Shown here: in pieces, positions 1-64,000 of the stretch
How positions within the stretch are numbered: the stretch's first letter is position 1
Layout of the letters: each line of letters starts with the position of its first letter
Assembly: GCA_029775855.1 (NCBI GenBank)
Contig: JARVJZ010000006.1
Span: 12,353 to 76,352, forward strand
Reading direction: 5' to 3'
Source: Nitrososphaeria archaeon
Lineage (GTDB): Archaea; Thermoproteota; Nitrososphaeria; Nitrososphaerales; JAAOZN01
Length of the DNA stretch: 64,000 nt
Translations under genes and position numbers: made by a program
Notes under the pieces: generated by a model
What the model was told of the DNA's origin: nothing
The model's database searches: none
Seen by the model: the letters and a program-made list of their open reading frames with translations, nothing else

Positions 1-39
1 TCTAAGGTGTATCCCCTATACTTAAACTCCTTTGGCAGT

Positions 40-777
40 TTACTTCACCTCAACAACTCTTGAGATCCTCTTGCGCCCTGTCTTTCTCGGCGCCAAGTGA
101 CCTACTTTTCTCCCTGGTGGAGCGTTTCTGGAAGTAGAGGTTGATTTACCTGGATGTTGGTGTCTCCCGCCGCCGAATGGGTGATAGACTACTGGCATGG
201 CTACACCTCTTACTCTTGGATAGGGTTTGACTTTAGCTTTATGTATCCAGTAGTTCTTACCAGCTTTTAGCAGCGGCTTCTCTAATCTTCCACCGCCAGC
301 CACACTTCCTATCATTGCCCTACACTTGTTGGATAACATTATCGTTCTACCAGAAGGCATCCGGATTATAGATTTATCACCGCTTTGGGAGAAAAGTATG
401 GCTGATGAGCCTGCGGACTTAACTAATCGCCCACCATCTCCTGGAGTAAGCTCTATGTTGCAGATTGTGCTTCCTTCAGGAATACTTGAGAGCGGGAGTA
501 TATTGCCTACTATAGGTTTAACAGAGGAGCCTATTTCAATTGTAGCGCCTTTGCTTAAGCCTTGAACCGCTACCGTGTAGAAGAAACCACCGTTCTCTAG
601 ATCTATTCTTGCTAAAGGAGCGTTCCTTCCCCTCTCGTGGAGTATATCAGAAACATAGCCTTTGATTGTTTCTGCTTTAATTGGTGGGTATCTGGCTTGG
701 GATACTTTCCCTTTTTTAGGTGCTCGCCACTGCAAGCCTCCTTTACCACGTCTTTGAGCTAGTATCCTCTTACCCAA
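40..777 (-). CDS. rpl2: 50S ribosomal protein L2 (uL2)
   Basis: 245-aa ORF with a TTG start. N-term GKRILAQRRGKG and C-term HPFGGGRHQHPGKSTS are classic uL2 signatures. Last gene of an L3-L4-L23-L2 block. Confidence 0.95.
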   Translation of the reverse strand: MGKRILAQRRGKGGLQWRAPKKGKVSQARYPPIKAETIKGYVSDILHERGRNAPLARIDLENGGFFYTVAVQGLSKGATIEIGSSVKPIVGNILPLSSIPEGSTICNIELTPGDGGRLVKSAGSSAILFSQSGDKSIIRMPSGRTIMLSNKCRAMIGSVAGGGRLEKPLLKAGKNYWIHKAKVKPYPRVRGVAMPVVYHPFGGGRHQHPGKSTSTSRNAPPGRKVGHLAPRKTGRKRISRVVEVK

Positions 778-781
778 TTTA

Positions 782-1030
782 TTACACCAACCCTAGTTTT
801 GAAGCTAAATCTGTAGCTGAACTTTCTTTTGCGAGTTTGACATATGCTTTCTTTCCTTTAACCGTGTTAAGCACGTTTACTGATTCTACTTTAACCGAAT
901 ACAGCACTTCAACCGCCTTCTTAATCTTATTCTTATCTGCATTCCTATCTACGATAAAGGTTAGTTTATTTTCTTTTTCAATAAGGTCGAATGTCTTTTC
1001 AGTAACATATGGGTATAAGATCACCTTCAT
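782..1030 (-). CDS. rpl23: 50S ribosomal protein L23 (uL23)
   Basis: Small basic protein starting [13 protein letters not shown], typical of uL23. The ATG at 1030 is preferred over the ORF-track start at 1057 because 1057 overlaps the L4 3' end. Sits between L4 and L2. Confidence 0.9.
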
Positions 1031-1037
1031 AGCGTCT

Positions 1038-1841
1038 TCAGGACGCAAACCGTTCACTCACCTCCAAAACACCTTTCGGTAGAGACTGTAGTGCTGCCTT
1101 AGACCAAACAACCAGCCTACCGGCTTGACCTCCTGGTGCTAGTTGGAGGACTGAAAGGTCTTTAGCCAACACACATTCAACACCAGGTAAATTTGCAGTA
1201 GCCTTCTCCAAACCCCTCTTCTCAGCTACGACAAAGAGAGGGCCTTTTGGAACACGCTTTGTTCTACCACGCATCCGTGGCTTTCCCGATCTGCGTTTAA
1301 CACCATTTTGAGCCCTAAGCACATCATCCATAAGTCCTAAGCTTGTTAGAACGGGTTTTAGATCTTTTAATTTACTTATAGTTTCTATTTCTTCACTTAC
1401 GATTAAAGGTAAGCTTGGAACCTTATCTACTTTGTGCCCTCTTGCTACTACAATGTTCCGTAGGGCTGTGGCTGCTGCTGCTGAGGCTGTGGCGAGCCAC
1501 TTCTCTTTCTCATTTACATCTTTCCATATTATCTTCTCTGCCTTAGGTGGATGGGCTTGCCTACCCTTTACTACGCCTGCAACACCAGCTGCTTGACCCG
1601 CACGAGGCCCCCCGCCTTTTACACGCGCCAACCTGGCTATACCTAAACCTACACCACGTGAGATGGCAGTCGTTCTTTCTCCAGCTAAGGGGTCTCGACC
1701 TTGTGGTTGTAGGCGATGTGTGAATAGAGCCCAGAAGACCCTTCTTATAACATCTGGTCTAAAAGGTGTGTTAAAGACTTTTGGAGCCTCTAGTTTTGCT
1801 ATAACCGAGCCGTCTAAACCGTAAACATTTAGCTCAGACAA
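1038..1841 (-). CDS. rpl4: 50S ribosomal protein L4 (uL4)
   Basis: uL4-like sequence ([19 protein letters not shown]..., RGHKV). The TTG at 1841, 7 nt after the L3 stop, gives a canonical N-terminus. The ORF-track start at 1877 would overlap L3 by 29 nt. Confidence 0.88.
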
Positions 1842-1848
1842 TTTCCTT

Positions 1849-2853
1849 TCAACCTCTAACCAATATGCTGGTCTCAAGGATCTTAGGTGGCTGTATCTTG
1901 CTAACCTTAGGTCTTACAGCATACCTTAATCTTATAAGCCGCTTAGTCGGGCCTGGTATAGATCCTCTAAGTACCATGTAGTCGCAGTTAACTACACCAA
2001 ACTTATGGAAACCACCTTTAGGTGTAATAGGTGTTTCAGCTGGGTTGGCTATCAAAAGTATTCTCTTATTATATTCAATTCTTTTGTGGAAGCCACGTTG
2101 CCCAGCTCTTGGGATTGTATACATGATTGTCGCTGGATGCCAAGGGTTTAGAGCACCTACAGCCCTTACACTCTTCCGAGATTTATGCTGCTTACGTTTA
2201 ATCCCAAACCTAGTAACCGGGCCTTCGAATCCTTTACCTTTTGTGATCGCAGCTACATCTACATACATACCAGGTTTGAATACTTCGCTTATCTTCAACT
2301 GTTTTCCTAAGATGGATTTGAGATATTCAAAGCGCTCTTTTATGTTTCCTCCTCCTACTGTGATCTCGAAGAGGAAAGGTTTCTTTTGTGATAAGCCGGC
2401 ATCTCTTGGTCTTGTGTAAACTAGAGCTGTAAATTTTACGATGCTATCCAGATTCTTTTCAATTTCAGATAACGCTTTGTTTTGGTCTGGTACCTTCATC
2501 TTTAGGCGGCGTTCGATATCTTTAGGTTGAGTTTTAGCGTAAACGTCACAGAAGGCTTGTAGCGCACCGTTAACCTTTCTATATGCTCTGAAGCCGTAAA
2601 CAACCATTGGTGGTGTAGCTATAATTGTGGAAGCATTAAAGAGGGGTTTACCAAAGTTAGGCGTCTTTTCCCTATCATCAATTGTGATAACATGCATACA
2701 ACCTACTTTATAACCTGCAAACCCTAGAATAGTGGGTTTCTGGATTAGAGGAGTTTCAAATGATTGTAGAGCCGGAACTATACGTTTAGCACGTGCTCTA
2801 GGTCTGTAGGCTAAAGAACCTCTTCTCGGTGCGCTATGCTTTCTGTGACCCAA
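1849..2853 (-). CDS. rpl3: 50S ribosomal protein L3 (uL3)
   Basis: 334 aa. MGHRKHSAPRRGSLAYRPRARA is the archaeal uL3 N-terminus. First gene of the r-protein block. Confidence 0.95.
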   Translation of the reverse strand: MGHRKHSAPRRGSLAYRPRARAKRIVPALQSFETPLIQKPTILGFAGYKVGCMHVITIDDREKTPNFGKPLFNASTIIATPPMVVYGFRAYRKVNGALQAFCDVYAKTQPKDIERRLKMKVPDQNKALSEIEKNLDSIVKFTALVYTRPRDAGLSQKKPFLFEITVGGGNIKERFEYLKSILGKQLKISEVFKPGMYVDVAAITKGKGFEGPVTRFGIKRKQHKSRKSVRAVGALNPWHPATIMYTIPRAGQRGFHKRIEYNKRILLIANPAETPITPKGGFHKFGVVNCDYMVLRGSIPGPTKRLIRLRYAVRPKVSKIQPPKILETSILVRG

Positions 2854-3064
2854 TTCTCTTCAGTCTATGGTTGGTGGCCTTTGCATACTTTTTAAACCTT
2901 TACTTTAAGTATACTCTTGCTATTGAGTTAAAGTGCTATGTCTGTGATTGTCTTATAATCCTAATTTTTTAAGGCAGATATCTTTTTAGAGACAGATTTA
3001 AAAGGGGAAAACTTTAGTGTAGGTATTGCATAAAGTATCATGAGGATAGGAGCGTAGATTGTAA

Positions 3065-4522
3065 ATGGTGCAGATAACTGAACTTGTGTTCAGAGATGGG
3101 CATCAATCAGTGCTAGCTACAAGGCTGAGAACCGAAGACATGATTCCTATAGCAAAGACTGTTGACGAAGTAGGCTTCTTCTCTGTGGAGGTTTGGGGTG
3201 GTGCAACCTTTGACGTCTGTTTAAGATATTTAGCGGAAGATCCTTGGGAGAGGTTGCGGCTTTTCAAGCAGAATATGCCTAACACTCCTCTTCAGATGTT
3301 GGAGAGAGCCATGAATATAGTGGCTTATAGAAACTTCCCAGATGATATCGTCATCAAATTCATTGAACTCGCACATAAGAATGGTGTTGATTATTTTAGA
3401 ATATTTGATGCGCTTAACGATCTAAGAAACCTTAAGGTGCCGATAGAAGCTGCTAAGAGGGTTGGAGCGCACGTTCAAGGAACGCTCTGCTACGCTATAA
3501 GTCCTATTCACACGGTTGAATATTATGTGGAGCAGTTCAAGGAGCTTGCAAAGATGGGTTGCGACTCGCTATGCATAAAGGACATGGCGGGCATAATATC
3601 TCCCCAGAGGGCGTATGACATCATCAAGGCGTGTAAAGATGAGGGGATAAAGATCCCAATAGACCTACATTCACACACCACAAGCGGCATGGCTGACCTA
3701 GCTTACATAAAAGCATGCGAAGCTGGCGTGGATATAATAGACTGCTGTATATCACCTTTAGCGAATGGAACGGGGCATCCACCGACAGAATCTGTAGTCG
3801 CCGGGCTTATGGATACACCTTACGATCCCGGCTACGATTTACAGCTGCTTGGGAAGTGTAGGGACTACTTCCAGAAGGTTTGGGAGAAGTATAAGCATCT
3901 GCATAGAGAGCAAGCAATGAAAGTTGACCCATCAGCCACAGTCCACCAGATACCTGGGGGTATGCTTTCTAACTTTGTTATACAGCTTGAGCAGTTTGGT
4001 GCTGTTGAGAAGTATCATGAAGTGTTGCTGGAGACGGCTAGAGTTCAGAAGGACTTTGGTTGGCCGCCTCTTGTCACACCTACTTCACAGATAATTGGTG
4101 TCCAAGCGACTTTAAATGTTGTGTTTGGGCGGTACAAGCGTGTCACAAAAGAGACGAAGGATTATGTTAGAGGTATGTATGGTAAGCCGCCTGCTGAGAT
4201 CCCAGATGAAGTTAAGGAGATGGTGTTAGGTCCCAATTGGAAGGATGAGATTATAACTTGCAGACCAGCAGACCTACTTGAACCTATGTATAAGCAACTT
4301 AGAGATGAGATGTCTAGTAAAGGGCTTCCAACAACACCTGAGTGGATAGTCTCCTACGCCCTTTTCCCGGCGCAGACAGAAGACTTCCTAAGGGGCAAAG
4401 CGAAACCTGAATTCACATCACAGCAGCTGCCTCTTGAGCTAGGTCCGGGTGAGCGGAGATTTAAGGCTAGGTTTAACGGTGCAGAATATGATGTTGTAAT
4501 CTTGAAGTCAAAGGGAGGTTAG
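3065..4522 (+). CDS. Carboxyltransferase of the oxaloacetate decarboxylase alpha / pyruvate carboxylase subunit B / transcarboxylase 5S family, without a biotinyl domain
   Basis: N-term ITELVFRDGHQSVLATRLRTEDM...VEVWGGATFDVCLRYL is the HMGL-like/PYC_OADA signature. The 485-aa protein ends ...FNGAEYDVVILKSKGG with no (A/V)MKM biotinyl-lysine motif. Confidence 0.85.
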   Translation: MVQITELVFRDGHQSVLATRLRTEDMIPIAKTVDEVGFFSVEVWGGATFDVCLRYLAEDPWERLRLFKQNMPNTPLQMLERAMNIVAYRNFPDDIVIKFIELAHKNGVDYFRIFDALNDLRNLKVPIEAAKRVGAHVQGTLCYAISPIHTVEYYVEQFKELAKMGCDSLCIKDMAGIISPQRAYDIIKACKDEGIKIPIDLHSHTTSGMADLAYIKACEAGVDIIDCCISPLANGTGHPPTESVVAGLMDTPYDPGYDLQLLGKCRDYFQKVWEKYKHLHREQAMKVDPSATVHQIPGGMLSNFVIQLEQFGAVEKYHEVLLETARVQKDFGWPPLVTPTSQIIGVQATLNVVFGRYKRVTKETKDYVRGMYGKPPAEIPDEVKEMVLGPNWKDEIITCRPADLLEPMYKQLRDEMSSKGLPTTPEWIVSYALFPAQTEDFLRGKAKPEFTSQQLPLELGPGERRFKARFNGAEYDVVILKSKGG

Positions 4523-4527
4523 TTTGC

Positions 4528-4710
4528 TTGGCTAATGAGCTTGAGCACGTGTTCTTCTGCAGGAAGTGTAGAAGGCTTAGGAGGGTTTATGAGGCTCATC
4601 GTGAGGTGCTGGTGCTGCCTGAGCAGAAACCTGAGTTTGATGTCGTAACTTATTGCTGCACGATCTGTAAGGAGCCGGTGGTTGAAATAACAGAGGTTTC
4701 TAGGAGGTAG
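4528..4710 (+). CDS. Small zinc-ribbon-like protein (60 aa)
   Basis: CRKC ... CCTIC cysteine pairs. TTG start 6 nt after the carboxyltransferase stop, with GGGAGG upstream. Confidence 0.45.
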   Translation: MANELEHVFFCRKCRRLRRVYEAHREVLVLPEQKPEFDVVTYCCTICKEPVVEITEVSRR

Positions 4711-4714
4711 GTGT

Positions 4715-5092
4715 ATGCCTGAGCGTATAATAAAGAGGGCTAGAAATTTTGCTCCTAACCTCTACTTTCAGATACCTATGAGAACGGTTGTTAAGCACAA
4801 TATTAAAAGGGGTGATACACTTTACTGCACTCTGCGTAGGATCTTTGATTCAGAGGGAAATCTGCTGATTGAGGTAAATAGGGAATTAGAGTGCCAGATA
4901 AAGCAGAGAGACAACAGGTTTTATGTGCCTCCAGAACTCGTCAAAGAACTTAACCTTATAGGTGTTGAATATTACGAATTCGTCTTGCATAAAATAAAGA
5001 GGAATGATGGGGCTGAGGTTGAGATATACCCTAAGGAGATGATTGAGAAAGAAGTAATAAGAGTAAAGGAGGTTCCAACTCAGCAACTGTGA
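4715..5092 (+). CDS. Hypothetical protein with two AbrB/SpoVT-like half-motifs
   Basis: YFQIPMRTVVKHNIKRGDTLYCTL and RFYVPPELVKELNLIGVEYYEFVL both resemble the swapped-hairpin motif (IPkelr..lgl..gd.v). GGAGG lies upstream of the ATG. Domain call is tentative. Confidence 0.35.
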   Translation: MPERIIKRARNFAPNLYFQIPMRTVVKHNIKRGDTLYCTLRRIFDSEGNLLIEVNRELECQIKQRDNRFYVPPELVKELNLIGVEYYEFVLHKIKRNDGAEVEIYPKEMIEKEVIRVKEVPTQQL

Positions 5093-5109
5093 ATATGCTT
5101 ATATAGTAA

Positions 5110-5433
5110 GTGGTAGAGAAACCAGAGGAGAGAGCCTTGGTATTAGTAGGATGGGAGTGGATTGTCGTAATAGCCATAGTCGCGATTATATTGATCTGGG
5201 GTCCTGGTCAGATACCTAAACTAGCTAAAGCTTTGGGTCAGGCGAAGAAGGAGTTGAAGCAGGCAGGCGAAGAAGGGGAAGCCGCTGAAGGGGTTAAGAA
5301 GAAGGATGAAGCAGCGGTTGAAGTAGACCCACTTATAGTGACTGCTATAAAGATGGGTATAGATGTTTCCGGTAAGACTAAAGAGCAGATATCCCAAGAG
5401 ATTATAGAAAGGAGTAAAGCTAAGCAGTCTTAA
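5110..5433 (+). CDS. tatA: Sec-independent translocase component TatA/E
   Basis: One N-terminal TM helix followed by WGPGQIPKLAKALGQAKKELKQA (compare the FGPKKLPELgr.lG..ir.FK motif), then an acidic tail. The true start may lie a few codons inside the ORF. Confidence 0.65.
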   Translation: MVEKPEERALVLVGWEWIVVIAIVAIILIWGPGQIPKLAKALGQAKKELKQAGEEGEAAEGVKKKDEAAVEVDPLIVTAIKMGIDVSGKTKEQISQEIIERSKAKQS

Positions 5434-5510
5434 AGCAGATTATAGCGTATCTTAGGTGTAGCACCTTATTATGCTTAATCTAAAATAGGGAGCCTTTTGG
5501 ATGTGATGAT

Positions 5511-6449
5511 ATGCATATAGCTCAGATTGGTACCGGTAGGGTTGGTAGGCCTACCGCATATTCGATTCTTTCTCTTGGTCTTGCTGATGAGCTTACGGTC
5601 TGTGATATAAAGGATAGGCTTGCTTCGGCGTTCGCTGAGGAGTTGAGGCATGCTGCTGCGTCTATGGGTTTGGATACTGAGATCATAGATGCTACACACG
5701 CTAGCGAGGTTTCAGGTGCGGATGTAATTCTCATTTCAGCTGGTAGGTCTAGGAGACCTGGGGAGAGGATAACCCGTAGAGATTTGACCGCTATAAATGC
5801 TAAGACGGTTAGGGAGGTTGCTGAGGCCACTAGGTCTGGTAATAGAGGTGCGCGATATATTGTTATCACTAATCCTGTTGATGCGATGGCTATGATTTGT
5901 AAGAAGTATTCTGGTGCAGATTTTGTTATAAGCACGAGTACAAGTCTTGAGTCGTCAAGATTTAGGGCTAAGTTGGCTGCTATGTTTGATGTGCCTGTGA
6001 GTATGGTTCAAGGGTGGGTTGGTGGTGAGCACGGTAGTGCTGCTGTGCCTCTCTGGTCTCAGACGCGTGTATGTGGATTTGAGGCTGATGAATACGCCAA
6101 GATGCGCGGATTTCAGCTCGATAAAGGTGAAGTTGAGAGGTATGTGAAGGAGGTTTCTGAGTTTATAATTGAGGAGGTTGGAGCTACAGAATACGGCCCA
6201 GCATCAATATTCGCACGCATCGTAAGAGCTATTGTGAAGAACACAGACGAGTTTATTCCAGTAGCCACTCCTATGAAGTTCTCATCTTTGCCTGAGCCTA
6301 TATATGTAGGCTGCCCAACCCGACTCGGCTTAAGCATAGGCCCAAACTTATATGAAGCGCTTCAACCGAGTGAGAAGCGGGCTTTAGAAGAGGCAGCTAA
6401 GATCATATACCAAACTTACCTTCAAGCAGACGAAGCGTGCCGAGAGTAG
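5511..6449 (+). CDS. mdh: Malate dehydrogenase (LDH-like MDH family)
   Basis: GTGRVG Rossmann motif, ITNPVD and GGEHGS motifs. Arg-rich substrate loop GRSRRPGE suggests MDH rather than LDH. Confidence 0.85.
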   Translation: MHIAQIGTGRVGRPTAYSILSLGLADELTVCDIKDRLASAFAEELRHAAASMGLDTEIIDATHASEVSGADVILISAGRSRRPGERITRRDLTAINAKTVREVAEATRSGNRGARYIVITNPVDAMAMICKKYSGADFVISTSTSLESSRFRAKLAAMFDVPVSMVQGWVGGEHGSAAVPLWSQTRVCGFEADEYAKMRGFQLDKGEVERYVKEVSEFIIEEVGATEYGPASIFARIVRAIVKNTDEFIPVATPMKFSSLPEPIYVGCPTRLGLSIGPNLYEALQPSEKRALEEAAKIIYQTYLQADEACRE

Positions 6450-6479
6450 TTATTTGTGGAAGGCAGATCTCAAAAACAG

Positions 6480-7397
6480 CTATCTGCTTTGAGTTTCTTG
6501 AAGAAAACGCCTACCCTTATCAGTTATCTCCCAAACGCCGCGTGGAGAATCTCTTCTTAGATAACCCTTCTCAATAAGACGCCATCGCGCCCACATTGCA
6601 GCGTTCTGCCATCTAATGGCTTTACCTGAGGGGAGTTTTTCGTAGTCTTTAGGTTTTAGCAGATTCTTCATCTTCTCACCTACTTTCTCCAGAACAGCGT
6701 GTGTTTTTGCTTTGCCGCCTAGCTCAACAAGCGCCTCTAGGATAGGGGTAAAATATTGATGCGCGTGCGTAATTTCTTCTTTTCCTCCAGATTTCTTTTT
6801 CTCAATTTGTTGCGGCGCTTGTGTGTATAGTGGTTCAAATAGGTGCGCATGAACCGCTAGACCAACCCCTTCTCTTTCGAATGTCTTTAACTCCAGAACA
6901 TTAATCTCTGCTTGTAATCTTTTGACAGCATCTTCGAGCTCCTCTGTTTTTTCGTCTACAATGATTAAGTAGGTTGGTGGTTTGTGTATGAGGTTTGAAA
7001 CAAATCTGTAAACCTCCTCAAACTTCCCTTTAATTAACTCACGGGTAAACGGTTGAGAGCTTATCTCTCTATCCATATAATCTATCAGCTTCCGCTTAGT
7101 TGATTCAGACTCTATCCCAGCGATAAATCTGCTTAACTGGGAGAGTATGTGCTCAAACATGGGGTGTGTAGAAAGCTCTACCTCAACGACATACCACTTC
7201 GGTGAAGGATAGAGAGTGATTGCGTAGCCGTCTGGTATACTTCCTATTCCTGAGAGTGATGATATCTTCTTTTTCCCAAAGTAAATAGATTCTTCTCCAA
7301 ATATTTCTTTATAATGCTCTTCAACTATTGATACAAGGTCGTCTTCATTCTTAAAGATGTGAAGGTGGTATCTTACACCATCTATGAGCAGCATCAT
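6480..7397 (-). CDS. Hypothetical protein: N-terminal PD-(D/E)xK-like nuclease fold plus C-terminal Mrr_N-like winged helix
   Basis: N-term IPDGYAI...WYVVEVELSTHP resembles a PD...ExE/K core. The C-terminal 90 aa (FTPILEALVELGGKAKTHAVLEKVGEKM...IRWQNAAMWARWRLIEKGYL...GVWEITDKGRRFL) matches the Mrr N-terminal wHTH pattern. Confidence 0.5.
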   Translation of the reverse strand: MMLLIDGVRYHLHIFKNEDDLVSIVEEHYKEIFGEESIYFGKKKISSLSGIGSIPDGYAITLYPSPKWYVVEVELSTHPMFEHILSQLSRFIAGIESESTKRKLIDYMDREISSQPFTRELIKGKFEEVYRFVSNLIHKPPTYLIIVDEKTEELEDAVKRLQAEINVLELKTFEREGVGLAVHAHLFEPLYTQAPQQIEKKKSGGKEEITHAHQYFTPILEALVELGGKAKTHAVLEKVGEKMKNLLKPKDYEKLPSGKAIRWQNAAMWARWRLIEKGYLRRDSPRGVWEITDKGRRFLQETQSR

Positions 7398-7571
7398 ATC
7401 TACTCCTTTCAGACGAAATATAACTTTTACTAATCTTTAGAAAAATCTTTACTGAATTCATTCTTTCTACCATTCGTTAGAATACTATATGTAGGTTTTC
7501 CTATCTGGACAGGAGAGATTATAAGCATCTAGTTAAGCCATCGTAAGGTTTAGAGGTAATATTAAATATGT

Positions 7572-7937
7572 TTGTTATTCAACTATTGGATTGAGTTGCA
7601 GCAGTCAGCATCAAGAGTTCAAGAAGTATTAACGATTTTAGAGAATATGGAGAAGGCTCTTGATGAAGCAGATAAATGGGTAAACGAAGCAAAACGAAGC
7701 CTACTCGGTTTTGCATCTGCAGAAGGGGAGAAGGCTTTGACCGAAGCGGTAAACGAAGCGAACGCAGCCGCACAAGAGAGGCTCGAAAAGGCGAAAATCG
7801 AGGCAGAAAAAGAGGCTGAGCAGATACTACAGCAGTCTAAAGGCGAGCTCACCAAATTAAGAGAGAAGATAGAGCACTCTATGGAGAAAGCTATCGAGTT
7901 GACTATGGATGCGATTCTCGGTGAAAAGATGCTTTGA
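7572..7937 (+). CDS. atpH: A-type ATP synthase subunit H (peripheral stalk), start uncertain
   Basis: Ala/Glu/Lys-rich coiled coil (EAVNEANAAAQERLEKAKIEAEKEAEQILQQSK). Its stop overlaps the start of atpC. Alternative in-frame starts at 7596 (TTG) and 7647 (ATG). Confidence 0.6.
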   Translation: MLFNYWIELQQSASRVQEVLTILENMEKALDEADKWVNEAKRSLLGFASAEGEKALTEAVNEANAAAQERLEKAKIEAEKEAEQILQQSKGELTKLREKIEHSMEKAIELTMDAILGEKML

Positions 7938-9025
7938 AGGTTAGAGGAGAGCTGGCTGACAGCACATACCTAATGGCAAAATGCTTTGCAGAAAAAGGAA
8001 TACTTCTACAGCGCGCGATGCTCGAAACCCTAGCCGAATCAAAGGGGCTTGAGGACCTTGTTGGTAGGCTTAAGGGCACACCCTATAATGAGGCGGTTTC
8101 AAGAATCACCAGACCATACACCTCAGATAAGCTAGAGATGGCTTTCAGAGAGCATTTAGCGTCAACACACTACTCACTTATCAGAGTCTCACCTAGAAAC
8201 TCATTTTTAACCGCATACTACAACAAGCACCTAATCTGGAACCTTAAGACAATAGCGAAAGGTAAAGCGCTAGGCTTAACCTATGAAGAGATAGCTTCGA
8301 AAGTTAACTTATATGCTGAAGAACTTATCGAGAGAAGAAACTTAATCGTCAAGGCGCTAACCGCACCAGATCTACCAAGCTTAGTACAGACATTAGGTAA
8401 AACAGAATTCAGCCAAGAAATAGCTAAAGCAGCCCAACTCTACAGCGAAAAAGGAGATCTAAGGATATTTGACACATATCTCGACAAAGCATTCTACACA
8501 CACCTACTCACAGAATACAATAAGTTAAGCCGAAGAACCATCTACTTAAAACGCCGCCCAATAAGCGAGCAAGCGAACGTCAGACCGCTGGTTTCAGTAG
8601 ATATAGATGCATATAACATCCTAAGTGCGCTTAGAGCCAAAGTCTGGGAACTTACCGCACCACAGACACGCGAGCTAGTGATTGAAGCAGAGTTTAACTT
8701 GACGCAAAAGAAGCTCAACTTCATAATAGGTGCACCAAACCTTAACGAAGCCCTAAAGAAGGTTGCTGAGACACCATACGGCAAACTTATACCACCCGGC
8801 GTAGTAGGAGAAGAAGCTATACGTAAACTTGAAAACGAGTTCGAAATATACATCTACAAGCAAGCTCTAAAAGCGTTTACTTGGCAGATTTCAGGCTTAG
8901 GGGTTGCCTTAGCTTTAATCAAGTTAAAGGAGGCTGAGGTTAGAAACCTATCTGCTTTAGCCTTCGGTGTGGAGCAAGGGCTTTCTGCTAAAGAAGTTAT
9001 GTCAAAGATGACCTTCTTATCTTAG
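7934..9025 (+). CDS. atpC: A-type ATP synthase subunit C (eukaryotic d homologue)
   Basis: 363 aa. Size and sequence are typical of archaeal AtpC. The TTG start overlaps the atpH stop (TTTGA). Confidence 0.8.
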   Translation: MKVRGELADSTYLMAKCFAEKGILLQRAMLETLAESKGLEDLVGRLKGTPYNEAVSRITRPYTSDKLEMAFREHLASTHYSLIRVSPRNSFLTAYYNKHLIWNLKTIAKGKALGLTYEEIASKVNLYAEELIERRNLIVKALTAPDLPSLVQTLGKTEFSQEIAKAAQLYSEKGDLRIFDTYLDKAFYTHLLTEYNKLSRRTIYLKRRPISEQANVRPLVSVDIDAYNILSALRAKVWELTAPQTRELVIEAEFNLTQKKLNFIIGAPNLNEALKKVAETPYGKLIPPGVVGEEAIRKLENEFEIYIYKQALKAFTWQISGLGVALALIKLKEAEVRNLSALAFGVEQGLSAKEVMSKMTFLS

Positions 9026-11073
9026 GACTCCAACTCTATCTTGACATATGTCGTCTCTGGCGCGATCTTAGTAAAGGGTCTGCCTGTGCCCTCGTAGAAC
9101 TTTGTAAACCACTCGTATAGATGAAGCCTTATGTCTTGTATATAGACGATCAAGCCTTCAAGCGCTACAACACCAAGGTTGCCTATTATCCAGATAGGTA
9201 GCCCCATTAGGCCGAGGCTTAAGGTCATCGTCACCGCAAACATCAGTGCTGCGTGAACTAAGAGTAGAATTCCAAGTCGAGCGTAGCTTATAGTGTTGGC
9301 GAGGAATTCAACTAGCCTAAGTAGGAACTCGACTATGCCGAAGATTAGACCCATAAAGGGGCTCTCCTTTTCACCGTGCCCCTTCGCCAATATCCCTTCT
9401 AGAGGTTTACCTATCACTATCCAAGCTGCAGCGGCGACGGTAACTGGAAGGGTCACACTTGATAGGGCGCTGGCTGTTACTGTAAATCCTAGTATATCTG
9501 ATATGATGGGTACTCTGTTGTTGCTCGTTAAAACCTCAGCGAAGCTGTATCCTGAGGCTATAAAAGAGAAGCTAAAACCGACACCAAACACATAAAGTAG
9601 TAGTGAAGGTATCTTAAGCGTGTAAAGCTCGACTTTACTCTCAGCCCTAAAACCTTTGATTACATCAAGCACCAACCCGATAAAGATGTGAATAGCGCCG
9701 ATTAATATAGCAACTGAAAGGATAGTGCCAACAGCCTCCGTGTTGAAACCACCATGCTCAACTAAGTGTATGATCTGGATACGCTTGAAGAAGCCGCCAA
9801 CAGCAGGCAAATTTCCTAACTCTAAACCGAAGCCTTCGCCGACCAACGCACCTACTACAGTAGCAGCAGCCCCAGCAGCCATTATTATCTCACCCCAGTG
9901 TTTAAGCGATGGGCTTCCTCTAATCTTAAGCATAAGACCTAAGATGAAGAGTAGCAGACCTTGCCCGAAGTCTCCGAACATCATACCGTAGAAGATGGGG
10001 AAGATGAAGGCAATAAGAGGTGTTGGGTCAACATCACCGCTCTTCGGAGCGCCTTGAGTCAATGTAATGTTTTCGAACGGTTTTATAGGCCTCTTGTTGC
10101 TCATAAGAGTGGGGGGGTTGGAGTGCTCCTCCTCAAAGAAGATTAGATAAGATGGATACATCTGTTTAAATTCTTCAAGGTTTCTTAAAGGCAGATAACC
10201 TTCTATAACAGCGAACCTCTTAAGGTCTCCGGCCTTTCTGAGTTTAGAGAGTGTTGTGTATGCTATCTGCGCTGCTTCTCTTAGTGAAAGCAGTTTGGTG
10301 CTTGACTCAACTTTGACTGCTTCCAGCTTGGATTCACATTCGGCTAGTGAGCGTTCGGCTTCTGCTAACCGTTCTACAACTACCTTGTAAGCGGAGGCTG
10401 GGTTTTGAGGTAAGTCTTGAGGTATCAGAAAGGGCTTAACTTCAAAGCTACGAAGCACCTTATCAACTTTATCAGCATCAGACTTCACACCAACAATCAG
10501 TATAGCACTGTTATTCTTCGTTAAAGGACATTCGATGACAACCACATCGGTCAAGCTGCGCCTTATCTCAGCGACATCTTTGGTAGCTGCTACAGCAAAT
10601 ACAGCGTGGAACCTTTTTAACCTTGAAAATAATTCCAAATCTATTGAAAACTGCTGAATAGTGTAAAGAGCGGCTTTAAGAGCTTCGTAATCAGATACTT
10701 TCTTACGGATTCGTGTAGCATCATCAAGTATAGAAGACAAGTGCTCTATGATTGGTGTTGCCTCAACCTCTAGCTTCTCGATGAGGTCGTGCCAGTCTCG
10801 AGCAGTCTTAACTTCTTTTTCGATTTTATAGCCTTTCTTTAACACTTCAATTACATTAGGTTCAAGGGCTATGCTTAGCTTCTTCACAAGGTCGTCAAGG
10901 TTTGCAAAGAGTTTAAACGCCCTACCATTCAACTCACTCAAATATGGGTCAGAAACTGATGACTCTGGCTGTTCAGGATGAAACCAGCCAAACTTAAAAA
11001 GGCTTCTAAGGCAATCATTAAGCTCGCTCCTAGGCAGCAGAAGTGTAACTTTAGTGAGTGATTCTACACCCAC
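9022..11073 (-). CDS. atpI: A-type ATP synthase subunit I (a subunit, stator/proton channel)
   Basis: 683 aa. Soluble N-terminal half starts MGVESLTKVTLLLPRSELNDCLRSLFKFGWFHPE. Polytopic C-terminal half contains ARLGILLLVHAALM, with the conserved Arg in the penultimate helix. Confidence 0.9.
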   Translation of the reverse strand: MGVESLTKVTLLLPRSELNDCLRSLFKFGWFHPEQPESSVSDPYLSELNGRAFKLFANLDDLVKKLSIALEPNVIEVLKKGYKIEKEVKTARDWHDLIEKLEVEATPIIEHLSSILDDATRIRKKVSDYEALKAALYTIQQFSIDLELFSRLKRFHAVFAVAATKDVAEIRRSLTDVVVIECPLTKNNSAILIVGVKSDADKVDKVLRSFEVKPFLIPQDLPQNPASAYKVVVERLAEAERSLAECESKLEAVKVESSTKLLSLREAAQIAYTTLSKLRKAGDLKRFAVIEGYLPLRNLEEFKQMYPSYLIFFEEEHSNPPTLMSNKRPIKPFENITLTQGAPKSGDVDPTPLIAFIFPIFYGMMFGDFGQGLLLFILGLMLKIRGSPSLKHWGEIIMAAGAAATVVGALVGEGFGLELGNLPAVGGFFKRIQIIHLVEHGGFNTEAVGTILSVAILIGAIHIFIGLVLDVIKGFRAESKVELYTLKIPSLLLYVFGVGFSFSFIASGYSFAEVLTSNNRVPIISDILGFTVTASALSSVTLPVTVAAAAWIVIGKPLEGILAKGHGEKESPFMGLIFGIVEFLLRLVEFLANTISYARLGILLLVHAALMFAVTMTLSLGLMGLPIWIIGNLGVVALEGLIVYIQDIRLHLYEWFTKFYEGTGRPFTKIAPETTYVKIELES

Positions 11074-11126
11074 TTAATTCACCCTTTTAGGTTATCCGAC
11101 TCCAATAGTAAGATAGAACACCTATT

Positions 11127-11789
11127 TTATGTCTTTTGCCGGAAATGGTTACTCTGAAGTATTGTGTATAATGCTGCTGCGAGTGCACCCTCTTCAGCAG
11201 CTTTAACAGAATTACCTCCAACGATAATAATTGAATCACCATCTCTAGGTTCTAAAAGAGACTTCAGAGAGTCCCAGAGGGGAATAAGATAACTCTTTTC
11301 AAGGTCAATTTCCGTATGAGGAAGTAAAAATCGCTTACCCAAATATACTATTGTCGTCGCACCATCCGCCCCAGCCCTAACAGCAGCATCACGCTGCTCC
11401 AACCCAGACTTTACTTTAGACGCAGAATCTCGAATCAGCACCACATAATTCCACTTACCTTGGCTTAAAGGGCCGGCATCTATAGGCTTTGGTGGTGTAA
11501 GCATTTTAAGGAGGCTTCTGTGAATTAATTTGCCTGCATCGGTCAATTTGCATCCACTACGCTCTACTTTAATAAGGCTACGCTCTTGAAGTCTGTTCAG
11601 CATCGTCCTAACCGAACCCTCACCTAGCTGAAGAATTCTTGCGATCTTCTTCCTACCTATAGGCGTATCCTCACCGAGCAAGAATATCAGCTTCAATATA
11701 TCAACTACTTCAAAAGTTGGTTTTGGACCTATAGGTTTCTCTAAAAGTTCAAGAAGCGTCTTTAAAGAGTTAAGTGGCTTAGTCTGCAT
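11127..11789 (-). CDS. Winged-helix transcriptional regulator with an uncharacterised C-terminal domain (possibly DUF4443-like)
   Basis: IGRKKIARILQLGEGSVRTMLNRLQERSLIKVERSGCKLTDAG is a MarR/wHTH-type motif. The ATG at 11789 is preferred because the ORF-track start at 11900 overlaps the upstream gene. Confidence 0.5.
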   Translation of the reverse strand: MQTKPLNSLKTLLELLEKPIGPKPTFEVVDILKLIFLLGEDTPIGRKKIARILQLGEGSVRTMLNRLQERSLIKVERSGCKLTDAGKLIHRSLLKMLTPPKPIDAGPLSQGKWNYVVLIRDSASKVKSGLEQRDAAVRAGADGATTIVYLGKRFLLPHTEIDLEKSYLIPLWDSLKSLLEPRDGDSIIIVGGNSVKAAEEGALAAALYTILQSNHFRQKT

Positions 11790-11829
11790 CCGTATAAAGA
11801 GTGTTAAGGATGTTGAAAAACTTGTTGGC

Positions 11830-12324
11830 TTATCTTCCAGCCGGCTTACGCAGATTAGGGTAGTTCGATGTATCTTCGTAGAGCCAAGCCAGTATATCAC
11901 CTTGCTTTATCATGTATTGGTCTGCGGCTGTTTCCCCTATTGTCCATTCACCTTTCTCTTTATCGAATCTCCACCATATCCAGTAGTGCCCTTTTTGAAC
12001 TACCTTTGTCCCGACACCATCTATACCATTAACGAAGACGCCCATATCACTTCCAAGATACTCCACAGATCGGCTAACCTTTAGAGTAGCGTTCAAAAGA
12101 GAAGAGCCTATTGGAAGAAGGGTGTTATTATGCCAAACCAAACTACCATTACCATAATCTATCAGCAAGTCAACTTCAAAAGCAACACCCCTTAACTCAC
12201 TTAAAACATAATTATAGCGGCTCTTAACATCAATGCTATCAAGATAAAAGTAGACAGAAAGGCCACTACTTAACACAAGAAGGATCAAAAGGACAACCGA
12301 TAGAGCGGAGAGACCTTTCTTCAA
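11830..12324 (-). CDS. Membrane-anchored extracytoplasmic DUF4430-like protein (transcobalamin-like beta-grasp)
   Basis: N-terminal signal/anchor helix LSALSVVLLILLVLSSGL. C-terminal GHYWIWWRFDKEKGEWTIGETAADQYMIKQGDILAWLYED matches the DUF4430 pattern (yW.y.vNg...vga..y.lkdGD.i.w.y). The TTG start abuts the upstream stop. Confidence 0.6.
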   Translation of the reverse strand: MKKGLSALSVVLLILLVLSSGLSVYFYLDSIDVKSRYNYVLSELRGVAFEVDLLIDYGNGSLVWHNNTLLPIGSSLLNATLKVSRSVEYLGSDMGVFVNGIDGVGTKVVQKGHYWIWWRFDKEKGEWTIGETAADQYMIKQGDILAWLYEDTSNYPNLRKPAGR

Positions 12325-12873
12325 CTACTTCACCTTCAACACTTGAACACTGAGCAGATTTGAAACAAGAGGAACCAACTTAGGAGGAAAGAAGGAGAAA
12401 AGAACAAGGTTAGAAGCTTGATGAAGCAGACCCAGAGGAACAGGAAAGTTCATAGTAAGAACACCAACCAACACCCCAGGCCAAAGAGTATTTGTAAAAA
12501 GAACACCGCTCACAGCATTAGTCAGCAGATCATAGCTCAAAGTAGAGAGTAGCCCAATTAACCCAAGTTTAAGAGGATGAAGAATACCCCTCCTAGCACA
12601 GAAAGAACCAGCAGCGGCATAAAAGACTTCACAACAAGCCACAGAAATCAGAACAACATAGGAGAAACCTAAGGGGTTAAATACACCATAGATCAGCCAA
12701 GAAAAAACAGCAACAACCACACCAAATCTGAAGCCAAGGGTATACGCAGAGATAAAGACTATAACATCCATAAGCTTGACATTCCAAATAGGGAAGAGCA
12801 GATAGTTTGTGGAAACCGCTAGCGCGGTAAAGAGGCATGCTGCTGCTAACATCTTTGCGTTTTTTGCGAGCAT
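12325..12873 (-). CDS. Polytopic membrane protein resembling an ECF-transporter S component
   Basis: About 180 aa with 5-6 TM helices and small Gly/Ala-rich helices, as in S components. The ATG at 12873 (MLAKNAKMLAAA) is preferred over 12942. Confidence 0.45.
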   Translation of the reverse strand: MLAKNAKMLAAACLFTALAVSTNYLLFPIWNVKLMDVIVFISAYTLGFRFGVVVAVFSWLIYGVFNPLGFSYVVLISVACCEVFYAAAGSFCARRGILHPLKLGLIGLLSTLSYDLLTNAVSGVLFTNTLWPGVLVGVLTMNFPVPLGLLHQASNLVLFSFFPPKLVPLVSNLLSVQVLKVK

Positions 12874-12970
12874 CTTGGATGGATTATCCAACCAACTTAT
12901 ATTAAAACATATCTCCAAACTAAAATGAGAAGCGAAGGTCAACTTTTATTAACAAGCAGTATACATTACT

Positions 12971-15046
12971 TTGCGTTTAAGGTTGGTGGGTGAACTGTTA
13001 TCCGGTAGCAAAAGAGTAAAGGGAATATTCTCTGTCATCGCTTCTGCTAATAGGCTTGAAATTGTAAAGATCCTTAACGCTAAAGGGGCTCTTAGCTACT
13101 CTGAGTTAAAGAGTTTAGCCGGTTTCAAATCTAAAAAGGAGTCTGGGAAATTCGCTTATCATCTTAGAAAACTTGTAAAACAAGGTCTAGTTACCTTAAA
13201 TAGGGCTGAGCGCAAATATATTATTACAAGTCTAGGTAGGCTTATACTTAACCTTAGTAGACAGATAGAGGAGCACGCGGTACTAGAGAGCGGAAAACTC
13301 TATGTGCGCACATCAAAACATAAGATAGAAGAGTTTAACACAAACAAGATTACACAAAGCTTAGTCAAAGAAGGCGGCATGCCCCTTGACCTTGCTCAAA
13401 AGGTTACCGCTGAGGTTGAGAATAAGATCTACAAATTTCAAACAACATATCTGACCGCACCATTAATCAGAGAAATAGTTAATGCAGTGCTCATAGAGCA
13501 GGGGTTTGAAGAGTATAGACATAAGCTTACTAGGCTTGGTCTCCCAGTCCACGATGTTATTGAGTTAATCAGTAAAGTCGGCTTATCTGGAGAAGGAGTA
13601 GAAGTCTTAATGAGTCAGACCGCTCAAGCCGTCTTTTCAGAGTTCCTCCTTCTAAACCAGTTGACCAAAGATGTTGCTGACCTTTATTTGGCTGGGGATA
13701 CGCACATCTCAAATCCAGGAAGATGGGGAATAGCTCCAGATACAGTTGTCGCCGATGCTGCTTGCCTTCAAACATCCAGCATAAATCCTAGTATGCGAAT
13801 GCTTGCTGCGCCTAGACTTACATCTCCAACAAACTTTTCAGAAGCGCTTTCAATACATTCTGCTGCAACGATTCTCTTAGCTTCGGAGTGCAATACTGAG
13901 CTCTGCTGGCTTAGATTTGGTGAATATGTTGCGCGTGCTGCTAAGGATATTTCTGACAAACAGTTGATGGAAGATCTATATAGAGAGTTTGTGTTGATAG
14001 GCACAGTTTTGGGGCAGAGGGGTGCTAAGCCGAGGGTTTCATTGCACATAGGGGAATGTGAGTTAACAGATTCAGATAGAACCAATAACATACTTGGGGG
14101 ATATAGAAGGTATGTTGAGGCAACACCTCTACCCACTATAAACATAGTTTTACATGGCAGCATAGGCGATGATACATTAAATGAGATTTACAAGCTAGTG
14201 ATGGTTGGAGGAAGCTTAGCCTTCTGTCCAAGCAAGCAGGACACTAACTCATATTTAGGTTTGAGGCTAAGTGCAACATCCCAAGAAATTTCTACATTAA
14301 GCATGCTTCTCCACGGCTTCTCAATAAACTTACCTCGACTAGCTAGAGAGTCCCAAGAAGATGAAATGTATTTTAGGGCGAAGATGACTATACTTCTAAA
14401 AGACGCTCTAGCAGCGCTACAGACCAGAAGAGGAATAATTCTAGAGCAAGTGAGAAAAGGAGTGCTCCCTATAATAGAGAACAACACACAGACAGCAGCG
14501 TTAGAAGAAATTCCAACTATCCTAAACTTAGCTGGACTGTTAGAAGCGTCTCAAATACTGCTAAAAGATAAGAGAAACCAGAGCGCGTTAATGTCCATAG
14601 CTGAGAAGACGATAGAAACAGCGGTTAAAGGAACAAACACAGAAGAGGAGACAGCTGTGTCAATAGTGCCGGAGGAAGGATTAGCAAGACTAGCGGCACT
14701 AGATATTGAGAGATACGGTAAAACAGCTACAATATCATCTTTGGAAGAAGGGTATTCAGCGAGCCTCGAGCTTGATGCAGATAAACTAGACGAAGAAAAA
14801 TTAAAACTAGCTGAAATATATTCAAGAAAATTGACCGGAGGATGCTCAATATCGGTCAGAATAAACCCAAATATGAACATTGACGGTTTTAAGGAAATCC
14901 TCAACACACTCTCAACCAGATTTACATTCTTTAAGATAGGCTTAGACATTAGCATCTGCAGAAACTGCGGAGCCAAGAACGCATCGACCGCAAGCCGCTG
15001 CAATGTCTGTAAATCGACACGATTGGCAAGGATGCAGATACTCTAG
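12971..15046 (+). CDS. ArsR-like wHTH + ATP-cone + NrdD-like (class III RNR) body lacking a glycyl-radical motif; candidate regulator
   Basis: aa 18-95: FSVIASANRLEIVKILNAKGALSYSELKSLAG...FAYHLRKLVKQGLV (wHTH). aa 108-190: KLYVRTSKHKIEEFNTNKITQSLVKEG... (ATP-cone). LYLAGDTHISNPGRW resembles the NrdD GDIHIHD region. C-terminal zinc ribbon CRNCGAKNASTASRCNVC, then only KSTRLARMQIL before the stop. Confidence 0.6.
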   Translation: MRLRLVGELLSGSKRVKGIFSVIASANRLEIVKILNAKGALSYSELKSLAGFKSKKESGKFAYHLRKLVKQGLVTLNRAERKYIITSLGRLILNLSRQIEEHAVLESGKLYVRTSKHKIEEFNTNKITQSLVKEGGMPLDLAQKVTAEVENKIYKFQTTYLTAPLIREIVNAVLIEQGFEEYRHKLTRLGLPVHDVIELISKVGLSGEGVEVLMSQTAQAVFSEFLLLNQLTKDVADLYLAGDTHISNPGRWGIAPDTVVADAACLQTSSINPSMRMLAAPRLTSPTNFSEALSIHSAATILLASECNTELCWLRFGEYVARAAKDISDKQLMEDLYREFVLIGTVLGQRGAKPRVSLHIGECELTDSDRTNNILGGYRRYVEATPLPTINIVLHGSIGDDTLNEIYKLVMVGGSLAFCPSKQDTNSYLGLRLSATSQEISTLSMLLHGFSINLPRLARESQEDEMYFRAKMTILLKDALAALQTRRGIILEQVRKGVLPIIENNTQTAALEEIPTILNLAGLLEASQILLKDKRNQSALMSIAEKTIETAVKGTNTEEETAVSIVPEEGLARLAALDIERYGKTATISSLEEGYSASLELDADKLDEEKLKLAEIYSRKLTGGCSISVRINPNMNIDGFKEILNTLSTRFTFFKIGLDISICRNCGAKNASTASRCNVCKSTRLARMQIL

Positions 15047-15114
15047 CCGCGTAAGCACAGCATTGAAGTTAGGAATTTATAATACGCACGTCAGTTCAGA
15101 CACCAACTCAATAG

Positions 15115-15139
15115 TAGAGCCTCAGTAAAGGAGGCTTTG
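15115..15139 (+). promoter_or_regulatory. Hairpin in the intergenic region upstream of nrdJ
   Basis: TAGAGCCTC-AGTAAAG-GAGGCTTTG: a perfect 6-bp core AGCCTC/GAGGCT, extendable to 9 bp with wobble pairs, with a 7-nt loop. Function unknown. Confidence 0.25.
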
Positions 15140-15202
15140 TCAAAAAATCTTGATGAATAAAAGGAAGTACAGTCCCTTCTTAATCTAGGAGCTACTTATT
15201 GG

Positions 15203-17350
15203 GTGGTATTTAGGTTGACATCTGAGTCTCAAAGTGGTCTATCAACCGTTAGGAAGCGGGATGGTAGAATAGTACCATTTGATAGATTAAAGATAGCTAA
15301 TGCGATTTACAAAGCTGCTAAATCTGTTAATGAAGGTGACCTGAATGTTGCTGACGAGCTATCATTAAAAGTTGTTAAAGTATTAGAGGAGAAGTATAAG
15401 AATGGCGGTATACCTACTGTAGAGGAGATTCAAGATGTAGTAGAAACAACTTTGATTAATGACGGATACGCTAAGGTGGCTAAGGCCTACATTCTCTATA
15501 GGCAGAAGAGGGCTGAGCTTAGGCGTGCAAAAGCACTTCTTGGTGTTGAAGATGATCTAAAGCTTCCTATAAACGCCGTAACCATTTTGGCTGCCAGATA
15601 CTTGCGCAGAGACGAAAACAGAAGGTTAATCGAGACGCCGAGACAGCTCTTCATGAGAGTGGCTAAGACAGTAGCTGAGGTTGACCTACTTTACAACCCT
15701 TCAGCTAAGGTTGAAGAGACCGCTAAGGAGTTCTTTGACATGATGGTTAACTTTGAATTTCTACCTAACTCGCCAACGCTTATGAATGCTGGGACAGAGT
15801 TAGGGCAGCTTTCTGCATGCTTTGTCCTTCCTGTAGAAGATTCTATTGACGGCATATTTACCACACTAAAGCACGCAGCGTTAATACATAAGAGCGGCGG
15901 GGGGACTGGCTTCTCCTTTTCCAGATTAAGACCAAAAGGGGATGTTGTGAAGACTACAGGCGGCATCGCATCAGGCCCTATTTCTTTTATGACGGTCTTC
16001 GACGCAGCTACAAACGCGATTAAACAAGGTGGTAAACGCAGAGGAGCTAATATGGGTGTGTTGAGAGTAGATCATCCAGATATACTTGAGTTTATAACAG
16101 CAAAGGAGAAGGAGGGCAGGCTCTCGAACTTTAACATCTCAGTAGCTATAACTGACAGATTTATGGATGCTGTCATAAACGGTGAAGACTATGATCTTAT
16201 AAATCCACGCACAGGTCAAGCAGTGCAGAGGCTCAACGCCAGAGTAGTCTGGAATCTTATAATAGCAATGGCTTGGAAGAATGGTGAACCTGGTGTGCTG
16301 TTTATAGATAGGATAAATGCTATGCATACTGTTCCTCATGTTGGAACGATAGAGGCTACGAATCCTTGTGGTGAGCAGCCGCTTATTCCTTACGAGTCAT
16401 GTAATCTAGGTTCGATTAATTTAGCGAAGATGGTGGTTGATGGTAGAATAGATTGGGATAAGCTTAGAAACACGGTTGAAAAGGCGGTGCACTTCTTGGA
16501 TAATGTGATAGATGCTAATAAGTATCCTTTACCTGAAATTGAGAAGATAACAAGGTTCGGGAACAGGAAGATCGGTTTAGGTGTTATGGGTTTTGCTGAC
16601 ATGCTGATAGAGTTAGGTGTGCCGTATAACTCTAAACCGGCTCTCAAAATAGCTGAGCAAGTTATGAGGTTCATCGAAGAGGTGGCTGTGAATACTTCAG
16701 TAAAGTTAGCTGAAGAGAGAGGCTCATTCGCTAACTTTAAAGGGAGCTTGTGGGAGAAGCGTGGCTTTAAATGCATCCGTAATGCAACCTTAACAACTAT
16801 AGCACCTACAGGCACGATAAGCGAGATTGCTGGCTGCTCCAACGGAATAGAGCCGCTATTTGCAATTGTCTACACTAAGGCTGTGAGGGAGACATTAGGC
16901 GAAAACCTTACAATAGTCAACCCGCTATTTGAGAATGTGGCTATAGAGGAAGGTTTCTACAGCGAAGAACTTATGAAGAAGATAGCTTCTTCAACATCAA
17001 TACAGCATATAGAAGAGATACCTGAGCATGTTAGGAGAATCTTTGTAACTGCGCATGACATATCTCCAGAGTGGCACGTGAGGATGCAAGCAGCATTTCA
17101 GAAATATGTGGACAATGCTGTGTCGAAGACGATAAACTTTCCTCACGATGCGAGTATGAACGACATAGAGCAAGCTTATCTGCTGGCATATAGGCTTGGA
17201 TGTAAGGGTTTGACCGTCTACCGTGATAGGAGCCGGAGTGTGCAAGTCCTCACTACAAAGAAGGGAGAAGAAGGGGAACAAACTGAACTATTGAATATGG
17301 GCGCTAAGCCTATCGAATATTATGTGCACTGTGAATCTTGTGAATTGTGA
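15203..17350 (+). CDS. nrdJ: Adenosylcobalamin-dependent ribonucleotide reductase (class II), with N-terminal ATP-cone
   Basis: 715 aa. ATP-cone [23 protein letters not shown]. Class I/II core motifs [44 protein letters not shown]-terminal Cys pair CESCEL. Confidence 0.9.
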
Positions 17351-17359
17351 GGGTTCTCT

Positions 17360-18301
17360 TTACTCAAAATCTGGGTTTAATATTAAAGCAAGTAGCGCCG
17401 CTCTGAGATCCTTGCCGAGCTTCGCTTGTAGGAAGTATTTGGCTTGCGGGAGTCGGTCAACTTCGGGCTTTATCTCATCAACTCTGGGTAATGGGTGTAG
17501 AACTATGAGTTCTGATTTACCCCGCTCTAGTATTGAGGTGTCTACATAGTAAGAACCTTTAACTCTTTGATACTCTGTTGGATCTGGGAAGCGCTCTTTC
17601 TGTATTCTCGTAACATAGAGAACATCTAGTTCAGATATTACTTCATCTATGCTTGTGTGTTGCGTCCAAGAATCTTTGCGTATGTCTAGAAGCGCATCTG
17701 ATCTTAATCTAAGTTCTGGTGGTGAAATAAGTCTTATTTTGGTATCGTATTTTGATAGGGCGTAGAGCAGAGAGTAGACGGTTCGGCTGTATCTTAGATC
17801 ACCCATGATACCGACTGTGAGCCCATCGATTCTACCTTTTTCTCTATGAATTGTGTAGAGGTCAAGCATAGCTTGAGTAGGATGCTCTTCTGCACCTGAG
17901 CCTGCGTTTATAACTGGCTTCTCGGAAATAGATGCAGCGTATCTTGCGGCGCCTTCCCTAGAATGTCTTATGACTAGAACATCAACATACCCCGACACTA
18001 CTATTACAGTGTCTGTAAAGTTTTCACCCTTCTCTACCGAAGAAGTCGAGGGGTCGGCTATACCGATGCTGCTGCCTCCTATAGAATACATCGCTGATTC
18101 GAAGCTTAGTTTTGTTCTGCTGCTTGGTTCATAGAAGATAAGCCCAAGTAGACGCCCTTCTGCTAGTTGGCGCCTTTCTTTATAGGGCATGTTTGAGATC
18201 TTTGTAGTTGCTTGGAATATTGTTTCTAATTCGCTTCTTCTGAAGTCTCTTATCGAAACTATGTCTCTTCCAAATAGTGGGTTCGGCAATCCACCTAGCA
18301 T
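17360..18301 (-). CDS. pyrB: Aspartate carbamoyltransferase catalytic subunit
   Basis: FYEPSSRTKLSFESA, HPTQAMLD and VLHPLPRVDEI motifs. 313 aa. Confidence 0.95.
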   Translation of the reverse strand: MLGGLPNPLFGRDIVSIRDFRRSELETIFQATTKISNMPYKERRQLAEGRLLGLIFYEPSSRTKLSFESAMYSIGGSSIGIADPSTSSVEKGENFTDTVIVVSGYVDVLVIRHSREGAARYAASISEKPVINAGSGAEEHPTQAMLDLYTIHREKGRIDGLTVGIMGDLRYSRTVYSLLYALSKYDTKIRLISPPELRLRSDALLDIRKDSWTQHTSIDEVISELDVLYVTRIQKERFPDPTEYQRVKGSYYVDTSILERGKSELIVLHPLPRVDEIKPEVDRLPQAKYFLQAKLGKDLRAALLALILNPDFE

Positions 18302-18327
18302 ATGCCCACCTTAAGGTTAATAAATAT
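18301..18327. repeat. 27-nt direct repeat, copy A (TATGCCCACCTTAAGGTTAATAAATAT), abutting the pyrB start codon
   Basis: 23/27 identical to copy B at 18454-18480. Contains a TATA-like AT-rich box. Confidence 0.8.
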
Positions 18328-18453
18328 ACACAGTAGTATACCTGCAACAAAAACGTGTTATAAAGAAATTTATATATCGTTGTGAGATTGAGAGAATTAG
18401 CTTGAAATTTGGATTCGCAGAATAGACTAAAGGAGAAAACTGTAGCGAATTAA

Positions 18454-18480
18454 TATGCCCTCTTAAAGGTTATTAAATAT
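18454..18480. repeat. 27-nt direct repeat, copy B (TATGCCCTCTTAAAGGTTATTAAATAT), ending 15 nt upstream of the pyrI GTG
   Basis: 23/27 identical to copy A. AAAGG + TTATTAAATAT looks like BRE + TATA for pyrI. Confidence 0.8.
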
Positions 18481-18495
18481 GGTGCTCTAAAATAT

Positions 18496-18966
18496 GTGGT
18501 CGCGTTGTCCGAAGAGCAGCTTATTGTGCGTAGAATAAAAGATGGGACGGTAATAGATCACTGTGAGCCTGGCAGCGCTCTAAAGGTTTTAGCAGCACTA
18601 GGCATCAAAGAAGGCTTCACCAACCTTGTCACTATTGCGATGAATGTGCCAAGTAAGAAGCTCGGCAAGAAAGATATAATTAAGATAGCTGACCGCTTCC
18701 TCACACAAAGCGAGGCTAACAGAATAGCGCTAATATCCCCCCGTGCAACACTCAACTTGATAAAAGATTATAGGGTTATAAGTAAGAGTAAAGTAGAGCT
18801 ACCAGAAGCCTTCGTCAACATCTTCAGATGCCCAAATCCAACTTGCATATCCAACTCAAAAGAACCTATAACACCAGAGATCTTAGTAGCAAGAAATGAG
18901 CCACCACGGCTCACATGCAAGTATTGCTCAAGATTCTTCGACGTAAACGAACTCATCTTAACCTAA
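18496..18966 (+). CDS. pyrI: Aspartate carbamoyltransferase regulatory subunit
   Basis: IKDGTVIDH allosteric-domain motif and zinc-domain cysteines CPNPTCI...CKYC. GTG start. Confidence 0.9.
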   Translation: MVALSEEQLIVRRIKDGTVIDHCEPGSALKVLAALGIKEGFTNLVTIAMNVPSKKLGKKDIIKIADRFLTQSEANRIALISPRATLNLIKDYRVISKSKVELPEAFVNIFRCPNPTCISNSKEPITPEILVARNEPPRLTCKYCSRFFDVNELILT

Positions 18967-18980
18967 CGGAGGCATTGACT

Positions 18981-19220
18981 TTGGATGAAGCCAAAAAGCT
19001 GAAGCGTAGAGTGCTCATAACGCTGATAACACTACCCATACTCATAGCTGCGCTAGTCTTAACAGGTGTATTCATAGGATTTTATGTCGCCAACATATAC
19101 AAGTCAACATCCATACTCTTCCCTCTACTCTTCTCAGGAATAGGATTCGCAGCATCCCTCATACTATCATATCTAATAGCAAAAAGAGTCTCCTCTACGC
19201 CCCTTAAAGAAGAAAAATAA
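18981..19220 (+). CDS. Small two-TM membrane protein (hypothetical)
   Basis: Two hydrophobic helices (ITLITLPILIAALVLTGVFIGFYV; ILFPLLFSGIGFAASLILSYLI). The TTG at 18981, 8 nt after GGAGG, is preferred over the ORF-track start at 18915, which overlaps pyrI. Confidence 0.35.
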   Translation: MDEAKKLKRRVLITLITLPILIAALVLTGVFIGFYVANIYKSTSILFPLLFSGIGFAASLILSYLIAKRVSSTPLKEEK

Positions 19221-19255
19221 AAGTAGGAGCAGAGCAGGGTAAACCCAGCGTTAAG

Positions 19256-19579
19256 TTATGCAGCTTGACCTAGAATAAGTATAGCTATCACTATACCATA
19301 TATAGCTATCGCTTCGCCTAACGCAGTGATGATAATTGCAGTAGTTCTTATCTCCGGTCTCTCCGCGCTTCCAGCAAGACCAGCTGCACCAGCTTTACTC
19401 ACAGCCCACCCTGCTCCGATTGCTGCCGCTGCGAATGCTATTGCTGCTGAGAGGAATTTGAATATCAGTGGTTCAGATGCTGTTGGCTGTGCTTCTGCGG
19501 CTACTGCGAATGGTGTAAATGTAAGGCACAGAAGAAGCAACGAAGTATATAACCCTAACGAGAGTATATTGGGTTTCAA
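19256..19579 (-). CDS. atpK: A-type ATP synthase subunit K (proteolipid c)
   Basis: Gly/Ala-rich hairpin GAGWAVSKAGAAGLAGSAERPE...ALGEAIAIYGIVIAILI, with the conserved ion-binding Glu in helix 2. Confidence 0.9.
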   Translation of the reverse strand: MKPNILSLGLYTSLLLLCLTFTPFAVAAEAQPTASEPLIFKFLSAAIAFAAAAIGAGWAVSKAGAAGLAGSAERPEIRTTAIIITALGEAIAIYGIVIAILILGQAA

Positions 19580-19634
19580 GCTGTGTGGTGTGGTGATAAA
19601 GTTAGTATATAACTTTTTTGCCCAAGATAGAGTT

Positions 19635-19778
19635 TTAGCCCACTATTCTTCTGATTTCTTCAAGCGCCTTCTTTTTTACTGTTTCAACCTTCTCTTTAAG
19701 CTCGTTTTGAAGCTCTTGCTCTCTCTGTCTTACTTTATTTTGCGCCTGCTCAAATCTTTTTTTAACTATTTCACTCAT
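19635..19778 (-). CDS. Unannotated 47-aa coiled-coil ORF between atpD and atpK (candidate small ATPase subunit)
   Basis: Hand translation: MSEIVKKRFEQAQNKVRQREQELQNELKEKVETVKKKALEEIRRIVG*. The ATG lies 1 nt after the atpD stop and GGTG is 6 nt upstream. Below the 60-aa cutoff of the ORF track. Confidence 0.45.
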   Translation of the reverse strand: MSEIVKKRFEQAQNKVRQREQELQNELKEKVETVKKKALEEIRRIVG

Positions 19779-19779
19779 C

Positions 19780-20430
19780 TTAAACACCTGACCTAGATTT
19801 CCTCAACTCAAGCACCTTTTTAATCTTTTTAAGCCTGACAAAATCTTCTCTCTCACGTTCATCCAAAGTTGAGGTGATGCTCCGCACAGCCTCCTCATAC
19901 TGTGGGATTATGATAAATTCAAGCGCATTCAAGAGCCTTTGAGTCCTCTCAAGCTCACTAGCCAACCTAAAAATAGAGTTTTCAATCTCAGCAGCCTTCA
20001 GGATAGCGGGCAGCACTCGACGCATAGCAAAAAAAGCCTCATCTAGAGCTGAGTTGGTATCTGCAAAACCATAGCCAAGATTAAGAGACTTCTCATTGAA
20101 CTGCAGCGCTGGCACAGTAACGTCGATTATCCTCTTTAAAGTCAGCGAGACCTCAGTGCTTTTAGGTATTGTCGCAGCAACCGATTCAACCGTCAGGGAA
20201 CCTAATTTAAGGTAGGAGTCAAAGAGGGCTCTGTAGGCGTCTAATAGAGGCCCCCAAAGCTCTTCGCGAGCAGCACCAGCTTGCTCTATCAACTCATCTA
20301 GACGTTTAAGGAGGACCTCACGCTTATCCTCTAAGATCTTGTAAACTGACCTCGCTACGCTTAGGCTTCTTTTTATACGTATTAGCTCAATCTTTGTAGG
20401 TAAGAACTTTCTGCCGAAGCTTACGGACAA
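19780..20430 (-). CDS. atpD: A-type ATP synthase subunit D (central stalk)
   Basis: LPTKIELIRIKRSLSVARSVYKILEDKREVLL is the canonical AtpD N-terminus. 216 aa. Confidence 0.9.
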   Translation of the reverse strand: MSVSFGRKFLPTKIELIRIKRSLSVARSVYKILEDKREVLLKRLDELIEQAGAAREELWGPLLDAYRALFDSYLKLGSLTVESVAATIPKSTEVSLTLKRIIDVTVPALQFNEKSLNLGYGFADTNSALDEAFFAMRRVLPAILKAAEIENSIFRLASELERTQRLLNALEFIIIPQYEEAVRSITSTLDEREREDFVRLKKIKKVLELRKSRSGV

Positions 20431-20436
20431 ATCTCT

Positions 20437-21831
20437 CTATGCTCCGCGTTCACTCCCCTTATAATACATCCTAACGTATTCAGACCTTATCTTCGTCAGT
20501 TCTCCTTCGGGAAGTGTTGAGAGCACTTCCCAAGCTAGCTTGAGTGTGTCATCGATAGTTCGGTTTTCATCGTATCCTTGTGAGAGGAACTTCTGCTCGA
20601 AGACATCTCCGTAGTGGAGGTACTTGAGGTCTATGCTTGTCAGACTCCCTCTACCCACAATTTCAACAAGTGCACGCAATTCTTGAACTCTTGCATAAGC
20701 GTCGTAAAGCTGGTTGCTCACTTCCATATGGTCGTCTCTAGTCTTTCCTTTACCTACACCGTCCTTCATAAGTCTGCTTAAACTCATCAGCACACCTACA
20801 GGCGGGTAAATCCCCTTTCTGAATAGGTCGCGTGAAAGCACTATCTGCCCCTCAGTGATATATCCTGTAAGATCGGCGATAGGATGAGTTATGTCATCAC
20901 TTGGCATACTTAAGATCGGCATCTGAGTTATACTACCCTTCTTGCCCTTTATCCTACCAGCACGCTCATAGTTAGTCGCGAGATCTGTGTATAGGTAACC
21001 TGGATAACCCTTACGCCCAGGAACCTCCTCTCTAGCTGCGCTGATTTCTCTAAGAGCCTCAGCGTAGTTGGTCATATCAGTCAATATGACCAACACATGC
21101 ATCCCTAAGTCGAATGCAAAGTATTCAGCTGTAGTTAAAGCAACACGCGGTGTTATTATTCGCTCTATAGCTGGGTCATCAGCTAAATTAAGGAAGAGGC
21201 AGCTTCTCTTTATAGCCCTACTCTCCTCCAGCGATCTCCGGAAGAAACTAGCTTCGTGATGCTGCACACCTATGGCAGCGAAAACAACCGCAAAGTCTTC
21301 ACCATAAACCGTAGCTTGCCTAGCGATCTGCGCCGCCAACATGCTATGTGGCATACCAGCGCCTGAAAAGATGGGTAGCTTCTGCCCCCTTGTGAGCGAG
21401 AGCATACCGTCTATCACAGAGATCCCAGTCTGTATGAAGTCTGTTGGATATTCACGCTGCTCAGGGTTTATAGGCGAGCCGTTAACATCTCTGAAGTCTT
21501 CGCCAACTGGGTCAGGAAGACCATCTATGGGTCTGCCTAAGCCGTCGAAGACTCTACCTAATAGTTCGCTTGATACTGGTATCTCCATCGTCTTGCCTAG
21601 AAAGCGGGCTTTGGTTCCTACAACAGATAGCCCTCTGGTTCCCTCAAAGACTTGAATAACTGCTCTTCCACCACCTACCTCAAGCACTTTACCCAGCCGC
21701 TTTTCACCAGATGGTGTCTCGATCTCCACCAGCTCATCATATGCAGCCCTTGTTACACCTTGCATAATAAGTAGGGGTCCTTTGATTTCTTCTACCTTAG
21801 TATATTCTACGCCGCCTACACCTTTAGACAA
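20437..21831 (-). CDS. atpB: A-type ATP synthase subunit B
   Basis: 464 aa, highly conserved (e.g. [46 protein letters not shown]). Confidence 0.97.
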
Positions 21832-23608
21832 TCGGTTTCACCTCCAAGCCGCTGAGCTTCTGGAACTCATTTAGCATTTCCTCTCTTAATGTGTTAAGCT
21901 TATCAACTTCCTCATTCGGTATTTCGAACTTCGCCCTAAGCAGCTTAGGTATGATGGGCATGGCTCTAATCGTGTCAAGACCTACACCACTCCTAAGAGC
22001 TTTTAACGCCTCTTGGTAGAATTCGACGAAAACCTTCAATAGTAGATACTGCTTCTTTGGGCTGCAATACGAGTCAACTTCGTCATAAGCGCTCTGCTGT
22101 AGATACCCTATCTTGATCATTCTAGCAACTTCGAGAATTAGCTTCTCTTCGTCTGGTAAGGCTTCTGGGCCGAGTAGCCTGACGATCTCCTTTAACGCAT
22201 CTTCTCTCTGAAGTATCTCATATGCTTCTGCTCTGACCTTTGACCAACCCTTATCAACGACACTGGACCACCATTTTGATATTGAATCTATGTAGCCTGA
22301 GTAGCTCGTCATCCAGTTTATAGCTGGGTAGTGCCTTGAGTAAGCTAGCCGAGTGTCGAGCGCCCAGAAGGTTCTTATAAATCGAATGGTATGTGTAGTA
22401 ACTGGCTCCGTAAAGTCTGCACCAGATGGCGATACTGCACCTATAAGTGTCATGCTGCTAATACGCTCAGGTCTTCCAAGCACCTTTACTCTACCGGCCC
22501 TTTCATAAAACTCAGCTAACCTAGAAGCTAGATATGATGGATAGCCTTCTTCAGCAGGCATCTCTTCAAGCCTACCACTAATTTCTCTAAGAGCTTCTGC
22601 CCACCTGCTGGTAGAGTCTGCCACGAGCACAACATCATACCCCATATCACGGTAATACTCAGCCATCGTTGCACCTGTGTAGATGGATGCTTCTCTTGCT
22701 GCTACTGGCATGTTACTTACATTAGCTACAAGAATTGTGCGCTCCATTAGAGGTCTGCCTGATGCAGGGTCTTTTAACTCTGGGAACTTAATAAGAACTT
22801 CCGTCATTTCATTTCCCCTTTCTCCACAACCGACGTGAAAGACTACTTTTGCGTCAGCCCAAGCTGCTACTTGGTGTAGTGTGACGGTTTTGCCTGTGCC
22901 GAAGCCTCCTGGGATGGCTCCTGTGCCTCCTTTTGCTATGGGGAAGAAGGTATCTAAGACTCTCTGCCCTGTTAGCAGAGGTATTTCTGGATCTAGCTTG
23001 ACTTGGTAGGGTCTTGGTCGCCTTACTGGCCAGCGGTGCGCAAGCTTTAAGCCGCTCTTCTTACCATCCTCCTCAACTACCACAACATCTTCCTCTATTG
23101 TATATTCACCTTCAGAAACCACATCAACAACCTTGCCTCCTTTATGGTCTGGAGGAACCAATATACGGTGCTCAATTAATGGTGTTTCTTGCACCGTTCC
23201 CAAGATGCTACCAGCCTCTACTTCATCCCCTTTCTTCACTTTAGGTATGAACCTCCACTTCTTATTAAGTGGGATAGGGGGCGCAGAAACCCCTCTAGTT
23301 ATAAATGGTCCTCTAAGCTTCGCTATTTCGCTTAGCGGCCTCTGTAAACCATCATAGATTGTGCCTATCATGCCTGGCCCTAGAGTTACTGATAGTGGTT
23401 GACCTGTTCGGTATACTGGTTCACCTGGCTTTAACCCGCTTGTTGATTCGTATACTTGTATGAAAGCTATGTCTCCTGTGATTCTGATGACTTCGCCTAT
23501 GATCTTGTCTTCTCCAACCTCTACTGTCTCATACATCTGTGCTTCAGACATGCCTTCTGCTTTAACTGCTGGACCACTTATCCAGACAATCTTACCCTTT
23601 TTTTCCAT
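21824..23608 (-). CDS. atpA: A-type ATP synthase catalytic subunit A
   Basis: 594 aa. Walker [20 protein letters not shown] and [17 protein letters not shown] motifs. No intein. Confidence 0.97.
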
Positions 23609-23613
23609 ATCTT

Positions 23614-24222
23614 CTACTCTCCTGAGGTTAGGGTTTTAACAACCTCTTTTCTTAGCAACTGCCTTATCCTTGCAAGTCTGGCTTCATAAGTATTATCATA
23701 TATTGTGGTGCTGTCTTCTGAGACTGCTTGCACCCCACCCTTACTTGTTATGTGGTTTTTGCTTACTGTTATTGAGCGGTTTGTATTTTTGCTTAGTTCG
23801 GATGCTAGCTTCTTAACCAATTCATAATCCTCTTTTCTGCATAAAATCGTTATATTTCCCTCTATTGCTTCTAGTGCTTCGTTGATAAGCTGTCTTAGAG
23901 CCTTTTCGGTCTTTTCTCTACTTAGTTTAGAGAGTCTGTTCAGCGCTTCTTCGAATACCTTATTTACTGAATCCTCTATTAGTTGGAGTTGCTGGTTTCT
24001 TGCAGCGAGTTCGGCTGAGCCTAAGATCTTTCTTCTCAATATGTCTTCTTGCCTAGCAGTGGCGTCGAAGATCTTTGAAACTTCGCTTGCAGCTTGTCTT
24101 TCATATTCTAGTAGGGTTTCTTCGGCTTGTGCAGCTGCTTTGTTGAGTTCAGATGTAAATTCTTGAAGAGCCTCATTAACGACTTTATCAACTATACTTT
24201 CAGCTGCGTTCATTTGCCTCAT
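23614..24222 (-). CDS. atpE: A-type ATP synthase subunit E (peripheral stalk)
   Basis: Coiled-coil N-terminal half plus globular C-terminus; sits between atpF and atpA. The ATG at 24222, 4 nt after the atpF stop, is preferred over 24267. Confidence 0.8.
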
Positions 24223-24226
24223 CAAC

Positions 24227-24523
24227 CTATACTCCAAGTATCTGCTTAAGCATATCTCTGTATTCAAACTTCTCTTTTTTGCTGCCTGGTGCTGGGACTT
24301 CGTATATTAGTGGTGTAGAGTACTTTGAGCGGATTTCGTTCAGCTTGCTTCTTATGCTTTTGGATATGTCGTCGCTAAGTAAGATTAGTCCTACTTCTTT
24401 ATCTTTAATGAGTTTGCTAAGAGTTTCTAGTGCTTCTGCACTGCTATCAACCTTTAATCCTTCTATGCCAGCTAAGCGTAGCCCTGTTACAAACACTTTC
24501 GAACCTAAGGCTACTATCTTCAA
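24227..24523 (-). CDS. atpF: A-type ATP synthase subunit F
   Basis: 98 aa. KIVALGSKVFVTGLRLAGI... is typical of AtpF. TTG start. Confidence 0.85.
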   Translation of the reverse strand: MKIVALGSKVFVTGLRLAGIEGLKVDSSAEALETLSKLIKDKEVGLILLSDDISKSIRSKLNEIRSKYSTPLIYEVPAPGSKKEKFEYRDMLKQILGV

Positions 24524-24707
24524 TTTACCTTATAGGGCTGCTTATAATATTCTTAAAGTTTTCTAAACATCTTAAATATGTGAATGGTTTTATGGGATTT
24601 ATAGTTTTTATGGTTATTTATTGGTCGATTGATTTTGTTTTAAATATTTTTTTGTAAAGCGAAGCGTATAAAAAGATGCTGTAGGAGAGATTTAGTAAGG
24701 TGTCGGG

Positions 24708-25667
24708 ATGTCACTTGTAAAGTTAAGGTTATCAATGCTCGCAACGCTAGCTGTGCTAATCGGTATCTCAACGTTATTCTTCACAATCATACTAAGTTTA
24801 CTTGGAATCTTAGATATTATACCACTCTTAATGCTGATTATAGGGTTTAACATTCTGCAATGGCTTATCGCACCCTACATGATTGAAGCGCTTTACCGTG
24901 CTAAGGAAGCTGATGAACGCTCATACAGCAGACTGTATACGATGCTTAGGCGTATATCTGAGAAGAGTAAGATGGCTATGCCTAAACTTATGATAGCTGA
25001 TATACCTATACCCAATGCTTTTGCTTACGGTTCACCTCTTTCAGGTAGGCGTGTTGCTGTGACTAGGGAGCTGCTTAGGGTGCTTGATGATGAGGAGGTT
25101 GAGGCTGTGCTTGCTCATGAGGTTGGGCATTTGAAGCATAGGGATGTCCAGCTTATGATGTTTGCATCTGTTCTACCCGCGATCTTCTACTACATTGGCT
25201 ATTCTCTTATGCTTTCATCCATGTGGAATACTCGAGATAGAAACGCTGGAGGCGCAGTAGCGGTAGGTATTATAGCTTTAGCAATTTACTGGCTACTCAC
25301 GCTCTTAGTTATGGGGCTAAGTAGGCTTAGAGAGTATTACGCTGATCAGCACGCTGTCAAAACGGTTGACGACGGTGCTAGAAAGCTCGCTGAAGGGCTT
25401 GCAAAGATAACACTCTACACAGGAAGATATAAGATTCGGAAAGGGAATGTGGGCAATGTTAGCGCGTTTAAAGCGCTCTTCATAAGCGACCCAGATAGAG
25501 CAGACCAAGATGAACTTCTACTCTTCAAAGGAGGATTTGCTAAGAGCGATACTCAACTCGTGCAAGAGGTGCTTTCGAGGAAGATTACAGCAGCCGATAG
25601 GTTGATAGAACTCTTCTCAACGCATCCAAATATTGTAAAGCGTATCCGTGCGCTCGTTGCTGCTTAG
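24708..25667 (+). CDS. htpX: HtpX-like M48 zinc metalloprotease
   Basis: HEVGHLKHRD (HExxH) between TM helices, NAFAYG motif, C-terminal FSTHPNIVKRI. Confidence 0.9.
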   Translation: MSLVKLRLSMLATLAVLIGISTLFFTIILSLLGILDIIPLLMLIIGFNILQWLIAPYMIEALYRAKEADERSYSRLYTMLRRISEKSKMAMPKLMIADIPIPNAFAYGSPLSGRRVAVTRELLRVLDDEEVEAVLAHEVGHLKHRDVQLMMFASVLPAIFYYIGYSLMLSSMWNTRDRNAGGAVAVGIIALAIYWLLTLLVMGLSRLREYYADQHAVKTVDDGARKLAEGLAKITLYTGRYKIRKGNVGNVSAFKALFISDPDRADQDELLLFKGGFAKSDTQLVQEVLSRKITAADRLIELFSTHPNIVKRIRALVAA

Positions 25668-26113
25668 CTCATGCTCACTTCAAGAACCTTTGATATCAGC
25701 TCTGGTATGGTTACGTCGCCTAATATCTTAAGGTTTTTATCCACTACTGGGATATCTGTCAAGTCGTAGCTCAGCATAAGCCTAAGGCACTTCACTATAT
25801 CGTCCTCTGGGGATATAGTAGCTTTTTCACTGTGAGGGTAGATTAAGTGCTTGGCTACTGTCTCTTTTGAGAACTTGAATATGTATTCTTCTAATCCGCT
25901 TACATCTCCAAGTTTAATTTTAGCCCACTGTAGTATGCTTTCACGTTTTATGAATCCCAAGTATCTGCCGCTTTTATCGATTACAAAGAGTCCTCTTATA
26001 TATGGTTCTTCTACGAATTTTTTGACGATATTGGTGAAGTTTTCTTCTTCTTCTACTATTAGGGCTATCGTCTTCTCGGGGTTATAGACTTCTTTTATCA
26101 GAATCTTCTTCAT
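25664..26113 (-). CDS. CBS-domain pair protein
   Basis: 149 aa with two CBS-like repeats (GLFVIDKSGRYLGFI...; IPVVDKNLKILGDVT). Confidence 0.75.
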   Translation of the reverse strand: MKKILIKEVYNPEKTIALIVEEEENFTNIVKKFVEEPYIRGLFVIDKSGRYLGFIKRESILQWAKIKLGDVSGLEEYIFKFSKETVAKHLIYPHSEKATISPEDDIVKCLRLMLSYDLTDIPVVDKNLKILGDVTIPELISKVLEVSMS

Positions 26114-26206
26114 ATGCTATTTTTCTGTTGATGATGGAGATAAATTTAGTGGTGCTGAGTGTTTGGTAAGAAAGCATATCTATAGCGAAAGTTAGGATAT
26201 AGTTCG

Positions 26207-26674
26207 ATGGCAGGGGAACTTAAGATAAGAGTCAAGGTTGGCGAATTTGAAGTTGAGCTGCAAGGTGAAGTTGAAACTATAGCCAAGGCGATGGATACGA
26301 TACGAGAAATATTCACATGGATGCCTCAGCCAACCACAACAGTAAGCCAAATTAAACCCATTGAACCTTTAGCTACACCTACTACATCAGAGATAACACA
26401 AGTGAATCTACCACATATAAAGATAGAAAAAGGTGACTCACTAGCAGATATAATCGTGAAGATGTTCTTAGATCCTTGGGGTAGGTCGCCTAGGAGGCTT
26501 AGTGAAGTCAGAGAAGCACTTGCGTCATATGGTCTTGTGCACCCAAAGCAGTCGGTTGCTGTAGCACTTCTACGCTTATCTCAAGTAGGTAAGCTTAGAA
26601 GGTTCAAGGAAGGTGGTGAATATGTTTACACTGCTTCCTTACCTTTAGTGTCTGAGTCAAGCAGCCAAGGTTGA
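26207..26674 (+). CDS. Hypothetical protein
   Basis: 155-aa ORF with coding-like composition. The C-terminal part (VAVALLRLSQVGKLRRFKEGGEYVYT) could be a winged helix. No family recognised. Confidence 0.3.
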   Translation: MAGELKIRVKVGEFEVELQGEVETIAKAMDTIREIFTWMPQPTTTVSQIKPIEPLATPTTSEITQVNLPHIKIEKGDSLADIIVKMFLDPWGRSPRRLSEVREALASYGLVHPKQSVAVALLRLSQVGKLRRFKEGGEYVYTASLPLVSESSSQG

Positions 26675-26680
26675 GCAAGG

Positions 26681-27214
26681 TTAGAGGCTGATCTTCTCGT
26701 CAATCTTTTGTTTTATGATTTCTAAGATCTGGCTGTGTCTTTTTTCGTCTTCGATTATCCATTCTAAAATGGACTTATATCCATTCAGGTCAACTCCTTC
26801 ATCTTCTGCTAATAGCTGAATCACTTTGGTGTATAAAATTGTTAAGAATTCTTCTCCGACATACTTTTCACAGCTCTCTAAGTCTTTTATTATGGAGCTG
26901 AGTTCAATTAAAGTTATTTCTTTCTTTGACGTATATGTTTTTGTGTCTTCTACTATGTTCTTCCACAACTTCCCCCAGAGTTTTGTGCACTCTTCCACAT
27001 CATATTCACGCTCTGTGATTTGTGCAGATAACGCTTTGAACGCTACAGCATGTTTAAATGAGTCTTTTGCTATATACTCTAAGAGGTAAGAAATCTCTGT
27101 ATCAAGCACTTTACTTGAGATGATTTGGTAGGCGTTAGCCACCTCTTCCTCGAGAATCGTGGAGCAGCAGAAATATTTTGCTAAATCCTCTTTTTCACTG
27201 TGGTATCTACCCAA
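26681..27214 (-). CDS. Ferritin-like / rubrerythrin-like four-helix-bundle protein (tentative)
   Basis: Helical protein with ExxH-type pairs (KDSFKH, EDEKRH). Adjacent to the peroxiredoxin gene. Confidence 0.4.
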   Translation of the reverse strand: MGRYHSEKEDLAKYFCCSTILEEEVANAYQIISSKVLDTEISYLLEYIAKDSFKHAVAFKALSAQITEREYDVEECTKLWGKLWKNIVEDTKTYTSKKEITLIELSSIIKDLESCEKYVGEEFLTILYTKVIQLLAEDEGVDLNGYKSILEWIIEDEKRHSQILEIIKQKIDEKISL

Positions 27215-27265
27215 TCTTGTATTAGAAAAGGTGATAAAAAGAGTTTCGCTATCAATACGTTTAGT

Positions 27266-27712
27266 TTAGAGTTTAGAGAGGATTTCGAGCACTTCCTTTG
27301 GATGCTGCTCAACATTAACCTTCTTAAAGATGTGGCGTATGCGCCCTTCTTTATCGATTATGAAGGTGACCCTTCTAGCCCATCTTCCACCTACACCTAG
27401 AACACCATACGATCTGCTTACCTGTTTATCTTTATCACTTAACAGTTGGAAGGGTAGGTTATATTTTTCTGCAAACTTCTTATGTGAATACACATCATCT
27501 AAGCTTACACCAAGCACGACAGCACCCTTAGATCTGATCTCTGGGAAAGCATCTCTGAAGCCGCAGGCTTCTTTTGTGCAACCTGGAGTGTCATCTTTTG
27601 GGTAAAAGTAAAGTATGATTGGGGAGCCTTTAAGGCTCTTTAGGTTTACTTCTTTTCCATCTTGGTCTGTTAGTTTGAAGTCTGGGGCTTCATCGCCCAC
27701 TTTAAGAGCCAA
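27266..27712 (-). CDS. bcp: Peroxiredoxin Bcp (thiol peroxidase)
   Basis: FYPKDDTPGCTKEAC active-site motif. 148 aa. Confidence 0.9.
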   Translation of the reverse strand: MALKVGDEAPDFKLTDQDGKEVNLKSLKGSPIILYFYPKDDTPGCTKEACGFRDAFPEIRSKGAVVLGVSLDDVYSHKKFAEKYNLPFQLLSDKDKQVSRSYGVLGVGGRWARRVTFIIDKEGRIRHIFKKVNVEQHPKEVLEILSKL

Positions 27713-27804
27713 TTTTACATCTGAGTTATTTTAGCGCATTTCCCACTAATAAAGATGTTAGGTTTGCATAGGGTAAATATAGTTGATTTAAAGTTAGGTT
27801 TGGT

Positions 27805-29115
27805 GTGGTGTTAGATAAAGTCTTTAGGCAGTATGATGTTAGAGGCGAATATCCCTCTGAGATAAACGAAAACTTTGCTGAGAAGCTTGGTAGAGCTACT
27901 GCAGACTACATAGGTAATAGCGGGAGTGTAGTAGTTGGATGTGATTTAAGACCTTCAAGCAGCAGACTTAAAGACGCTTTGATCTTAGGGTTGAATAATG
28001 GTGGTGTAAACACATTAGATGTGTCTCCTTGCACAACAGACATGCTCACATATACAACCATAACCTACAAACCAGATCTTGCAATAATGGTTACAGCATC
28101 TCATCTCCCCCTTAAATATAATGGCTTCAAGTATGTGTCGAGTCAAGGCGTGTATCTATCAGAAGGCGAACGCTCTAAGATCAAGGGCATTCTAGCTTCT
28201 GGTGCATTTAAGAAAGGTGTTGGAAGCAGAGAGCAGCTCGATATACTCGAAAGATACCTTAAAACAATGAAGAGGCTTATGAGTTGGAGCAGCAGCACCC
28301 TCTCAGGAACCAAAATAGCAGCATACCCTATGTGTGGCACAGCCAAACTAACGGTTCCTAGGCTGCTTGAGGAGCTTGGGGCTAAAGTGCATCTCTTATC
28401 GAATGTAGCAGAAGATCCAGAGCCTCGTGAAGATAACACCGCAGTTCTACGTGAAGCTGTTTTAGCGGAAGGAGCTCTAATAGGTGTGGTCAATGATGGT
28501 GATGGAGATAGGCTCGCTGCAAGAAACCACGATGGCAGCTACATAACGGGCGACCAACTCCTATGTATCTTCTCAAAAATCTACACTAAATTAGGTAAAG
28601 TGGTAGTTACAATAGATTCATCTTCAGCGATCTTCGAATATGTTGGAAGAGATCTAATAGTCAGCAAAGTAGGCGAAGCTAACTATGTTGTTGATGCAGT
28701 AAAAAACGGCGCCGTATTTGGAGGCGAACCTTCTGGACACTTTGTAGACTTAAGATTCACACCATCAGGCTCAGGTACACTCTTCGCAGCACTTTTGGCT
28801 GAGCTTGCTAAACAAGGAGATCTCTCAAAGATGCTTACTGAAATACCGAGGTTCTACACCTATAGAGTGAAGGTGGAATGTAGAGACCGTCTCGAGACTA
28901 TGGCTATGGTTGAAAAGGAAATAGAAAAGGTAGCTGGTGTTGAAATCTTATCTAAGATTGACGGCGTAAAATATAGAGTTAAAGGCGCTACTGTGCTGAT
29001 TCGCCCCTCAAATACCGAGCAAGTTGTGCGTGCTACAGTTGAATCTAAGAGCGATGATGAAGCAAAATATATGCTTGCAGAAGTTAAGAGGATGCTTGAG
29101 AGACTCAGCTCTTAA
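27805..29115 (+). CDS. Phosphohexomutase (phosphoglucomutase / phosphomannomutase / GlmM family)
   Basis: Active-site loop TASHLP, metal loop NDGDGDRLA, sugar loop GGEPSGH. 436 aa. Substrate not assignable by eye. Confidence 0.85.
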   Translation: MVLDKVFRQYDVRGEYPSEINENFAEKLGRATADYIGNSGSVVVGCDLRPSSSRLKDALILGLNNGGVNTLDVSPCTTDMLTYTTITYKPDLAIMVTASHLPLKYNGFKYVSSQGVYLSEGERSKIKGILASGAFKKGVGSREQLDILERYLKTMKRLMSWSSSTLSGTKIAAYPMCGTAKLTVPRLLEELGAKVHLLSNVAEDPEPREDNTAVLREAVLAEGALIGVVNDGDGDRLAARNHDGSYITGDQLLCIFSKIYTKLGKVVVTIDSSSAIFEYVGRDLIVSKVGEANYVVDAVKNGAVFGGEPSGHFVDLRFTPSGSGTLFAALLAELAKQGDLSKMLTEIPRFYTYRVKVECRDRLETMAMVEKEIEKVAGVEILSKIDGVKYRVKGATVLIRPSNTEQVVRATVESKSDDEAKYMLAEVKRMLERLSS

Positions 29116-30169
29116 CCCTCAGCTTCCCCTCTCTAACAATCCTTACAACATCATCTAGCGTTATGCGCTCAGATACTGGTTTGGTTATGTGAGCTGCTGC
29201 AACCGCATTAGCCAAAAAGATTCGTTCTGCGTAGGATAGATCAAGTATTAATCCTAGTATGTATCCAGCATTCCAGCAGTCTCCAGCGCCAGTAGCCTTT
29301 TGTGGTTTTACATCAAAGGTTGGTATACTTGTCGCTTCACCCTTTATGTTATGTGAGGATAATTCTGCGGTATGCAAGAGTATTTCGCCTTCAAATCTTT
29401 TGGATATGTAGGCTGCTAATTCAGAGCGATCTTCGCTCTCGCATCCTAAAGTCTTTCCAACCCAGTACGCTTCATTTTCATTTAGACCCAATCCACCTAT
29501 CTTTCCTACTTTACACAACCCTTCACATAGTGTCTTCAATTCATCTATTCTGCTCGAGGGGTCACCTATATCTATGAATAGGTAGCCGAAATCATTTCTG
29601 CCAACAACTTTAGCCACTTGGAGAAAGAGTTCTGTACCAAACTTATTCTGGCACCAATTAAATACGCAAACATAATCCGCATCTTCTAGTAGTTTAAGGT
29701 CTTCTTCATCAAGCTTATTTGCATCAAAATCCTTTAGTCCTCCAGCATCCCCAATCATCACATTCACCAGCCTACCACTCAGATTCATTTCAACTATGCT
29801 TGAAGTAGAGAGGTGTGAATCTACCTTAACGTGTGTAAGGTCAACCTTTAACCCTTCAAGGAAATGTTGTAAGCACATCTTCCCAAAAGGGCTGGTTCTA
29901 GCAATCAGATAGACCTTTGAACCTAGACGCGCTAATGTATCAGCAAAGTTAGAAGCGTTTCCACCAAGAGTATATTGCTGGGGTATGTCGATGATGTTGC
30001 CGCCTCCTTGCTGCGCAATCCTCTTAACATCTTCTACAAAACGTTCCACCCCATATGGATACCTTACTATGTGATCTAGGTAGAAGTCTGGTAAGGCGAC
30101 TACGCTCTTACTAGGTCGAGGAGCTAAAAGGGCTTCAACCACTCTACCTCTGTCTATTTGCTCACTCAA
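29105..30169 (-). CDS. PfkB-family carbohydrate/nucleoside kinase
   Basis: C-terminal TGAGDCWNAG anion-hole motif and GGNASN N-terminal motif. The start overlaps the Nudix gene stop. Confidence 0.8.
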   Translation of the reverse strand: MSEQIDRGRVVEALLAPRPSKSVVALPDFYLDHIVRYPYGVERFVEDVKRIAQQGGGNIIDIPQQYTLGGNASNFADTLARLGSKVYLIARTSPFGKMCLQHFLEGLKVDLTHVKVDSHLSTSSIVEMNLSGRLVNVMIGDAGGLKDFDANKLDEEDLKLLEDADYVCVFNWCQNKFGTELFLQVAKVVGRNDFGYLFIDIGDPSSRIDELKTLCEGLCKVGKIGGLGLNENEAYWVGKTLGCESEDRSELAAYISKRFEGEILLHTAELSSHNIKGEATSIPTFDVKPQKATGAGDCWNAGYILGLILDLSYAERIFLANAVAAAHITKPVSERITLDDVVRIVREGKLRVKS

Positions 30170-30606
30170 CTTCTTTTCTTAGGTTTGAGAAAACCTATCT
30201 TCTTTAAAAGGTGTCTGGAGGTTTTTGTGAGGTTAAGTTTAGACGCTTCCTCTGGTGTGAACCACCCAATATCCAAAACTTCCTCATTACCCTTCAGCAC
30301 ACCTCCTTTAGGTGCAGCAAGGTAATCTGAAAGTATATAATGAAAACGTATACGACCGTCCTTATCGCGTGTAATATTATCTACAACATCGATTAGCTTG
30401 ATAAGCTTGATCTCTAAGCCGACTTCTTCTAAGATCTCGCGTTTTACAGCATCTTTCACTCGTTCTCCTAGTTCAACGAGCCCTCCTGGGATTGACCATT
30501 TCTCTCTGCTTGGCTCAAACCTTCTTTTGACGAGAAGCACGCGTCCATCCTTCTTTATTACGGCACCTACTGCTGCGAACGGTCTTTCCGGATATTCCCT
30601 CTTCAA
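30166..30606 (-). CDS. NUDIX hydrolase
   Basis: Nudix box GGLVELGERVKDAVKREILEEVGL. Confidence 0.85.
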   Translation of the reverse strand: MKREYPERPFAAVGAVIKKDGRVLLVKRRFEPSREKWSIPGGLVELGERVKDAVKREILEEVGLEIKLIKLIDVVDNITRDKDGRIRFHYILSDYLAAPKGGVLKGNEEVLDIGWFTPEEASKLNLTKTSRHLLKKIGFLKPKKRS

Positions 30607-30607
30607 C

Positions 30608-31420
30608 CTACTTCCTCTCTACCTTCCCGCCTGCCTCAACAATGTATTGGGTGAGCTCGCTAATTACTTCTTCTACTAAAGATTTAGCTTTAAGATCTGA
30701 GTTCTGCGAGGTGGATATGTAGAGTTCCAGCTTGGGTTCGGAGCCTTCGAATCCTTTAGGGTGGCTCTTTACATAGATATTCTTATGCTTAGCAACCACT
30801 TTATCTAAGAAGGGCGCAAGTGATGACTCGGGTAGACCTCTAACCTCTAAACTACTTTCTGCTGCAAAAAGGTCGCCAAGCAGCTGCTTAATGTGAGGAG
30901 AAACACTCTCAACGAATATAGCTTTTAGTTCAGACGGCACTCCAGGTAAACAGAATATTTTAGAGCCTTTATACTCTATCATAACCGCTGGCGCTGTGCC
31001 TATTGGGTTTCTAAGTGGTATGCTTTTGGCTGGTAAGGTAGCCATCTTAACTCGCGGTGGAGTGAGCTCGAATTTCTCAAGAATGCCTTGCTCGACCATC
31101 TTCCTATACTTAGCCTCTATTTGCGTTAATGCTTCTTGGTTGACTTCAAGCCTTCTTCTGAGAGCCTTGCTTAACCCTTCAAGCGTCTTATCATCGTAGG
31201 TCGGCCCTAGGCCTCCGCTTATTATCAGAAGGTTTGTGCGCCGCTTTAACGCTTCTTTAACCGCTTCAGCTATGCATTCTACATCGTCTCCGACTACAGT
31301 ATGCCTAGCCACAAAACCACCAAACTTATGTATTTCTTCTGAAAGCCATTGAGCGTTAGTATTCAAGATCTTTCCAATAAGAAGCTCATTCCCAACACAT
31401 ATTATCTCTATTCTAGGCAA
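30608..31420 (-). CDS. CinA-N / COG1058 MoCF-binding-fold protein (pyrophosphatase family)
   Basis: IEIICVGNELLIGKILNTNAQWLSEEI and ISGGLGPTYDDKT are typical of the CinA N-terminal (MoaB/Mog-like) domain. Confidence 0.8.
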   Translation of the reverse strand: MPRIEIICVGNELLIGKILNTNAQWLSEEIHKFGGFVARHTVVGDDVECIAEAVKEALKRRTNLLIISGGLGPTYDDKTLEGLSKALRRRLEVNQEALTQIEAKYRKMVEQGILEKFELTPPRVKMATLPAKSIPLRNPIGTAPAVMIEYKGSKIFCLPGVPSELKAIFVESVSPHIKQLLGDLFAAESSLEVRGLPESSLAPFLDKVVAKHKNIYVKSHPKGFEGSEPKLELYISTSQNSDLKAKSLVEEVISELTQYIVEAGGKVERK

Positions 31421-31492
31421 ATAGGCTCACATGGTTGATTCTTAAGTCAACGATTTAAGGATAGGTGTCGATGCCATAGATGAGCAGAGAGA

Positions 31493-32248
31493 TTGCACAC
31501 CATATTTGTGGTCGGCACAGCTGGAAGCGGAAAGTCTCTACTAACCTTGAACCTTGCTGAATGGTATAAGAGCAAGGGTGCACACAGCATAACAGTAAAT
31601 CTTGATCCAGGTGCTCTGAACCTACCTTATGAGCCTGATGTTGATGTCAGAGAGTACATTGATCTTCAGCAGGTGATGGAGATCTACGGCTTAGGGCCTA
31701 ATGGTGCTATGATACTTTCTTGTGACCTTATAGCTACCAAACTAAGCGAGCTGCAAGAGGATATAGATGAACTTACACCTGATTACGCAATAATCGATAC
31801 ACCCGGTCAGATGGAGCTCTTCGCATATAGGGAAAGCGGCCCGTTTATTCTCAAGAATATTAGGGCTGATAGTAAGGCGGTCCTTTTTTTGTTTGATGGT
31901 GTGCTGGTCTCTAACCCCGTTAACTTGGTTTCTATGATGCTGTTGGCTACATCCGTTCAGCTTAGGCTTGCAAGCCCACAGATTCCTGTGTTGACTAAGA
32001 AGGATCTTGTGAAGAATGTTAGAGATGTTGTTGAGTGGTCTTCTAACCCTACTGCGTTAGAGGCTGCGGTATATAGTAGTTCGCCTTCTATTGAATCTCT
32101 TCTGAGTAGAGGAATACTAAAGAGCGTAGTGAGATTGGGCTTCGGATACAATCTCATACCAGTATCCTCAGTCACATTAGATGGGATGCTTAACTTGGCA
32201 GCGGCATTGTCAAGAATACTAAGGGCTGGGGAGGAAGTAGAAGACTAG
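31493..32248 (+). CDS. GPN-loop GTPase
   Basis: P-loop GTAGSGKS, the name-giving GPNG motif (YGLGPNGAM) and DTPGQMELF. Confidence 0.85.
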   Translation: MHTIFVVGTAGSGKSLLTLNLAEWYKSKGAHSITVNLDPGALNLPYEPDVDVREYIDLQQVMEIYGLGPNGAMILSCDLIATKLSELQEDIDELTPDYAIIDTPGQMELFAYRESGPFILKNIRADSKAVLFLFDGVLVSNPVNLVSMMLLATSVQLRLASPQIPVLTKKDLVKNVRDVVEWSSNPTALEAAVYSSSPSIESLLSRGILKSVVRLGFGYNLIPVSSVTLDGMLNLAAALSRILRAGEEVED

Positions 32249-33225
32249 GCTCTGTCAGTAAACCTTCTAACCCTATCAACCAGCAAAGATTCCTCTAAAA
32301 TCTGCACAGAACCAGCGTAGAAAGGTGATGTGACTATCTTTGCAAAAGGAAGAAGATGACGAAGGTCTTTAAGTATCTGTTCAACTCTGTTAACTGCAAC
32401 TACCGAATGAACCGCTCTTCCAATCATATTTTGTGCAGCACCCTCTGCGCCTCTCCTTTGAATATAATGTGCAAGGTCAAGCAGATCTCTAGTAGCTATT
32501 CCTGTTTTTTCGGCGAAGAGCAGACTCTGCTTAAGTAGGTTAACGGGTGTGGGTTCGTCGAGAATCGCTTCAAGCACCCTTCTACCCCACTTATTCACAA
32601 TCTTTTTACGCATCTTAGAAGACAGAATTGAGGCTTTATCTACAGCACCAAAGACTACACTAACAAACACATATTCATGAGAGTCAAAATCAAAGAGTCT
32701 AACAGCACCCAATGAGGGCGCACCTGGCTCAGTAACTAGACCAACACTCCCTCCCTCAGAGGCTGCCGCTATGACTGTTCCTAATCCTGTGAGACTCTTA
32801 ACTTCAGCTATATGCGCCAGATCTGCGGCGTAAGCCCTATCTCTTACACCTAACATATCTTGTATAGCGATTATGGTTCCTAAAGCTCCTGCTGCACTTG
32901 TGCCAAAACCGCATCCTATAGGCACATCCACTTTATGCCTTATACACACATAGCCTTGAAAACCATAGGTTTGACGCGCTAACCTTATTGCTTCTAGGCT
33001 TGTTTTGGCTTCTGGTGTTAGTCGACTATTTATGTATACTTCGTCTTGAGTTGTTTGCCCTATTGTGGCTTGAGTAGTTACGCCTTTTGAAATTCTGAAT
33101 CCTCCGCCTCTTGCACCAACTTTAAGTGGGTCTTCGATTTTGTTGCCTTCTTGATCCTCATCGCAGACTTCAAAGAAGCTTGATACGGCTGAGGGTACAA
33201 ATATGCTTCTAGAAGAGAGACTCAT
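32245..33225 (-). CDS. GHMP-superfamily kinase, pantoate-kinase-like (archaeal CoA pathway)
   Basis: GHMP motif PIGCGFGTSAAGALG. N-terminal SSFFEV...GARGGGFRISKGVTT resembles the COG1829 pattern. Specificity is inferred. Confidence 0.55.
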   Translation of the reverse strand: MSLSSRSIFVPSAVSSFFEVCDEDQEGNKIEDPLKVGARGGGFRISKGVTTQATIGQTTQDEVYINSRLTPEAKTSLEAIRLARQTYGFQGYVCIRHKVDVPIGCGFGTSAAGALGTIIAIQDMLGVRDRAYAADLAHIAEVKSLTGLGTVIAAASEGGSVGLVTEPGAPSLGAVRLFDFDSHEYVFVSVVFGAVDKASILSSKMRKKIVNKWGRRVLEAILDEPTPVNLLKQSLLFAEKTGIATRDLLDLAHYIQRRGAEGAAQNMIGRAVHSVVAVNRVEQILKDLRHLLPFAKIVTSPFYAGSVQILEESLLVDRVRRFTDRA

Positions 33226-33237
33226 GCAACACCACTT

Positions 33238-34026
33238 TTATGTTTTTGCGAGCAGCGTAGCTAGTGGACCGAAGATTACCGTAGTTATGGCTGTGACCGC
33301 TGTCAGAGACTTTATGAGGAAGGTGTTCAAAGGCACCTTTACAGTAGCGAAGAGTAAGTCCCCCCACGGAGTAAGCACTAAGATCGCAGATATCGCAGCA
33401 AATACCGCAGCAACCGCTAATGAGTCTTTCAAGGTGGTCGATGGCGATACAGCCCTCCACTTTAACCATAAGCCTGTGGTTAGGCTGCTTAACCTAGATT
33501 TGGATACAGCCTTCACCAGAGGTGGAATTATAGCGAGCACGAAAGGTAGCATTGTGGTTATCCAGAATAGTGTTAGACCCAAGGTTGTTGCTAACTGCAC
33601 ATCAAAAGGCCAAAAGGCGCCTAGAAAGGTTGATATGTAGAAGACGACTACTGAAGCTGCTATAAGATTACCTATGGTTAAGCCTATCAGAGAAGCCCAG
33701 AGGAAGAGCCGCCAACTACCCCACTTGTGAAGCAGCCAACCTAAAAAGTAGAAGCCTACAAAGTTAGCCGGCACACCAGCAATAAGGCTGAGGAAAGGGT
33801 TGGTTAACCCAAAGGTTGATAGATAAAGATCCCCTACAAACACACCAATCCCTCCTCCTAAAGCACCTACAAGAGGCCCATAAAGTATAGCAAAGAAAGC
33901 GGGCACGACAACTCCAGGCGCAAACTGCCCTATACCCCAAGGTGTGGGGATAAATGCTGTTGCGGCTTTGGCTACCGCGTAGAGAGCTGCGCAGAGAGCT
34001 GCTGCTGTGATTTCTTGAACCCTCAA
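33238..34026 (-). CDS. Polytopic membrane protein, ECF S-component-like
   Basis: 262 aa, 6-7 TM helices, Gly-rich (LVGALGGGIGVFVGDLY). No specific family recognised. Confidence 0.35.
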   Translation of the reverse strand: MRVQEITAAALCAALYAVAKAATAFIPTPWGIGQFAPGVVVPAFFAILYGPLVGALGGGIGVFVGDLYLSTFGLTNPFLSLIAGVPANFVGFYFLGWLLHKWGSWRLFLWASLIGLTIGNLIAASVVVFYISTFLGAFWPFDVQLATTLGLTLFWITTMLPFVLAIIPPLVKAVSKSRLSSLTTGLWLKWRAVSPSTTLKDSLAVAAVFAAISAILVLTPWGDLLFATVKVPLNTFLIKSLTAVTAITTVIFGPLATLLAKT

Positions 34027-34136
34027 TTTTTCTATTTAAAAGGGGGCGAATATTTGCTTAATTAGTATATTCTTAAGAGAGTTTAAAGATGTAAATAGAC
34101 GACAAGAGAGCGGATATTTTATATTTCAGCTTACAG

Positions 34137-34640
34137 TTGAGTATTCGTGTGGTTAAGTTGGAGTTAAAGGTTGTGCCAATAAAGATGCCTGAAGGCATTA
34201 ACATCATAATTGGCCAGAGCCACTTCATAAAAACGGTAGAAGACCTATACGAAACCTTAGCCTCCAGCAGCACATCAATAAGATTTGGATTAGCATTCTG
34301 CGAATCAAGCGGCCCCGCGTTAATAAGGTATGATGGTAATGATAAAGATCTTACGGCGAAGGCTGTTGAAGTAGCTTCGCAGATAGCGTGCGGACATGTA
34401 TTCGTTATACTGTTAGCTGACGCCTACCCAATAAATGTGTTAAACAGAGTTAAGATGGTTGAAGAGGTCACATCGATCTACTGCGCAACAGCCAATCCTG
34501 TGGAAGTGGTAGTTGCAGAGACAGAGCAGGGAAGAGGTATACTTGGGGTAATAGATGGCGTAAAACCAAAGGGTGTGGAGAGCGAGGAAGACAAAGAAAA
34601 GCGCAAAGCCTTTCTAAGAAGAATAGGTTATAAGAGGTAG
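34137..34640 (+). CDS. Adenosine-specific kinase family protein (PF04008-like)
   Basis: [17 protein letters not shown]...[20 protein letters not shown]...[16 protein letters not shown] matches my recollection of this archaeal family. Confidence 0.65.
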
Positions 34641-34644
34641 AAGG

Positions 34645-34965
34645 TTGAGCGGAGAAAAGCGTCTAACTATAATAGCTGAAATAAGTGTCTTCCCTGTCAG
34701 TGAAGGAACTAGCCTAAGCCCATATGTTAAGAAAGCAGTCGAAGCTATAAGTAGTGTGGAGGGGCTTAGATTTCAAGTTACACCGATGGGCACTATATTG
34801 GAGGCTACGAGCCTTGAGCAGATACTAGAGGCGTTTAAGCGTGCACATAAAGCGGTTAAAGAAGCTGGTGCTAAAAGAATAGTTGCGCAGCTAAAGGTAG
34901 ATGATAGGTTAGATAAACCCAGAAGGATGGAGGATAAAGTTAAGGCGGTCTTAGAAACACTTTAA
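34645..34965 (+). CDS. MTH1187/YkoF-family (UPF0045) small ligand-binding protein
   Basis: 106 aa. IAEISVFPVSEGTSLSPYVKKAVEAI...FQVTPMGTILE is typical of the family. Confidence 0.7.
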   Translation: MSGEKRLTIIAEISVFPVSEGTSLSPYVKKAVEAISSVEGLRFQVTPMGTILEATSLEQILEAFKRAHKAVKEAGAKRIVAQLKVDDRLDKPRRMEDKVKAVLETL

Positions 34966-35047
34966 TTCACAGGAGACAAACCCCTTAAAATAGAGCATGC
35001 ATTGAACCAACCTAAAGTGTTAAAAAATGAAGTAAAGGTGTTAAGCT

Positions 35048-35680
35048 TTGGGCTACCATCCGGCTAGAAGCGCAATTATAGCTGCGTGGGGGAAAGAGGA
35101 GGATAAGCTTCCTAAGAGGTTCTTTCAACCAGAAGAAGAAAGCACTGTGCTTGAATATTTACTTGACGCTGTATGGACTGTAGCTGACTCTATATATGTG
35201 ATCTTCAAAAAGGAGCCAAACCTTAAGCTGATAGAAGCTATCTCAACTTTTGGTGTTAAGATCATAATTGAGAACCAAACCCCCTCTATAATCTCAAGCC
35301 TCTTGATGGGGTTCAAAGCAACCAGGAGCGAATACTGCTTAGTCCTTAGAGAAAATACACCGTTCCTTAAACCAAGTGTATTGCATATGCTCTTTGAAGC
35401 CGCAAAAGGTTATGATGCAGCTTTGCCGCGTTGGTCTAATGGTAAATTGGAGCCGTTTTTAGCGGTGTACCGTAGAAAGAGCTTTATGGCTGTAGCATCT
35501 AAGCTTCAAGATCGTGATGAACTTCTCTCACTTGTAGATAATCTTTACTCAATAAGATATGTTGATGTCGAAACCGAGATCAAACCGCTTGACCCAGATT
35601 TCGAATCTTTCTTCGCCATAGAGAGCGTAGATGATTTGGCTAAAGCAAAAGAAAAGGTCACTTTGAAATATAAGATCTAA
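35048..35680 (+). CDS. MobA-like nucleotidyltransferase-fold protein with a divergent N-terminal motif
   Basis: Size and layout fit NTP_transf_3. The usual LAGG(x)SxRMG loop reads AIIAAWGKEEDKLPKRF, so function is uncertain. TTG start. Confidence 0.4.
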   Translation: MGYHPARSAIIAAWGKEEDKLPKRFFQPEEESTVLEYLLDAVWTVADSIYVIFKKEPNLKLIEAISTFGVKIIIENQTPSIISSLLMGFKATRSEYCLVLRENTPFLKPSVLHMLFEAAKGYDAALPRWSNGKLEPFLAVYRRKSFMAVASKLQDRDELLSLVDNLYSIRYVDVETEIKPLDPDFESFFAIESVDDLAKAKEKVTLKYKI

Positions 35681-35701
35681 CATTAAAATGTTTAGAGACG
35701 A

Positions 35702-36688
35702 TTGGGCGACATAGGAATATACTATGGCGAGGAACTCCTCCAATACGCTTTTCCTAATGGACATAAGTTCAATAAAGAGCGTGTTAAATCTTTTTGGGAA
35801 GCGGTTCAAATTCTTGGGTTGCTGGAAAGAAGAGAGGTTAGGGTGCTTAAACCCGCCTTAGCTTCTACAGACATCTTAGAACTCTTTCATACAAAAGAGC
35901 ACATAGAGTTTGTTAAGAAGATGTCAGAGGTTGGCTCTGGGCTTCTTGACTACGGGGATACACCAGCCTTTAAAGGAGTCTTTGAAGCTGCTAGCTATGT
36001 TGTGGGCTCTGTTGTAGACGCTGTTGATAGAGTAATGTTAGGAGAAGTAGAACACTGCTTCATACCAGTAGCGGGGTTGCACCACGCAAGAAGAGATAGA
36101 GCAGCGGGCTTCTGCGTCTTCAACGACATAGGTGTAGCTATCGTCTATGCGAAGAAAAAGTATGGGCTTAATAGAATACTATATGTTGATATAGATGCGC
36201 ATCACGGTGACGGGGTATTCTACGAATTCTATGACGATCCAATGGTGTGGATAGCTGACATACATGAAGATGGCCGCTACCTCTACCCAGGTACTGGATT
36301 TAGAGAGGAAACAGGTTCGCCACACGCACCAAACACCAAACTGAACATACCACTACCGCCTGGCGCAACCGACAGGGAATTCATTGAAGCGTTTAAAGAA
36401 GTTGAAGAATTCGCACGGAGAGCTGAACCTCAACTCATCTTTTTCCAATGTGGCGCAGACGGGTTAGAAGGCGATCCTATAACTCACTTAAGATACACCT
36501 ATAGGGCGCATAGACACGCTGCTGAGAGATTACATGAAGTAGCTCATATTTTATGCAAAGGGAGAATTATCGCAACAGGAGGCGGAGGGTATAATGAGAA
36601 TAACACAGCCGCTGCTTGGAATGCAGTACTTATGGGCTTCCTAGGGCCTAGGTGGGATATGCCTACTTCTCCAGGCTATATGCTATAG
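35702..36688 (+). CDS. Histone deacetylase-family amidohydrolase (AcuC / acetylpolyamine amidohydrolase-like)
   Basis: HHARRDRAAGFCVFND and DIDAHHGDG zinc-site motifs. Confidence 0.85.
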   Translation: MGDIGIYYGEELLQYAFPNGHKFNKERVKSFWEAVQILGLLERREVRVLKPALASTDILELFHTKEHIEFVKKMSEVGSGLLDYGDTPAFKGVFEAASYVVGSVVDAVDRVMLGEVEHCFIPVAGLHHARRDRAAGFCVFNDIGVAIVYAKKKYGLNRILYVDIDAHHGDGVFYEFYDDPMVWIADIHEDGRYLYPGTGFREETGSPHAPNTKLNIPLPPGATDREFIEAFKEVEEFARRAEPQLIFFQCGADGLEGDPITHLRYTYRAHRHAAERLHEVAHILCKGRIIATGGGGYNENNTAAAWNAVLMGFLGPRWDMPTSPGYML

Positions 36689-37798
36689 CCCCCATGCGTG
36701 GCTTAGAGACTCTAGTCTTTTTAAAGCGCCTCTAATCTGTTCTCTCTCCGCTTCAGATGATTCAAGGTAGCCTCTCAGTTTGCTTATCGTTTTATCCATT
36801 GTTCTTCGATCTACTGGATAAGGTACGCCGTCTTTGCCTCCGTGTGCGAATGTGAACTTCGCTGGATCTTTCCAAGATGGCGGTGAGCCATATATTAGCT
36901 GTGATACTAGGGCTAGGGCGCGTACTACTGCTGGTCCTACTCCTTGCACAGCTAAAAGTTCTTCGTAGTTCTTGGGTTGGATGTCATATAGTTTTTTGAA
37001 GAGGTTCCAGTCGAGTCTTCTCGGCATTTTGAAGATGGGAGTGGGTGTAGATGGCTTTTCTATTGAGAACCATTGATCTAATGTGTGCTGCCCGCTGAGT
37101 AGTCTTATGGAGCTGATAAGGTTCTCTGGGCTGCCTTTTACTAGGTCTACTGCCACACGCCTAGATTCTTCTGATTCTTTTGCTGTCATATCGAGAACCC
37201 TTGTTTCCAGCTTTGGGGCGGCTATGCCGCTGTGTGGCGTGCAAACGAAGCTTGCTAACTGTTTGCTAAGCCAGTGGTAGCGTCGTGCCAACTTATGCTC
37301 TACATTTAGGCCTTGCTGGATGATGCACCATTCGCCCTTTTCCGATATGAATAATGTGTGGTGGTATATTGGGTAGTTACACTGTATGGCTGCGGTGTCC
37401 ACTTTAGCTGCCATTCTGCTGCTGTATTTTAAGGCGTTTAGTTTATGTTCTGGCAGAGAGAGTTCTCCACCTATCTTTTCTATTTCTAACTGTGTCTTTA
37501 AAGCTGATTTCCCTTTGCCTCCAGCTACTTTGATACCATGCTCTTCGACTTTAAGCACATCTTTCAATACACCACATACAACTGTGGTTAAGCCTGAGGA
37601 ATGCCAGTCAAATCCTAACACGCAGCCAAAGGATTGAAACCAGAGGGGTGAGCTGAGCTTCTCTAAGATACCTGAAGCACCTTCTTCCCTATACATTACC
37701 TTTAGCATAGCGTCTGAGAGAGCCTTCATTCTAACTGTGAGCCACTTTGGCGCATGTCCATAGTGTAAGGGGAGGTAGACTACGCCGCTCTTCCTCAA
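36683..37798 (-). CDS. DUF763-family protein with a helix-hairpin-helix motif
   Basis: N-term GVVYLPLHYGHAPKWL is typical of DUF763. LLAVQGVGPAVVRALAL is an HhH-type GhG motif. Confidence 0.65.
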   Translation of the reverse strand: MRKSGVVYLPLHYGHAPKWLTVRMKALSDAMLKVMYREEGASGILEKLSSPLWFQSFGCVLGFDWHSSGLTTVVCGVLKDVLKVEEHGIKVAGGKGKSALKTQLEIEKIGGELSLPEHKLNALKYSSRMAAKVDTAAIQCNYPIYHHTLFISEKGEWCIIQQGLNVEHKLARRYHWLSKQLASFVCTPHSGIAAPKLETRVLDMTAKESEESRRVAVDLVKGSPENLISSIRLLSGQHTLDQWFSIEKPSTPTPIFKMPRRLDWNLFKKLYDIQPKNYEELLAVQGVGPAVVRALALVSQLIYGSPPSWKDPAKFTFAHGGKDGVPYPVDRRTMDKTISKLRGYLESSEAEREQIRGALKRLESLSHAWGL

Positions 37799-37842
37799 AT
37801 CATTCCTTCTAATAGTATGTTGCTCGAGTATTATAGTTGTTG

Positions 37843-39162
37843 CTACGGTGTTAGTGTGACTGTGTCTCTTGGGTAAAGAACAACCTCTCTTATATTTTCC
37901 TTCCCAGTGAGTATCATCATAAAGCGGTCTAAGCCGAAGCCCCAGCCTGAATGTGGGGGCATACCCCAGTCAAAGACCTTAAGGTGTTCTGAGAAGGATG
38001 AAGGGTCTAACCCCAATTCTATCATTCTATCCTCAAGTTTTCTCCTATTTGAGATCCTTCTGCCTCCAGAGGCTAGTTCTAATGCGCCGAACTGTAGATC
38101 AAAAGATTTTGAGATGTCTGCTTCTGTATCTATGTAGAAAGGTTTAAGCTGCGGGGGCCACTCGGTAATAAAGTAGAAGCCTTTATGGAGCTCACCTAAT
38201 GCCTTTAAAGCAGAGTCTGTGAGATCTTCTCCTTCTTCTATTTTGAAAACGACCTTCTGCAACTCTCTTACAGCATCTCTATATGTGATTCTTGGGAAGG
38301 GTAAAGTCGGCTTCTCTATGGTATGTTTTAGAGTGTTGAGTTCATCCTTATTATACTCTAAAACAGAGTCTATACAGTTCGCAACCATCCTTTCACAAAC
38401 ACCCATAACATCCTCCATATCATAGTATGCTGCTTCGATATCCACACTTATGAACTCGCTTAGATGCCTTCTCGTATTCGACTTTTCAGCCCTAAAGAAA
38501 ACTGAGATCTCAAATACTTTCTCTAAGGCTAGGGTTAGCTGCTCCTTATAGAGCTGTGGGCTTTGAGCAAGATATGCTTGGCGCCCAAAGTAGTCTAGCG
38601 TAAATAGTGTTGCACCTCCTTCAGCAGCTTGCCCTATGATCTTAGGCGTATTAACTTCAATAAAACCTTCATTTATCAGCGTGCGCCTTATAGATTGCAA
38701 CACAGTATGGCGAATCTTAAATATTGCAGCTACAGTAGGGTTTCTTAGATCAAGTGCCCTTGAGCTTATTCTTAGGTCTAGTGCTGACGGTGTTCTACCG
38801 GTTGGGTCTATTGGCAGCGGATGTGTAGCATATGAGAGAACTTTGAACTCTCTAACTTCAACTTCGACTTTAACCGCTTTAGCTCTGCTCTTCTGCACAA
38901 CACCAGAAGCACTTATCACGCTTTGCCTAGGTGTCTGAAGCGCCTCATCATATAACTTGCCTAGCTCTCTGCGTAATAGCAGCTGCGCTACACCTGAGAC
39001 ATCTCTAACGGTTATGAAAGCAATAGACCCTAAGGGGCGGATATCCTCAATCCAACCAGCAACCCTTACATTCTGCCCAACCAAATCTTCTGTGAGCTGC
39101 GATGCAACATGTGTCCTTAAACTACCTAAACCAACCTTAACACTAGGCTCTTTATGCGCCAC
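37843..39162 (-). CDS. aspS: Aspartyl-tRNA synthetase (archaeal class IIb)
   Basis: N-terminal OB fold (VRVAGWIEDIRPLGSIAFITVRD). Class II motifs FRAE, GGRRI, GWGFGLDRFMMILTG. 439 aa. Confidence 0.9.
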   Translation of the reverse strand: MAHKEPSVKVGLGSLRTHVASQLTEDLVGQNVRVAGWIEDIRPLGSIAFITVRDVSGVAQLLLRRELGKLYDEALQTPRQSVISASGVVQKSRAKAVKVEVEVREFKVLSYATHPLPIDPTGRTPSALDLRISSRALDLRNPTVAAIFKIRHTVLQSIRRTLINEGFIEVNTPKIIGQAAEGGATLFTLDYFGRQAYLAQSPQLYKEQLTLALEKVFEISVFFRAEKSNTRRHLSEFISVDIEAAYYDMEDVMGVCERMVANCIDSVLEYNKDELNTLKHTIEKPTLPFPRITYRDAVRELQKVVFKIEEGEDLTDSALKALGELHKGFYFITEWPPQLKPFYIDTEADISKSFDLQFGALELASGGRRISNRRKLEDRMIELGLDPSSFSEHLKVFDWGMPPHSGWGFGLDRFMMILTGKENIREVVLYPRDTVTLTP

Positions 39163-39210
39163 AAGGAGGAAGCCAACACTTAAAACAATTTAAGATTTTT
39201 CACAAACACT

Positions 39211-39744
39211 TTACAAAGCTTTAGCGTAACTTGCGCGCTCAAACTCGACAAGAAGATCGATATTACGCACCGCCTTAACAACCTTCTTAATCAACTCAAC
39301 ATCCAAAGGGAAGCGCTCCGTCTTTCTACCCGGAATTATAACCTTCGTAAGCTTGCTACCATCAGGCAGCCAAACCACGTTGACAGTCAAGATTCTTATA
39401 GGGTAGAAGAGGTCTTCAAGCATCTTACGGTCTGTAGACTCAGCCTCTATAAGCATAGTCTTACCACCCATAGCATCCTCTATACTCTTATGTATGGACG
39501 GGTTAGAACGCAAAATGTTAAGATTACCTGCAGCGAAGGTCAACACATAGACACCATCCACACTTTGAGCTCTTACCAAAGAAACTCTACTTAACTCAGG
39601 CACCTTTTCCGCTAACTTTGTCAACTTAATCGAAGCTTCGACATCAAGTTCACTAATATGACCCCCCTTAAGCCTCGCTTCACACTTAGGGCATAAAATA
39701 CCCGTCTTGGCGTCGAAGGCGCAGATGGGGGTCTTTATAGTCAT
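39211..39744 (-). CDS. Zinc-ribbon plus KH/NusA-like putative RNA-binding protein (tentative)
   Basis: N-terminal PICAFDAKTGILCPKCEARL zinc knuckle followed by alpha/beta repeats. Family assignment from memory only. Confidence 0.3.
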   Translation of the reverse strand: MTIKTPICAFDAKTGILCPKCEARLKGGHISELDVEASIKLTKLAEKVPELSRVSLVRAQSVDGVYVLTFAAGNLNILRSNPSIHKSIEDAMGGKTMLIEAESTDRKMLEDLFYPIRILTVNVVWLPDGSKLTKVIIPGRKTERFPLDVELIKKVVKAVRNIDLLVEFERASYAKAL

Positions 39745-39825
39745 GCGTATAATGGAGGGTGGATAAGGGTAAATAAACCTATATGTGGTTAGGAGTATTT
39801 TAGAAAAAAATTAGGAAAGAGGCGA

Positions 39826-40110
39826 CTAAGCCGCTTTCCCTAAGTAGATTTCGATGGAGCTGACGTTGCTGATATTGCCGGTTTCGCTGCTCTTTATCTG
39901 CTCTGTATCTATCTTTATGTTCTTCACGACGATGTCTGATGCAAACTTCTTGCGTGTGATCTCGGCTGTGTCGACTGCTTTGCTGATTGCCCTACCTCTA
40001 GCCTTTAGGACGACCTCGTTAGCGCCGTTCTGGATCATGGTTAGGCAGGCTAGAACATAGTTCATCACTGGTTTTTTTCCAATCAGTATAGTTGTTGACG
40101 ATTCTGGCAT
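39826..40110 (-). CDS. albA: Alba chromatin / RNA-binding protein
   Basis: [42 protein letters not shown] is the canonical Alba core. Confidence 0.9.
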
Positions 40111-40171
40111 TTTGCCTTCGCCCTTTTAGTAGACATAACTATCATTATTATGGTCTTAAAATATTTACGGT

Positions 40172-41503
40172 TCACCCTACAGCTTTGGTCACTTTTGTCT
40201 GTTTTATGAGCATATAGGGAGTTAGAGTTGGTGTTTGAACCTCCCACCAGTAGATCCATCTTCGCTCTTCTGTGGTTGCTGCTATGTTTTTTAGCTGCCT
40301 AGGTAGGCTGTCGCTAATCCTAAGCCCAGCTACAGCGTGCTTCACTTCACCGCTTTTGATGTAGAAAGCCGCATCCCTTGGTAATGTTGAATACTCTCCA
40401 CTTCTTAGATTCTGAAATCTGGTATACCAGTTGTTAGTTATGTAAAATCCTTCACCTACTTCTTTTAACAGTTCATCTAAACTGCGGCTTCCAGCGTTCA
40501 CTTCAAGGTTCCAGGGGTGAGGGGCGATGATACCAGCTGAGCCTGTTGATGCCGCTTTGAACCTTTCTGCTGTGCTTGAGTTATGAAGGTAGGTTTTGAG
40601 CACACCATTCTCTATAATTACATTATCACGGGTAGGCACACCTTCATCATCAAAGATTCTTGTGTTTAACGAGCCCTCTACCACACCGTGATCAATAAGT
40701 GTAAAGAGATCGCAAGCAACTTGCTCGTTGAGCTTATCAGCTAAGAAAGAGATGCCTGATTCTACTGCGAATGCTGAGGCTGCTTCGCCAACGTGTTGTA
40801 TCAGGTCTGCTGCTACTGTAGGTGAAATTACTATGTCGTAAACACCTTCACTCCAAGGACCTCTGTTAACGGCCTTCTTAGCGTATTGTGCGGCTTCTTC
40901 AGCAGCTTTTAGGGGGTTAAACGTGTTAAGATGGGTTGAACAAGCTAACCCGTGTCCGCTCGCATCGTCTATGAAGACTCTTTGGTTGAGCAGTATCCGG
41001 GTAGATCTATCGCTTTGTCTCACCCCACCTGTGCTAACTATACTCAACTTGCTAGCTTCCGCGGTTATCGTGCCTGCGGTTCTTTTTCCACCCTTTTGAA
41101 TGGCTTGATCTATGATCTGCTTAGCATAATCCTCAAGCAAACTTTCTTCGCAAGATTCGATCTTTGGGTCATAGTTTCCGTGGGTAGGGTATGAGAAAGG
41201 ACCTTTCGGTAGATGTGTGTAGTGTGGGTTTGGCTCAAGCATCTTGCAAGATTCGATGAGCCTGAAAACAAAATCTTTAAGAGCATTTTGAGTTGGATTT
41301 GAGGTTGAGCCTATTATCCTCCTCCTTCCTATAGACGCATACACAAAGACAACAACATCTTTTATACTCTTGGTTACTGATAGAGCGTTATTATTAAATC
41401 TAAGCATTCTTTCCCAGATCTGCGCTGCGATAACGGAAGCATCTTCAGCACCCAATCTAACCAGATGATCAAGAACTTCGGAAGCTGTTACTTCAGTATC
41501 CAA
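40172..41503 (-). CDS. pmbA: PmbA/TldE-family metalloprotease component
   Basis: 443 aa. TldD/PmbA C-terminal pattern (GFYITNNWYTRFQN...). Adjacent to tldD. Confidence 0.8.
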   Translation of the reverse strand: MDTEVTASEVLDHLVRLGAEDASVIAAQIWERMLRFNNNALSVTKSIKDVVVFVYASIGRRRIIGSTSNPTQNALKDFVFRLIESCKMLEPNPHYTHLPKGPFSYPTHGNYDPKIESCEESLLEDYAKQIIDQAIQKGGKRTAGTITAEASKLSIVSTGGVRQSDRSTRILLNQRVFIDDASGHGLACSTHLNTFNPLKAAEEAAQYAKKAVNRGPWSEGVYDIVISPTVAADLIQHVGEAASAFAVESGISFLADKLNEQVACDLFTLIDHGVVEGSLNTRIFDDEGVPTRDNVIIENGVLKTYLHNSSTAERFKAASTGSAGIIAPHPWNLEVNAGSRSLDELLKEVGEGFYITNNWYTRFQNLRSGEYSTLPRDAAFYIKSGEVKHAVAGLRISDSLPRQLKNIAATTEERRWIYWWEVQTPTLTPYMLIKQTKVTKAVG

Positions 41504-41510
41504 GCCTCTT

Positions 41511-42953
41511 TCACCTCACACCAAGCTTTATGCTTCTAAGCCTAATATGAGGACCACCTGTCCATACGGGTGCACCTTGCATAGGGTCTCCTTTCCCGCA
41601 GCTCGCTGCTTTGAACTGTAGGTCTTTGCCTCTCGCGTCAACGCTGCTCCAAAACTTTGGGGTTGTTACTTCTAGTATAGGTGCTTTTACACCAGCTTTA
41701 AGTTCTCCTTGCTCTATGAGATAGGCTTCTAAACCAACATATCTTTGGTTCATTCTTATATCGTCTATGTTCCACTCCATAAACGATTTTATGTAGACGC
41801 CAAGCTTAACGCCTTCGAGCAGCTCTGCGAATGTATAGTCTCCTGGCTCAACGTATGTGTTCGCCATTCTTATGATGGGTTCGCGGTTATAGGCTACGCT
41901 TCTTGATGCAGCGTTGCTTTTTGTTGAGAAAGTGTTTGCTGTAGCGCGGTTGTGTAAATATTCTTTTATTACTCCTCCTTCTATAAGCCTTCTCTTTCTA
42001 GCCTTTACACCTTCTTCATCGTAAAGGTAGAAGCCCATCGAGTGAGGTATGGTTGGGTCATCGCTCACATAGGCTTCGCTGCTCCCAATCCTCAACCCTA
42101 AGCTATCTATCTTCAAATATGATTCTCCGGCTTGAGCGCCTTCTCTTCCAAGTATTCTGTCTGCTTCAGCTGGGTGCCCAGAGGATTCATGCGCGACTAA
42201 GCCCACAACGTCAGGTCCAAGGATTACATCTATTGGTTCTAGAGGTGGGTTGAGTGTGCTCTTTACAGCTTTTGCTAGGTTTGAGCCTTCTTCTTTAAAA
42301 AATGTGAGGGGGTCTAAGCGTTTTACTACCTCCCAGCCTCCGCTTTCACCTAAAGCAGCGTATCCTGCGGGTATCGTTATGGTGTGGTTTCTTCCATCAT
42401 ATGTTGCGTTGATGAAGGAAGATATGCTTACTCGGGGCACTCTACTCCTCAGCTCAGCGCCTTCGCTGTTTGTGTAGAACTTTTCTTCCACAGAGGTTTC
42501 TACCATCAAGAGCCTATTTGTGAATGAGACGCCGTGAAAACCATTCTTTATCTCGTTATCTAATTCTTTGAGGAGGTTGAGCATAGTCTGCACATCTACA
42601 TCCTCAAGTTTCTCCTTCTCTTCGGCGCTCCACACACCTTTACCCATCTCTTCGCAGCTGAATTTTATAGGTTCGCCGAGTAAGTTGATGGATGCCTTCG
42701 CTCTTTTGAACACTTCTTCTACGAGGTCTTTGATTGATTGAGTCGATAGGATATTAGTAGCCCCAAAGGCTAATGCGCCTTTATATCTAACTCTAACTCC
42801 TAACCCAAAAGAGTCTGCTAGTATTGTAGGCTCTGGTGTTGAATTCTTTAGTAGGCAGCCAACTTCTATGGTGCGGTGAAGCCTTGCTTCAACATAATCT
42901 ACACCTAAGGAGAGGCCATAGTTTACTGCAAGCTTAGCTAAATCTAAATCCAT
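41511..42953 (-). CDS. tldD: TldD-family metalloprotease
   Basis: HESSGHPAEADR (HExxxH) motif. The ATG at 42953 (MDLDLAKLAVNYG) is preferred; the ORF-track extension to 43160 overlaps the divergent antiporter gene. Confidence 0.85.
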   Translation of the reverse strand: MDLDLAKLAVNYGLSLGVDYVEARLHRTIEVGCLLKNSTPEPTILADSFGLGVRVRYKGALAFGATNILSTQSIKDLVEEVFKRAKASINLLGEPIKFSCEEMGKGVWSAEEKEKLEDVDVQTMLNLLKELDNEIKNGFHGVSFTNRLLMVETSVEEKFYTNSEGAELRSRVPRVSISSFINATYDGRNHTITIPAGYAALGESGGWEVVKRLDPLTFFKEEGSNLAKAVKSTLNPPLEPIDVILGPDVVGLVAHESSGHPAEADRILGREGAQAGESYLKIDSLGLRIGSSEAYVSDDPTIPHSMGFYLYDEEGVKARKRRLIEGGVIKEYLHNRATANTFSTKSNAASRSVAYNREPIIRMANTYVEPGDYTFAELLEGVKLGVYIKSFMEWNIDDIRMNQRYVGLEAYLIEQGELKAGVKAPILEVTTPKFWSSVDARGKDLQFKAASCGKGDPMQGAPVWTGGPHIRLRSIKLGVR

Positions 42954-43041
42954 GCCGTTTAGGTATCGGAAGGCGGTGTATAATTTTTTTATGCACCGCT
43001 TTACAGAAAAATTTTTACTGAGAAGCGCTGTAGGCTCTCGG

Positions 43042-44247
43042 ATGTTAACCGAACTAGATATTCTTAGGACAGTAGCCAGCTTAGGTTTGCTCATCTTTAT
43101 AGCAAGAGTATTTGCTGCGCTTCTCAAGAGAGTTAAGATTCCTGAGGTAGTTGGCCTCATATTGGCGGGTATAGTTTTTGGACCGTATGCGTTAGGTGGG
43201 CATATTCACTTATTTGGTGAACCGTTGATAGAGTTTAATGAACTTACAGTGGCATTTTCAGAGATGGGGGCGGTGATAGTGCTTTTTGCTGCAGGGTTGG
43301 AGTTTAGCTACGCTGATTTGCGTAAAACGGGCGGTCCATCTTTTTTGATAGGTGGTGTTGGTGTGATAATACCTTTCTTTTTAGGTTATCAAGCGTCTCT
43401 ACTATTGGGTCTTGGATGGACTGCTGCGCTGATAATCGGTGCTGCGTTAACCGCAACTTCTATAGCCATTACAGTAGAGGTTCTCAGAGAAATACGTCAG
43501 TTCAACTCTATAGAGGGCAGAATAATTGTTAACGCAGCACTCATAGACGACGTACTTGGCTTAACGGTACTAGCAATAGTCACATCTATAGGATTAAGTG
43601 GAGCAGATATAACTTTGAGCAGACTACTTTATGTCGTAGTAACATCCATTAGCCTATGGCTGATAATGCTAGTCATAGCTGGTTTGATCTTCCCAAGAAT
43701 TGTAAACTTGGCGTCAATATGGAAGGCTAGGGGAACCGTTGAAGCTATAGCCACAGGGCTATGTTTCGCTACAGCTGCAGCTGCTTATGCAGTAGGTCTT
43801 TCACCTATTGTAGGTGCTTTTGCTGCTGGAATGGCTTTAGCCGGGTCTAAAGCGGTTTTGCAGATAAGCGAGTTTACGTCTAACTTGGAACTTATATTTG
43901 GACCTATATTTTTCGCTTCTATCGGCGCTTATGTTAATCCCTCTGCGCTTGTAAACCTTAATGTGCTGCTTTTCTTGATTATGGGGTTTGTTGCTATTAT
44001 AAGTAAGATGATAGGATGCGGGCTTCCTGCGTGGTTAATCTATAGGAATAGGAAGATCGGTATGCGCGTAGGCATAGGTATGGTTTCAAGGGGCGAAGTA
44101 GGTTTCATAATTTTGGGTATCGGATTAAGCCGCGCCATTCTTGATGTGGCTACATATTCGGCGCTGCTGCTCGTCGTATTATTTACAACCATCATCACGC
44201 CAAGCTTGGTGAAGAGAAGTTTTGCATCGAGGGGAAAGACAGAATAG
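43042..44247 (+). CDS. CPA2-family monovalent cation:proton antiporter (Kef/NapA-like)
   Basis: Polytopic. IPEVVGLILAGIVFGP and FAAGLEF motifs. The ATG at 43042 is preferred over 42952. Confidence 0.8.
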   Translation: MLTELDILRTVASLGLLIFIARVFAALLKRVKIPEVVGLILAGIVFGPYALGGHIHLFGEPLIEFNELTVAFSEMGAVIVLFAAGLEFSYADLRKTGGPSFLIGGVGVIIPFFLGYQASLLLGLGWTAALIIGAALTATSIAITVEVLREIRQFNSIEGRIIVNAALIDDVLGLTVLAIVTSIGLSGADITLSRLLYVVVTSISLWLIMLVIAGLIFPRIVNLASIWKARGTVEAIATGLCFATAAAAYAVGLSPIVGAFAAGMALAGSKAVLQISEFTSNLELIFGPIFFASIGAYVNPSALVNLNVLLFLIMGFVAIISKMIGCGLPAWLIYRNRKIGMRVGIGMVSRGEVGFIILGIGLSRAILDVATYSALLLVVLFTTIITPSLVKRSFASRGKTE

Positions 44248-44279
44248 CTAGTTAACCAATTGGTAAGCTGGTAGCATGT

Positions 44280-44855
44280 ATGGAACTTGATGAACTTGAT
44301 TACCGCCTCGCTAAAGCGCTGCAAGAAGATGGTAGGTTAACTACTAGGCAGATAGCCTCCTTAATTAAGGTAAGTGAACCTACTGTGAGAAGCAGATTGA
44401 AAAAACTTAGGGAGTTGGGTGTGTTGAATATTAAGGCATCTTTAGATCTTAGAAAGATAGATTGCACAGCTGCTTTTCTAACGTTGAAGCTTAAGGCTTC
44501 GAATATTCAAGAGGTTTTGAAGAACTTATCTAGTTTTCCTGAGGTGGATGCAGCTTACCAAACCTTTGGCGAATATGATCTAGTAATCTTGGCTACTGCG
44601 AAAGATGTTAAGGGTATTCAGAGGTTAAGCGAAAAGTTGGCTGGTTTGGACGGGGTTGAGGTGCTTAGAGTGAGTATGCTTCTTGATGCTTTGGTTGAGC
44701 GAAGAGGGTTTAGTGTTAGGGTTGGTGTAGGCGTTAAGGTTAACTGCTTTAACTGTAGAAAAGAGATTAAAAGTGAAGAGATGATTGAGCATGAGGGAAG
44801 ATTCTTTTGCAGCCAAGTGTGCCTTAACAAATACAAAACGGAGCGTGAAACTTAA
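44280..44855 (+). CDS. Lrp/AsnC-family regulator with a C-terminal TRASH-type metal-binding domain
   Basis: LDELDYRLAKALQEDGRLTTRQIASLIKVSEPTVRSRLKKL (HTH), RAM domain, then CFNCRKEI-x17-FCSQVCLNKY (CxxC...CxxxC). Confidence 0.8.
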   Translation: MELDELDYRLAKALQEDGRLTTRQIASLIKVSEPTVRSRLKKLRELGVLNIKASLDLRKIDCTAAFLTLKLKASNIQEVLKNLSSFPEVDAAYQTFGEYDLVILATAKDVKGIQRLSEKLAGLDGVEVLRVSMLLDALVERRGFSVRVGVGVKVNCFNCRKEIKSEEMIEHEGRFFCSQVCLNKYKTERET

Positions 44856-44886
44856 ATACATATATTTCTTTGAAGCACAAAATTAG

Positions 44887-45804
44887 ATGAGCAAAATTAG
44901 AGTTTGGTTCGAGGAACTAAGACCACCTTTCCTTATACTTTCAATCGTCTTCACAATCTTAGGTATAGTAGTAGCTTTAAAAGACGGCTTCTTTAACCCA
45001 ATTCACGCAGCCTTAACTCTAGTTGGGGTTGCAGCTCTGCACGCTGCTGCTAATGTCTTGAACGATTACTTTGATTATCGTAGCGGCATCGATGTAGAGA
45101 CAGAGAGGACCCCTTTTAGCGGGGGAAGCGGTATTCTTCCAAGCGCTAAGATGACCCCCAAGGCTGTGCTGCTTGAAGGTGTGTTGCTTCTGCTTGCTGG
45201 TTTGGGCATAGGCTTCTACTTTATCTATGTTAGCGGGTTTAACCCTATCCTAATATTTCTTGTTGCATTTGCTGGTGCTGGGATAGTGCTCTATTCGCCA
45301 ATCATATCTCACATAGGCTTCGGCGAGATTCTAGTTGGGTTATGTTTTGGTTCACCTCTCCTTCTAGGAGTATACTTCGTTCAAACTTCTGCGCTGAGCT
45401 TGGAAGCTGGTTTAATCGGTTTAATTACTGGAATATTGACGGCTGCTGTGCTCTATGTGAACGAGTTTCCAGACTTTAAAGCTGATGTGAAGTTTGGAAG
45501 ATATCATGCTGTGGCAAGGTTAGGTAAGGCGAGGGCTGCATCCATCTTAAAATACATATTCGCCTCCGCATACATAGTTCTAATAATTTCATCAGCAGCA
45601 AGAATAATTCCCTTTGTCGCCTTGATAGCTCTACTTACCGCTGCGCACGCAAGGTTAGCTTATAAAATTCTTGCTGCGAAGTATGACGATAACAAGCAGA
45701 TTATACCGGCTATGGCTAATACAGTCAAGACCGCCATACTTACGGGTGTGCTACTAATCATAGCATATGTTGTAGTTTGGGTTGCTTCTCTCTTTGGCTT
45801 TTAA
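44887..45804 (+). CDS. UbiA-family prenyltransferase (MenA-like)
   Basis: NVLNDYFDYRSGID Asp-rich motif, 8-9 TM helices, second motif YVNEFPDFKAD. Confidence 0.8.
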   Translation: MSKIRVWFEELRPPFLILSIVFTILGIVVALKDGFFNPIHAALTLVGVAALHAAANVLNDYFDYRSGIDVETERTPFSGGSGILPSAKMTPKAVLLEGVLLLLAGLGIGFYFIYVSGFNPILIFLVAFAGAGIVLYSPIISHIGFGEILVGLCFGSPLLLGVYFVQTSALSLEAGLIGLITGILTAAVLYVNEFPDFKADVKFGRYHAVARLGKARAASILKYIFASAYIVLIISSAARIIPFVALIALLTAAHARLAYKILAAKYDDNKQIIPAMANTVKTAILTGVLLIIAYVVVWVASLFGF

Positions 45805-45843
45805 AAGATCTAAAGAAATAACTTGAATGAAGGATAGGGTTGG

Positions 45844-46440
45844 TTGATGCTTAGCGTCCATGTTGCTGATGTAACTTACCTCTCTTTAAGTTGGGATGAA
45901 GTTGAGGATTATGTTTCAGAGTTGGCTGAGCGGGTATACAGCGTCTACCAACCTAACACTCTACTGGCTGTGATGAGGGGAGGCGCGATTGTTGGGGTTA
46001 TGTTGGCTGACAGATTAGGGGTCAGAAGAGTCTGCACAGTAAACCTAAGATTTTATGAGAAGCCTGAGGTTAGAGGTGTTTTGGATATTTATCAGAAGCC
46101 GCCTATGGAGTGCATATCTAATAACGTGGTGCTGGTTATAGATGATATTGTTGATACTGGTCAAAGCCTTTCAGCGGTTATGCATTTGAGAGCGCTTAGG
46201 AGAGCCAAGGAGGTTAGAAGCTCAGCCCTATTAGTGAAGGAGCATTCGACATACATGCCAGACTTCTATATTAGAAAGGTAGAGGGGTGGGTCTTCTACC
46301 CTTGGGAGGTCAGAGAAGCTTGCGAGGAAATCTACTCTAAAATATGCAGCATAAACGAAGCTAAAAAGATACTCATAAATGGCTTAGGGTTCTCCCAGAA
46401 GGCGGTTGAGCAAGTCTTAGGGCGGTTAAAGGTGAAATAA
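45844..46440 (+). CDS. Type I phosphoribosyltransferase (purine PRT-like)
   Basis: PRPP loop VVLVIDDIVDTGQSL. Confidence 0.7.
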   Translation: MMLSVHVADVTYLSLSWDEVEDYVSELAERVYSVYQPNTLLAVMRGGAIVGVMLADRLGVRRVCTVNLRFYEKPEVRGVLDIYQKPPMECISNNVVLVIDDIVDTGQSLSAVMHLRALRRAKEVRSSALLVKEHSTYMPDFYIRKVEGWVFYPWEVREACEEIYSKICSINEAKKILINGLGFSQKAVEQVLGRLKVK

Positions 46441-46444
46441 AATT

Positions 46445-47368
46445 ATGTTTGAGGTCGCTGATATAAACCTTACAAAACCTATGAGCTGCGACACATTAGT
46501 TAGGCAGATGAAAAATTCGGGAGGCTTCACAGGAAGACTTCTAGCAGAAGCGGTAGATATACTAGAGCAGATGGTCAAAGATAAAAGGTGCATAAAGTTC
46601 CTATCTTTCCCAGCAGCACCAATAGCGACTGGGCTTCGAGGCGTAATAAGAGAACTTATCAAGCGTAGGCTGGTAGATATCATCATAACGACTTGCGGCA
46701 CGCTTGACCACGACTTGGCAAGATGCTGGGGCACCTACTTTCATGGGAGCTTCAACTTAGATGACAGAACGCTCTACAAAAAAGGTTACCATAGGTTAGG
46801 AAACCTACTCATACCAAAAGAAGCATATGGTCCTCTTCTCGAAAAGCATCTACAACCCATCTTCGAAAAGATCTTAGGCGAGAACACCAAGATTACATCC
46901 AGCTTGTTAGCATCAAAACTCGGCGAATATATCCGAAATGAATCATCCATACTGTATTGGTGTTGGAGAAGCGGTGTAAAGGTCTTCATACCGGGGTTGA
47001 CTGATGGTGCTGTAGGTAGTCAGCTCTGGCTCTACTGGCAGAAGCATAGAAACATATCTATAGATCCTTTAGGCGACGAGGAGGAGTTGGCTGAGATAGT
47101 CTTTAAAGCTAAGAGAAGCGGAGCACTCATGCTAGGCGGAGGGATATCTAAGCACCATACTCTTTGGTGGAACCAGTTTAGAGGAGGCTTAGATTATGCG
47201 GTTTACATCACAACCGCGGTTGAGTATGATGGTAGTCTCAGTGGAGCTGAGGTTAGAGAAGCGATTTCTTGGGGTAAAGTCAGTATGAAGGCTAAACAAG
47301 TTACTGTGCACGGAGACGCTACAGCACTCCTACCTCTTATCGTCGCAGCACTCATAGAGCGCATCTAA
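46445..47368 (+). CDS. dys: Deoxyhypusine synthase
   Basis: 307 aa. LVDIIITTCGTLDHDL and ISWGKV motifs are typical of DHS. Confidence 0.9.
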   Translation: MFEVADINLTKPMSCDTLVRQMKNSGGFTGRLLAEAVDILEQMVKDKRCIKFLSFPAAPIATGLRGVIRELIKRRLVDIIITTCGTLDHDLARCWGTYFHGSFNLDDRTLYKKGYHRLGNLLIPKEAYGPLLEKHLQPIFEKILGENTKITSSLLASKLGEYIRNESSILYWCWRSGVKVFIPGLTDGAVGSQLWLYWQKHRNISIDPLGDEEELAEIVFKAKRSGALMLGGGISKHHTLWWNQFRGGLDYAVYITTAVEYDGSLSGAEVREAISWGKVSMKAKQVTVHGDATALLPLIVAALIERI

Positions 47369-47625
47369 TTGTTAATTGTATACATTGCGATATATGTGAC
47401 GGTCTTAGTGATAATCTTTAGGGTTCTCATCATCTTAACTATCTTCTTTAGATCATTAAGGCTCTTCACATCAAACACTACAACACCATCGTGCTCCCCG
47501 CAGACTACAAAGACCTTTTTGACGCCCTCCATTCTTTTAATCTGGTCGATAGCCTCTTTCTCGCAACCTTTTACCAAACTGAAGAGTATAACACCTTCCA
47601 CATTCGGCAACCGAATCATCCCCAA
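47365..47625 (-). CDS. Stand-alone Lrp/AsnC ligand-binding (RAM) domain protein, divergent paralogue 3
   Basis: 86 aa, beta-alpha-beta-beta-alpha-beta-like. The start abuts the stop of paralogue 2. Confidence 0.55.
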   Translation of the reverse strand: MGMIRLPNVEGVILFSLVKGCEKEAIDQIKRMEGVKKVFVVCGEHDGVVVFDVKSLNDLKKIVKMMRTLKIITKTVTYIAMYTINN

Positions 47626-47880
47626 CTAGCTTTCAACTTTATGCGTTCCCGGTGGGAAGACTGAGATTAAAGTCTCGGTGTGCACAACGTTAGGATGAGC
47701 TTCAACAACCTTATAGATGATCTTAGCGAGCTCTTGAAGGTCTTTAGTTTCGATGACCAGCACAGCATCAAACCTACCAAAGACTGAGCTAGCAAGCTTC
47801 ACACCCTTTATCTTCCTAGAGGTTACTATTTCTTGTGAAGTTCCTGGTTTTGTTGTTAGTAGCACGAAAGCTCTGATCAT
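47626..47880 (-). CDS. Stand-alone Lrp/AsnC ligand-binding (RAM) domain protein, paralogue 2
   Basis: MIRAFVLLTTKPGTSQEIV...FGRFDAVLVIETKDLQEL...VVHTETLISV. No HTH. Confidence 0.75.
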   Translation of the reverse strand: MIRAFVLLTTKPGTSQEIVTSRKIKGVKLASSVFGRFDAVLVIETKDLQELAKIIYKVVEAHPNVVHTETLISVFPPGTHKVES

Positions 47881-47896
47881 TTGCCAGAAGCCCCTC

Positions 47897-48139
47897 TTAA
47901 AAGACTGTAAGTAGTGTTTCAGTGTGGACTATATTGGGCATCTTTTCTATAACTTTGTAGAGGGTTTTGCTTATCGTTTCTAAGTCTTCTGCTTCTATTA
48001 CAACTACGGCATCAAACCTTCCATACACAGAATCGGCTTGCACCACACCCTTAATGTTTCTTGCAGCCTTTATGGCATTAACAACCTCCTCTGAAGTGCC
48101 AGGTCTTGTTGTAAGAAGGACATATGCACGCATACACAT
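47897..48139 (-). CDS. Stand-alone Lrp/AsnC ligand-binding (RAM) domain protein, paralogue 1
   Basis: RAYVLLTTRPGTSEEVV...YGRFDAVVVIEAEDLETI...IVHTETLLTVF. About half the residues are identical to paralogue 2. Confidence 0.75.
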   Translation of the reverse strand: MCMRAYVLLTTRPGTSEEVVNAIKAARNIKGVVQADSVYGRFDAVVVIEAEDLETISKTLYKVIEKMPNIVHTETLLTVF

Positions 48140-48142
48140 TAA

Positions 48143-49162
48143 TTGACAAAAGCTCTACTTAAATTCTTCCTATCAATTTGTTATGTTGGAGTAAAAGCGT
48201 TGGAAAAGGCTCATACTGCTGAGCATATTCTTATGGCTAGTATAAAGCGGATTGACCTTGATGCCGTAGCGGTCAAAGTTGTGCATGATGAGAAAGGCAA
48301 CACACTATATTTGCGCATAAAGAGGTTAGATTGGGACATAATAACAGAGGCGGTTAAGGCAGCGAACAGAATAATAGATGAAGGCAGAGCTGTCAAGGAA
48401 TGGTTCTTTGAAAGCTTAGAAGATGCAAAGAAAGCTATACCTAACCTCAGATCTTACGACGAGCGGATATCAGGCAGAGTGAGGGTCATAGAGGTGGAAG
48501 GCTACGACTACTCAGCCTGCACAAGGAAGCACGTCAGCAACACAAAAGAATGTGGATATATAATAGTCACAGGTTTTTCGAAGGCTGGAGAAGATGCTTA
48601 TCAAATAAGATTTGAGGTAGGAGAAAAGGCTAAAGAATATGCAGCAGACACTATAGCACTTCACATGAAGGTCAGCGAAGCACTAGGAGCAACACAGAAG
48701 ACAGTCCTAAGCACAGCGCTCAACCTAAAACAAGAAGCACAAGAGCTAAAGAGAAGACTCGCTGAATTAACCACACACCTACTTAAACACCTAAACCCTG
48801 AAGATTTTTACGGCACCAAACTTTACGCAGCTCTATACAACGGTGTTGACCGCAAATCTCTAATGGACTATGCCGGCGAACTAGCATCAAGAGCGAAGAC
48901 CATTGTACTCTTGGCTGATGCACAGAAGGATGCGCTGGTTGTGCTCTGTAGAAGCAAAGATCTAGCATTTGACTGTAGCACCATTCTGAAAGAAGTGCTT
49001 CAAAAGTTTGGTGGGCGTGGAGGCGGGAAATCTGAATATTCAACTGGAAGTGTGCCTCCAGAAGCTGCTGAGCAGGTTCTAAGCATCCTTAAAGAAGAGT
49101 TAAAAAGGGCTTTTAGTAAAGATTTAAGCGGATTAAACTCTATATATCATAGAGATGGTTAG
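48143..49162 (+). CDS. alaX: AlaX-like trans-editing protein (AlaRS second-additional domain + DHHA1-like C-terminus)
   Basis: Zinc motifs HTAEH and CTRKH, plus C-terminal GGRGGGKSEYSTG as in the AlaRS C-terminus. Start (TTG 48143) uncertain. Confidence 0.75.
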   Translation: MTKALLKFFLSICYVGVKALEKAHTAEHILMASIKRIDLDAVAVKVVHDEKGNTLYLRIKRLDWDIITEAVKAANRIIDEGRAVKEWFFESLEDAKKAIPNLRSYDERISGRVRVIEVEGYDYSACTRKHVSNTKECGYIIVTGFSKAGEDAYQIRFEVGEKAKEYAADTIALHMKVSEALGATQKTVLSTALNLKQEAQELKRRLAELTTHLLKHLNPEDFYGTKLYAALYNGVDRKSLMDYAGELASRAKTIVLLADAQKDALVVLCRSKDLAFDCSTILKEVLQKFGGRGGGKSEYSTGSVPPEAAEQVLSILKEELKRAFSKDLSGLNSIYHRDG

Positions 49163-50426
49163 AAAGAAGATGTCTGGCTTCCCAGATCTTACTACAGTAG
49201 ATAAGGCTTTAGAGAAGATAAGGGAAAACATTAACCTATCTGTTGAGGTTGAGGAAGTGCCTTTATCCGAATGTTCAGGCAGAATTCTAGCTGAAGACAT
49301 AATATCTCCAGTGGATGTGCCGCCGTTTGACCGCTCCGCAGTAGAAGGCTACGCCGTAGTATCTGCTGACACATTTAGCGCATCGACCACCAACCCTATA
49401 GAGCTAAGTGTGATAGGTAGAGCAGAAGCTGGGCAAGAACCGTCACAGCTGCCAGAGGTCACAAGTGGAAAGGCGGTTGAAATATTCACGGGTGCACCCC
49501 TACCTTATGGCGCAGACGCAGTTGTTATGCTTGAGCAGACCAAAAGAATAGGTGAAAAAGTCTTAATATACAGCCCAGCCGCAAAATGGAGAAACGTCTC
49601 CAGACAAGGAGAAGACTTCACAAAGGGCAAACCCATCCTCCTTAAAGGAACAAGAATAAAGCCTTGGCACATAGGTGCACTAGCATCAGCAAACATAACA
49701 AAAGTAAAAGTCTACCGTAAACTCAAGATAGGTATACTATCAACTGGAAGCGAAATTAAAGAAATTGGCGAGGAACTAAGATCAGGTGAAATTGTAAATA
49801 GTAGTAGACCTATGCTAACAGCACTCGTAAAGGAAAGAAACTGCATACCCGTAAACCTAGGCACAGTAGAAGATAACCTTGAAAAAATAACAGAAAGACT
49901 AAAACTCGCCTTAAAGATATGCGACATTATAATCACAACAGGAGGGACAAGCTTAGGTGAAAAAGACCTTGTGCCGGAAGCTGTGCAGAGCCTAGGTTCA
50001 CCAGGCTTGATAGTGCACGGCATAGCTATGAGACCAGCGAAACCTACTGGGGCTGGTTTAGTAGATGGTAAACCCATCTTTATATTATCAGGCTACCCTG
50101 TTTCAGCACTTATAGGCTTTGAAGTCTTTGTGGATGAAGCGATAAACTACATCTACGGCACGAGACCTGAGCCTAGGCCTAGGGTGAAAGGTAAGTTAAC
50201 TAGGAAACTTGCTACTCCTGTGGGTTATCGCTCATTCGTTAGAGCAAGGGTCACTAGAGATTCTTCAGGCTATCTTATAGAACCACTTAGGTTGACGGGC
50301 TCCGGTCTGCTCTCATCTATGACTAAGGCTAACGCTCTGATAGTTGTAGAAGAGAATGTGGAGGGGTTTGACGAAGGAGACGAAGTTGAAGCCTATCTTT
50401 TCCAACCCATAGATGCACCTCTCTAA
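49155..50426 (+). CDS. moeA: Molybdopterin molybdotransferase MoeA
   Basis: 423 aa. PPFDRSAVEGYAV, TGAPLPYGADAVV, IITTGGTSLGEKD and MRPAKP motifs. Confidence 0.9.
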   Translation: MVRKKMSGFPDLTTVDKALEKIRENINLSVEVEEVPLSECSGRILAEDIISPVDVPPFDRSAVEGYAVVSADTFSASTTNPIELSVIGRAEAGQEPSQLPEVTSGKAVEIFTGAPLPYGADAVVMLEQTKRIGEKVLIYSPAAKWRNVSRQGEDFTKGKPILLKGTRIKPWHIGALASANITKVKVYRKLKIGILSTGSEIKEIGEELRSGEIVNSSRPMLTALVKERNCIPVNLGTVEDNLEKITERLKLALKICDIIITTGGTSLGEKDLVPEAVQSLGSPGLIVHGIAMRPAKPTGAGLVDGKPIFILSGYPVSALIGFEVFVDEAINYIYGTRPEPRPRVKGKLTRKLATPVGYRSFVRARVTRDSSGYLIEPLRLTGSGLLSSMTKANALIVVEENVEGFDEGDEVEAYLFQPIDAPL

Positions 50427-50428
50427 AG

Positions 50429-52396
50429 GTGTGGAGATTGGCTGTCGTCTTCCACAAACTGCTAAGCGTAGAAGAAGGTTTAAAGAAGATAGCAGATGCA
50501 TTGGGCGGGCTAAAACCTCTTGGCGTAGAAGAGATACCCCTCCAAGAAGCCTGCGGAAGAATACTAGCTGAAGCGATTTACTCGAAAGCCGATTCACCAC
50601 CCTTCGATAGGGCTGAGATGGATGGATACGCGGTAGACTCAAGGAGCGTGTCAGAAGCTGAGGAAGACAACCCTGTGAAGCTTAAGCTCGTCGGCAAAGT
50701 TGGAGTCGGCGAAAGACCTGGAGTTGAGGTAAAGCTAGGGGAAGCTGTTGAAGTGGCAACTGGAGCACCTATACCAAAAGGTGCAGACTCAGTAGTTATG
50801 GTTGAATACACAAAAAAAGAAGATGAACATATACTGGTATATCGAAGCACAGCACCAGGCGATAACATAGGTGAAACAGGCTCAGATCTAACTATAGGAG
50901 ACATCATACTACACAAAGGCACACTACTTACACCACGAGAGATAGCTGTGCTCATAGTCTCAGGCTACGACAAGGTCAAAGTCTATAAAAAACCCAAGGT
51001 CTCCATCTTCTCAACAGGAGACGAACTCCAACCACCTGGAACAACCCTACTATACGGCAAAGTATATGATGTAAATGGCTTAACACTTAAAGCACTCGCA
51101 GAAGAAAGCGGCGCCTCAGCAAGATACCTAGGCATACTCAAAGATAGATTCGATGAAATCAAAGAAGCATTAACATCAGCCTTAAAGGACTCAGACATCA
51201 TAATAACCTCAGGAAGCACTTCAGCAGGTTTAGGCGACATCATCTACAGAGTAATAGATGAACTCGGAGAGCCAGGACTTTTAGTTCACGGATTAAAGAT
51301 CAAACCAGGAAAGCCTACAGTAGCTGGTGTGTTAAACGGTAAGATCTTTATCGGTCTACCAGGTTTCCCACTGTCATCTATGATAGCCTTCTATGTGTTC
51401 GCTAAACCGATCATACAGAGATTGGCTGGATTTAGTGGAGATTTTGAAGCTCTTCAAGAAGCGGCGCTACCCTATCGTGTTTCTGCTGGTAGGGGTAGGA
51501 GAGAGTATGTGCCTGTGCATCTTGTATCTACACATAGAGGGTTTGTTGCTTACCCTGTTTTAGGCAGCCCTGGTGCTGCTTCGGTTCTAAGTTTTGCTGA
51601 TGGCTTTGTTGAGGTTGGTGAGGAGAGAGAGTTTATTGATGAGGGTGAAGTTGTTAAAGTTCGTCTTTTATCTCAGCGTCTTAAGCCGGTTGATCTTGTA
51701 GTGATAGGTAGCCACTGTCCTGCGGTTAGTTTATTGGTGGAGCTGGCTGGATTAAGTGCTAAGATAGTTAATGTAGGTAGCCTTATGGGTTGGTTCGCTG
51801 TTAAACGCGGGGAAGCAGATGTGGCGGGAACACATCTCCTCCACGAGCAAACCTTAGAATATAATAGACCGTTCATCAAGATATATGGGCTTCAAGAAGA
51901 CGCTGTGTTAATCAGAGGTTACTCGAGGATGCAAGGTTTCATAGTCAAAAAAGGCAACCCAAAACAGATACTCTCGTTCAAAGACTTGCTTAGGGAAGAT
52001 GTTGTATTTATAAACAGAAATAAGGGTTCTGGAACTAGGGTGCTTATAGACCACAATTTATCTACTATAATACCCCTAAGCGAGGCGGTGTCGAGGATAA
52101 GGGGCTACACAAGAGAAGCAAAGACGCACTCCGCAGTAGCTGCTGCAGTGGCGCAAAGTAGGGCTGATGTTGGCGTTGGAATTGAAGTTTGGGCTTCAGC
52201 CTATGGGCTTGACTTTATACCCATCGCAGAAGAGAGATTCGACTTCCTTATACCAGCCGCAAAACTAGATAAGGCTTCGGTGCAAAGATTCGTTAAAACA
52301 CTGTCATCAAAGAGGTTTGCAGAAGTGCTCCAACTGAGCCTCAAAGGATATACAGTAAGCGAAGATAGCGGGAGCATAATATACTCACCCAAGTAA
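50429..52396 (+). CDS. moeA: MoeA paralogue fused to a C-terminal periplasmic-binding-protein-like domain
   Basis: aa 1-410 contain MoeA motifs (PPFDRAEMDGYAV, IITSGSTSAGLGD, IKPGKP). A further 240 aa (VVIGSHCPAV...GNPKQI...RNKGSGTR) resemble a PBP-like anion-binding fold. Confidence 0.85.
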   Translation: MWRLAVVFHKLLSVEEGLKKIADALGGLKPLGVEEIPLQEACGRILAEAIYSKADSPPFDRAEMDGYAVDSRSVSEAEEDNPVKLKLVGKVGVGERPGVEVKLGEAVEVATGAPIPKGADSVVMVEYTKKEDEHILVYRSTAPGDNIGETGSDLTIGDIILHKGTLLTPREIAVLIVSGYDKVKVYKKPKVSIFSTGDELQPPGTTLLYGKVYDVNGLTLKALAEESGASARYLGILKDRFDEIKEALTSALKDSDIIITSGSTSAGLGDIIYRVIDELGEPGLLVHGLKIKPGKPTVAGVLNGKIFIGLPGFPLSSMIAFYVFAKPIIQRLAGFSGDFEALQEAALPYRVSAGRGRREYVPVHLVSTHRGFVAYPVLGSPGAASVLSFADGFVEVGEEREFIDEGEVVKVRLLSQRLKPVDLVVIGSHCPAVSLLVELAGLSAKIVNVGSLMGWFAVKRGEADVAGTHLLHEQTLEYNRPFIKIYGLQEDAVLIRGYSRMQGFIVKKGNPKQILSFKDLLREDVVFINRNKGSGTRVLIDHNLSTIIPLSEAVSRIRGYTREAKTHSAVAAAVAQSRADVGVGIEVWASAYGLDFIPIAEERFDFLIPAAKLDKASVQRFVKTLSSKRFAEVLQLSLKGYTVSEDSGSIIYSPK

Positions 52397-52454
52397 ATTA
52401 AGGATAAGTGGCTCTGCATAAATATAAGCAACACTACCAACAATAGTGCGAAAG

Positions 52455-52533
52455 GGGGTCGTCGGCTAGTCTGGTCTAGGCTACATGGCTCGGGCCCATG
52501 TGATCGTGGGTTCAAATCCCACCGACCCCACCA
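52455..52533 (+). tRNA. tRNA-Pro (anticodon CGG), no intron, CCA encoded
   Basis: Hand-folded cloverleaf: acceptor GGGGTCG/CGACCCC, anticodon stem CATGG/CCATG, loop CTCGGGC (CGG at 52491-52493), T arm GTGGG-TTCAAAT-CCCAC, discriminator A, CCA. Confidence 0.93.
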
Positions 52534-52570
52534 AAGCCAAGATTCTTACCAACATCTCTTGTGTGAGGGG

Positions 52571-53059
52571 CTATTCTAAACTATAACGTTCCTTTAACTT
52601 CGTTCTCTTAGCAAGATTATTCTCATGAACGTTCTTCACAGCTTTTAGCGCCTCTCGAACCCCCTCTTCTAAGGATGCTAATTCCTCATCCCCAATCTCC
52701 TTCACCAACTGCTCGAGTTGATGATACGCAGTGACCACCTCTTTTACATCTCCTTCAACTGGCAGCTTGGCGAATACATCTTTGGCAGCATTGAGGTATC
52801 TTGGGAACCAGTTTCTGTAGATCGGCTCGTGTAGTCTATGGATCCACCTACATGTCTCTAAAATCTTGCTCTCTTCAGATGAAGGAGATGAATGCGCCAC
52901 GACTTCGTAGGATATTCGCTCACAGTCTTCAAAGAGATCAACGTTTTCGCGTGAGATTTTGAGCTGTTTAACAATTTCTAGCGCCCTCTTTACAACTGCT
53001 TGCTTACCAGAACCAATGTAAGCAATACATCCACATAATTCACACATACATTTGAACAC
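52571..53059 (-). CDS. Hypothetical protein with an N-terminal Cys cluster
   Basis: 162 aa, helical, starts MFKCMCELCGCIAYIG. No family recognised. Confidence 0.3.
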   Translation of the reverse strand: MFKCMCELCGCIAYIGSGKQAVVKRALEIVKQLKISRENVDLFEDCERISYEVVAHSSPSSEESKILETCRWIHRLHEPIYRNWFPRYLNAAKDVFAKLPVEGDVKEVVTAYHQLEQLVKEIGDEELASLEEGVREALKAVKNVHENNLAKRTKLKERYSLE

Positions 53060-53175
53060 CTTTTTCTAGTAACACCTCTAAACATCAACTTGATGATATA
53101 AGGTATTTTCCTAACAAATAAGGCTCTTGAATTCTTACTATTTGATTACAGCAATAAGGTCAAAAATGAGAGACG

Positions 53176-54141
53176 CTACCTTCTAAACTCGGGTATGACC
53201 TTCTCTCCGAAGAGTCTAATAGGCTCAAGTGTATCTACATCTGGGAAGTTCATAACAAAGAATGTTACACCAAGTCCTAAGAAAGTTCTTAGTTGCTCTA
53301 CACATTCTTCTGGTGTGCCCTCTACTCTCCTCTGCTTAGCTACATATTCCCCTATCGATATGCTTCCAGGCTTAAACTTCTTAACCTTCTCCGCTAAACT
53401 TGCTTTATCTTTGGCTACTACACATCCTATTCCTAGACCTCGTTTAATCTCTCCGCCGCTTCTGTTGAATCGTCTTCTATATTCTTCGACTCTGCCGCAC
53501 ATCTTAGCATATTCGTCTTCAGCTGGTAGGTATAGGCTTGATATTGTCCACACATCTGCGTGCTTAGCGACTAACTCAAGCATCTTGCTTCTACCCTTCA
53601 TTATCCCTATCCATATAGGTGGGGTAGGCTTTTGTTTGGGTTTAGGGTAGGAATATGCATCCCTCAGCTTATAGAACCTTCCTTCGAATGTGACTTTGTC
53701 CTCTGCCCAGAGCTTCTTTAATATGGTTAGAGATTCGTCGAGCATCGCGATTCTATCTGTAGTCTTAGGGAAGGGGATGCCGTGCGCAATACACTCTTCT
53801 TCATACCATCCTGCACCAATACCTAAGTCAAGCCGACCATCACTTATATCGTCAAGGGTTGAAGCCATCTTAGCCACCAGAGAAGGATGCCGGAATAAGT
53901 TATTGACAACGATTGTGCAGAGCCTAATCTTTGATGTCGCCTCAGCCAAAGCCGATAGAACACTCCAGCATTCAAGGTATGGATTCTGAGGCTTACCAAC
54001 ATCATACAAGTGGTCGCTGAGCCAAACGAAGTCAAACCCTTGCCTCTCACACTCCAAAACAGTCCTCTTGATCGTCTTGTAGTCTGTGCAAGCCTGCTCT
54101 ATATTCGCGCCAAAAAAGACCCGCCGCAACTTAACCGACAA
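53176..54141 (-). CDS. Luciferase-like (LLM class) flavin/F420-dependent oxidoreductase
   Basis: GFDFVWLSDHL, LDDISDGRLDLGIGAGW and TIM-barrel LLM layout. 321 aa. Confidence 0.8.
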   Translation of the reverse strand: MSVKLRRVFFGANIEQACTDYKTIKRTVLECERQGFDFVWLSDHLYDVGKPQNPYLECWSVLSALAEATSKIRLCTIVVNNLFRHPSLVAKMASTLDDISDGRLDLGIGAGWYEEECIAHGIPFPKTTDRIAMLDESLTILKKLWAEDKVTFEGRFYKLRDAYSYPKPKQKPTPPIWIGIMKGRSKMLELVAKHADVWTISSLYLPAEDEYAKMCGRVEEYRRRFNRSGGEIKRGLGIGCVVAKDKASLAEKVKKFKPGSISIGEYVAKQRRVEGTPEECVEQLRTFLGLGVTFFVMNFPDVDTLEPIRLFGEKVIPEFRR

Positions 54142-54151
54142 CAGAATTATG

Positions 54152-55726
54152 CTACTCGCTCTTAACCCTACCGCTCAAACTAAACTTAGCAAGCCTCTCC
54201 ACATAGCTAAGGATTGGGCGAATTAGGGGCCAGAGTAAACCGAGTTTACTTACGATCTGCTTAAGGTTTTCAACATCGTTTTCAGCGACAGCTCCTAAGA
54301 GGGGTAGCAGAGTTATGTATGTAACAAAGTATAGTAAAACGCCTAATATTAGGCTGAGTAGGCTTCCAAGTCTTAAAGTGAGTAGCCCTAAAGTTGGTAT
54401 AGAAGCCAGCAGCGATGTAAGAAGTATAAGCATAGAGGATTTGTAATCAATATTTACCCCAAGCCTTTTGACTGCTGCGTAAAGGCAGTATAGTAGAGAG
54501 GCTAGAGAAGATATTAGTGTAGCCACAATCATACCATCCACTTTATAGAGCGGCGTCAATACACTAACAAGAGGTAGAAAGAGGAAGAAGTTGACCAACT
54601 CAGCTCTTAAGATGATAACCGTCTGACCCACACCACTTAGCAGATACGTTAAAACGATTAGACCAACAACAACATAAAGAAACTGTATCATAAAGAGGGT
54701 AAGAAAACGAGGCGCCAAATCGAAAGCCCTACTGTAGAGCGTAAAAATGAGCTCCTTTGATAGCACCATAACTAATATTGTAGATGGCACCATAAGAAGC
54801 GACGCATACTTCACACACGCTTTAAACATCGTTCTAAGGTCGGATTCGTCCTTAAGTTTTGAGAAGGCTGGGAAGAGGGCGCTAAGAGGTAAGATCAGAA
54901 CATTCATCGCAGAAGACAGAGTTAAGACAGCACTAAAGTTGCCTATTTCAGCGTCAGAAGCGAAGTAGGCAAGTATAAGAATTCTTAATTGACTTATGAT
55001 TATGCCGATTATATTTGAGAGATAGAGTGGGAAGCCGTAGCGAAGCATAACCTTAAGAGTGGATGCGGTGCTGTCTGCTGATGGCTTACCTAGAGTAGTA
55101 AGATAGATATTCAGCATGAAGTAGCCAACAAAAGCTGGTAGAAGATAACTCACAACATAACTTGCTAAAGCTCCAGAAACACCTAACCCTATTAATATTA
55201 GAATAGGGGATAGCGTCGTCTTCACCACACTTTGAGTAATCAAAAGTGTAGAATATTCTCTCATTTTATCGAGCCCTAAGAACGCTGAGTTGTTTAAGGT
55301 GAATACTGAAGATACAAGCACAGCAAAAGATGAAATTCTTATGAGGGAAGATGCTTCAGGTCTATTTAGGAGATAGGCTAAGTTTTCAGAAAGAAGGAAG
55401 AACGCTGCTGAAACTACAGAGCCTATGAGCACTCTATTAATGTATGAGACTCTAAGCATCTTAGAGAGTAAGCTTAGTCTTCCCTCAACCCTTAACTTGG
55501 CTGAAAAGTGTGTTACAGCTGGGTTTATCCCAAGATCTATAAAGCCTACTACTAGTGAGGGTAAGGCAAGGGACAGCGTATACAAGCCTAAGCCTTCTGG
55601 GCCTAGAAGCCTAGCTACGATAATTGAGCCTATAGCTAGTATGATCGTTGAGAAGGCGTTTCCTGTGAATAGGTGTAGACCTCCTTTAGCAAAGTCTTCT
55701 GCAACTTCTTTGATGTGTTTAGACAT
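54152..55726 (-). CDS. MOP-superfamily oligosaccharide/polysaccharide flippase (Wzx-like)
   Basis: 524 aa, about 14 TM helices. The N-terminal region FTGNAFSTIILAIGSIIVARLLGPEGLGLY is typical of Polysacc_synt proteins. Confidence 0.75.
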   Translation of the reverse strand: MSKHIKEVAEDFAKGGLHLFTGNAFSTIILAIGSIIVARLLGPEGLGLYTLSLALPSLVVGFIDLGINPAVTHFSAKLRVEGRLSLLSKMLRVSYINRVLIGSVVSAAFFLLSENLAYLLNRPEASSLIRISSFAVLVSSVFTLNNSAFLGLDKMREYSTLLITQSVVKTTLSPILILIGLGVSGALASYVVSYLLPAFVGYFMLNIYLTTLGKPSADSTASTLKVMLRYGFPLYLSNIIGIIISQLRILILAYFASDAEIGNFSAVLTLSSAMNVLILPLSALFPAFSKLKDESDLRTMFKACVKYASLLMVPSTILVMVLSKELIFTLYSRAFDLAPRFLTLFMIQFLYVVVGLIVLTYLLSGVGQTVIILRAELVNFFLFLPLVSVLTPLYKVDGMIVATLISSLASLLYCLYAAVKRLGVNIDYKSSMLILLTSLLASIPTLGLLTLRLGSLLSLILGVLLYFVTYITLLPLLGAVAENDVENLKQIVSKLGLLWPLIRPILSYVERLAKFSLSGRVKSE

Positions 55727-55806
55727 ATTCTATTTCAACCGATCTAAAGCAGCAACTAAACAAAGCGTTGATGGTGCTTAATAAGTGGTATTAATCTTTA
55801 ATCTAT

Positions 55807-57021
55807 TTGCTAAACCTTAAAGAGCCTCAAGTTAGCTGCGTTGTCATATTGCCTAAACATAGCCTAAATGTGGTTGCGGCTCTAACGCCTTGTATATTTG
55901 CCTTCTTGATTTACGCAATGTTCAGATTTTCTATCGGCTTAGCCCTACCAGAGCTGATGCTTGAATACAACTTAACACACTTTATGGAGGGGCAGCTCAT
56001 CGCTTTACAACTTCTAGCAGCTACAGTAACTACTGGATTAGCTGGATTTCTCAGTGACAGAATAGGAGCAAAAACAGTGCTAATAACTGGTGTCTTACTG
56101 TATTCACTCTTTTTGATAGCGGCTATGGCTGCACCCAACTACATACTTCTACTCATATTGCTCACCATAAGCGGGCTTGGCGCTGGGTTAATGCTGCCAC
56201 CAGTCTACATTTTAGCCGGCGAACTTCTACCTAGGAGCAGAGGCTCCGCAATAGGAGCGGTAGGAAGCTTCTATAACATAGGTGGACTTATTGGACCCAT
56301 CTTTGTAGGCAATTACCTTCTTAGCGGCGATTGGAGGACGCCATTCATCTGGATAGGTGTAATAGGTTTATTTTCAGCATTAGCCCAATCCATCTTAGTC
56401 AAGCAACCTAAGAGTGTTAGAGCGGATAAGGTTAGGGGCGCCGCTACTAAAATTTTACAAAACCGTAATATACTGATACTTGGGTTAAGTATACTTATAG
56501 CAGACTCAGCCTTTGTAGGCTTCGTAACTTGGGCCCCTACCTTCCTTAGGCAAGACCTTTTAATGTCTCCTGACGAAGCTGGTTATCTTTTCGGCGCATC
56601 TACAGCAATTGGCGCTTTAGGGATAGTGTTGATGGGCTACCTTCAAGACAGAGTAGATGGTAAAAAGGTCATCTTAGCGAACAGTCTGACTTCAGCTATA
56701 CTCACTTTTACACTCCTAACACAAAGATACAAGCTCTTGACAGCACCTATACTTCTCCTCTCAGGATTCTTTATGAACTGCTTCTGGACATTAATATCCG
56801 CTCAGGCGCAAAAGAGTGTTAAAGAAGGGGAGATAGGCTCAGCCACTGGGATAGTTCAGAACTTAGGTATGCTTGGCGCCATAATAGGTCCCGCACTTAT
56901 AGGTTGGCTGACTGAGATGATGACTCTATCATTAGCTCTAATAATAGCGGTCAGCGGGTTCTACCTTATATCTAGCAGTCTTATCTTCCTCTACAAACAT
57001 CAAGTAAAACCGAGATCTTAG
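55807..57021 (+). CDS. MFS transporter
   Basis: 12 predicted TM helices. Loop 2-3 motif GFLSDRIGAKT (MFS signature). Start codon uncertain. Confidence 0.85.
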   Translation: MLNLKEPQVSCVVILPKHSLNVVAALTPCIFAFLIYAMFRFSIGLALPELMLEYNLTHFMEGQLIALQLLAATVTTGLAGFLSDRIGAKTVLITGVLLYSLFLIAAMAAPNYILLLILLTISGLGAGLMLPPVYILAGELLPRSRGSAIGAVGSFYNIGGLIGPIFVGNYLLSGDWRTPFIWIGVIGLFSALAQSILVKQPKSVRADKVRGAATKILQNRNILILGLSILIADSAFVGFVTWAPTFLRQDLLMSPDEAGYLFGASTAIGALGIVLMGYLQDRVDGKKVILANSLTSAILTFTLLTQRYKLLTAPILLLSGFFMNCFWTLISAQAQKSVKEGEIGSATGIVQNLGMLGAIIGPALIGWLTEMMTLSLALIIAVSGFYLISSSLIFLYKHQVKPRS

Positions 57022-57034
57022 AGTAAACGTTACA

Positions 57035-57196
57035 CTACCTACAACCCTTCAAACGCCTTGAATATCCTCGGTCTTCAGGAGCCCTATGTATGTCTGAGCT
57101 GCTGCACTTTGGGCAGCATCTTGGTCTTCCTGTGCCGTAAGGCTCGTTCCAAGTGTGCCCGCATTTGTAGCATTTGAACTTCCTTTCAGATTCCAC
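57035..57196 (-). CDS. Unannotated 53-aa zinc-ribbon protein (FmdB/CxxC_CxxC_SSSS-like)
   Basis: Hand translation: (GTG)ESERKFKCYKCGHTWNEPYGTGRPRCCPKCSSSDIHRAPEDRGYSRRLKGCR*. GGAGGTGA lies 10 nt upstream of the GTG, inside the 3' end of the DUF134 gene. Below the ORF-track size cutoff. Confidence 0.5.
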   Translation of the reverse strand: MESERKFKCYKCGHTWNEPYGTGRPRCCPKCSSSDIHRAPEDRGYSRRLKGCR

Positions 57197-57201
57197 TTTT
57201 A

Positions 57202-57486
57202 TTATTTCACCTCCTCTATTCTGATGGCTTTGCCGTTGACCAAGGCGTCTGCGATCTTTTTGCGGGCTGCTGTTAGGATTCTGTTTAGGGTTGGTTGCGA
57301 GATGCCCATCTGCTCAGCCGCCTTTATCTGCTCTAATTCCAAGAAGTCAGCCAGCCTCAGAGCTTCGAGTTCGTCTGATGTGATGGATACTTCGTCTAAT
57401 TCTCTTAATGGGACGCCTCTCGGTTTATAGTATACGACTCTAGGTGTGAAGGCGATTCTTCTACAACACCTTGGTCTAGGCAACAT
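57202..57486 (-). CDS. DUF134 (UPF0251) predicted DNA-binding protein
   Basis: MLPRPRCCRRIAFTPRVVYYKPRGVPL...ITSDELEALRLADFLELEQIKAAEQMGISQPTLNRILTAARKKIADAL is the family hallmark (MPRPxKCR..., sigma-70 region-4-like HTH). ATG at 57486. Confidence 0.8.
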   Translation of the reverse strand: MLPRPRCCRRIAFTPRVVYYKPRGVPLRELDEVSITSDELEALRLADFLELEQIKAAEQMGISQPTLNRILTAARKKIADALVNGKAIRIEEVK

Positions 57487-57521
57487 AAAGAATAAATATT
57501 CATAACTATATAAGCATATTG
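57487..57521. promoter_or_regulatory. 35-nt bidirectional promoter region between the DUF134 and NifX-like genes
   Basis: AAAGAATAAATATTCATAACTATATAAGCATATTG holds two TATA-like boxes (AATAAATATT and, on the other strand, TTATATAGTTAT). Each lies about 25 nt from the start codon of the gene on the far side. Confidence 0.45.
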
Positions 57522-57881
57522 ATGAGCAAGATGAAGATCGCAGTAGCAACAGATGATGGGGAAACAATAAGTCCTCACTTTGGGCGAGCAAAATCGTTTC
57601 TAGTAGTTGAGGTTGAAGACGGAAAGATCGTAAAGAAGGAGTTAAGGAGGATGATAGGCGGAGGAGGTGAGCATCACCACGGCGCGTGTGACCACAAAGC
57701 GATGATTGACAACATAAGAGATTGCCAAATAGTAATAAGCTTCGGCATGGGTTGGAGAATATACCAAGACCTTAGAGCAAGCGGCATTACACCCATTGTC
57801 ACAGATAAAGAGAATGTAGAAGCAGCGGTAGAAGCATATCTCAAAGGAGAACTAGCCAACAGAACAGACAAACTCCACTAA
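57522..57881 (+). CDS. NifX/NifB-C-terminal-like (dinitrogenase FeMo-cofactor-binding fold) protein
   Basis: KIAVATDDGETISPHFGRAKSFLVVEVEDGKIV...IRDCQIVISFGMGWRIYQDLRASGI matches the PF02579-type pattern. His-rich loop GGGEHHHGACDH. Possible starts at 57519, 57522 and 57531. Confidence 0.8.
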   Translation: MSKMKIAVATDDGETISPHFGRAKSFLVVEVEDGKIVKKELRRMIGGGGEHHHGACDHKAMIDNIRDCQIVISFGMGWRIYQDLRASGITPIVTDKENVEAAVEAYLKGELANRTDKLH

Positions 57882-58231
57882 ATACAAACAAAAATACTAA
57901 TGCTACAGCGGTAATGGTGCTGCTAATTGGTGTGACCTTGATTGCTACTAACTGTATACTTTACAGAAGAAGCTTGAGAGGTAGCAAAGTTAAGTGACTC
58001 ATCAACCGCTTCTCCAGATTCTATGCGCCCTAGGATTTATCCCACTTTGGATTGGGGTCTTAGGGGATGATGGGGTAACACTGATCGTGATCGCCTACGC
58101 TCTGCCCCTCTTGAGATTCAAGAGTTAATGATCTCACCAGCCCCCTATATGATATGTTATGCCATAACTACGATTCGAACTATGACAAACTAGTGCTCAA
58201 TCTGCCAAAAAGGAAAAATGCTGAGAGAAAG

Positions 58232-58345
58232 TGGTAGCCCGGGGCAGATTCGAACTGCCGTCACCGGCTAACCCCTCTTTTACCTTTTTGGGATCCAGAG
58301 GCCGGTATCCCTAGCCCTTTGGGTTGGCCGCTAGACGACCGGGCT
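58232..58345 (-). tRNA. tRNA-Gln (anticodon CUG) with two putative introns, CCA encoded
   Basis: Acceptor AGCCCGG/CCGGGCT (A1-U72, discriminator A), T arm GGCAG-TTCGAAT-CTGCC, anticodon stem CCGGC/GCCGG, loop CTCTGG. CTG corresponds to + strand 58296-58298. A 25-nt insert follows position 37 (58270-58294) and about 12 extra nt sit in the D loop (58314-58325). Confidence 0.8.
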
Positions 58346-58422
58346 GCCTTCTTATAGTGTGTTTGGTTGGGTTATTGACTTTTTCCTCTTTGTTTTCGTT
58401 AGGCTTATAGTGTTGTTCTTCG

Positions 58423-59646
58423 ATGGTTTGGTGTGTGGTTGGTTTGGTGGGTGTGGCTGCTAGGGTTGGTGAGGTTGAGTATGCGATTCGTGAGGTTGCT
58501 GCGTTGGCTGCTAAGCTCTCTAAGTCTGGTGTTAAGATTATACCTTTGAATATTGGTGATCCTGTTAAGTTCGATTTTAAGACGCCTACTTACATTAAGG
58601 AGGCTTTGGTTAAGGCTGTTTTAGAGGATCAGAATATGTATGGTCCTTCTGAGGGGTTACCGGAGCTGCGTAAAGCGATCTCTGAGCGTTTAAGTGGGTT
58701 TGGTGCTGATATAGTTGAAGATGATATTATAATCACGAATGGTATATCTGAGGGTATACAGATGCTCACTGGTGTTCTGGTTGAGGCTGGGGATGAGGTT
58801 CTTGTGCCTTCGCCTAGCTACCCTAGCTATAATGCTTACATCAGATTTTATGGTGGTAAAGCGGTATCTTACCGCACTGTTGAAGAGGATGGTTGGGCTC
58901 CTGATATAGAGCACCTTAGAAGTAGAGTATCCAAGAGAACGAAAGCGGTTTTGCTCATTAACCCAAATAATCCGACTGGTGCGCTTTACGATGCGAAGAC
59001 GGTTAAGGAGGTTGTGCAGATAGCTGCTGAAAACAACCTCATACTTATAGCAGACGAGATCTATGATGAGATAATCTTTGAGGGAAGTTTTACACCAGCT
59101 GTATCTCTAGCAAAAGATGTTAATTTCATAGGGTTGAACGGCTTCTCTAAGGCTCATCTTATGACTGGTTGGAGACTTGGCTACATATACTTGAAGGATG
59201 GGGAGTCAAGGTTAAAGGAGGTTAAGGAGGGGCTGCTTAGACTTGCTAGAGTTAGGCTCTGCCCAAATACGCCAGTTCAGAAGGCTGCTGTCGCAGCTCT
59301 AAGGGGTTCGAGAGAGCACATTCAAGATATGGTTAAGAGGCTTAGGGAGAGGAGGGATTTCAGTTTGAAGGCGATTGAAGAGGTAGAACTTTTGAGTTCA
59401 ACGACACCTAACGGCGCCTTCTACCTCTTTCCGAAGATAAACCTTAAGGGCACAAAGTGGGCTACTGATAAAGAGTTTGTCTTAGATTTATTGAGGGAGA
59501 CTGGTGTTACTGTTGTGCATGGTTCAGGCTTCGGTGAGGATTACGGCTCGAACCACTTCCGCATGGTCTTTCTACCGCCGCTGGATGTCTTAGGTGAGGC
59601 TTTCGAGAAGATCAAGAAGTTTGTGAAGACACATTACAGAAGCTAA
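58423..59646 (+). CDS. Class I/II PLP-dependent aminotransferase (aspartate/alanine aminotransferase-like)
   Basis: NIGDPVKFDF, NPNNPTG and SKAHLMTGWRLGY (PLP lysine) motifs. The first 12-15 codons lie in a G/T-only tract, so the true start is probably later. Confidence 0.85.
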   Translation: MVWCVVGLVGVAARVGEVEYAIREVAALAAKLSKSGVKIIPLNIGDPVKFDFKTPTYIKEALVKAVLEDQNMYGPSEGLPELRKAISERLSGFGADIVEDDIIITNGISEGIQMLTGVLVEAGDEVLVPSPSYPSYNAYIRFYGGKAVSYRTVEEDGWAPDIEHLRSRVSKRTKAVLLINPNNPTGALYDAKTVKEVVQIAAENNLILIADEIYDEIIFEGSFTPAVSLAKDVNFIGLNGFSKAHLMTGWRLGYIYLKDGESRLKEVKEGLLRLARVRLCPNTPVQKAAVAALRGSREHIQDMVKRLRERRDFSLKAIEEVELLSSTTPNGAFYLFPKINLKGTKWATDKEFVLDLLRETGVTVVHGSGFGEDYGSNHFRMVFLPPLDVLGEAFEKIKKFVKTHYRS

Positions 59647-59660
59647 GCTGTTATTGTGTC

Positions 59661-61562
59661 TTACATGCGTTCAACTTTGGGGAGACCGAGCAGATCTATC
59701 GCTTTGCCTAAGACCGATTTGAAGCCTCTGACCAGCATAAGCCTAGTACCCCTAATCGCCGCATCACTGCAGCTCAAGACTGGGGCGCTTTCGTAGAAGT
59801 TATTGAATGATGTTGATAGGTCTATGGTGTAGCGTGCTAGGGTTTTAGGTGAGAGGTTTCTGGCAGCTTCTTCTACTATAAGATCGAATTTTGATAGGTC
59901 TTTAAGTAGCTTCTTTTCTGTTGGCGTGGTTATGTTTATGTTTGTTGTTGTAGGTGCTATATCTTCTTCGTCTGCTTTTTCTAGTATTCTGCATGCTCTT
60001 ACATAGGAGTAGAGTATGTATGGTCCTGTGTCCCCTTCTAGTCTGAGGGATTTGTTTAGGTCGAATATCACGATCTTGTCAAGGTCTTGTTTGAGTAGGT
60101 CGAATTTGAGGGCTGCTACAGCTATGCTTTCTGAAACTCTTTCGCACCATTCGAGGCTTTCATTAGGGTTTCTTTTTACAGTTTCTTCCAGAGCTTTCTT
60201 CTTAAGAGCATCTAATACATCATCAGCGTTTAAGTAGATGCCTTTTCTCCCAGACATGTGAAGTAGCCTCTCTTCTTCTGAGAAACCCATTTCTTTAGCG
60301 GTCTGTGGTGAGAGTGAGACTACAGCATACCCTAGGTGTATGTATCGGTCTTCGACCCCTTTGGAGAGTTGTGAGAGCACAGCCTTGATGATTCTTTGAA
60401 GCCTACTCTGCCTTACATCTATGACCACGATGGTCTTCTCTGCACCGTAGAAGTCGGTCTTTTTGAAACCTTGGTTTAAGTCTGTTGCCCAGAGGGGTGA
60501 ACCGTCAGGTTGCTTTACATATTCTATGTAGTTAAATGGGTCTTCAACCAACCCTATCTTCCAAGCGGCATAGGGTATATCTTTCGCCACATAAGTTGTT
60601 GTGCCGTCTGCCCTAACCAGAACCTTCTCTTCACCCTCCTCTTCGCCTTCAACTTCAACTATCCAGCATCCTTTTAACCTACCATCTTCAGCGTACTTGA
60701 CGATGCCCTTCTCCTTTAACTCTTTAAAGACCCTATCCCAGAGCCTCGAGTGAACTATGTGCGATTCGAAGTTAAGGCAGTCATACCTTACGCCGAACCT
60801 CCAGCACGTCTTCAGCTGCTCTATTAGGATCTTTGATGTTATGCTTTTAGCGAATTCGGATATTTTGCTCGCTGGGTCTTCTAACTCTTTTAGGATCTGC
60901 CGCTGCTTTTCAAGTAGGTTGGGGTTCTGCTCATACATTTCATTAACTTTAACGTAGATTGTGTCCCCGCAGTAGTGGTCAAATTTCACGTCTGAAGGGG
61001 GTTCCTGCGGATAGTTTAGGTGTAGGAAGCCTACCAGTATGTCTGCGACTTGGGCTCCTGAGTCGTCTATGTAGTTAAGGACTTTGACGTTGTAGTTGCT
61101 GTGCTTGAGTAGGCGGTAGACCGCGTCTCCTATTGCTACGTTTCTTAGATGGCCTATGTGAAGGGCTTTGTTTGGATTGACGCTTGTGTGCTCCACAGTA
61201 ACCTTAGCACCTTTACCTAAATCAGCAACCTTTACTCCATCGCTGCTTTGAATGCTCGGCAGAAGCCTTTCAGCCAAAGCTTTGTAGTTCAGCCTGAAGT
61301 TTATGTATCCTGGGGGGTCTGCGCTTACGTCTTGTATAAGGTTGCTTCGGCTTAGGTCTATGAGGCGTGCTATATCTTCTGCTATCTTCATAGGTGGTCT
61401 CCTTAGATCTTTGGCTATTTGGAAGGCTATGTTTGACGCTAGGTCTCCGTAGTGTTCTTCAGCCGGTTCGCTGAGGTTGAATTCGACTGTGGGGTAGCTG
61501 CTTCTCTTAAGCGCTTCTTCTACTACATTCTCTGCTTCGCTCTTAAATTCTCTGAAGGTCAA
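59661..61562 (-). CDS. argS: Arginyl-tRNA synthetase
   Basis: 633 aa. HIGH-type motif NPNKALHIGHLRN, DALR anticodon-binding C-terminal domain, terminal Met typical of ArgRS. Confidence 0.95.
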   Translation of the reverse strand: MTFREFKSEAENVVEEALKRSSYPTVEFNLSEPAEEHYGDLASNIAFQIAKDLRRPPMKIAEDIARLIDLSRSNLIQDVSADPPGYINFRLNYKALAERLLPSIQSSDGVKVADLGKGAKVTVEHTSVNPNKALHIGHLRNVAIGDAVYRLLKHSNYNVKVLNYIDDSGAQVADILVGFLHLNYPQEPPSDVKFDHYCGDTIYVKVNEMYEQNPNLLEKQRQILKELEDPASKISEFAKSITSKILIEQLKTCWRFGVRYDCLNFESHIVHSRLWDRVFKELKEKGIVKYAEDGRLKGCWIVEVEGEEEGEEKVLVRADGTTTYVAKDIPYAAWKIGLVEDPFNYIEYVKQPDGSPLWATDLNQGFKKTDFYGAEKTIVVIDVRQSRLQRIIKAVLSQLSKGVEDRYIHLGYAVVSLSPQTAKEMGFSEEERLLHMSGRKGIYLNADDVLDALKKKALEETVKRNPNESLEWCERVSESIAVAALKFDLLKQDLDKIVIFDLNKSLRLEGDTGPYILYSYVRACRILEKADEEDIAPTTTNINITTPTEKKLLKDLSKFDLIVEEAARNLSPKTLARYTIDLSTSFNNFYESAPVLSCSDAAIRGTRLMLVRGFKSVLGKAIDLLGLPKVERM

Positions 61563-62275
61563 CGTTGGTTTAACCCTTCTAGCTTTATTTTAAAGAATTC
61601 TTCTGTGATGTGGTTAAGGGCTTCTACGAGGCCTTCGCCGTTTCCGCTTTTTGTGGTGTGTTTTGCTGCTTGTTTTGTTTCGCTTGTGGCGTTGGCTAGG
61701 GCTATGCTGTATCCACATAGCTTAAATATTGGTATGTCTGTTTCGCTGTCTCCTATTGCTATGGTCTCTTCTGGTTTTATGGATAGGTGTTTTAACGCTA
61801 AGGATAGCCCGGTAGCCTTGTTTACACCTTGCTGGTTTATGTGGTAAGCGTACTTTGAGTCGGTCAGCTGCACGGGTAGGTTATGCTGCTCTATCACCCT
61901 TCTCCCAGCTTCGATGTCGAAGGTTCTCTCTAACACAACATCTGTGAACCTTGGGAAGACGGGTTTCATCTTCACGCCCTCTATGCTTCTAGCCAAGACC
62001 TCATACGCTTCTAGGCATAGGGCTCTATCTGCTAATAGCGCCATCGTAGTTGGAGTGATAGCGACTACACCACCATTCTCGCCAACTATGACTCTTGTTG
62101 TGCCAAGGTAGATCGCTAAGGCGAAGAGTTCAAGAGGGGTTCTACCACTAGTTAAGATTACACGCTCTCCTAGGCGCTCCATCAAGCGAAGCGCAAAAGC
62201 TGCCTCTAGGTTTATCACACCACCATCCTCGGTTAACGTGCCATCAACATCTACAGCGAAGGCTTTGGGCTTCAA
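61559..62275 (-). CDS. HAD-superfamily phosphatase (archaeal phosphoglycolate phosphatase-like, subfamily IIB)
   Basis: FAVDVDGTLT (DxDGT nucleophile motif), TSGR, GDSETD. The stop overlaps the argS start by 4 nt. Confidence 0.65.
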   Translation of the reverse strand: MKPKAFAVDVDGTLTEDGGVINLEAAFALRLMERLGERVILTSGRTPLELFALAIYLGTTRVIVGENGGVVAITPTTMALLADRALCLEAYEVLARSIEGVKMKPVFPRFTDVVLERTFDIEAGRRVIEQHNLPVQLTDSKYAYHINQQGVNKATGLSLALKHLSIKPEETIAIGDSETDIPIFKLCGYSIALANATSETKQAAKHTTKSGNGEGLVEALNHITEEFFKIKLEGLNQR

Positions 62276-62357
62276 AGTAGTATGTAGATGCTTGATTAGA
62301 GTATATCATCTTTTTGATAAAGTTATAACAGTGGGAAGCATACGGATGCTAAGGTGG

Positions 62358-62469
62358 GGGCCCGTGGCCTAGTAAGGGTTCAGCCTAGAGTGGATCAAGG
62401 CGCTGGCCTCCGGTTCAAATATGAGGGGGGAGCCGGAGATCCGGGGTTCAAATCCCCGCGGGCCCGCCA
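62358..62469 (+). tRNA. tRNA-Arg (anticodon CCG) with two putative introns, CCA encoded
   Basis: Acceptor GGGCCCG/CGGGCCC, T arm CGGGG-TTCAAAT-CCCCG, anticodon stem CTGGC/GCCGG, loop CTCCGG (CCG at 62410-62412). A 17-nt insert follows position 37 (62414-62430). The D arm carries 16-17 extra nt within 62371-62397. Confidence 0.8.
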
Positions 62470-62573
62470 AAGGAATAGTTAGGTTTAGAACTATTAAGTA
62501 ATAGATTTAGCGTTAATAGGAAAGTATAGTAAGAACAACCTTTTTAAATGTTTGAAGCGCTTTCCCTCTAGAT

Positions 62574-63377
62574 TTGGTTCCAAATTCTTTTGAACTCGGC
62601 CGCTTTTTCTTTATGCCCCACTGTAGATTAGGGGGTCTTTGGATTGTTGCAGAGAAGGAACATGCGGTTATGCGTAGTGTGTTGGATGTTTGTTCGAAGT
62701 ATAATGCTTATCTTATATACCTAAACTTTTTGTTAGATCAGAAGAAGGGAGAGAAGGTCTTCACATTATTCTACGACTTAACCAGTTGTAGCGTAACGCT
62801 TGATAAGTTAGCGGAAGAGATCAAGGCGCTTAAGTCGATTAAGAAGGTTTTGGTAATCGAGCAGCAAGCTGAGGGGTTCATAGCAGACACAGTCACATCA
62901 CAACTTACGATGGGCGGGGTAAGAGGGTTCTTTATGAGGAGACACTTATGGGTGGTTTTGGTGAATAAGATTAGAGAGAAGTTTGGGTCTGCTGGCGAAG
63001 CCCTTCTCTACTATATGGGTTTAGACATGGGAATAAACGCGGCAAGTGAACATCTGAAGATAGCTAAGACAGTGAAGCTAGAAGATCCTGAGCAGATAAT
63101 CAAGACGCTAGGCGCACCAATATTCAGCAGCGTAGGATTAGGTCGAATGCAGATAGATATGTTCACCCTTGATCCACCTTATGCACTTATATCAGTATTT
63201 GACAACTTTGAATGCGAAGTCGCACCCGCTTCCTCAAAACCCTACAGCCAATTTGCTCGAGGAATCATCTCAGGCTACCTAACAAAAGTTTTAAACACAG
63301 AGATAGGCGTTGAGGAGATAGAATGCTTGGCGAAAGGCGACCCTTGCTGCAGATTTGAATGTAAAGCAAAAAAATAA
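62574..63377 (+). CDS. ACT-like N-terminal domain plus V4R (4-vinyl-reductase-type) small-molecule-binding domain protein
   Basis: C-terminal ...GIISGYLTKVL...EIECLAKGDPCCRFECK is the V4R hallmark. The N-terminus (LWIVAEKEHAVMRSVLDVCSKYNAYLIYLNF) looks ACT-like. Start at 62574 (TTG, about 26 nt after a TTTTTAAATG box) or ATG 62613. Confidence 0.55.
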   Translation: MVPNSFELGRFFFMPHCRLGGLWIVAEKEHAVMRSVLDVCSKYNAYLIYLNFLLDQKKGEKVFTLFYDLTSCSVTLDKLAEEIKALKSIKKVLVIEQQAEGFIADTVTSQLTMGGVRGFFMRRHLWVVLVNKIREKFGSAGEALLYYMGLDMGINAASEHLKIAKTVKLEDPEQIIKTLGAPIFSSVGLGRMQIDMFTLDPPYALISVFDNFECEVAPASSKPYSQFARGIISGYLTKVLNTEIGVEEIECLAKGDPCCRFECKAKK

Positions 63378-63427
63378 GAGCAAACACCCTACTTAATCTA
63401 AAGCGTTAAACAGAAGAACATAAACTA

Positions 63428-64000
63428 CTAAGTCCTTTCATCTACTACACGCTTAGCCTTCCCAACCTCCACCCTAGGCAGCTCACCAGGACCTACCACA
63501 ATCACTTCTGGTGTGAAGATTAGCACTTCTCGAAGCTCATTTGAGAGTTTAGCTGCAAGTTTCTTTGCCTCATCTTCACCTATCTTATTCTTCGCCTCCA
63601 CTTTGATAATCATATGGTCTGCTGAGCCTCTTCTAGTGATGGTTATGAGGTATTCTGTCCCAACCTCAGGCTGCTTCATCAAAACAGATTCCACTTGACT
63701 CGGCCAAAAGTTAACGCCACTAACCTTAATCATATCATCAACCCTACCTTGAATCCTCGCCATCCTCCTATGCGTCCTACCACATTCACACACCAGAGAA
63801 TCATAGAGGAAGGATAGATCTCTAGTTCTATATCTCAATAGAGGAGCCGCCTGCTTCTGTATCGTTGTGAAGACTAGCTCACCCTTCTCCTCAGGACCTA
63901 GCTGCTCACCCGTCTTAGGGTCGATGACCTCAACGATGAAATGATCCTCCCAGAGGTGCACACCATCATGTATCCTACAGTCATTCCCAACACCCGGGCC
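63428..64000 (-). CDS. Phenylacetate-CoA ligase (PaaK) / coenzyme F390 synthetase-family adenylating enzyme, C-terminal part (5' end outside the window)
   Basis: GPGVGNDCRIHDGVHLWEDHFIVEVIDPKTGE...LLRYRTRDL...CECGRTHRRMARIQGRVDDMIKVSGVNFWPSQVE matches the PaaK pattern. The reading frame stays open to the window edge. Confidence 0.8.
   Translation of the reverse strand, partial: GPGVGNDCRIHDGVHLWEDHFIVEVIDPKTGEQLGPEEKGELVFTTIQKQAAPLLRYRTRDLSFLYDSLVCECGRTHRRMARIQGRVDDMIKVSGVNFWPSQVESVLMKQPEVGTEYLITITRRGSADHMIIKVEAKNKIGEDEAKKLAAKLSNELREVLIFTPEVIVVGPGELPRVEVGKAKRVVDERT

Follow-up and report, generated by a model that had tools for sequence, protein, structure and literature searches.

Directly upstream of nrdJ, the gene for a class II (B12-dependent) ribonucleotide reductase (RNR), the 64-kb window (the whole stretch of DNA analysed, 64,000 nucleotides) carries a gene for a 691-aa protein that we refer to as the candidate regulator. 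The gene stops at 15046 and the GTG start codon of nrdJ on the same strand lies at 15203, giving the 156-nt gap already reported in a first-pass annotation of the sequence. The features discussed below are the following.

12325–12942, minus strand: ECF-S-component-like membrane protein, divergent from the regulator gene, probable start at 12891; shares the intergenic region that holds box U.
12938–12953, no strand: box U (GTCAActtttaTTAAC), a candidate operator; the start codon of the regulator follows 17 nt downstream.
12971–15046, plus strand: candidate RNR regulator gene, 691 aa, TTG start; winged helix-turn-helix (wHTH), ATP-cone, dead NrdD-like body and zinc ribbon.
13025–13246, plus strand: wHTH, aa 19–92, by Pfam DUF7347/HTH_20 and a weak CadC alignment.
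13292–13516, plus strand: divergent ATP-cone, aa 108–182, by Pfam (36.8 bits) and alignment to canonical cones.
13568–14935, plus strand: NrdD-like barrel body, aa 200–655, catalytic residues absent.
14957–15010, plus strand: NrdD-type C-terminal zinc ribbon, CRNC...CNVC, which aligns to the ribbons of T4 and T. maritima NrdD.
15011–15046, plus strand: short non-conserved tail KSTRLARMQIL and stop.
15076–15097, plus strand: clade-conserved block, a TATA-like TTTATAATA and, after it, the invariant CGCACGTCAG.TC.
15139–15154, no strand: box I (GTCAAaaaatcTTGAT), a candidate operator; the start codon of nrdJ follows 48 nt downstream.
15203–17350, plus strand: nrdJ (TIGR02504, 753 bits; synteny), with a canonical ATP-cone of its own.

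A database protein of 99% identity has 686 aa, and the true start may therefore be the GTG at codon 6. The first-pass annotation had read the protein as an ArsR-type winged helix, a canonical ATP-cone, a degenerate class III RNR-like body and an NrdD-style zinc ribbon, and of this description only the word canonical had to be given up. The wHTH was matched above cutoff by Pfam DUF7347 (aa 19–92, E 1e-8, 35.5 bits against a cutoff of 27.6) and HTH_20 (aa 24–76, 28.0 bits against 27), while HTH_5 stayed under its cutoff. It aligns weakly to the ArsR/SmtB repressor CadC over the helices and the wing, where the invariant SKKESGKFAYHLRKL falls on CadC NASHHLRTLYKQG and is presumed to form the recognition helix. 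The ATP-cone was recognized by Pfam at aa 111–182 (36.8 bits, cutoff 25.8). Aligned without gaps to the cone of the window's own NrdJ it reads VRTSKH in place of VRKRDG, so that the KR dyad is replaced by T114-S115, and alignment to canonical cones shows E120, F122, K126, I127 and T162 to be kept. A single-sequence PDB search with the cone alone gave no match. As the canonical phosphate-binding dyad is absent and the PDB offers no match by sequence, binding of ATP or dATP by this cone is uncertain. Mean pairwise identity within the regulator family is 0.84 for the wHTH, 0.79 for the ATP-cone and 0.40–0.43 for the body, suggesting that purifying selection is centred on the wHTH and cone rather than on the body.

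For the body, Pfam NRDD matched aa 444–684, which corresponds to profile positions 276–531 of 562 only (E 9e-20), and the NCBIfam NrdD equivalogs scored far under cutoff (e.g., TIGR02487 at 58.5 against 326 bits; the other NrdD models likewise). The N-terminal half of the body was undetected by sequence profiles. An AlphaFold2 model of the protein (pLDDT 79 overall, ∼90 in the body) was compared with the PDB using Foldseek, and the best 36 matches were all class III RNRs (NrdD; E 1e-19 to 7e-10), with target-normalised TM scores of up to 0.66 over ∼560–700 aligned columns. The ten-stranded alpha/beta barrel of class III RNR is present in the predicted fold. As the best 36 matches are class III RNRs only, the N-terminal half of the body appears to be NrdD-like as well.

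The catalytic residues of NrdD are missing from this scaffold. At the N-terminal one of the two catalytic Cys, the second active-site Cys (T4 C79, "RPFCQ"), the window protein has P256-D257-T258 and the family PDT-(V/I/L); when T4 is aligned to the family, its N78-C79 are placed in an insert state. The finger-loop thiyl Cys (T4 C290; "QCC" in bathyarchaeal NrdDs) can be placed in two registers about six residues apart: in the MAFFT alignment it corresponds to G430-L431, with L or I in the family column (L431 in the window protein), and in the HMMER alignment to T4 it corresponds to T424 in a variable non-Cys column. As neither register holds a Cys, the loss does not depend on the register. The body has no conserved Cys at all in the family (median 1, minimum 0). 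Motifs unrelated to the radical chemistry are kept, namely GDxHISN, NLPR (453–456), RLAxLDxExYG (573–583) and GG (623–624); in the alignment "AGDTHISN" stands opposite "SGIIHVHD" of T4, "KGDIHFHD" of S. thermophilus and "GDLHIHD" of the bathyarchaeal NrdDs. The four ribbon cysteines C663, C666, C677 and C680 are invariant across the family.

The chain ends about 2 residues short of where NrdD has its glycyl-radical Gly (G621 in T. maritima; "SRVTGYY" in bathyarchaeal NrdDs), and RxxG[YF] was found in 0 of 120 family members, which bears out the reported lack of an RxxGY motif. The suggestion that "RLARM" takes the place of that motif was rejected, since it aligns upstream of the motif in an unconserved tail. 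No NrdG activase gene had been noticed nearby, and no radical-SAM CxxxCxxC motif was seen in any open frame of ≥100 aa within the 64-kb window. The assignment of the 691-aa protein as a catalytically dead NrdD paralogue, and not an enzyme, is strongly supported.

The regulator family was found in at least 540 GTDB species genomes, all of them Nitrososphaerota. In 73 of 80 regulator loci nrdJ follows directly downstream on the same strand and the remaining seven are cut off within 373 nt; the synteny of regulator and RNR gene is thus essentially universal, although such raw counts, and those of boxes below, overstate independence because the sampled loci are phylogenetically related. In Bathyarchaeia the orthologous gene sits upstream of a genuine nrdD ("QCC" finger loop, "SR(V/I)TGYY"), of whose product the regulator is a paralogue, and these loci share the pyrB/pyrI neighbourhood with the regulator-nrdJ loci. 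As the orthologue precedes a true nrdD in the same neighbourhood, the RNR class appears to have been swapped while the paralogue was kept. The family shows a graded decay series, in which the Gly was lost first, then the Cys, and then the whole radical domain.

A search for palindromes common to the two upstream regions (12874–12970 and 15047–15202) had been proposed, and both regions contain the spacing-specific palindrome GTCAA-N6-TTGAC, as box U and box I. Only three matches to it were found in the 64-kb window, two of which are these boxes. Box U lies inside the 79-nt divergent intergenic region, its spacer is the TATA-like TTTTATTAA, and it is the longest conserved block in the clade alignment. 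Box I is conserved in the window's clade as GTCAA-N6-T(T/A)GA(C/T), and both boxes stand out from the otherwise diverged intergenic DNA of this clade. Among the sampled loci, the box (≤1 mismatch) was found in 45 of 74 regulator-nrdJ spacers and in 29 of 78 regions upstream of the regulator gene, compared with ∼0.5 in shuffles. After clustering at 60% identity it was present in 6 of 10 and 6 of 11 clusters, respectively. When the spacing between GTCAA and TTGAC was scanned only N6 stood out, along with N5 in the regulator-nrdJ spacers; 14 of the 74 spacers have neither form at ≤1 mismatch, and the GTCAA box is absent from all four bathyarchaeal loci. Box density was 2.63/kb in the two upstream regions versus 0.030/kb over the remaining 919 kb of these loci, which include the pyrB/pyrI promoters. 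With this 86-fold contrast we rejected the possibility that the box is a generic promoter element.

The position of the box relative to the nrdJ core promoter differs between lineages, and its placement at nrdJ would suit an activator, a repressor or a roadblock alike. The block at 15076–15097 may be the promoter of nrdJ; transcription would then start upstream of box I. Further conserved elements near the boxes are CGTCTCA and CGCACGTCAG. The hairpin-like GAGCCTCagtaaagGAGGCTT (15117–15137) was considered as a terminator or operator and dropped, as the clade alignment shows no conservation of its arms. A search of 12300–15400 against Rfam returned no known RNA element (e.g., a riboswitch) at E ≤ 1. 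For a tRNA-like sequence upstream of the regulator gene in soil lineages ARAGORN was negative and Rfam gave a sub-threshold tRNA-clan match only.

Taken together, we consider it probable that the gene encodes an RNR-specific, autoregulated transcription factor that is predicted to bind DNA and has a dead class III RNR as its scaffold. Most likely it is the counterpart in archaea of NrdR, the repressor known from bacteria, with nrdJ as its presumed target. This takes up the earlier idea of an RNR paralogue exapted as a regulator: the dead paralogue, the constrained wHTH and cone, the synteny and the shared box speak for it and the missing KR dyad against. In such a scheme an ancestral archaeal nrdD would have been duplicated in tandem, and the upstream copy would have gained an N-terminal winged helix and lost its glycyl radical site. 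Later losses would have removed the catalytic cysteines and, at the C-terminus, the entire radical domain, with the scaffold kept as a sensor. The protein probably dimerises as NrdD does, which would set two wHTHs on the two half-sites of GTCAA-N6-TTGAC, 11 bp apart centre to centre. As the spacer of the box at its own promoter is TATA-like, binding there should compete with TBP and result in autorepression. The same box upstream of the RNR gene would also be occupied by the regulator, probably with repression rather than activation at nrdJ. Occupancy may be set by nucleotides sensed at the nearly invariant ATP-cone and possibly also at retained barrel sites, in which case RNR transcription would track the (d)NTP pool, as it does with bacterial NrdR. 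We infer that the box is bound by the regulator protein itself; another factor could bind it.

That last point belongs to an alternative that we regard as unlikely, in which the protein is a DNA-binding regulator mainly of other processes (e.g., replication, the cell cycle or nucleotide metabolism at large), or in which a different factor binds the boxes and the synteny is a relic of the duplication. The retention of pyrB/pyrI in the neighbourhood would agree with this, CGTCTCA and CGCACGTCAG suggest additional factors, and the box scan of this genome covered 64 kb. However, the order of regulator and RNR gene outlasted the replacement of the RNR class and is kept in at least 73 species-level genomes, and the boxes are enriched at the two regions over all other promoters in the 919-kb flanks. 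Slightly less likely again is that the protein acts on RNR at the protein level, as an allosteric partner or an assembly factor touching NrdJ or NrdD, with the wHTH serving protein contacts. Such an accessory subunit would fit the close synteny and the retention of a full RNR-like scaffold, non-radical NrdD motifs included, and a cone-bearing partner could supply activity control, as roughly half or more of the NrdJs encoded beside it have no ATP-cone of their own. On the other hand, the protein was retained when its partner changed from class III to class II, which is awkward for a specific protein interface, the wHTH is its most constrained part, with the invariant stretch on CadC NASHHLRTLYKQG, and the spacing-specific palindrome marks just the regions upstream of the regulator gene and of nrdJ. 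That the protein is a working class III RNR, or one that lost its Gly-radical domain to a recent frameshift or an assembly error, would agree with the NrdD fold and with the database naming but was rejected as highly improbable, given the short tail in 120/120 relatives with RxxG[YF] in none, the lack of Cys at both catalytic positions and of any Cys in the body of some members, the missing radical-SAM motif in the window and the NCBIfam scores.

Within the preferred reading of an RNR-specific transcription factor, we suggest tentatively, as a possibility with the odds against it, that a whole RNR alpha-subunit has been kept as a multi-site nucleotide sensor. The cone would read ATP/dATP, and the dead barrel, in which GDxHISN, NLPR, RxxxLDxEKYG and GG are kept, would retain the ability to bind substrate or specificity-effector nucleotides. 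The regulator would be independent of RNR class, having controlled nrdD in an anaerobic ancestor and been retained when nrdJ replaced nrdD on the way to the ammonia oxidisers. If so, RNR transcription would respond to how several (d)NTPs are balanced, beyond dATP/ATP, and in the many lineages where NrdJ has no ATP-cone the regulator would be the locus's sole ATP-cone-based overall dNTP feedback.

NrdR is rare in archaea (PMC9110341). The likeness of the candidate regulator to it lies in an ATP-cone joined to a (here predicted) DNA-binding module, in the linkage to nrd genes, and in palindromic boxes that lie upstream both of nrd genes and of the regulator's own gene. The box found here is an analogous one of other sequence, to which the protein would itself bind; arrayed half-sites in some lineages, TTGAC-N5-GTCAA-N6-TTGAC, recall paired NrdR boxes. 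NrdR has a size of ∼150 aa, and its box appears unrelated to GTCAA-N6-TTGAC. Whereas NrdR binds DNA by an N-terminal zinc ribbon, the protein described here is predicted to use a wHTH, its only ribbon being C-terminal and of NrdD type, and with ∼690 aa it contains a complete dead RNR barrel and a cone without the KR dyad. It is therefore an analogue and not a member of NrdR, as there is no whole-protein homology. With NrdD, from which it would derive by the tandem duplication, it shares the predicted fold, an ATP-cone N-terminal to the RNR part, GDxHxH/SN, NLPR, RxxxLDxEKYG and the four-Cys ribbon. It differs in lacking the thiyl Cys, the second Cys, the glycyl-radical motif and domain and a nearby activase, in its extra wHTH, and in its occurrence in aerobic ammonia oxidisers with class II RNR. 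Its wHTH is of the ArsR type, as judged from HTH_20, DUF7347 and the weak CadC alignment, but ArsR/SmtB proteins are small (∼100–120 aa) metal-sensing dimers with alpha3N/alpha5 sites, and not multidomain proteins of 691 aa.

Several one-component regulators are derived from enzymes: B. subtilis PurR combines a wHTH with an inactive phosphoribosyltransferase fold, MocR/GabR/PdxR a wHTH with an aminotransferase-like domain, and NrtR a Nudix-like domain with a wHTH. The candidate regulator would follow the same principle, in which a DNA-binding domain is joined to a copy of an enzyme from the pathway under control, and this copy, catalytically inactive, acts as ligand sensor, with the difference that its scaffold is a ∼450-aa radical-enzyme alpha/beta barrel plus ATP-cone and that it belongs to another phylum. 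We know of no other radical-enzyme scaffold that serves as the sensor domain of a transcription factor, which would make this the first, and no published description of the wHTH, ATP-cone and dead NrdD architecture was found in the openly accessible full-text literature.

Control was also proposed to extend to adjacent B12-uptake genes. The ECF-S-component-like gene is a conserved neighbour in the window's clade only, tblastn (E ≤ 1e-5) detected no relatives of the two putative B12-uptake genes in the 80 wider loci, and with ECF_trnsprt under cutoff and DUF4430 borderline in Pfam their B12 assignment is weak; the proposed link would be restricted to this clade.

Several of the most abundant archaea of soils and oceans belong to the Nitrososphaerota, and the control of RNR transcription is little characterised in archaea. 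The family, present in hundreds of Nitrososphaerota species and in Bathyarchaeia and always beside an RNR gene, offers a concrete candidate regulator with a predicted operator. Databases name its relatives, e.g., "anaerobic ribonucleoside-triphosphate reductase", an annotation that misleads and could imply that ammonia oxidisers, which are aerobic, possess an anaerobic RNR.

The regulator gene and its downstream neighbour have the following features, given in window positions for genes and in residues for domains.

12971..15046, + strand: regulator ORF, 691 aa, TTG start
aa 19-92 (DUF7347) and aa 24-76 (HTH_20): ArsR-like winged helix (wHTH) of the regulator, Pfam
aa 111-182: ATP-cone of the regulator, Pfam, 36.8 bits (cutoff 25.8)
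aa 444-684: partial NRDD match in the regulator, Pfam, profile positions 276-531 of 562 only, E 9e-20
15203..17350, + strand: nrdJ, class II RNR (B12-dependent), TIGR02504 at 753 bits; carries a canonical ATP-cone of its own

The first-pass annotation had described an ArsR-type winged helix at the N-terminus, a gene end 156 nt before nrdJ on the same strand, and no NrdG activase nearby. All three hold, as Pfam matches the helix, the gap measures 156 nt and the radical-SAM CxxxCxxC motif is absent from every open frame of at least 100 aa within the 64-kb window. Against every NCBIfam NrdD equivalog model the regulator scored far under cutoff (e.g., 58.5 vs. 326 bits). A database protein 99% identical to it comes from a Nitrososphaerales MAG.

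An AlphaFold2 model built from a 62-sequence family alignment had a mean pLDDT of 79.4, with values of ∼90 across most of the body. When this model was compared with the PDB using Foldseek, the top 36 matches were all class III RNRs (E 1e-19 to 7e-10; S. thermophilus, T. maritima, T4 and P. copri), and class I and II RNRs scored far lower. This indicates that, as modeled, the entire region of aa ∼200–655 is an NrdD barrel, beyond the C-terminal half visible to Pfam. Catalytic residues were mapped by two routes, the family profile against PDB sequences (HMMER) and a direct MAFFT alignment with three genuine NrdDs adjoining bathyarchaeal orthologues. The T4 and T. maritima residue numbers are consistent with chain positions in the HMMER output. 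The place of the first active-site Cys (T4 C79; 'RPFCQ' in archaeal enzymes) is taken by P256-D257-T258, the finger-loop thiyl Cys (T4 C290, 'QCC') falls on L431 (MAFFT) or on a variable non-Cys residue, T424 (HMMER), and the chain ends ∼2 residues short of the glycyl-radical Gly (T. maritima G621; 'SR(V/I)TGYY'). The four-Cys ribbon is kept in 120/120 family members and RxxG[YF] is found in none of them; the tail past the last ribbon Cys is 9–23 residues long (median 11) and non-conserved, and the median Cys count of the body is one, with none in some members. The regulator is therefore a pseudoenzyme, and the pattern is no assembly artefact. Thus, the proposed catalytically dead NrdD-like body and the NrdD-type zinc ribbon without RxxGY are both borne out. 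The suggestion that 'RLARM' stands in for RxxGY was discarded, as these residues fall upstream of the motif in the alignments and vary without constraint.

Relatives of the regulator fall into over 5,000 clusters at 90% identity, all ∼690 aa long and of one architecture, under database names such as 'ArsR family regulator', 'helix-turn-helix protein' and 'anaerobic RNR'. Scanning one genome per GTDB species detected the family in at least 540 species; the matches listed are Nitrososphaerota throughout and include Nitrososphaerales, Nitrosopumilus, Nitrosotalea, Nitrosomirales and Gagatemarchaeum. Pairwise identity within the family averages 0.84 in the wHTH and 0.79 in the cone vs. just 0.40–0.45 in the barrel and ribbon, so the modules for DNA binding and sensing are under the strongest selection. 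In the wHTH, the invariant 'GKFAYHLRKLV' aligns with 'NASHHLRTLYKQG' of CadC, presumably the CadC recognition helix. nrdJ lies directly downstream on the same strand in 73 of the 80 fetched loci, and the other seven stop within 373 nt after the regulator stop codon. About half or more of the NrdJs in these loci lack an ATP-cone of their own (soil Nitrososphaerales, L002-L050, with L003, L010-L018, L021, L035 and L038 listed); the window's NrdJ and those of Nitrosopumilaceae have one at the N-terminus. Some NrdJ ORFs are 1,100–1,486 aa long (L021, L031, L035, L041, L046, L050), which suggests inteins.

An exhaustive search of 1.84 billion representatives yielded more distant relatives of 700–800 aa with ∼30% identity, and those that carry names are from Bathyarchaeia. 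In four bathyarchaeal loci, three of them independent (L083 and L084 hold the same protein), the orthologue is immediately upstream of a second NRDD gene, in some loci accompanied by a glutaredoxin- or thioredoxin-like gene. The pair is followed by pyrB (− strand), then by pyrI (+ strand) in 3/4 loci and V-ATPase genes in two, matching the window's order of regulator, RNR, pyrB, pyrI and V-ATPase. The downstream NRDD protein is a true enzyme: it has no wHTH and carries a 'QCC' finger loop, 'WWSR(V/I)TGYYQ' and its own ATP-cone. Among upstream paralogues whose sequences fitted the motif patterns, 51/57 have Ala or Ser at the Gly position and 76/101 retain the finger-loop Cys. The most economical history would be a tandem duplication of nrdD in which one copy acquired the wHTH and dropped the glycyl radical. 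On the line to Nitrososphaerota, nrdD would then have been swapped in situ for nrdJ, and the retained paralogue would have lost its cysteines and been truncated at the radical domain. Its retention through a change of RNR class argues for a function in the RNR gene or dNTP pool, not as a class III-specific protein partner. The part of the earlier idea that makes the protein an inactive RNR paralogue is supported by the NrdD fold, the lost catalytic residues and the adjacent true nrdD in Bathyarchaeia. More divergent proteins with wHTH and ATP-cone on shortened or very different bodies were also seen (P0220, 566 aa; P0211, 662 aa; P0263/P0265, 773–797 aa, low-complexity), with no C-terminal ribbon in P0220, P0263 and P0265. 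The range of this architecture may reach past Nitrososphaerota and Bathyarchaeia.

K-mer counts over the regulator-nrdJ spacers and the 200 nt 5′ of the regulator gene picked out TTGAC/GTCAA words. A palindrome scan found GTCAA-N6-TTGAC (≤1 mismatch) in 45/74 spacers and 29/78 regulator-upstream regions, where shuffled sequences predict ∼0.5. Of the other spacings from N2 to N11, only N5 rose clear of background: it was found in 15 spacers and seems to represent the GTCAA-N5-TTGAT form of Nitrosopumilaceae. In 22 spacers there is a TTGAC-N5-GTCAA, and its GTCAA is often common to an N6 box, giving three- or four-half-site arrays. The box reaches 2.63 per kb in the spacers and regulator-upstream regions vs. 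0.030 per kb in the other 919 kb of these loci, a background rich in other promoters. With loci clustered at 60% regulator identity, boxes are present in 6/10 clusters (spacer) and 6/11 (regulator-upstream). The window has three matches only, one within a coding ORF (39369) and one before each of the two genes:

12938-12953: box U, candidate operator, GTCAACTTTTATTAAC, 17 nt 5′ of the regulator start codon
15139-15154: box I, candidate operator, GTCAAAAAATCTTGAT, 48 nt 5′ of the nrdJ start codon

In an alignment of the window with five loci of its clade (∼70–80% protein identity), mean column identity of intergenic DNA drops to 65–75%. No conserved block 5′ of the regulator gene is longer than GGTCAA(A/C)TTTTATTA(A/G)C, and GTCAA-N6-T(T/A)GA(C/T) is kept 5′ of nrdJ. 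In the box before the regulator gene, the N6 spacer is rich in A/T and resembles a TATA element (CTTTTA in the window, ATACAA in soil lineages); its location, 17–37 nt before the start codon, and its sequence fit autorepression via TBP occlusion on a transcript with a short leader or none. A TATA-like TTTATAATA followed by invariant CGCACGTCAG.TC (15076-15097) is also conserved across clade spacers and may be the nrdJ promoter or another factor's site. As core promoter it would place box I downstream of the transcription start, whereas soil lineages have their boxes upstream of an ATATATA element before nrdJ; the predicted effect at nrdJ may therefore be repression or activation.

The 'canonical ATP-cone' of the first-pass annotation stands as a cone by its Pfam score but not as canonical. 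In a gapless comparison with the window's NrdJ cone and the E. coli NrdA and NrdR cones, it matches at I119, F122, K126 and I127, and T114-S115 replaces the phosphate-binding K-R dyad (VRTSKH vs. VRKRDG in NrdJ). The VRTSK variant also occurs in one genuine bathyarchaeal NrdD, so it predates the pseudoenzyme. The isolated cone had no PDB match by sequence search; nucleotide binding is plausible.

We infer that the regulator binds the boxes as a dimeric or nucleotide-dependent oligomeric transcription factor, with two wHTHs on half-sites 11 bp apart. It would control its own gene and the RNR gene, with box occupancy set by nucleotides on the cone and possibly also on the barrel. We regard an RNR-linked DNA-binding regulator as probable, and the fuller description as an autoregulated, nucleotide-responsive transcription factor controlling the RNR gene as favored with somewhat less confidence; ATP/dATP as the signal is tentative, at slightly under an even chance. 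NrdR likewise joins an ATP-cone to a DNA-binding module, and its boxes lie at the promoters of nrd genes and of nrdR itself. By this analogy the regulator would work like NrdR, yet it falls outside that family because its DNA-binding domain, size, box sequence and origin differ. NrdR is rare in archaea (PMC9110341). The regulator descends from NrdD, although it lacks every catalytic feature that defines NrdD. In design it is akin to one-component regulators derived from enzymes, among them B. subtilis PurR and the MocR family. A description of the wHTH, ATP-cone and dead NrdD architecture was not found in the full-text literature searched.

The regulator might instead have a different main role, or the GTCAA boxes might be bound by another factor, which we consider unlikely. 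That it acts at the protein level, as a regulatory subunit of RNR, is rather improbable given the RNR class swap and the wHTH and box evidence. A functional or frameshifted RNR enzyme is refuted, with practically no probability left to it.

Divergent from the regulator gene lie putative B12-uptake genes and an HTH gene:

12325-12942, − strand: ECF-S-component-like gene, Pfam, under cutoff
11830-12324, − strand: DUF4430 gene, 24.3 bits (cutoff 23.8) in one relative
11127-11900, − strand: DUF4443/PH0730-like/CggR_N HTH protein, adjoining this pair and conserved in the clade

DUF4430 is the transcobalamin-like C-terminal domain, which would suit B12 binding. The ECF-S-like and DUF4430 genes are conserved neighbors within the window's clade only, and tblastn detected no relatives in the 80 wider loci. 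Their co-regulation with the regulator is possible in this clade, not as a family trait, because box U sits in the 79-nt divergent region common to the regulator and ECF-S-like genes. The DUF4443 HTH protein is a candidate regulator of the putative uptake genes. A near-perfect 9+1+9 palindrome, TGGATGGATTATCCA(A/T)CCA (12876-12894), covers the probable ECF-S-like start codon (TTG at 12891, minus strand; reading M/L-D-N-P-S-K) and is conserved in 5/6 clade members; L085 and L089 have it as a perfect palindrome. A second operator is one possible reading, with the DUF4443 HTH protein as a conceivable binder, and plain conserved coding sequence is another.

Several other elements were seen near the loci. 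The conserved CGTCTCA(TG) occurs in ∼23 regulator-nrdJ spacers (e.g., L005, L001, L051, L034, L026) and is absent from the window; marine lineages have it as an inverted repeat, ATGAGACG...CGTCTCAT, around the GTCAA box, ∼50 nt apart. The bathyarchaeal loci have no GTCAA box. They carry ATACA(G/A)AATTTTATACAAC-like repeats upstream of grx-nrdD (L081 8308-8570, L082 8311-8399, L083 8302-8498), possibly a lineage-specific operator that would be in keeping with the different bathyarchaeal wHTH. A tRNA-like stretch whose end reads GGTTCAAATCCGGGCGACCCCA lies ∼75 nt 5′ of the regulator gene in many soil-lineage loci (L026 5821-5927; equivalent place in L008, L023, L027, L029, L041). ARAGORN called an odd tRNA in L041 only and Rfam gave a sub-threshold tRNA-clan match; the stretch is probably an archaeal tRNA with an intron or a long arm.
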